Shown: positions 1 to 12,391 of the stretch, piece by piece
How the letters are laid out: each line of letters begins with the position of its first letter
Numbering within the stretch: position 1 is the first letter of the stretch
DNA from: Candidatus Woesearchaeota archaeon
GTDB taxonomy: Archaea; Nanobdellota; Nanobdellia; Pacearchaeales; GW2011-AR1
DNA length: 12,391 nt
Assembly (NCBI GenBank): GCA_964466855.1
Contig: CAYXOE010000011.1
Coordinates: 1-12,391 of the forward strand
Direction: 5' to 3'
Program-made: the position numbers and the translations under genes
Notes under the pieces: generated by a model
What the model was told of the DNA's origin: nothing
What the model saw: the letters and a program-made list of their open reading frames with translations, nothing else
Databases searched by the model: none

Positions 1-70
1 CATAATTTTGATCATTCTTGAGTCAGCAAGAAAAAGAGATTATACAAACTCTTAACTTAAAGAAAAAGTT

Positions 71-85
71 TATATATATATATAT
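71..85 (+). promoter_or_regulatory. TATA-like (TA)7T tract upstream of the surface-protein gene
   Basis: tatatatatatatat at 71-85 is centred about 22 nt upstream of the ATG at 100. This is the position expected for an archaeal TATA box on a leaderless or short-leader mRNA. It is also a dinucleotide microsatellite. Confidence 0.4.
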
Positions 86-99
86 CTTATAAAAATAAA

Positions 100-1266
100 A
101 TGAAAAGAAGTGATAAGAAATTTGTTCTCGGAATTTTATTAGCTGTAAGTTTAATTTTTTTATTGGGATTTTTATTTGCAATTTCCTACAATGTCGCTCC
201 TTCCACAGCAGGAAATGGAACAAATGCAAGCCTTTTGATTTTTAATGTTTCTAATGCAGGAACAACAAACAATGTTCTGACAAGCATTACAGTAAATCTT
301 ATAGGAACAGCCTCATCAGGAAATATTTCAAATGTTACGCTGATACAAGGCGCAAATGTTTATTTCAATACATCGGGGGTTTCTTTTCCTTTAGTCATAC
401 CTATTAGTGCAACCATTACAGCAGCCACAAACTTTACTTTGAATTATACTTTAAGTTCAAGCGCAACAGATAACTTTACATTTGGAGCAAATATTACTGC
501 AATTTCTGCAGGGGCGAATGTAACTTTTGATACTTTGCCATACACATCTGGCTTGACAACGATAAGCGCTTCAGCTCCTTCTGTTACTGGTTTGACAAAT
601 AATTCAAATCTCTCTCAAACTTTTATCTCTTTGAACATTAGTACGACAAAGATATCAAGTAATATAAGCTGGATTTCAATTAGTTTGTATAATTCTTCTG
701 TTCTTAATTCAACATTTTTAGTTAATAGTACAACTAATTCATCAGTTAATCAAAAGAGTGTGATTCAGTCGATGAATACAATAGGTTTGCCTAATGGGAT
801 TTATTATGCTAATATTTTTACGAATGATACAACCAATAATATATTTAATCAAACGTTTGTAATTACTCTTGACACTGTTGCACCTGTTGTAGGCGGTTCT
901 TGTTACCCTCTTATGGTTTCTCCAGGACAAACTGTCACGTGCTCATGCTCCGCAACAGGCGGTTATAATTCTTCAACATTGACTAATTCTTCTATAATAA
1001 CTGTTGTCGGACCAGGTACATATAGTTATGGATGTTCTGCCACAGATTTTGCAGGGAATATTGGAACAGGCAGTGCTAATTATTATGGTCTTGGATATCC
1101 CGGACCAGGTATTACTCCTGCTTCAACTACCCCAACAAATGTTAAGCCGGCAAATAACACTAATATAACTACTAATCCAAGCGCCCCCTCTGCTCCTGAG
1201 GGATTTAATCTAATAACAGCGATTATAAATTTCTTCAAGAATTTATTCAAAGCTATTTTTGGATAG
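100..1266 (+). CDS. Secreted or membrane-anchored surface glycoprotein candidate
   Basis: 388-aa ORF. N-terminal basic stretch plus hydrophobic helix (MKRSDKKFVLGILLAVSLIFLLGFLFA). About 25 N-x-S/T sequons by my count. Cys-containing module with an Ig/HYR/PKD-like signature (GTYSYGCSATDFAGN). Thr/Pro-rich linker, then a C-terminal PEGF plus hydrophobic tail. Confidence 0.8.
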   Translation: MKRSDKKFVLGILLAVSLIFLLGFLFAISYNVAPSTAGNGTNASLLIFNVSNAGTTNNVLTSITVNLIGTASSGNISNVTLIQGANVYFNTSGVSFPLVIPISATITAATNFTLNYTLSSSATDNFTFGANITAISAGANVTFDTLPYTSGLTTISASAPSVTGLTNNSNLSQTFISLNISTTKISSNISWISISLYNSSVLNSTFLVNSTTNSSVNQKSVIQSMNTIGLPNGIYYANIFTNDTTNNIFNQTFVITLDTVAPVVGGSCYPLMVSPGQTVTCSCSATGGYNSSTLTNSSIITVVGPGTYSYGCSATDFAGNIGTGSANYYGLGYPGPGITPASTTPTNVKPANNTNITTNPSAPSAPEGFNLITAIINFFKNLFKAIFG

Positions 1267-1318
1267 TTTATTTATTGCCTTATACCAAAATCTTTTTTAA
1301 TGAACTTTTTGTTAAATT

Positions 1319-2524
1319 TTGATGAATAAAGAAATAGAAAATTTGCCATCATTGAACATCGGCGTTGTGGGGCACATCGACCACGGAAAAACAACTTTGC
1401 TAAAAAAACTTACTGGGAAGACTACCGACACTCATTCAGAGGAATTGAAGAGGGGAATTACAATAAAGCTGGGATACGCCGACGCTGTTATTTATGGCGA
1501 TAACGGAAAATATAACACCCAGAAAAAAGGAAAGCCGGTAAGATATGTGAGCTTTATTGATGCGCCAGGGCATGAAATGTTGATGGCTACTATGTTGTCC
1601 GGCGCTGCAATTATCGACGGAGCGATTCTTGTCATTGCTGCAAACGAAGGAATAAAGCCTCAGACAAGAGAACACTTTATGGTTTTGCTCGCAAAGAAAA
1701 TAAAAAATTTGATTGTTGTGCAAAACAAGATTGACCTTGTTTCAAGAGAGCAGGCGATTGAAAATTATCGGGAGATTGAAAATTTTTTGAAAGGAACCGC
1801 TGTTGAAAATGCGCCGATAATTCCTGTATCTGCCCAGCAGGAAATTAATCTTGACAAAATACTTGAAGAGATTTGCAAATTTGAGATTCCGGAAAGAGAT
1901 ATTGTTTCTGCACCGATTTTTCTTGTTGCAAGAAGCTTTGATGTTAATCGTCCCGGAATTGAAATTAAAAATATGAAAGGCGGGGTTCTCGGGGGAATTT
2001 TAAAAAAAGGAGAATTGAAGGTAGGCGATGAGATTGAAATAAAACCGGGCTTAAGCATTAAGAAAGCGAATCAACGGGCATATCAGACCCTAATTACAAA
2101 AATTGTCTCTTTGCATCGGGGAGAACAGGAAGTTGAAAAAGTATTTCCCGGCTCGAGCATTTCAATTGAAACCAGCTTGGATCCTTCATTAACAAAAGCC
2201 GATGCATTGACGGGCTGCCTTGTTTCGAGGAAAGGCATTCTTCCCGAGATAAAATATAATCTGAGAATAAATTATTCCCTGTTCAAAGAAGTTTTGGGAA
2301 TCAGCGGAAAGCAGGAAGTTGAGCCGATAAAAACAAAAGAGATGCTGATGCTTAGCATTAACACGACGATAACTGTTGGAATTGTTGAGAGAATAAAGGG
2401 GCACGAAATTGAGCTGTCCCTGAATATTCCTGTAATATCCCTTAAAGGAGATAATGTCGGAATTGCACGAAATTTTAGCAACCACTGGCGATTGATTGGC
2501 TGGGGCGAGGTTGTTGGCGATTGA
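1319..2524 (+). CDS. eif2g: Translation initiation factor aIF2 gamma subunit
   Basis: GTPase motifs are present: G1 GHIDHGKTT, G3 DAPGHE, G4 NKID, plus SAQQ. It aligns along its length by eye to archaeal aIF2-gamma (HSEELKRGITIKLGYA, MLMATMLSGAA, QTREHF, ARSFDVNRPG, LDPSLTKAD, WRLIGWG). The ORF track starts at TTG 1319, but the ATG at 1322 is the more likely start. Confidence 0.95.
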   Translation: MMNKEIENLPSLNIGVVGHIDHGKTTLLKKLTGKTTDTHSEELKRGITIKLGYADAVIYGDNGKYNTQKKGKPVRYVSFIDAPGHEMLMATMLSGAAIIDGAILVIAANEGIKPQTREHFMVLLAKKIKNLIVVQNKIDLVSREQAIENYREIENFLKGTAVENAPIIPVSAQQEINLDKILEEICKFEIPERDIVSAPIFLVARSFDVNRPGIEIKNMKGGVLGGILKKGELKVGDEIEIKPGLSIKKANQRAYQTLITKIVSLHRGEQEVEKVFPGSSISIETSLDPSLTKADALTGCLVSRKGILPEIKYNLRINYSLFKEVLGISGKQEVEPIKTKEMLMLSINTTITVGIVERIKGHEIELSLNIPVISLKGDNVGIARNFSNHWRLIGWGEVVGD

Positions 2525-2629
2525 AAGGTCATAGAATTGGAGACAACAACTGAGTAGAAATTATCGGCTGAGGAATGGACACTGATTGGAGATGATTAGT
2601 GACGGTTATCTCAATTTTTTCCAATAAAA

Positions 2630-2956
2630 TTAAGCTGAAATTAAACCTTTCTTTTCTATTGACTTGCCTCTGACCAAACTCCAATCAAGTTTTAAAAGAT
2701 TTTGAGCAAAAGGATTGTTAAGATTCAATTGATAGTAATCTGATTTGCCTACTTTTCTGGTTTTAATTAAAAATCCCGAGTCAATAAAAATGTTAATGAA
2801 CTTAGTTATAGAGTTATAGCTAACATTACTGCCTCTTGCAATTTCAGTTATAGGAAAATCAAAGAAATGGTTATCTATCAAAAAATCTATAACTCTAAGC
2901 TGGGGAGTATCTCCAAAATGTTTCAAAAATAAAGATTTGTTTTCTTTTTCTTTCAT
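2630..2956 (-). CDS. Winged helix-turn-helix transcriptional regulator (ArsR/MarR/TrmB-like)
   Basis: 108 aa. The pattern PQLRVIDFLIDN...FPITEIARGSNVSYNSITKFINIFIDSGFLIKTRKVGKSDYYQLN is typical of helix-turn-helix followed by a beta-wing. It is divergent from the 3076 gene. Confidence 0.65.
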   Translation of the reverse strand: MKEKENKSLFLKHFGDTPQLRVIDFLIDNHFFDFPITEIARGSNVSYNSITKFINIFIDSGFLIKTRKVGKSDYYQLNLNNPFAQNLLKLDWSLVRGKSIEKKGLISA

Positions 2957-3075
2957 TCTTTCTTATTTTCTGTTTATTCATAAATGATTGCTGATTACTT
3001 TATAAATATTTCTATATGTTATATATCTTTTCAATTATAGAAACATTTAAAATTTAGATTAAATTTTATTGCTTA
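2957..3075. promoter_or_regulatory. AT-rich divergent promoter region
   Basis: 119-bp spacer between divergent starts at 2956 (-) and 3076 (+). TTTAAAA at 3046-3052 lies about 27 nt upstream of ATG 3076. ttattcataaat at 2974-2985 lies about 25 nt upstream of the minus-strand ATG. There is a further TTTATAAATA at 2999-3008. Confidence 0.4.
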
Positions 3076-3336
3076 ATGAATTCAGAATTAGAAGAGGCAC
3101 AATTTATGTTTAAACTTGCAAGAAAAGGAAATTGGAACGCTAGTTATGATAGAGAAGAACATTTCAAAAGATTTCAGAATTTAAAAGGAATTATCAAGAA
3201 TCTTTCTCAAAAAAGTTGGATAATTATACATAGAAAACCAAAATTTGAGGCATATTCATTGAATACAGAGCATAAATCAAAAATCATCGAATTTATCGAG
3301 AGACAAATGCCTCATATTAAAGGAGTTATTAAATAA
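3076..3336 (+). CDS. Hypothetical small protein (possible winged-helix fold)
   Basis: 86-aa ORF with a TATA-like box at the right distance. LSQKSWIIIHRKPKFEAYSLNTEHKSKIIEFIE resembles a recognition-helix/wing/Y-x-L-T pattern. I recognise no firm family. Confidence 0.5.
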   Translation: MNSELEEAQFMFKLARKGNWNASYDREEHFKRFQNLKGIIKNLSQKSWIIIHRKPKFEAYSLNTEHKSKIIEFIERQMPHIKGVIK

Positions 3337-3365
3337 ATTTTAATTGCTTAAAATAATTTATTTTT

Positions 3366-4445
3366 ATGGAAATTGAAAGAGAGTTTTTGAAAGTTGATGA
3401 GAATCCGCAGATGAGCCCGACGCGTTTCAGCGTGCTGTCTTCTTGCCATAAAAAATATTGGTTCAATTATGTTCTTCATGCTTCTTATTCTGTTCCCGTC
3501 AATGTTGCAATTGGGACTCTTATGCACAAGATAATTGAAAACATGTGGGTTAGAGAGCGAACATCAGGACATTTAATTCCGGGCTATAAAGATAAAAAAA
3601 CCTGCGAGAATATTGCAGTCGGGAATTGGAAATTTAATTTTGCAAGAACAGGAGTTGCACAAAATGGAAAACCAATAGAGTGGACAGTTTATGATGGGCA
3701 TGGCTATGCAAAAAGTTTGATTGAAAGAATAAGGCAAACCGCAGGAATTGCCTATGAAAGTGAAATGAATTGGCCTCCAATAAAAGTTGAACTTCCTATA
3801 GAAGTTGAATATAAAGGATTCAAGTTATTTTCAAGAATTGATGGATTAAAAAAAGGTTTGGACGGAAAAGGAATTGTAATAATGGATCACAAATCAGGAC
3901 CCGAGAGGATTGAGAGCCCAAATCCCGACGAAATTTCATATTTCGTGCAAAAAAACATGCAATTAACATTCAATGCCATTGTTTTATTTGAAGCATTAAA
4001 TCACAAATACACTATTATTTCTGATATTTTTCCCGAATATAACGGAATAAGATTGGATGAATATTTGCGCATATTGACAGTTGGGTTGAATGATATTTTT
4101 CCAAGAAAAGAAAATGGCATTGTAAGAACAACCAGCAAATTTTATCCCTCAAGGCGGACAAGGCACGATTTTGACGACGCTGTTGAATCAATTCAAATTG
4201 GTTTGGGCGCATTAAGAAGAAAAGAATTTGATGCAAACAAGGGAGCACAATGCAACTATTGCTTTTTCAGAAAAATTTGTGATGACTATACGCCCGCTGA
4301 TTACCATAAAAATGAACATCAAAGACAATATTCTCTTTTTGCAGGGCAGGGGATTGTGTTAGAGGATCCGAAACCAATGAAGAAAAAAGGAAGAGCTTAC
4401 CAAGGATATTTTAGAAATTGGATACAGAAAGAAGAAGGAAACTAG
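3366..4445 (+). CDS. PD-(D/E)xK nuclease, Cas4/RecB-like, with a 4-Cys (Fe-S type) cluster
   Basis: 359 aa. N-terminal Cys27 (SSCHKKYW, nt 3444-3446). GTLMHKIIE helix. Motif II SRIDGL. Motif III IVIMDHKSG (D-x-K, nt 3885-3893). C-terminal C-x2-C-x5-C, CNYCFFRKIC (nt 4251-4280). One N-terminal Cys plus C-x2-C-x5-C is the Cas4/AddB nuclease arrangement. Confidence 0.75.
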   Translation: MEIEREFLKVDENPQMSPTRFSVLSSCHKKYWFNYVLHASYSVPVNVAIGTLMHKIIENMWVRERTSGHLIPGYKDKKTCENIAVGNWKFNFARTGVAQNGKPIEWTVYDGHGYAKSLIERIRQTAGIAYESEMNWPPIKVELPIEVEYKGFKLFSRIDGLKKGLDGKGIVIMDHKSGPERIESPNPDEISYFVQKNMQLTFNAIVLFEALNHKYTIISDIFPEYNGIRLDEYLRILTVGLNDIFPRKENGIVRTTSKFYPSRRTRHDFDDAVESIQIGLGALRRKEFDANKGAQCNYCFFRKICDDYTPADYHKNEHQRQYSLFAGQGIVLEDPKPMKKKGRAYQGYFRNWIQKEEGN

Positions 4446-4485
4446 TCATCATAATGTTTAAATTCTTATTCTTATTTCATCAAAT

Positions 4486-4833
4486 ATGCCTAAAAAGAAT
4501 TTGGCAACATGGCTCATAATTGCAATTGTCATTATAATTGCAGGAATTGTGATTTACCTGCAAACAAGGCCGAACACAAATGTTTCTCCAGAATTAGCGC
4601 AATGCATAGGAAAAAATTCTGCAATGTATTCGCAGACAACCTGTCATTATTGCAGGCAGCAGAAAGATATGTTCGGTGATAATGTAAAATATCTTAATAT
4701 AACAGAATGCGATTACAATATTTCATTATGCAATTCGCTTGGAATTACAGAAACACCGACGTGGATTGTAAACGGAACAAAATATGCAGGCGTGCAATCA
4801 GTTGATGAATTAAAAAGATTGACTGGTTGTTGA
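4486..4833 (+). CDS. Membrane-anchored thioredoxin-fold thiol:disulfide oxidoreductase
   Basis: 115 aa. N-terminal TM helix (LATWLIIAIVIIIAGIVIYL). CxxC motif CHYC (nt 4642-4653). Downstream cis-Pro-type motif TETPTW. The small size is typical of a thioredoxin/glutaredoxin-like domain. Confidence 0.75.
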   Translation: MPKKNLATWLIIAIVIIIAGIVIYLQTRPNTNVSPELAQCIGKNSAMYSQTTCHYCRQQKDMFGDNVKYLNITECDYNISLCNSLGITETPTWIVNGTKYAGVQSVDELKRLTGC

Positions 4834-5546
4834 TTCATAAGATGGTTGATGCATTAAGCATTGCAAAAATAACCTCGCTGGCGCTTGTCAATTCTGTTAA
4901 TCCATGCCAGATAGCAATGCTTGTGCTCGTTCTTGTTACAATCATGATTCAAAATCCGGATAAGAGAAAAAAATTATTATTCTCCGGATTGGCTTTTGTG
5001 CTCGCTGTTTATATCGGATACTTATTTTATGGACTTGTCCTTGTCCAATTGTTTAATACATTTGCAATTGCCCTGAAAGCCGGCTCAATTTATCTCATGT
5101 ATGCAATTGCAATTTTGTCAATGATTGTCGGCGCCCTGCAAATCAAGGATTTCTTTTATTACAAGAGGGGAAGTTTTGCGACAGAAATGCCTTTATCATT
5201 CCGCCCAAAAGCAAAAAGGATTATCAGGAAAATAACTTCGCCTCTTGGAGCTTTTCTTGTAGGATTTGCAATAACTCTTTTGCTTGGGCCATGCACGATG
5301 GCGCCGCTGATTATTCTTACACAATCGCTTTCACAATTCGGATTGCTTGGAGCACTTTCTTCACTGTTGTATTTTGATTTTATTGTTGTTCTTCCATTGA
5401 TTGCGATTACATTCATTGTTTATGCAGGTTTTTCAACGCCTGATGACATATCCAGATGGAAAGAAAAATATGTGAGGATCATGCACTTGATTGCAGGAAT
5501 TTTATTGTTCGGAATTGGCCTGGCTGTCTTGCTGGGATGGCTGTAA
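4827..5546 (+). CDS. ccdA: CcdA/DsbD-family transmembrane disulfide-reductant transporter
   Basis: Polytopic membrane protein. It has the two hallmark membrane-embedded Cys in Pro-Cys context: SVNPCQ (Cys codon 4905-4907) and LLGPCTMAPL (Cys codon 5292-5294). The track start is TTG 4827, overlapping the upstream stop. The ATG at 4842, 8 nt after that stop, is an alternative start. Confidence 0.8.
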   Translation: MLIHKMVDALSIAKITSLALVNSVNPCQIAMLVLVLVTIMIQNPDKRKKLLFSGLAFVLAVYIGYLFYGLVLVQLFNTFAIALKAGSIYLMYAIAILSMIVGALQIKDFFYYKRGSFATEMPLSFRPKAKRIIRKITSPLGAFLVGFAITLLLGPCTMAPLIILTQSLSQFGLLGALSSLLYFDFIVVLPLIAITFIVYAGFSTPDDISRWKEKYVRIMHLIAGILLFGIGLAVLLGWL

Positions 5547-5903
5547 ATTTATTAAAATTGCATCCAAATCTTTTATATCATCAAAAGGCTTTTTGAGAAA
5601 ATTTGTCGCTCCTATTTTCAATGCTTCCTCTTTAATTTCAGGTTTTCCGCTCATAAGTACAATAGGGATATTGCCGAACTCTTGTCTGACTAATTTTATA
5701 AGTCCAAAACCGCTTAAATTTGGCATATCATTATCAGTTAAAACCAAATCATAATTTCTTCCCGCATCTTTTTCAGCCCTCATTTTTTCAATAGCCGCTT
5801 GTCCATCTTCATAAGAATCGACTTCAAAGCCTTTGCTATAAAGATATCTGCTGATTAGTTGTCTAATTGATTCATAATCTTCAGCAACAATTATTTTTGT
5901 CAT
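5502..5903 (-). CDS. Stand-alone CheY-like response regulator receiver domain
   Basis: 133 aa. Acidic pair (VAEDYE). Phospho-acceptor context DLVLTDNDMP. Conserved Ser (VLMSG). Lys-Pro (FLKKPF). No output domain and no histidine kinase in the window. The 3' end overlaps the ccdA 3' end convergently by 45 nt (5502-5546). Confidence 0.9.
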   Translation of the reverse strand: MTKIIVAEDYESIRQLISRYLYSKGFEVDSYEDGQAAIEKMRAEKDAGRNYDLVLTDNDMPNLSGFGLIKLVRQEFGNIPIVLMSGKPEIKEEALKIGATNFLKKPFDDIKDLDAILINLQPSQQDSQANSEQ

Positions 5904-5953
5904 TTTTATTTATCACAAATAAACTTTAAAAATAAAATTATTCTTGAGAATAT
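5904..5953. promoter_or_regulatory. 50-bp divergent spacer with one shared TATA-like element
   Basis: ctttaaaaataaaa (5924-5937) is centred about 24 nt upstream of ATG 5954 (+) and about 27 nt upstream of the minus-strand ATG ending at 5903. Confidence 0.45.
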
Positions 5954-7702
5954 ATGGCACCCAAACAAATAAGACAGCCGATAATCACGGTTTGCGGACA
6001 TGTAGACCACGGAAAAACGTCATTGCTTGACAGAATTAGAAAGAGCTCTGTTCAGGAATCGGAAGCAGGCGGAATTACGCAAAAAATCTCCTTCACGCTT
6101 TACCCCCTCGAAATGTTAAAAAAAGCATTTCCACAAGTTCATGAAATAAGGTTGGATTTTCCCGGATTTTTATTCATTGACACTCCGGGGCATGCGGCTT
6201 TCACAAATTTGAGAAAAAGGGGCGGGAGCTTGGCTGATTTGGCGATACTTGTAATTGACATTAACGAAGGCATCAAGCCGCAGACAGCAGAAGTCATTCA
6301 GATTTTGAAATTGAATAAAACGCCGTTTATAATTGCTTTGAACAAGATTGACAACATTTCCGGCTGGAGAACAGCGAAGAGCAAAGAAATAAAAGAAAGC
6401 ATTGAATCGCAGCCAAGCCACATAAGACAGTTGTTTGACGAAAAATATCTTACTCTTTCAGCTGCCCTGAATAGTTTTGGTTTTGATGCTGATTTATTTT
6501 ACAACATTTCTGATTTCACAAAAAAAATTGCACTTGTTCCCTGCTCTGCAAAAACAGGAGAGGGGATTTCTGAGTTGATTCTTGTACTCTGCGGATTGAG
6601 CCAAAAATATCTCAAAAACAGATTGATGCTCGGGGATAAAGCAAAAGGTGTTGTTCTTGAAATAAAAAAAGAAAAGGAGATGAATTATGCCGAAGCAATT
6701 CTTTACGACGGAGAATTGGAAAAGAAAGATGAAATTGCTGTTTCTGATTTAAATGGGAAGGCGATTGCGACCAAAATAAGACTGCTTGAAGAAATCTTTC
6801 CTCTGTCTTCCCGATTTTCTGCCAAAGAAAAAGTGCGGGCTGCAACAGGCCTGCGATTGCAGTTGATTGAAAAAGCTGAAATTCTGCCCGGCATGCCTTT
6901 TGTTGAATTTGGAGGCAGCAGGGAGAAAGAGGAAATTGAAAAGACATTCAGGAAAGAAATTTCTGAAAATATACAGACAGACAAATTCGGAATTATTGCG
7001 AAGGCTGATTCGCTTGGAAGTTTGGAGGCGCTTCTGCTTTTGCTGAAACAGGCAGGCATTCCCGTCGTGAAAGCAGGCATCGGGAAGATAAGCAAGGCAG
7101 ATGTGATTTCCGCAAAGGCAAATTTGGAAATTAATGAAGTTGATGCTGTGATTGCCGGCTTCAATGTTTCAATAGATGAAGATGCAAAAATCCTCCTCAA
7201 TGAAAATGTCAAAGTTCTTACGAATGAAGTCATTTACAAGCTTATTGAAGAGCTTGCGGAATTCAGAACTGAAAAAGAAAAAGAAATTGAAAAAAAGAGG
7301 ATGCTGGCTCTTGCATCTTTATGCAAAATTAAAATTCTTCCCCAATATGTTTTCAGGAACACGAATCCTGCGATTTTCGGGGTAAAAGTTGAGGCAGGAA
7401 AATTAAGGACAGGAATTAATCTTGTTGATAAAAATGGAGAAAGAGCAGGAAGAATAAAAAATGTCCAGCATGAAAAGCAATCTGTTGAAGAGGCGACTGA
7501 AGGCATGGAAGTTGCTGTCTCCATTCCCGGAACAAACTTTGAAAGAAAATTGAAAGACATGATTTTCTTATATTCTGACATCTCGGAAACAGGGTTCAGG
7601 AATTTCAAAAAAAACAAAGATTTATTATCTTCTTCGGAAATTTCAGCCCTTCAGGAAATTGCGACAATCAAGAGAAAAGAAAATCCGAATTGGGGGATGT
7701 AA
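5954..7702 (+). CDS. infB: Translation initiation factor aIF5B (IF2-type GTPase)
   Basis: 582 aa. G1 GHVDHGKTSLLD, G3 DTPGH, G4 NKID, SAKTGEG. The domain length and order are typical of archaeal aIF5B. Confidence 0.95.
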   Translation: MAPKQIRQPIITVCGHVDHGKTSLLDRIRKSSVQESEAGGITQKISFTLYPLEMLKKAFPQVHEIRLDFPGFLFIDTPGHAAFTNLRKRGGSLADLAILVIDINEGIKPQTAEVIQILKLNKTPFIIALNKIDNISGWRTAKSKEIKESIESQPSHIRQLFDEKYLTLSAALNSFGFDADLFYNISDFTKKIALVPCSAKTGEGISELILVLCGLSQKYLKNRLMLGDKAKGVVLEIKKEKEMNYAEAILYDGELEKKDEIAVSDLNGKAIATKIRLLEEIFPLSSRFSAKEKVRAATGLRLQLIEKAEILPGMPFVEFGGSREKEEIEKTFRKEISENIQTDKFGIIAKADSLGSLEALLLLLKQAGIPVVKAGIGKISKADVISAKANLEINEVDAVIAGFNVSIDEDAKILLNENVKVLTNEVIYKLIEELAEFRTEKEKEIEKKRMLALASLCKIKILPQYVFRNTNPAIFGVKVEAGKLRTGINLVDKNGERAGRIKNVQHEKQSVEEATEGMEVAVSIPGTNFERKLKDMIFLYSDISETGFRNFKKNKDLLSSSEISALQEIATIKRKENPNWGM

Positions 7703-7783
7703 TTGGGTTCGCTTCGCTCGCATTTTTACAAGAGTCTTCGCTATGCTCAGAATTAATTAACAGAATTCCAGAGAATCTTTAAT

Positions 7784-7804
7784 CGCTTTTCCTCAGCGTT
7801 TTTT
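7784..7804 (+). terminator. Weak hairpin plus T6 tract, candidate terminator for the aIF5B transcript
   Basis: CGCT (7784-7787) pairs with AGCG (7795-7798) across a 7-nt loop, followed by TTTTTT (7799-7804). Archaeal RNAP terminates at oligo-T. An earlier T5 run lies at 7723-7727. Confidence 0.3.
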
Positions 7805-7882
7805 GGATTATTAATAAGTCAATCGTGGGGCGAAGCCGAGACAATTTAGCGAGCCTCTTTAGAGGCGAGCGGAATTTTAAGT

Positions 7883-8221
7883 CTAATAATCCGGCAAATC
7901 ATCAAAATTCCCCTGTCCGGGCTTTTCAACTTTTATTTTTTCGTTGAATGTCTGCTGATGGTTATGCCCTGAATTTTCCGAGGAGGAGCCACTTGGATTC
8001 AAGTCGCTGTGTGAAATTGAGTTTATCATTTCCTTGAATTCTGCAAATCTTTCAGCAGGAATTCTCAAACCTTTTTTTGTCGGTCCTGAATATTTTTCGC
8101 TTGTCGCATATTCCCTTATGTCAACCCCGACTCTTCCATTATATTCTCTTACTGCTATTATTATGTCCGTTGCTGTTCCCTGGAATTCGCCTTTGCTTAT
8201 TTTTCCTATTTCCTTATCCAT
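7883..8221 (-). CDS. PC4/Sub1-like ssDNA-binding domain protein with acidic C-terminal tail
   Basis: 112 aa. VGVDIREYATSEKYSGPTKKGLRIPAERFAEFKEMINSI aligns by eye with the human PC4 C-terminal domain core (LIDIREYW...KPGRKGISL...W..LKEQISDI). It is followed by a Ser/Gly/Gln-rich linker and a terminal FDDLPDY. Confidence 0.7.
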   Translation of the reverse strand: MDKEIGKISKGEFQGTATDIIIAVREYNGRVGVDIREYATSEKYSGPTKKGLRIPAERFAEFKEMINSISHSDLNPSGSSSENSGHNHQQTFNEKIKVEKPGQGNFDDLPDY

Positions 8222-8242
8222 ATTATTGAAAGAATAACTGAT

Positions 8243-8257
8243 TTTATAAAATTTTGT
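8243..8257 (-). promoter_or_regulatory. TATA-box promoter element for the PC4-like gene
   Basis: The 15-mer TTTATAAAATTTTGT (plus-strand reading) starts 22 nt from the start codon at 8221. An identical 15-mer sits at the identical spacing upstream of the gene starting at 9281. Confidence 0.5.
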
Positions 8258-8619
8258 TATTTGTGACCAGCATCATATTGCGGATTTGGGACAGAAGCAT
8301 CAGTTCTGTTATTATACCAAATCTTTTCCTGTTCCAAAACACCCAACAAATTTTTTGCAGCCCTTAAATTTTCTTTACTTTCTTTTTCATCTTTTGATAA
8401 AGGATAAGAAACAATTACCCGCTCGCCGTTCTGGCTATATCTGTTAAGAATTTCACCGATTGCATATTTGTCATCCTGCCTTCTTGTAATTAATCCAAAA
8501 TTAGAAACGTAATATCCTCTATATTCTAGTTTTCTTTTTGCTTCTTCAAAGTTTGGATTTGGCGCGATTATCTGTTTTGTCTGTGCGAAAAACTGCTTTA
8601 AAGAGGTTAACAGATTCAT
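8257..8619 (-). CDS. Hypothetical protein, translationally coupled to the upstream beta-barrel-like gene
   Basis: 120-aa ORF with no signal peptide or TM helix. Its ATG overlaps the upstream stop (ATGA on the minus strand, 8616-8619). I recognise no family. Confidence 0.6.
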   Translation of the reverse strand: MNLLTSLKQFFAQTKQIIAPNPNFEEAKRKLEYRGYYVSNFGLITRRQDDKYAIGEILNRYSQNGERVIVSYPLSKDEKESKENLRAAKNLLGVLEQEKIWYNNRTDASVPNPQYDAGHK

Positions 8620-9281
8620 TTTAGAAATATTTTAGCGCTGGCAGCTATTGTAATACCCCCGCTATTTGATGCTGATGTAGCTGCTGCTCCATAACTTGTT
8701 GAATTTGAAGAAACTTGCGGCGTGACCCAGTTATATGTATATCTGCCTTCAATTGAAAGGGAAGTAGTATCTGACACCGGTATTTCAAATCCGCCGAAGG
8801 TGCCGACGCCAAATCCGGACGCGTTTGCGCTTGCCGTTCCAATGACTGAATTTTGATATGTATCTGTTGCTGTTTCTGTCCCGAAATCATAGGAAATTTG
8901 CCCGCCAATGTATGGGCGTATTTCATCTCTTTTCCCGAATGCTTTTGACAATCGTGCTGCAACGCTGCCTGTCCATATTTCAGAAGTCAATGATTCGCCT
9001 GAAGGCAATTGCTGTAAAAGAATCGGCTTTCCTTTTGTATCTGAGAAAATGAAGGCAAGTTCCCCGCTTACGCCGTCGTTTGATTCAAGCCCCAATCCTA
9101 ATTTTCCCTGAAACATCCACCCATAAACTTTCTGCATAACATCATTGCTTGAATAAAAACCGCCCAATTCAGAGCTAAAATATAATTGCTGTGCGTCAGC
9201 CGGCTTCGGAGATGCAAATGCCAAGACTCCTGCCAATAAAGGCAAAGCAAAAGGTTTTGCAAGTTTTTTTAGCAAACTCAT
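8616..9281 (-). CDS. Secreted protein with outer-membrane-protein-like 8-stranded beta-barrel pattern
   Basis: 221 aa. Sec-type signal peptide (MSLLKKLAKPFALPLLAGVLAFASPKPADA|QQ). The mature part has about 8 amphipathic Gly/aromatic-rich segments: LYFSSELGGFYSS, YGWMFQGKLGLGLES, GELAFIFSD, IWTGSVAARLSKAF, IRPYIGGQISYDFG, GFGVGTFGGFEIPV, SLSIEGRYTYNW, GITIAASAKIFLK. The CDS call is firm. The fold and function are inference. Confidence 0.75.
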   Translation of the reverse strand: MSLLKKLAKPFALPLLAGVLAFASPKPADAQQLYFSSELGGFYSSNDVMQKVYGWMFQGKLGLGLESNDGVSGELAFIFSDTKGKPILLQQLPSGESLTSEIWTGSVAARLSKAFGKRDEIRPYIGGQISYDFGTETATDTYQNSVIGTASANASGFGVGTFGGFEIPVSDTTSLSIEGRYTYNWVTPQVSSNSTSYGAAATSASNSGGITIAASAKIFLK

Positions 9282-9302
9282 GAAAACTATCTACAAAGTT
9301 TA

Positions 9303-9317
9303 TTTATAAAATTTTGT
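9303..9317 (-). promoter_or_regulatory. TATA-box promoter element for the beta-barrel-like gene
   Basis: TTTATAAAATTTTGT is identical to 8243-8257 and again starts 22 nt from the start codon (9281). Confidence 0.5.
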
Positions 9318-9357
9318 GTATGGGATTATATAATTTGTGCAAAGCCTAAATTAAAAA

Positions 9358-9750
9358 TTAAGTTACTATTATCTGCCCAACCATTGACGGATGAATTGAG
9401 CAATAATAATTGTATGTTCCTGGTGTGTTAAATGTATGGGCGTAAGTCTGCCCGGGCGAAATTACCGACGATGACAATTCGTTTCCGTTATTTGAAGTTA
9501 TTGTATGGCTTGCCTGCCCATTATTTGTCCATGTCACACTTTGCCCGGCTTTTATTATCAACTGCGACGGGGTGAATGCATAATCTTTTATTGCAACATT
9601 CTGTCCCGGGATTATTTGCACTTGAGTTTTTCCTGATTGAGAAGAGCCCGGGTTTCCAGAGTTTGTATAATTTTTAGGGAGCAAAAAAATTCCCGCCACT
9701 GCAAAAATCAATGCAATCGCGATAATACCAATTAATATTATTTTTTTCAT
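9358..9750 (-). CDS. Membrane-anchored type-1 (blue) copper protein, plastocyanin/amicyanin-like cupredoxin
   Basis: 130 aa. N-terminal TM anchor (IILIGIIAIALIFAVAGIFLL). Upstream His ligand context (QASHTITS). C-terminal ligand loop YYCSIHPSMVGQIIV: Cys 9400-9402, His 9391-9393, Met 9382-9384. Confidence 0.85.
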   Translation of the reverse strand: MKKIILIGIIAIALIFAVAGIFLLPKNYTNSGNPGSSQSGKTQVQIIPGQNVAIKDYAFTPSQLIIKAGQSVTWTNNGQASHTITSNNGNELSSSVISPGQTYAHTFNTPGTYNYYCSIHPSMVGQIIVT

Positions 9751-10172
9751 TTTATTTTCAGTAGTTTAACAAATATATATGAGATACCTGTTATGAATGT
9801 GAAATGTACCAGTCCTATGAGCCAGCTTGAAGTTGAAGAACTCAAGCGTGGAAATGTAAAATAATAATAAATTCCGAAGATGATTGTCCCAAGAATTCCG
9901 ACAATTGCGGATTTCAATATCGGCTTTATTTTTGTTTTCTGCGTACATAAAAAGACGAAAAAGAATGTCAAAGCCACGATAGTTGATTTTGTAAATCCAT
10001 ACCATGTCGGTGCAAAATAATATTCATAGATAAATCCCAAGTCCTTTCTATAAAGCAATGGGTCGAGGATGAATCTATGGCCAATGAACAATTCCAAAAC
10101 GCCGGTTGCTATGCCAACAATTAAAGAGAAGAGGATTAATTTAGGAATATATTTTTTCATCTCTTTTTTCAT
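9747..10172 (-). CDS. Hypothetical 4-TM membrane protein, coupled to the cupredoxin gene
   Basis: 141 aa with four hydrophobic segments and two His near membrane boundaries (IGHRF, LVHFTF). Its stop overlaps the cupredoxin ATG (ATGA, 9747-9750). Confidence 0.65.
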   Translation of the reverse strand: MKKEMKKYIPKLILFSLIVGIATGVLELFIGHRFILDPLLYRKDLGFIYEYYFAPTWYGFTKSTIVALTFFFVFLCTQKTKIKPILKSAIVGILGTIIFGIYYYFTFPRLSSSTSSWLIGLVHFTFITGISYIFVKLLKIK

Positions 10173-10275
10173 ATTATTATTTATTTACAGGAAAGGAATT
10201 TATAAATTTTCTGGAAAATTCAAATGTTTTATAAATAAATTATCTCTCTGAAAATAAATCAATATTGGCTGAAAG

Positions 10276-10291
10276 AAGCCCAGTTCGCATA
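10276..10291 (+). repeat. Orphan exact copy of the tRNA-Ser 5' end
   Basis: AAGCCCAGTTCGCATA is identical to 10329-10344. That segment is 2 leader nt, the acceptor 5' strand, positions 8-9, the D-stem 5' strand and 1 more nt. Confidence 0.85.
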
Positions 10292-10330
10292 AGCTCAAAT
10301 CAGAAGATTTGGCAAATGCTTCTGGTCTAA

Positions 10331-10453
10331 GCCCAGTTCGCATAGTGGTAGTGCACAAGATTGGAGACCGTAGGGGCAAGCCCCTAACAGGTCACCCTAA
10401 AACCAAAAATCTTGGCCCGAAAGGGCTCGCAGGTTCGATTCCTGCACTGGGCG
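10331..10453 (+). tRNA. tRNA-Ser(GGA) with a 42-nt intron at canonical position 37/38
   Basis: Acceptor GCCCAGT/ACTGGGC. D arm GCAT-AGTGGTA-GTGC. Anticodon stem CAAGA/TCTTG. Long variable arm GCCC-GAAA-GGGC-TC (class II). T arm GCAGG-TTCGATT-CCTGC. Discriminator G, and no encoded CCA. The intron is 10367-10408. It is bounded by 3-nt bulges AGA and AAA around the 4-bp helix TTGG/CCAA. Confidence 0.85.
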
Positions 10454-10508
10454 ATAATCGAACCTTGGTTTCATTGCCGAAGGCGATGAGAGGGAACGAA
10501 GTGAACTC

Positions 10509-10527
10509 CGATTCCTGCACTGGGCGA
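10509..10527 (+). repeat. Orphan exact copy of the tRNA-Ser 3' end
   Basis: CGATTCCTGCACTGGGCGA is identical to 10436-10454 (T-loop through discriminator plus 1 nt). The 5' strand of the T stem is missing upstream of it. It ends 1 nt before the tmk stop codon. Confidence 0.85.
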
Positions 10528-10528
10528 A

Positions 10529-11218
10529 TTATTGAGAAACTCTTGATAAAACAGGTTCAAGATGATTTTCTTTTATGAATTCATCCACATACTTTCTAAT
10601 GCTAAATTGCATCCAATCCGGCTGCCCATCAATATATGGAACAACTCTAAATGTGCCTGAATTTTGTCTTGCTATTTCCCGATAACCCTGATTTACCCGC
10701 TGATGATATTCCAGTTTTCTCGCTTCAATTTTGTCTTCCTTTCCAAATTCATTTTTTCCCTTGCTTTTTTGCAAACCCAATCTTGCATCAATATCAAGCA
10801 AAAAAGTCAAATCAGGTCTTGCGCCCGCACACGAAAAATCAATTAGATTATCTATGACACCCAAATCAATCCCTAAACCATAACCCTGATATGCTTTTGT
10901 AGAATATCTCCATCTGTCTGAAATGAAAATATCTTCCTGCATCAAAGAAGGTTTTATTCTATTCTCAAAAAGTTCTATTCCGGCTGCGACATACAATAGC
11001 ATTTCTGTTCTGGGATTTAATTCAGGCAAATTCGAGTCCTGAAGAATTTTTCTTATATGCTCACCCGCAGCAGTTGTTCCCGGTTCTCTCCCGACTTCGA
11101 CAATATATCCTTTGCCTGATAAATATTCTGCAAGAAGCTTTGATTGAGTTGTTTTGCCTCCACCCTCGCCCGATTCAAAATTAATCCAAAGTCCGGGATA
11201 AGAATGTCCGCGAGCCAT
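10529..11218 (-). CDS. tmk: Thymidylate kinase (dTMP kinase)
   Basis: 229 aa. P-loop FESGEGGGKTTQ. SDRWRYSTKAYQGYG matches the DR(Y/W)..S..AYQG motif. Lid-region basic residues are present. The start is 1 nt downstream of the thyA stop, so the two are likely one operon. Confidence 0.9.
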   Translation of the reverse strand: MARGHSYPGLWINFESGEGGGKTTQSKLLAEYLSGKGYIVEVGREPGTTAAGEHIRKILQDSNLPELNPRTEMLLYVAAGIELFENRIKPSLMQEDIFISDRWRYSTKAYQGYGLGIDLGVIDNLIDFSCAGARPDLTFLLDIDARLGLQKSKGKNEFGKEDKIEARKLEYHQRVNQGYREIARQNSGTFRVVPYIDGQPDWMQFSIRKYVDEFIKENHLEPVLSRVSQ

Positions 11219-11219
11219 T

Positions 11220-12323
11220 TTATGCAGCCATTACTGCTTTAGAATCCCATTTTTCTGGGTCATATCCGATGAGTTTCGCATAATCCATTGCAGGCATTTC
11301 AATTGCATCCAATAAAGGAACGCCCCCCAGAATTTCAAGTGTTGGAGGCTCTCTTGGAATTTTTGATAACTGCTCCAATATGAATGGAACGTGGTCTTTT
11401 CTTTCATTGCCCTCGCTTTCAGAGGGTGCATTTTTTAGATACCAATTTTTCAAACCCAAATATCCTGAACGATGACCAACCGCATTAAATCTTGCCTGGA
11501 ATTCCTCAACATTTTTTTCATCCATCCAGAAATCAGAACGAGGCGGAACGCCGAGATAGGCATGAACATTATTGTAATGGTGGTAGAAAAATCGAGGGGC
11601 AAAACCAGTTTCATTTGCGACCATATGGGTTAGCAAAGAATCTTGCGATATATTTGATGGAACGCCGAGGAAAACATCACAGCTTCTTTGAGTCATTGTT
11701 AAATCCACAGAGCCATTTTTATAAGTTGTAAATTGATGAAGCACGGGGCAAGGGCCGATTGCCATCACTTTTGAACCTGAAGCTATTCCTGGTAAATTTG
11801 CAACATTCCATGAAGAAAGAACATGATATCTTGAGCCGGGTCTTTCTCTCATATTTTTTAATACATATTTTAATTGGTCTATTTCCCCGCCTTCTCCGTC
11901 GGGCCAATGTCTCCATTGATAGCCATAAACAGGACCCAAATCACCATTGCCAACCATTTCTGGTTCTGTTTGTAATATTGTTTTATAATCTTCAAATCTC
12001 ATATTCCATGCATTTGAGTGTTTGGGGACTTTTCCTGTTTGTCCAATCTCTCTCAAATATCTGTCAAAGGCATTCGCTGTCCAGAAATTAATATTCTCGT
12101 TAATTAAAGAGATAACACTTCGCTCCCCCCTTAATTTCCAAAATAATTCCCCGAAAGGAAGGCGAGGCGGAAGATTTTTTGTTGTTACTTCTGGAAATCC
12201 TTTTCTTAAATCATAGACACTTCGCCAGGATGAAAGCCCTAAAGTATATTCCTGAGTTCGCGGCTCATATTGTACGTCGCCTCTTCCCAAAACTTCTTTT
12301 AGCAGAACATGATATTGTTCCAT
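11220..12323 (-). CDS. thyA: ThyA-family thymidylate synthase with extra insertions
   Basis: 367 aa. DLGPVYGYQWRHW, GSRYHVLSSWN, catalytic Cys in IGPCPVLHQF (Cys192, nt 11748-11750), TQRSCDVFLGVPSNIS with Asn retained (dUMP-type), and NNVHAY. It is about 100 aa longer than E. coli ThyA. Confidence 0.9.
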   Translation of the reverse strand: MEQYHVLLKEVLGRGDVQYEPRTQEYTLGLSSWRSVYDLRKGFPEVTTKNLPPRLPFGELFWKLRGERSVISLINENINFWTANAFDRYLREIGQTGKVPKHSNAWNMRFEDYKTILQTEPEMVGNGDLGPVYGYQWRHWPDGEGGEIDQLKYVLKNMRERPGSRYHVLSSWNVANLPGIASGSKVMAIGPCPVLHQFTTYKNGSVDLTMTQRSCDVFLGVPSNISQDSLLTHMVANETGFAPRFFYHHYNNVHAYLGVPPRSDFWMDEKNVEEFQARFNAVGHRSGYLGLKNWYLKNAPSESEGNERKDHVPFILEQLSKIPREPPTLEILGGVPLLDAIEMPAMDYAKLIGYDPEKWDSKAVMAA

Positions 12324-12391
12324 TTTTGAAACAAGAAATAAGTTATTTTTAAATAAATCTGTGGTGAAAATTATATTTTTAATCCGCTCGG

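What the first reader, a model, noticed from the sequence alone, without database searches (positions are those of the whole stretch)
8257..9281. Outer-membrane-beta-barrel-like secreted protein in an archaeal gene neighbourhood, coupled to an unknown 120-aa partner
The 221-aa product has a classic Sec signal peptide with an A-x-A site. It is followed by about 190 residues organised as about 8 amphipathic, Gly/aromatic-rich segments of beta-strand length. This is the pattern of small bacterial OmpA/OmpX/OmpW-type barrels. The rest of the window is clearly archaeal (aIF2-gamma, aIF5B, BHB tRNA intron), and archaea are not known to use BAM-type beta-barrel OMPs. The gene does not look like an assembly chimera. 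It carries the same 15-nt TATA element at the same 22-nt spacing as the neighbouring PC4-like gene. Hand counts suggest somewhat higher G+C here (58/120 in 8761-8880) than in 3481-3540 (22/60), which would fit acquisition from a bacterium. The stop overlaps the start of a family-less 120-aa cytoplasmic-looking protein (ATGA), suggesting a two-gene module. Speculatively it is a pore or adhesin inserted into a host or partner membrane by an episymbiont, or an envelope pore of the archaeon itself.
Basis: partly seen in the sequence, partly recalled or inferred. Interest (0 to 1): 0.7.

Follow-up and report, generated by a model that had tools for sequence, protein, structure and literature searches.

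The report
Bacterial-type membrane barrel in DPANN archaea
A tiny symbiotic-type archaeon carries, as a native and conserved gene, an exported eight-stranded beta-barrel protein of the kind thought to exist only in bacterial outer membranes, which raises the question of which membrane it sits in and how it gets there without the bacterial assembly machine.

Summary
Window 8616-9281 (-) encodes a 221-aa protein with a Sec signal peptide (ADA|QQ). It passes Pfam's curated cut-off for OMP_b-brl. AlphaFold2 folds it at pLDDT 89 into eight long strands, and its best PDB matches are all bacterial outer-membrane barrels (NspA, OmpA, OmpW, OmpX/Ail). The contig is Nanoarchaeota (Woese-/Pacearchaeota-like DPANN).

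The gene is native, not chimeric and not recently acquired. GC3 and synonymous codon use are typical of the window; the extra G+C is at codon position 2. It has a leaderless archaeal BRE/TATA promoter. An independent assembly gives the same gene order.

Orthologues at 32-36% identity sit in the same cupredoxin-OMP-p120-PC4 block on other archaeal contigs. One relative (L013) keeps a deletion scar of the pair. An exhaustive search found only 19 related clusters among 1.84 billion; every one with informative context is Nanoarchaeota.

The 120-aa partner has no known family and no signal peptide. It is linked to the barrel gene through an invariant TTTCTAAAATG junction.

Function is inferred. The most likely role is a non-conducting membrane anchor or adhesin, inserted without BAM at the symbiont-host interface. 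The target membrane is unknown.

The parts
8616..9281 (-). Gene for the 221-aa OMP-type beta-barrel precursor. Codons 1-30 (9192-9281) are the signal peptide. The mature barrel is residues 31-221.
   Evidence: ORF list. Pfam PF13505 at 33.5 bits, above the 28.7 cut-off. AF2 pLDDT 89.1, pTM 0.80, eight strands. Foldseek top hits are NspA, OmpA, OmpW, TtoA and Ail/OmpX. Belt test on relatives p=5.7e-10.
9303..9317 (-). Archaeal BRE/TATA-like promoter element ACAAAATTTTATAAA. It ends 21 nt before the ATG and there is no Shine-Dalgarno sequence, so the mRNA is inferred to be leaderless.
   Evidence: Sequence. The same box at the same distance lies upstream of orthologues in L008, L009, L071, L067 and L068.
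8257..8619 (-). Gene for the 120-aa partner (p120). It has no signal peptide and no known family.
   Evidence: ORF list. No family hits. Homologues occur only directly downstream of the barrel gene in L008 and L009 (31-34% identity).
8617..8627 (-). Junction TTTCTAAAATG (end of the barrel gene, start of p120). It is invariant in four lineages and is the inferred site of translational coupling.
   Evidence: Alignment A5; sequences.
8630..8633 (-). A4 run at the site of the length difference. Alignment A5 shows the window 2 nt shorter than its relatives just upstream of the junction. In frame terms this equals one surplus A. It replaces the family-typical C-terminus ...K(Y/F)xF* with ...KIFLK* and creates the ATGA overlap.
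   Evidence: Removing one A in silico gives ...AASAKYF*. The 2-nt gap relative to L008, L009 and L013 is seen in A5. 11 of 16 relatives end in Phe.
8243..8257 (-). Promoter of the downstream PC4-like gene, with the same 15-mer. Its 5' end overlaps the p120 stop codon. This marks the 3' boundary of the two-gene unit.
7883..8221 (-). PC4-like gene, the conserved downstream neighbour. It is a synteny anchor, not part of the module.
   Evidence: Pfam PC4 E=1.7e-10. Synteny in about 25 Nanoarchaeota loci.
9358..9750 (-). Membrane-anchored cupredoxin gene, the conserved upstream neighbour. It is a synteny anchor and is also present in L013, which lacks the pair.
   Evidence: Pfam Copper-bind/Cupredoxin_1; synteny.

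Best explanation
What is shown. The 221-aa protein is a genuine, vertically inherited gene of a Nanoarchaeota (Woese-/Pacearchaeota-type DPANN) lineage. It belongs to the bacterial outer-membrane beta-barrel superfamily. By sequence it is closest to NspA/Opa. By fold it resembles OmpA, OmpW and OmpX.

How it most likely works (inferred).
1. It is transcribed from its own leaderless archaeal promoter together with p120.
2. The precursor is exported through SecYEG and cleaved after ADA30.
3. The mature chain folds into an eight-stranded barrel. Both termini and the short turns lie on one side; the long hairpins (strands 5-8) project from the other.
4. The outside of the barrel carries a conserved hydrophobic belt. 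The inside is filled with conserved charged residues (E66, E74, R110, E136, E178, K217), as in OmpA and OmpX. The barrel is therefore more likely a non-conducting membrane anchor or adhesin than an open pore.
5. Archaea are not known to have BamA, so insertion is presumably spontaneous, as small eight-stranded barrels can do in vitro.
6. The target is presumably a bilayer other than the producer's own cytoplasmic membrane, most likely the surface membrane of the partner or host cell at the attachment site.

The module is accessory and fast-evolving: it is 32-36% identical where aIF5B is 79% identical, and it has been lost in one close relative. This pattern fits a host-interaction role.

p120 is made in the cytoplasm. 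The conserved stop-A-ATG junction suggests translational coupling to the barrel gene (inferred). My best guess is a dedicated helper for the aggregation-prone precursor, such as an export chaperone or a regulator.
For: Membership of the superfamily.
- Pfam OMP_b-brl is above its curated cut-off for the window protein and for six relatives. The Opacity model is above its cut-off for three relatives (P0003, P0004, P0012).
- The family profile against PDB sequences gives NspA at E=5.9e-8 and Opa60 at 1e-4.

Fold.
- AF2 gives pLDDT 89.1 and pTM 0.80 with eight strands.
- The 27 best Foldseek PDB hits are all bacterial OM barrels with probability 0.99 or above.
- In 15 relatives, with the window protein excluded, outward positions average KD +1.80 and inward positions -0.94 (p=5.7e-10). 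The inward charges are conserved.

Native archaeal gene.
- aIF5B matches Nanoarchaeota MAGs at 66-79% identity.
- GC3 is 0.338 and synonymous codon use is mid-range for the window.
- BRE/TATA boxes sit 21-22 nt before the ATG in six orthologous loci.
- An independent assembly gives the same gene order.
- The cupredoxin-OMP-p120-PC4 block is present in L008 and L009/L012.
- L013 carries a deletion scar: the barrel-gene promoter, then MNLLKKFAK fused to ...YSF*, then the p120 ATG.

Lineage restriction.
- Only 19 clusters among 1.84e9 representatives.
- Contexts are archaeal. L071 has eL43, Spt5 and prefoldin. L068 has aP1. L011, L066, L067 and L002 carry genes 50-73% identical to genes on Nanoarchaeota contigs.
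- No relatives in plasmids, phages or viral contigs.

Module.
- p120 homologues occur only next to the barrel gene, and the junction is invariant.

Anchor role.
- One relative (P0012) carries an extra N-terminal region of about 220 residues, including a Pro/Gln-rich linker, in front of the barrel.
- Literature: Woese-/Pacearchaeota carry other bacterial-type systems, including sigma-70 and murein lytic transglycosylase domains proposed to act on bacterial hosts (PMC8204110).
Against: - No experiment and no expression data exist. Function and target membrane are inferred.
- AF2 coordinates could not be inspected. Barrel closure and the belt are inferred from DSSP, Foldseek alignments and sequence periodicity.
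- This copy lacks the family's terminal Phe. Together with the loss in L013, this could mean the gene is decaying in this lineage.
- Most family members (at least 9 loci) have no p120, so p120 is not generally required.
- The p120 structure prediction failed (pLDDT 48.9), so its role is a guess.
- No BamA search of complete genomes was possible.
- These archaea are uncultured, and their envelope and hosts are unknown.
Confidence: 0.5

Rival explanations
1. The archaeon is itself diderm. The barrel sits in an archaeal outer membrane in the bacterial topology (termini in a periplasm, long hairpins outside), as a structural anchor or small pore.
For: - OMP-type barrels are otherwise a marker of two-membrane envelopes, and the topology would be the natural one.
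- Diderm archaea exist in other lineages: Ignicoccus, ARMAN and Altiarchaeum (PMC8871954).
- Neighbouring genes encode extracytoplasmic redox proteins: a cupredoxin, a Trx-like protein and a DsbD-like protein.
- The terminal Phe beta-signal is conserved in the family.
Against: - The family is rare. Only 1 of about 41 related species loci around aIF5B carries it, and it was lost in L013. An essential envelope component should be universal in the clade.
- No outer membrane has been reported for Woese-/Pacearchaeota (my knowledge).
- No assembly machinery is known.
Confidence: 0.2
2. It is an OmpW/AlkL-like conduit for hydrophobic molecules. It would help a lipid-auxotrophic symbiont take lipids or other hydrophobic compounds from a partner membrane.
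For: - OmpW structures are among the best fold matches (TM 0.62-0.67 normalised by target).
- Pfam OmpW gives weak hits in relatives.
- DPANN archaea generally lack lipid synthesis (my knowledge).
- Precedent for lipid-trapping OMPs in a predator: PopA (PMC12228718).
Against: - All OmpW Pfam scores are below the cut-off (17-22 bits against 24).
- The inward-facing positions carry conserved charged residues rather than a hydrophobic channel.
Confidence: 0.1
3. It is a secreted membrane-damaging effector paired with a cytoplasmic immunity protein or antidote (p120).
For: - Tight two-gene unit with co-loss.
- Both genes evolve fast.
- PopA, a predator OMP, is reported to insert into prey membranes and causes defects in E. 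coli.
Against: - An immunity protein against an exported barrel would be expected outside the cell or in the membrane, but p120 has no signal peptide or TM segment.
- Most family members lack p120.
- The interior looks plugged.
- There are no hits in defence or toxin libraries.
Confidence: 0.08
4. It is a soluble secreted eight-stranded barrel, for example a ligand-binding protein, that only resembles OMPs.
For: Small soluble barrels exist. No coordinates were available to measure the belt directly.
Against: - There is sequence-level homology to OMP families above curated cut-offs.
- No soluble barrel appears among the top 50 fold matches.
- The outward faces of all eight strands are hydrophobic across the family.
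Confidence: 0.07
5. It is an artefact: a bacterial gene on a chimeric or misbinned contig, or a very recent, non-functional transfer.
For: - G+C is 43% against 37% for the window.
- The family type is bacterial.
Against: - The G+C excess is at codon position 2 only, and codon use is typical.
- The promoter is archaeal.
- An independent assembly agrees.
- Orthologues are syntenic at 32-36% identity, and there is a deletion scar in a fourth lineage.
- No close bacterial relative exists anywhere in 1.84e9 representatives.
Confidence: 0.02

Closest known systems
Neisseria NspA / Opa opacity proteins (PF02462; PDB 1p4t, 2maf)
   Same: - Best sequence match (profile E=5.9e-8) and best Foldseek E-value.
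- Eight-stranded barrel of similar size.
- Shared motifs over strands 4-8 (pYlG, G.GvlaG, Y.Y).
- Long exposed hairpins used for adhesion.
- IMG's automatic name for one orthologue is 'opacity protein-like surface antigen'.
   Different: - The host is an archaeon with no known outer membrane or BAM.
- Identity is only about 16%.
- The barrel is longer (about 190 mature residues against 155).
- The promoter is archaeal and leaderless.
- A p120 partner gene is present.
OmpA transmembrane domain / OmpX / Ail (PDB 1bxw, 1qj9, 3qra)
   Same: - Eight-stranded fold (TM 0.53-0.71 normalised by target).
- Polar, salt-bridged interior, so probably not an open pore.
- Membrane anchor or adhesin logic.
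   Different: - No Pfam OmpA_membrane or OmpX match.
- No periplasmic peptidoglycan-binding domain.
- Archaeal host.
OmpW/OprG/AlkL hydrophobic-solute channels (PF03922)
   Same: Similar length, and OmpW gives some of the best TM scores (0.57/0.67). Relatives give weak Pfam OmpW hits.
   Different: Scores are below the curated cut-off. The interior is charged rather than hydrophobic.
Bdellovibrio PopA (PMC12228718)
   Same: Functional analogy only: an OMP of a cell that lives on other cells, reported to insert into the prey's membrane. That paper also notes a possible distant archaeal relative in Altiarchaeales.
   Different: PopA is a different superfamily, a pentameric lipid-trapping bowl. 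It is not among the fold matches here.
Ignicoccus hospitalis outer-membrane protein Ihomp1/Imp1227 (my knowledge, not tested)
   Same: A protein of an archaeal outer membrane at an archaeon-archaeon symbiosis interface.
   Different: It is a small alpha-helical oligomeric pore with no relation to bacterial beta-barrels.
Mitochondrial and plastid beta-barrels (VDAC, Tom40, Toc75; established knowledge)
   Same: Bacterial-type barrels working outside the domain Bacteria.
   Different: Those are assembled by retained Omp85 homologues (Sam50, Toc75). No such homologue is known in archaea.

Membership tests
Bacterial outer-membrane beta-barrel superfamily (Pfam PF13505 OMP_b-brl; PF02462 Opacity/NspA) | Sequence match to the family model above the curated cut-off | tested here: met
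   The window protein scores 33.5 bits against a cut-off of 28.7, E=6e-8. Relatives P0003, P0005, P0007, P0008, P0010 and P0012 score 33.9-53 bits. The Opacity model is above its 21-bit cut-off for P0003, P0004 and P0012. NspA in PDB gives E=5.9e-8.
Bacterial outer-membrane beta-barrel superfamily | N-terminal Sec signal peptide with a signal peptidase I site | tested here: met
   Read from the sequence: MSLLKKLAK / PFALPLLAGVLAFA / SPKPADA|QQ. The AxA-type site is conserved in alignment A1. No dedicated predictor was available.
Bacterial outer-membrane beta-barrel superfamily | Closed antiparallel barrel with an even strand number, termini and short turns on one side, long loops on the other | tested here: met
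   The AF2 model (pLDDT 89.1) has eight strands, turns of 4, 7 and 4 residues on the side of the termini, and long hairpins opposite. Foldseek aligns 190-230 columns to whole OM barrels. The coordinates themselves were not inspectable.
Bacterial outer-membrane beta-barrel superfamily | Alternating lipid-facing hydrophobic residues forming a belt | tested here: met
   All eight strands show the alternation. In 15 relatives, outward positions average KD +1.80 and inward -0.94, p=5.7e-10. Aromatic girdle positions are only partly conserved.
Bacterial outer-membrane beta-barrel superfamily | C-terminal beta-signal ending in an aromatic residue (Phe) | tested here: inconclusive
   In the family, 11 of 16 members end in Phe and 3 more have Phe 1-2 residues from the end. 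The window copy ends ...KIFLK. A 2-nt difference shifts the frame; the ancestral-type reading would be ...KYF*.
Bacterial outer-membrane beta-barrel superfamily | Located in an outer membrane and assembled by BamA/Omp85 | not testable with these tools
   Complete genomes of carriers could not be searched. Archaea are not known to encode Omp85 (established knowledge). The target membrane is unknown.
OmpW family (PF03922) | Match above the curated cut-off and a hydrophobic channel interior | tested here: not met
   There is no hit for the window protein. Relatives score 17-22 bits against a cut-off of 24. Inward positions carry conserved charges.
Native gene of a Nanoarchaeota (DPANN) lineage, as opposed to contamination or recent transfer | Host-like codon use, archaeal promoter, conserved synteny with archaeal markers, reproducible assembly | tested here: met
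Two-gene module (barrel + p120) | Partner always adjacent, co-inherited and co-lost | tested here: met
   The pair is present in the window, L008 and L009/L012, and both genes are deleted in L013. The junction TTTCTAAAATG is invariant. This holds only for the cupredoxin-PC4 subgroup; other family members lack p120.

The most novel reading that the evidence does not exclude
A lineage of Woese-/Pacearchaeota-type DPANN archaea has domesticated a bacterial-type outer-membrane barrel and plants it in a second membrane. Either these archaea own an undescribed outer membrane, or they insert the barrel into the outer membrane of a diderm bacterial host. In the second case the conserved C-terminal Phe beta-signal might even let the protein use the host's BAM machine. 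Either way this would be the first beta-barrel OMP functioning for an archaeon, and a molecular handle on the unknown hosts of these organisms.
Probability: 0.3. Interest if true: 0.9.

Novelty: new variant of a known kind. Interest (0 to 1): 0.72.

Why it matters
Beta-barrel outer-membrane proteins and their Omp85/BAM assembly machine are treated as a hallmark of diderm bacteria and their organelle descendants. Archaea are textbook exceptions.

Here a conserved, natively expressed-looking OMP family is restricted to a DPANN lineage. This raises three questions:
- Can such barrels be assembled without BAM in vivo?
- Do some Woese-/Pacearchaeota have a second membrane?
- Do they attach to diderm bacterial hosts? 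This idea has already been raised from their murein-degrading proteins (PMC8204110).

The protein is small and has no cysteines, so it should be easy to refold. These questions are therefore directly testable. The protein could also serve as a surface marker to find the hosts of these uncultured archaea.

I found no paper describing this family. Only an automatic IMG label, 'opacity protein-like surface antigen', exists.

Tried and rejected
- Word-indexed homologue searches found only the query itself for both proteins. A profile search returned just three proteins. The exhaustive phmmer search was needed.
- The search for related loci with the 16-sequence alignment failed for lack of a conserved stretch. 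I used the single genome scan on the neighbouring aIF5B gene instead, which gave taxonomy and synteny.
- A metagenome scan with the p120 alignment found nothing. The scan with the barrel alignment gave one extra locus, L071. The viral scan gave none. tblastn against plasmids and phages gave none.
The single-sequence model was poor (pLDDT 48.9) and its Foldseek matches were meaningless, with E of at least 0.4. There were no PHROG, PADLOC or PDB-sequence hits.
- A functional link to the adjacent cupredoxin (Cyc2/rusticyanin-like electron transfer) was considered and dropped. L013 keeps the cupredoxin without the barrel, and other family members sit in unrelated contexts.
- The sigma-70 gene next to a relative (L011) first suggested a bacterial contig. 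This was rejected because its SerRS is 50-57% identical to SerRS on Nanoarchaeota contigs, and sigma-70 is documented in Woesearchaeota.
- The shared 15-nt promoter was considered as a duplication mark of an insertion. This was rejected because orthologous promoters in other lineages fit the same consensus.
Full report
**1. The observation**

The window has two ORFs on the minus strand. One is 8616..9281 (221 aa) and the other is 8257..8619 (120 aa); they overlap in ATGA. The larger product starts MSLLKKLAKPFALPLLAGVLAFASPKPADA|QQ, which is a basic n-region, a hydrophobic core and an A-x-A site (read from the sequence). The 15-mer ACAAAATTTTATAAA lies upstream of both this gene (9303-9317) and the PC4-like gene (8243-8257). 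In each case 21 nt separate it from the ATG.

**2. What the protein is**

- Pfam assigns it to OMP_b-brl (PF13505) at E=6e-8 and 33.5 bits, above the curated 28.7 bits.
- An exhaustive phmmer scan of 1.84 billion cluster representatives found only 19 related clusters.
- Six of the relatives pass the OMP_b-brl cut-off independently, and three pass the Opacity cut-off.
- A profile of 16 members matches the PDB sequence of Neisseria NspA at E=5.9e-8 and Opa60 at 1e-4. Motifs are shared over strands 4-8.
- AlphaFold2 with this alignment gives pLDDT 89.1 and pTM 0.80 with eight long strands. The turns on the side of the termini are short and the hairpins on the other side are long.
- The top 27 Foldseek PDB matches are all bacterial outer-membrane barrels with probability 0.99 or above: NspA, OmpA, OmpW, Thermus TtoA, Ail, OmpX, OpcA, OmpT/Pla and Legionella porins.
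- Every strand shows hydrophobic/polar alternation. In the 15 relatives, with the window protein left out, the outward positions average Kyte-Doolittle +1.80 and the inward ones -0.94 (Mann-Whitney p=5.7e-10).
- Inward charges are conserved in at least 75% of members: E66, E74, R110, E136, E178 and K217.

This is the signature of a membrane-embedded barrel with a plugged polar interior, like OmpA or OmpX, rather than an open pore. Caveat: model coordinates could not be inspected, so closure and belt rest on DSSP, the fold alignments and periodicity.

**3. Whose gene it is**

The window encodes aIF2-gamma (eIF2_C), aIF5B and a PC4-like protein. It also has a tRNA gene with a roughly 45-nt insertion in the anticodon region, consistent with an intron. 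aIF5B is 66-79% identical to 41 MAG loci that are labelled Nanoarchaeota, Woesearchaeota or Pacearchaeota, apart from a few labelled only 'archaeon' and one binned as Omnitrophota (L014).

The gene's higher G+C (43.1% against 36.7%) comes from codon position 2 (0.495, from Gly/Ala/Ser/Thr content). GC3 (0.338) and synonymous codon use are typical of the window. G+C therefore gives no evidence of recent transfer.

The promoter is archaeal. An A-rich BRE plus a (T/C)TTATAAA box ends 21-22 nt before the ATG, with no Shine-Dalgarno sequence. The same arrangement precedes the orthologues in L008, L009, L071, L067 and L068. From the known geometry of archaeal promoters I infer a leaderless mRNA.

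**4. Not a chimera; vertically inherited and sometimes lost**

- An independent Logan assembly of SRR5161805 gives the same order: o141, cupredoxin, barrel, p120, PC4, aIF5B.
- The block cupredoxin-barrel-p120-PC4 recurs in L008 (JGI 3300035696) and in a 74-kb Nanoarchaeota contig (L009/L012). That contig also carries thyA, tmk, DsbD, a response regulator, aIF5B, aIF2-gamma and ribosomal protein S6e.
- In these loci the barrel is 32-36% identical and p120 31-34% identical, while aIF5B is 79%, DsbD 75% and the cupredoxin 46-62% identical. The pair therefore evolves fast.
- In L013 (aIF5B 79% identical) the cupredoxin gene is followed after 146 nt by PC4. That spacer is a deletion scar. It holds the barrel-gene promoter, then ATG AAT TTA TTG AAG AAG TTT GCA AAA (MNLLKKFAK, the signal-peptide n-region), fused to ...TAT TCT TTC TAA A ATG (the family C-terminus ...YSF*, then the p120 start), and then the PC4 promoter.

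The pair was therefore present in the common ancestor of these lineages and was lost in one. It is an accessory module.

**5. The family is archaeal as far as context shows**

- L071 (P0004): eL43, L11, Spt5, prefoldin and SepF.
- L068 (P0011): acidic stalk protein aP1.
- L011 (P0007): SerRS 50-57% identical to SerRS on six Nanoarchaeota contigs.
- L066 and L067 (P0012, P0014): BacA 67-73% identical and a PPIase 64-73% identical to genes in Nanoarchaeota loci.
- L002/L003 (P0010): a wHTH protein 65% identical to window 2630-2956.
- L005, L006 and L069 are uninformative.

The sigma-70-like genes on L011 and L066 do not argue for bacteria, because sigma-70 is documented in Woesearchaeota (PMC8204110). 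No relative was found on bacterial plasmids, phages or viral contigs.

**6. The partner and the junction**

p120 has no signal peptide and no match in Pfam, NCBIfam, PHROGs, PADLOC or PDB sequences. Its only homologues are the genes directly downstream of the barrel gene in L008 and L009. The 11-mer TTTCTAAAATG across the stop/start junction is invariant in the window, L008, L009 and the L013 scar. This points to translational coupling (inferred).

In the window the sequence just upstream is 2 nt shorter than in the others. The old stop is therefore read through, so the protein ends ...KIFLK* instead of ...K(Y/F)xF*, and the ATGA overlap arises. Removing one A of the A4 run (8630-8633) restores ...AASAKYF*. 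In the family, 11 of 16 members end in Phe and three more have Phe within two residues of the end. This is the classical bacterial beta-signal. Whether the altered end matters is unknown.

**7. How it most likely works**

Shown: exported-type precursor, OMP-superfamily membership, eight-stranded barrel prediction, conserved hydrophobic belt, charged interior, archaeal promoter, vertical inheritance, co-inheritance with p120.

Inferred:
- Sec export and cleavage after A30.
- BAM-independent insertion, since archaea are not known to have Omp85 and small eight-stranded barrels fold spontaneously into bilayers in vitro (established knowledge).
- A target bilayer other than the producer's cytoplasmic membrane.
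- A role as anchor or adhesin at the contact with a partner cell.

Several features fit a host-interaction factor: fast evolution, patchy distribution and loss, a relative with an extra N-terminal region in front of the barrel (P0012), and the best sequence similarity being to the Opa/NspA adhesins. Woese-/Pacearchaeota also carry murein lytic transglycosylase domains proposed to act on bacterial hosts.

p120 may be a dedicated cytoplasmic helper for an aggregation-prone precursor in a cell that lacks SecB and Skp. This is a guess. Its structure prediction failed, and most family members lack it.

**8. Rivals**

- An outer membrane of the archaeon itself. This is topologically natural, but the gene is too rare and dispensable for a core envelope part.
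- An OmpW-like hydrophobic conduit. The fold is similar, but Pfam scores are below the cut-off and the interior is charged.
- An effector plus immunity pair. p120 is in the wrong compartment.
- A soluble barrel. This is contradicted by homology and the belt.
- An artefact or recent transfer. This is contradicted by sections 3 and 4.

**9. Novelty**

I found no paper describing OMP-type barrels in Woese-/Pacearchaeota. The nearest remark is a possible distant PopA relative in Altiarchaeales (PMC12228718). IMG's pipeline labels one orthologue 'opacity protein-like surface antigen'.

The protein belongs to a known superfamily. A conserved, lineage-restricted archaeal branch with archaeal expression signals is a new variant, and a surprising one.

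**Verdict**

Interest is 0.72.

Noticed in passing
L013 7862-8007: The cupredoxin-PC4 spacer of a related Woesearchaeota MAG is a deletion scar of the barrel/p120 pair. It holds the promoter, the first roughly 9 codons of the signal peptide, the last codons (...YSF*), the conserved junction and the p120 ATG. It forms a 16-codon mini-ORF, MNLLKKFAKIGSRYSF*.
   Followed up: yes
L011 3410-4222 (-) and 2779-3270 (-); L066 11791-12342 (-) and 11350-11805 (+): Sigma-70-like genes lie on two Nanoarchaeota-type contigs. Each is next to a homologous ORF of about 150-160 aa (34% identical) with no Pfam family. Castelle et al. 2021 reported sigma-70 in Woesearchaeota but found no anti-sigma factor. This conserved neighbour is a candidate partner. 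In both contigs a barrel-family gene is also nearby.
   Followed up: partly
L014 (DATJPO010000027.1): This contig is binned as 'Candidatus Omnitrophota bacterium'. It carries aIF5B 78% identical to the window and the PC4 / Trx-like / DsbD / response-regulator synteny, so it is an archaeal contig misbinned into a bacterial MAG.
   Followed up: partly
window 10331-10453 (+): A tRNA gene is found by Rfam (45 bits) but missed by ARAGORN. It has a roughly 45-nt insertion in the anticodon region, consistent with an intron, and a 12-nt variable arm.
   Followed up: partly
window 9252-9281 and alignment A1 /: The n-region of the signal peptide (M-S-L-L-K-K-L-A-K-P-L-A-P) is unusually conserved among family members that are otherwise 25-40% identical, and it survives in the L013 scar. 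It could reflect constraints on translation start of leaderless mRNAs, or a special targeting signal.
   Followed up: no
L066 1173-2342 (P0012): One family member is 389 aa. It has a signal/TM segment, an unknown domain of about 190 aa, a Pro/Gln-rich linker and then the barrel. The barrel therefore appears to serve as the membrane anchor of a displayed domain.
   Followed up: partly
window 2630-2956 (-); L002 2-382, L003 1-408: The small winged-helix protein of the window has a 65%-identical homologue directly upstream of another barrel-family gene (P0010) on separate contigs. This may be a regulator link or mere relatedness of the genomes.
   Followed up: no
window 11220-12323 (-): The thymidylate synthase is 367 aa, with about 100 residues of insertions relative to the Pfam model. 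It is only 35-36% identical to the 264-aa ThyA in the syntenic position of its closest relatives (L009, L013) but 64% identical to that of L042. This suggests replacement by a different ThyA type.
   Followed up: no
window 100-1266 (+): This 388-aa secreted protein has no Pfam family, is extremely rich in N-x-S/T sequons and has a hydrophobic C-terminal tail. It is probably a glycosylated archaeal surface protein.
   Followed up: no
window 4486-5546 (+) and loci L013-L052: The block PC4 / Trx-like CxxC protein / DsbD-like membrane protein (with or without a response regulator) / aIF5B is conserved in about 25 Nanoarchaeota species. It looks like an extracytoplasmic thiol-redox pair fixed next to translation factors.
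   Followed up: partly
window 9747-9750: A second ATGA overlap joins a 141-aa four-TM protein (9747-10172) to the cupredoxin gene. They form a separate upstream operon with its own TATA-like box at 10199-10211.
   Followed up: no

What the first reader, a model, noticed from the sequence alone, without database searches (positions are those of the whole stretch)
10276..10527. Intron-bearing tRNA-Ser(GGA) bracketed by exact copies of its own 5' and 3' termini
The cloverleaf at 10331-10453 is complete, but 49 nt separate the anticodon-stem strands. TTGG (10361-10364) pairs with CCAA (10403-10406), giving a 4-bp helix. That helix is flanked by 3-nt bulges AGA (10365-10367) and AAA (10407-10409). 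This is bulge-helix-bulge geometry and places a 42-nt intron at 37/38. The intron has an internal GGGGC-AA-GCCCC hairpin. I cannot see a helix beyond the 5' bulge, so it would be a relaxed BHB. A 16-nt exact copy of the tRNA 5' end lies 53 nt upstream (10276-10291). A 19-nt exact copy of its 3' end lies 73 nt downstream (10509-10527), ending 1 nt before the tmk stop codon. The two orphan pieces are mutually complementary (GCCCAGT/ACTGGGC), so they could form an outer acceptor-like stem enclosing the whole gene. The upstream spacer contains an imperfect palindrome (CAGAAGATTTG-G-CAAATGCTTCTG). Possible explanations are att-site scars from integrase recombination at this tRNA, a decayed nested or split tRNA arrangement of the kind known in small archaeal genomes, or a leader-trailer processing stem.
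Basis: seen in the sequence. Interest (0 to 1): 0.65.

Follow-up and report, generated by a model that had tools for sequence, protein, structure and literature searches.

The report
Intron-bearing tRNA-Ser gene with duplicated ends
A working, intron-containing serine tRNA gene of a tiny (Pacearchaeota-like) archaeon sits between short exact copies of its own two ends; these are most likely scars of a sloppy DNA rearrangement at a locus that rearranges often in this lineage, not parts of a new RNA-processing device.

Summary
Rfam's tRNA model hits 10331-10453 (45 bits). It is a class II tRNA-Ser(GGA) with a 42-nt intron (10367-10408) at 37/38 in a relaxed bulge-helix-bulge. Eleven intronless orthologues align across the junction and three loci carry a homologous intron. 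The 16-nt and 19-nt flanking copies are exact and not chance. The 5' arrangement recurs without mismatch in two other assemblies.

In 18 related loci this tRNA lies next to tmk, and none has the bracket. One relative (L181) has a clean tRNA whose 3' end abuts the tmk stop, where the window's outer 3' copy lies. The promoter upstream of the outer 5' copy is homologous to relatives' tRNA promoters. So the outer pieces mark the ancestral gene ends.

The spacers look like patchwork: a 40-nt palindrome resembling a tmk coding piece, an inverted copy of the gene's own T arm, and an intron-like piece. I found no integrase, no in-register BHB and no conservation.

Best reading: duplication-plus-filler scars from template switching or break repair, transcribed as leader and trailer and trimmed off. 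Relatives show similar debris, intron gain/loss, an inverted gene and a LAGLIDADG endonuclease insertion. Interest is moderate.

The parts
10227..10239 (+). Archaeal TATA-like box (TTTTATAAATAAA), the only promoter-like element upstream of the tRNA. It lies upstream of the OUTER 5' copy.
   Evidence: Read from the sequence. The 37-nt stretch around it aligns without gaps to the tRNA-Ser promoter/leader of L001 (p=0.007) and L165 (p=0.02), in the same orientation relative to the tRNA. Nothing TATA-like lies in 10292-10330.
10276..10291 (+). F5: outer exact copy of positions -2 to 14 of the tRNA (AAGCCCAGTTCGCATA). I read it as the original 5' end of the ancestral gene, now part of the 5' leader.
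   Evidence: exact; none expected by chance. Its position relative to the homologous promoter is shown. It is present in two other assemblies.
10292..10328 (+). S1: 37-nt filler forming, with 4 nt of F5', a ~40-nt imperfect palindrome (arms 10293-10311 and 10313-10332, centre G10312). The left arm resembles tmk codons QAQIRR(F/Y) of other lineages.
   Evidence: Inverted repeat I2. 10291-10311 matches L161 tmk at 19/21, 74 nt before its stop (blastn-short E 0.007). The same tmk site is hit in L087, L002 and L165, but not in the window's own tmk. A dinucleotide-shuffle test gives P=0.05 for a hit of this score anywhere, so this is suggestive only. TAAGC occurs at both junctions.
10331..10366 (+). 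tRNA-Ser(GGA) exon 1 (positions 1-37), anticodon GGA at 10363-10365.
   Evidence: Rfam RF00005, 45 bits. Alignment with orthologues.
10367..10408 (+). 42-nt intron at the canonical 37/38 position with an internal GGGG-CAAG-CCCC hairpin. It is homologous to the 56-nt and 53-nt introns of L001/L089 and L082/L166.
   Evidence: BHB scan: H=4 bp (10361-10364 with 10403-10406), bulges 10365-10367 and 10407-10409, outer helix 5 bp, inner helix 0.
10409..10453 (+). tRNA-Ser(GGA) exon 2 (positions 38-73): long variable arm GCCC-GAAA-GGGC, T arm GCAGG-TTCGATT-CCTGC, discriminator G. CCA is not encoded.
10455..10508 (+). S2: 54-nt filler. 10456-10465 (AATCGAACCT) is a perfect inverted copy of T-arm positions 51-60 (10431-10440). 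10461-10472 matches the intron hairpin of L001/L082. 10485-10512 resembles the tRNA leader of L085/L171.
   Evidence: Inverted repeat I3. Shuffle tests give p=0.012-0.026 for the T arm and p=0.010 for the intron hairpin. The L085 match is 22/28 with E 0.035, but P=0.26 by dinucleotide shuffle, so it is weak.
10509..10527 (+). F3': outer exact copy of tRNA positions 56-73 plus 1 nt (CGATTCCTGCACTGGGCGA). I read it as the original 3' end of the ancestral gene, abutting the tmk stop codon.
   Evidence: In L181 a clean tRNA-Ser(GGA) on the strand opposite tmk ends 1 nt from the tmk stop. In the window the F3' discriminator G10526 is 2 nt from it.
10529..11218 (-). tmk (thymidylate kinase), convergent with the tRNA. 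It serves as the synteny anchor.
   Evidence: Pfam PF02223, 2.1e-37. Homologues and loci.

Best explanation
This is a functional archaeal tRNA-Ser(GGA) gene with a canonical-position (37/38) BHB intron. Its ancestral copy was remodelled by DNA-level duplication-with-filler events, either two events or one complex break repair. The outer copies, F5 (10276-10291) and F3' (10509-10527), are the original ends of the gene, still next to the original promoter and the tmk stop codon. Between them lie 37 nt of palindromic filler, a complete gene copy and 54 nt of patchwork filler. The most likely mechanism is polymerase template switching or fold-back synthesis during replication or double-strand-break repair, possibly after a break inside the gene. 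The scars have no function of their own. Transcription starts at the TATA box near 10227-10239. F5 and S1 are transcribed as a ~70-nt leader that RNase P removes at G10331. The splicing endonuclease and ligase remove 10367-10408. S2 and F3' form a trailer cut off after G10453, and CCA is then added.

Shown: the gene, the intron, the repeats, their absence in relatives, and the positional identity of the outer copies with the ancestral ends. Inferred: the mutational mechanism, and every processing step from the transcription start to CCA addition.
For: (a) The gene and intron are real.
(b) tRNA-Ser(GGA) lies next to tmk in 18 related loci, and none has the bracket.
(c) In L181 the tRNA 3' end abuts the tmk stop, where F3' lies in the window. 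The promoter upstream of F5 is homologous to the tRNA promoters of L001 and L165. No promoter-like sequence lies between F5 and the inner gene.
(d) Identity falls abruptly from 16/16 and 19/19 to background. S1 against the tRNA gives p=0.4. This fits junctions, not gradual decay.
(e) The fillers contain inverted copies of adjacent sequence. These are AATCGAACCT, 15 nt from its template, and the 40-nt S1 palindrome. They also contain pieces resembling locus components: the tmk 3' coding region, the intron hairpin and a tRNA leader. Fold-back and template-switch insertions of this size are documented mutational products (PMC11724301, PMC7954356, PMC10710096).
(f) Short microhomologies sit at the junctions: TAAGC at both ends of S1, and CGAT at the end of F3 plus T, which equals the start of F3.
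(g) The same type of lesion recurs independently at this locus. L086 has exact 42-nt direct repeats of leader (not tRNA) sequence around a 92-nt filler, which holds an intron relic and a copy of tRNA positions 5-14. L168 has a 12-nt exact copy (16/18 from C56) of its 3' end, 94 nt downstream, preceded by an inverted copy of its own T arm.
(h) The 5' arrangement is reproduced in two other assemblies.
Against: The mechanism is inferred from the end product only. The sources of most filler sequence were not found in the window. The tmk-like and leader-like matches are only marginally significant (P=0.05 and 0.26). Two duplication-with-filler lesions flanking one intact gene is an unusual outcome. 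It requires either one complex event or two independent ones filtered by selection. The junctions fall in the D loop (14/15) and T loop (55/56). L086 and L168 break at or near the same places, which hints at a site-specific process that random template switching does not predict. No RNA data exist, so a role for the leader and trailer in processing cannot be excluded. Predicted folding of the whole precursor favours pairing of the inner 5' end with the outer 3' copy, so the scars may not be entirely neutral.
Confidence: 0.55

Rival explanations
1. The repeats are att-site scars. Two tRNA-targeting integrative elements, one at the 5' terminus and one at the T loop/3' terminus, integrated and were later deleted down to 37 and 54 nt. 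This left attL/attR-type direct repeats.
For: Direct repeats of a tRNA 5' or 3' terminus flanking an insertion are the classical footprint of archaeal integrative elements (PMC3293823; PMC9897764). The 3' repeat starts in the T loop and runs just past the 3' end, a sublocation I recall from Williams 2002 (cited, not read). Relatives show 'empty' sites.
Against: No integrase, split integrase or recombinase is present in 12.4 kb. The repeats are 16 and 19 nt against about 44 bp, and the inserts 37 and 54 nt against 9-23 kb. Two independent elements would each have to be trimmed to under 60 nt while both repeats stayed perfect. The fillers resemble local sequence, not foreign DNA. No inverted core-type repeats surround the junction of the outer 3' copy. 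L086 shows the same architecture with repeats made of leader sequence, not tRNA. IMG/VR scans found no matching attP, although viruses of these archaea are poorly sampled.
Confidence: 0.15
2. A homing-endonuclease cut in the tRNA gene triggered the event, and the bracket is the product of aberrant gene conversion from an intron-bearing donor allele. This is a special case of the best explanation with a defined trigger.
For: In L087 a LAGLIDADG endonuclease ORF (PF14528, 4.9e-18) sits between a 26-nt 5' tRNA fragment of a different allele (23/26) and the complete tRNA. Intron presence and absence is polymorphic between near-identical exons: L082/L166 against L003/L179. L086 keeps an intron relic beside an intronless gene. 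S1 resembles a tmk allele that is not the window's own. That would fit a donor with the usual tmk-then-tRNA arrangement.
Against: No endonuclease gene is present in the window. F5 and F3' are identical to the inner gene, including the lineage-specific acceptor stem GCCCAGT. This argues for an intragenomic (sister-copy) template rather than a foreign donor. The cleavage site of the L087 enzyme is unknown.
Confidence: 0.12
3. The outer copies are functional. They would form an outer acceptor-like stem or alternative acceptor stems that guide or regulate pre-tRNA processing. Alternatively the gene is a nascent multi-intron or nested tRNA, whose 53-nt and 73-nt inserts at 14/15 and 55/56 can be spliced.
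For: With the inner cloverleaf enforced, F5 and F3' do pair as a 7-bp outer stem (-98.2 kcal/mol against an MFE of -101.1). The four possible acceptor pairings lie within 8 kcal/mol. One in-register BHB-like pairing exists (10449-10521: CC-UGCA-CUG-GG with its own copy). The splicing endonuclease of ARMAN-lineage ultrasmall archaea, which belong to DPANN, has broad specificity (PMC3239211 and PMC5829648, abstracts). D-loop and T-loop junctions recur in L086 and L168.
Against: The bracket is not conserved in any of 18 related loci. The complementarity is merely the duplicated acceptor stem. The BHB candidate has 2-bp flanking helices, and I estimate about a 0.2 chance of it arising at random given the duplication. 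The inner gene is complete and needs neither outer piece. No Rfam family or second tRNA is detected in the flanks, even at E up to 10.
Confidence: 0.07
4. The bracket is an assembly artefact, for example a chimeric join at a repeat.
For: The source is a metagenomic contig. The two Logan contigs end at 10343 and 10452, inside the repeated segments. The 3' side is not independently confirmed.
Against: The 5' half (promoter, F5, S1, F5' and tRNA up to 10452) is identical in two other assemblies. The repeats of 16 and 19 nt are shorter than usual assembly k-mers (my own knowledge, not a tool result), and unique spacers separate them.
Confidence: 0.03

Closest known systems
Archaeal pre-tRNAs with a canonical 37/38 bulge-helix-bulge intron (reviewed in PMC4090602)
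   Same: The insertion lies one nucleotide 3' of the anticodon. A 4-bp central helix is flanked by two 3-nt bulges, and the anticodon stem forms the outer helix. Splicing would restore a normal cloverleaf. Intronless orthologues exist.
   Different: The inner helix next to the 5' bulge is missing, so the motif is relaxed. In the relatives' introns (L001, L082) the central helix has a mismatch (ACAA instead of CCAA), read from the sequences.
tRNA-gene fragments left by integrative elements: attL/attR direct repeats, as in SSV1, pNOB8-type plasmids, PYG1 and the Caldiarchaeum tRNA-Thr locus (PMC3293823, PMC9897764)
   Same: Exact direct copies of a tRNA 5' or 3' terminus lie beside a complete gene, in the same orientation. 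Relatives show the uninterrupted site. In Caldiarchaeum, as here, the events are linked with intron gain.
   Different: Both termini are duplicated at once, nested around a single gene. The repeats are 16-19 nt instead of about 44 bp. The inserts are 37 and 54 nt instead of kilobases. There is no recombinase, and the fillers are palindromic or locally derived.
Short-range template-switch and fold-back templated insertions (PMC11724301, PMC7954356, PMC10710096)
   Same: Short inverted copies of neighbouring sequence create hairpins. There are duplications at the junctions, microhomology of a few nucleotides, and sizes of tens of nucleotides.
   Different: Those systems were described in yeast, apes and cancer genomes. 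I did not find this documented for archaeal tRNA genes in my searches. The responsible polymerase or repair pathway in DPANN archaea is unknown.
Split, tri-split and permuted archaeal tRNA genes (PMC3218864 and references therein)
   Same: Pieces of a tRNA gene ending in loops lie apart from the rest. They occur in small or fast-evolving archaeal genomes and are thought to arise through mobile elements.
   Different: Here a complete gene is present. The pieces are redundant copies, not the only copies. No leader-trailer BHB joins them.

Membership tests
tRNA (class II, Ser, anticodon GGA) | Match to the tRNA covariance model over its full length, above the curated threshold | tested here: met
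   RF00005: 45 bits against a gathering score of 29, model positions 1-71, window 10331-10453.
tRNA (class II, Ser, anticodon GGA) | Long variable arm, anticodon GGA, discriminator G73, and orthology with tRNA-Ser(GGA) of relatives | tested here: met
   Variable arm GCCC-GAAA-GGGC, GGA at 10363-10365, G10453. The gene aligns end to end with 15 orthologues found next to tmk.
Archaeal BHB intron at the canonical position | Insertion between positions 37 and 38, defined against intronless orthologues | tested here: met
   The alignment gap spans 10367-10408. 11 intronless and 2 further intron-bearing orthologue sequences were aligned.
Archaeal BHB intron at the canonical position | 4-bp helix flanked by two 3-nt bulges, with helices on both outer sides (strict hBHBh') | tested here: inconclusive
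   H is 4/4, both bulges are present and the outer helix is 5 bp, but the inner helix is 0 bp. This fits the relaxed form only. Cleavage was not tested.
Integrative-element att scars at tRNA genes | Direct repeat of a tRNA terminus flanking an insertion that is absent from relatives | tested here: met
Integrative-element att scars at tRNA genes | Integrase gene (intact or split) or element genes between or beside the repeats | tested here: not met
   The inserts are 37 and 54 nt. No integrase or recombinase family was found in any window ORF by Pfam or PHROGs.
Integrative-element att scars at tRNA genes | A matching attP on a virus or plasmid | tested here: not met
   Exact scans of IMG/VR for F5, F3 and the S1 and S2 cores gave 0 hits for F3, S1 and S2. 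F5 gave three hits without tRNA-like context. This is a weak test because sampling is limited.
Split / nested / multi-intron tRNA | The mature tRNA can be made only by joining separated pieces | tested here: not met
   The inner gene is complete and folds as a cloverleaf.
Split / nested / multi-intron tRNA | A BHB motif in register with the exon junctions of the extra inserts | tested here: not met
   The sliding scan over all 20 and 17 registers found only 10449-10521 with 2+4+2 bp, which I estimate has about a 0.2 chance of arising at random.
Leader-trailer processing stem | Extended leader-trailer complementarity that is conserved in relatives | tested here: not met
   Only the 7-bp duplicated acceptor stem is complementary. 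The feature is absent from all related loci.
Template-switch / fold-back duplication scars | Short duplications bordering filler that contains inverted or direct copies of nearby sequence | tested here: met
   I3 is a perfect 10-nt inverted copy 15 nt from its template, and I2 is the S1 palindrome.
Template-switch / fold-back duplication scars | All filler is traceable to templates, with microhomology at every junction | tested here: inconclusive
   Only parts of S1 and S2 could be traced, and some only marginally. TAAGC and CGAT microhomologies were seen at three of the four junctions.

The most novel reading that the evidence does not exclude
The tmk-adjacent tRNA-Ser(GGA) gene of these Pacearchaeota-like archaea may be the target of a specific, still unidentified process that repeatedly breaks it in the D loop (14/15) and T loop (55/56). 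The agent could be a homing endonuclease or a tRNA-gene-directed recombination system. If so, the window would capture a natural intermediate on the path to disrupted tRNA genes. Both exon termini are duplicated around spacers, so loss of an inner copy would create a non-canonical intron or a split gene. On this reading, the intron gain and loss, the gene inversion in two non-sister loci (window and L181) and the LAGLIDADG insertion in L087 are all facets of the same process.
Probability: 0.12. Interest if true: 0.65.

Novelty: new variant of a known kind. Interest (0 to 1): 0.38.

Why it matters
The ways in which archaeal tRNA genes acquire introns, break into pieces or get reshuffled are still argued largely from end products and a few population snapshots (PMC3293823, PMC3218864). 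This locus adds a compact and well-delimited case. One essential tRNA gene has both ends duplicated within 250 nt, and a comparative series places it in context: clean, intron-bearing, intronless, inverted, endonuclease-invaded and debris-bearing versions. It suggests that local replication or repair errors, not only integrases, can produce tRNA terminal fragments. If the scars are merely neutral, the practical lessons are for annotation. Intron-bearing DPANN tRNAs are missed by bacterial-mode tools, and terminal fragments should not be read automatically as att sites.

Tried and rejected
- ARAGORN (bacterial mode) found no tRNA. This is uninformative for an intron-bearing archaeal gene.
- I tested whether S1 is a decayed anticodon arm or 5' half of a second tRNA copy. 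Local alignment to the own or related tRNAs gave p=0.4-0.7, so I rejected it.
- I suspected that L085/L171 and L003 carry a 'pseudo 5' end' upstream of their tRNAs (AGCCCTGATTCGGC and AGCCCAGATTCGGCC). These are not significant (p=0.5-0.6) and I dropped them as evidence.
- The shared ...GAACGAAGTGA motif (window S2, L085 leader, similar in L168 and L003) is positionally suggestive. It is not significant by shuffle (P=0.26) and I treat it as a lead only. My reading of it as a C/D-box or k-turn element did not fit the consensus spacing when inspected by eye.
- A BHB scan for splicing of the 53-nt and 73-nt inserts gave nothing convincing.
- A low-threshold Rfam scan of 10180-10600 showed no second tRNA and no other credible family.
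- A search for template sources of S1 and S2 inside the window, and of the L168 spacer inside L168, found only the T-arm inverted copies.
- Exact-protein look-ups for the window's Tmk and ThyA, meant to find other assemblies of the 3' side, found nothing on record.
- IMG/VR scans for attP-like copies were negative.
- An NJ tree of Tmk was used to ask whether the two inverted loci are sisters. They are not, but the tree is short-branched and weak.
Full report
**What is there**

The window is archaeal and AT-rich, with 27-42% GC in 500-nt windows. It encodes aIF2-gamma, aIF5B, a PC4-like protein, thymidylate synthase ThyA and thymidylate kinase Tmk. The closest named Tmk homologue is from a Candidatus Pacearchaeota MAG.

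Rfam's tRNA model matches 10331-10453 on the + strand at 45 bits against a gathering score of 29. It covers the whole model, with a 45-nt insert in the anticodon loop and a long variable arm. ARAGORN in its bacterial mode misses the gene.

Reading the sequence gives the following:
- The anticodon is GGA (10363-10365).
- The discriminator is G10453, and CCA is not encoded.
- The anticodon-stem strands are 49 nt apart.
- This is therefore a class II tRNA-Ser(GGA) with a 42-nt intron, 10367-10408, between positions 37 and 38.

**The intron**

I collected the orthologous gene from 15 related loci, where it lies next to tmk, and aligned them. Eleven sequences are intronless and close the gap exactly at 37/38. 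L001/L089 and L082/L166 carry homologous introns of 56 and 53 nt at the same place.

TTGG (10361-10364) pairs with CCAA (10403-10406), and the 3-nt bulges lie at 10365-10367 and 10407-10409. The anticodon stem forms a 5-bp outer helix, and there is no inner helix beside the 5' bulge. The motif is therefore relaxed.

Exons that are nearly identical occur with the intron (L082/L166) and without it (L003, L179). Intron gain or loss is therefore recent in this group.

**The terminal copies**

AAGCCCAGTTCGCATA occurs at 10276-10291 and at 10329-10344. CGATTCCTGCACTGGGCGA occurs at 10436-10454 and at 10509-10527. Both pairs are exact, and no shuffle of the window gave two matches.

- The 16-mer (outer copy F5, inner copy F5') is two flanking bases plus tRNA positions 1-14.
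- The 19-mer (inner copy F3, outer copy F3') is positions 56-73 plus one flanking base.
- The junctions therefore fall at the start of the D loop (14/15) and inside the T loop (55/56).

Two Logan assemblies from other runs carry the neighbouring ORF (9747-10172). They reproduce window 10143-10343 and 10143-10452 without a mismatch. The promoter-F5-spacer-tRNA arrangement is therefore not an artefact of one assembly. I could not confirm the 3' side independently.

**What the relatives say**

In 15 related loci with a detectable tRNA, it follows tmk on the same strand, with a TATA box right after the tmk stop. L083's tRNA is below the Rfam thresholds and was read by eye. L084 and L163 show no tRNA in the 451 and 281 nt available after tmk.

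In the window the tRNA is on the opposite strand. The flanking genes keep their relative order and orientation: the PC4-like ORF 7883-8221 has co-directional homologues downstream in L003 and L085. Only the promoter-plus-tRNA unit is inverted.

One relative, L181, has the same inverted arrangement in a clean form. It carries an intronless tRNA-Ser(GGA) whose 3' end lies 1 nt from the tmk stop and a TATA box about 33 nt upstream. In the window the outer 3' copy occupies that position, with its discriminator 2 nt from the stop.

The stretch upstream of the outer 5' copy aligns without gaps over 37 nt to the tRNA promoters of L001 (p=0.007) and L165 (p=0.02). Nothing promoter-like lies between the outer 5' copy and the inner gene.

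The outer pieces are thus the ends of the ancestral gene, and 10292-10508 lies 'inside' that frame. None of the 18 related loci carries the bracket.

**The spacers**

S1 (10292-10328):
- With the first four bases of F5', S1 forms a ~40-nt imperfect palindrome. Its arms are 10293-10311 and 10313-10332.
- The left arm, 10291-10311, matches the tmk coding sequence of L161 at 19/21 (E 0.007). The match lies at the conserved QAQIRR motif, about 75 nt before the stop.
- It hits the same tmk site in L087, L002 and L165, but not in the window's own tmk.
- A dinucleotide-shuffle control gives P=0.05 for the score alone, so I treat this as suggestive.
- The homology stops exactly at the palindrome centre, as expected if the right arm is a fold-back copy of the left.

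S2 (10455-10508):
- After one base it begins with AATCGAACCT. This is a perfect inverted copy of T-arm positions 51-60, which lie 15 nt upstream (p=0.012-0.026).
- It overlaps a 12-nt match to the intron hairpin of L001/L082 (p=0.010).
- It ends in a stretch resembling the tRNA leader of L085/L171 (22/28). That match is not significant by shuffle.
- S1 shows no significant similarity to the tRNA itself (p=0.4).

Identity therefore drops abruptly from 100% to background at all four junctions. That is the signature of junctions rather than of a slowly decaying second gene copy. Short microhomologies are present: TAAGC at both ends of S1, and CGAT formed at the end of F3 plus T, which is also the start of F3.

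**Tests of the three proposed explanations**

- att scars. The geometry resembles the classical footprint (PMC3293823; PMC9897764). The scale does not. The repeats are 16 and 19 nt rather than about 44 bp, and the inserts are 37 and 54 nt rather than 9-23 kb. No integrase or recombinase is encoded in the window. No attP-like copy exists in IMG/VR.
- Nested or split tRNA. The inner gene is complete. A scan of every register in which the 53-nt or 73-nt insert could be spliced found only one weak BHB-like pairing. This is 10449-10521 with 2+4+2 bp, formed by the repeat pairing with its own copy, which I estimate has about a 0.2 chance of arising at random.
- Leader-trailer stem. The only complementarity is the duplicated 7-bp acceptor stem.
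- Folding of the precursor 10262-10535 does show the outer stem forming when the inner cloverleaf is enforced (-98.2 kcal/mol). The minimum-energy fold (-101.1) instead pairs the inner 5' end with the outer 3' copy and traps the T arm with its inverted copy. This suggests possible interference with folding, not a designed stem.
- A permissive Rfam scan finds nothing else in the region.

**A locus that rearranges repeatedly**

- L086 has exact 42-nt direct repeats of leader sequence around a 92-nt filler. The filler contains an intron-derived piece (p<0.002) and a copy of tRNA positions 5-14, although its tRNA is now intronless.
- L168 has a 12-nt exact copy (16/18 from C56) of its tRNA 3' end, 94 nt downstream. 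The copy is preceded by an 11-nt inverted copy of its own T arm. This is the same layout as the window's 3' side, in a different tRNA sequence.
- L087 has a LAGLIDADG endonuclease gene (PF14528, 4.9e-18) between a 26-nt 5' fragment of another allele and the complete tRNA.
- The inverted orientation occurs in the window and in L181. By Tmk distance and tRNA sequence these group with different co-directional relatives, L001 and L082/L083 respectively. The tree is weak.

**Most likely mechanism**

The simplest account is duplication with templated filler, produced by template switching or fold-back synthesis during replication or break repair.

One possibility is a single event. A break inside the gene would be resected to about positions 14 and 56. 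Repair from a sister copy would then proceed with several template switches. This would leave the old ends (F5 and F3') outside a newly copied complete gene.

Two separate events are also possible. Selection on the tRNA, which I presume to be the only tRNA-Ser(GGA) gene, keeps only outcomes with an intact copy.

Fold-back and short-range template-switch insertions of tens of nucleotides are documented elsewhere (PMC11724301, PMC7954356, PMC10710096). The duplicates would then be transcribed from the single upstream promoter. RNase P would remove them as leader, and 3' processing would remove them as trailer. These processing steps are inferred from general knowledge of archaeal tRNA maturation and were not tested.

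One observation does not fit a purely random process: the junctions recur in the D and T loops in the window, L086 and L168. Either hairpin-prone, highly conserved segments favour switching, or a site-specific agent such as an endonuclease is involved.

**Verdict**

- The three functional or evolutionary readings of the bracket are not supported, although the att-scar idea is the nearest known analogue.
- The feature is a new variant of a known kind, tRNA terminal fragments beside a complete gene. It differs in its miniature size, its symmetry and the absence of a recombinase.
- Interest is moderate. It matters mainly as a comparative series for how archaeal tRNA genes are disrupted and repaired.

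Noticed in passing
window 10215-10527 compared with L001-L003, L081-L083, L085-L087, L089, L161, L165, L166, L168 and L171-L180; L181 3566-3647: The promoter-plus-tRNA-Ser unit is inverted relative to tmk in the window and in L181 only. In both, the tRNA 3' end lies 1-2 nt from the tmk stop. By Tmk distance and tRNA sequence the two loci are not each other's closest relatives. This suggests either two independent inversions with almost the same breakpoint or exchange of the arrangement between lineages.
   Followed up: partly
L087 2200-2225 (5' tRNA fragment), 2267-2947 (ORF), 3032-3112 (tRNA): A free-standing LAGLIDADG homing-endonuclease gene (PF14528, 4.9e-18) sits between a 26-nt 5' fragment of a different tRNA-Ser allele (23/26) and the complete tRNA-Ser(GGA).
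   Followed up: partly
L086 1400-1441 and 1534-1575 (repeats), 1442-1533 (filler), 1580-1660 (tRNA): Exact 42-nt direct repeats of leader sequence flank a 92-nt filler. The filler holds a relic of the 37/38 intron and a copy of tRNA positions 5-14, while the adjacent tRNA is intronless.
   Followed up: partly
L168 3721-3803 (tRNA), 3825-3835, 3898-3909: A relative with a quite different tRNA-Ser sequence has the same 3' layout as the window. An inverted copy of its own T arm lies in the trailer, followed by a direct copy of its 3' end (12 nt exact, 16/18 from C56) 94 nt downstream.
   Followed up: partly
L082/L166 compared with L003 and L179 (tRNA-Ser genes): Nearly identical exons occur with a 53-nt intron (L082, L166) and without it (L003, L179). 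The 37/38 intron is therefore gained or lost on a short time scale in this group.
   Followed up: partly
window 11220-12323 (-); L162, L165, L166, L171 and L181 upstream of tmk: The gene next to tmk is ThyA (PF00303) in the window, L163 and L168. It is the unrelated flavin-dependent ThyX (Thy1, PF02511) in L162, L165, L166, L171-L177, L179 and L181. This is a non-orthologous replacement within one syntenic block.
   Followed up: no
window 8616-9281 (-): A 221-aa ORF on this archaeal contig matches the bacterial outer-membrane beta-barrel family OMP_b-brl (PF13505, 6e-08, above the curated cut-off). It is conserved in the Logan contig L182. This is an odd family for a DPANN-like archaeon.
   Followed up: no
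L182 (ends at window 10343) and L183 (ends at window 10452): Both independent Logan contigs stop inside the repeated segments, at the end of F5' and near the end of F3. This could be chance, low coverage or strain heterogeneity at the junctions.
   Followed up: no
L181 2874-3564: The tmk of L181 appears frameshifted. Residues 1-42 are in a different frame from the called 187-aa product. This is either a sequencing error or a pseudogene.
   Followed up: no
window 10485-10503; L085 3734-3753; L168 3878-3897; L003 ~3790-3814: A motif ...G(A)ACGAAGTG(A)... lies just upstream of a tRNA 5' end (L085/L171, and a variant in L003) or of a 3'-end copy (window, L168). It is positionally striking but not statistically significant.
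   Followed up: partly
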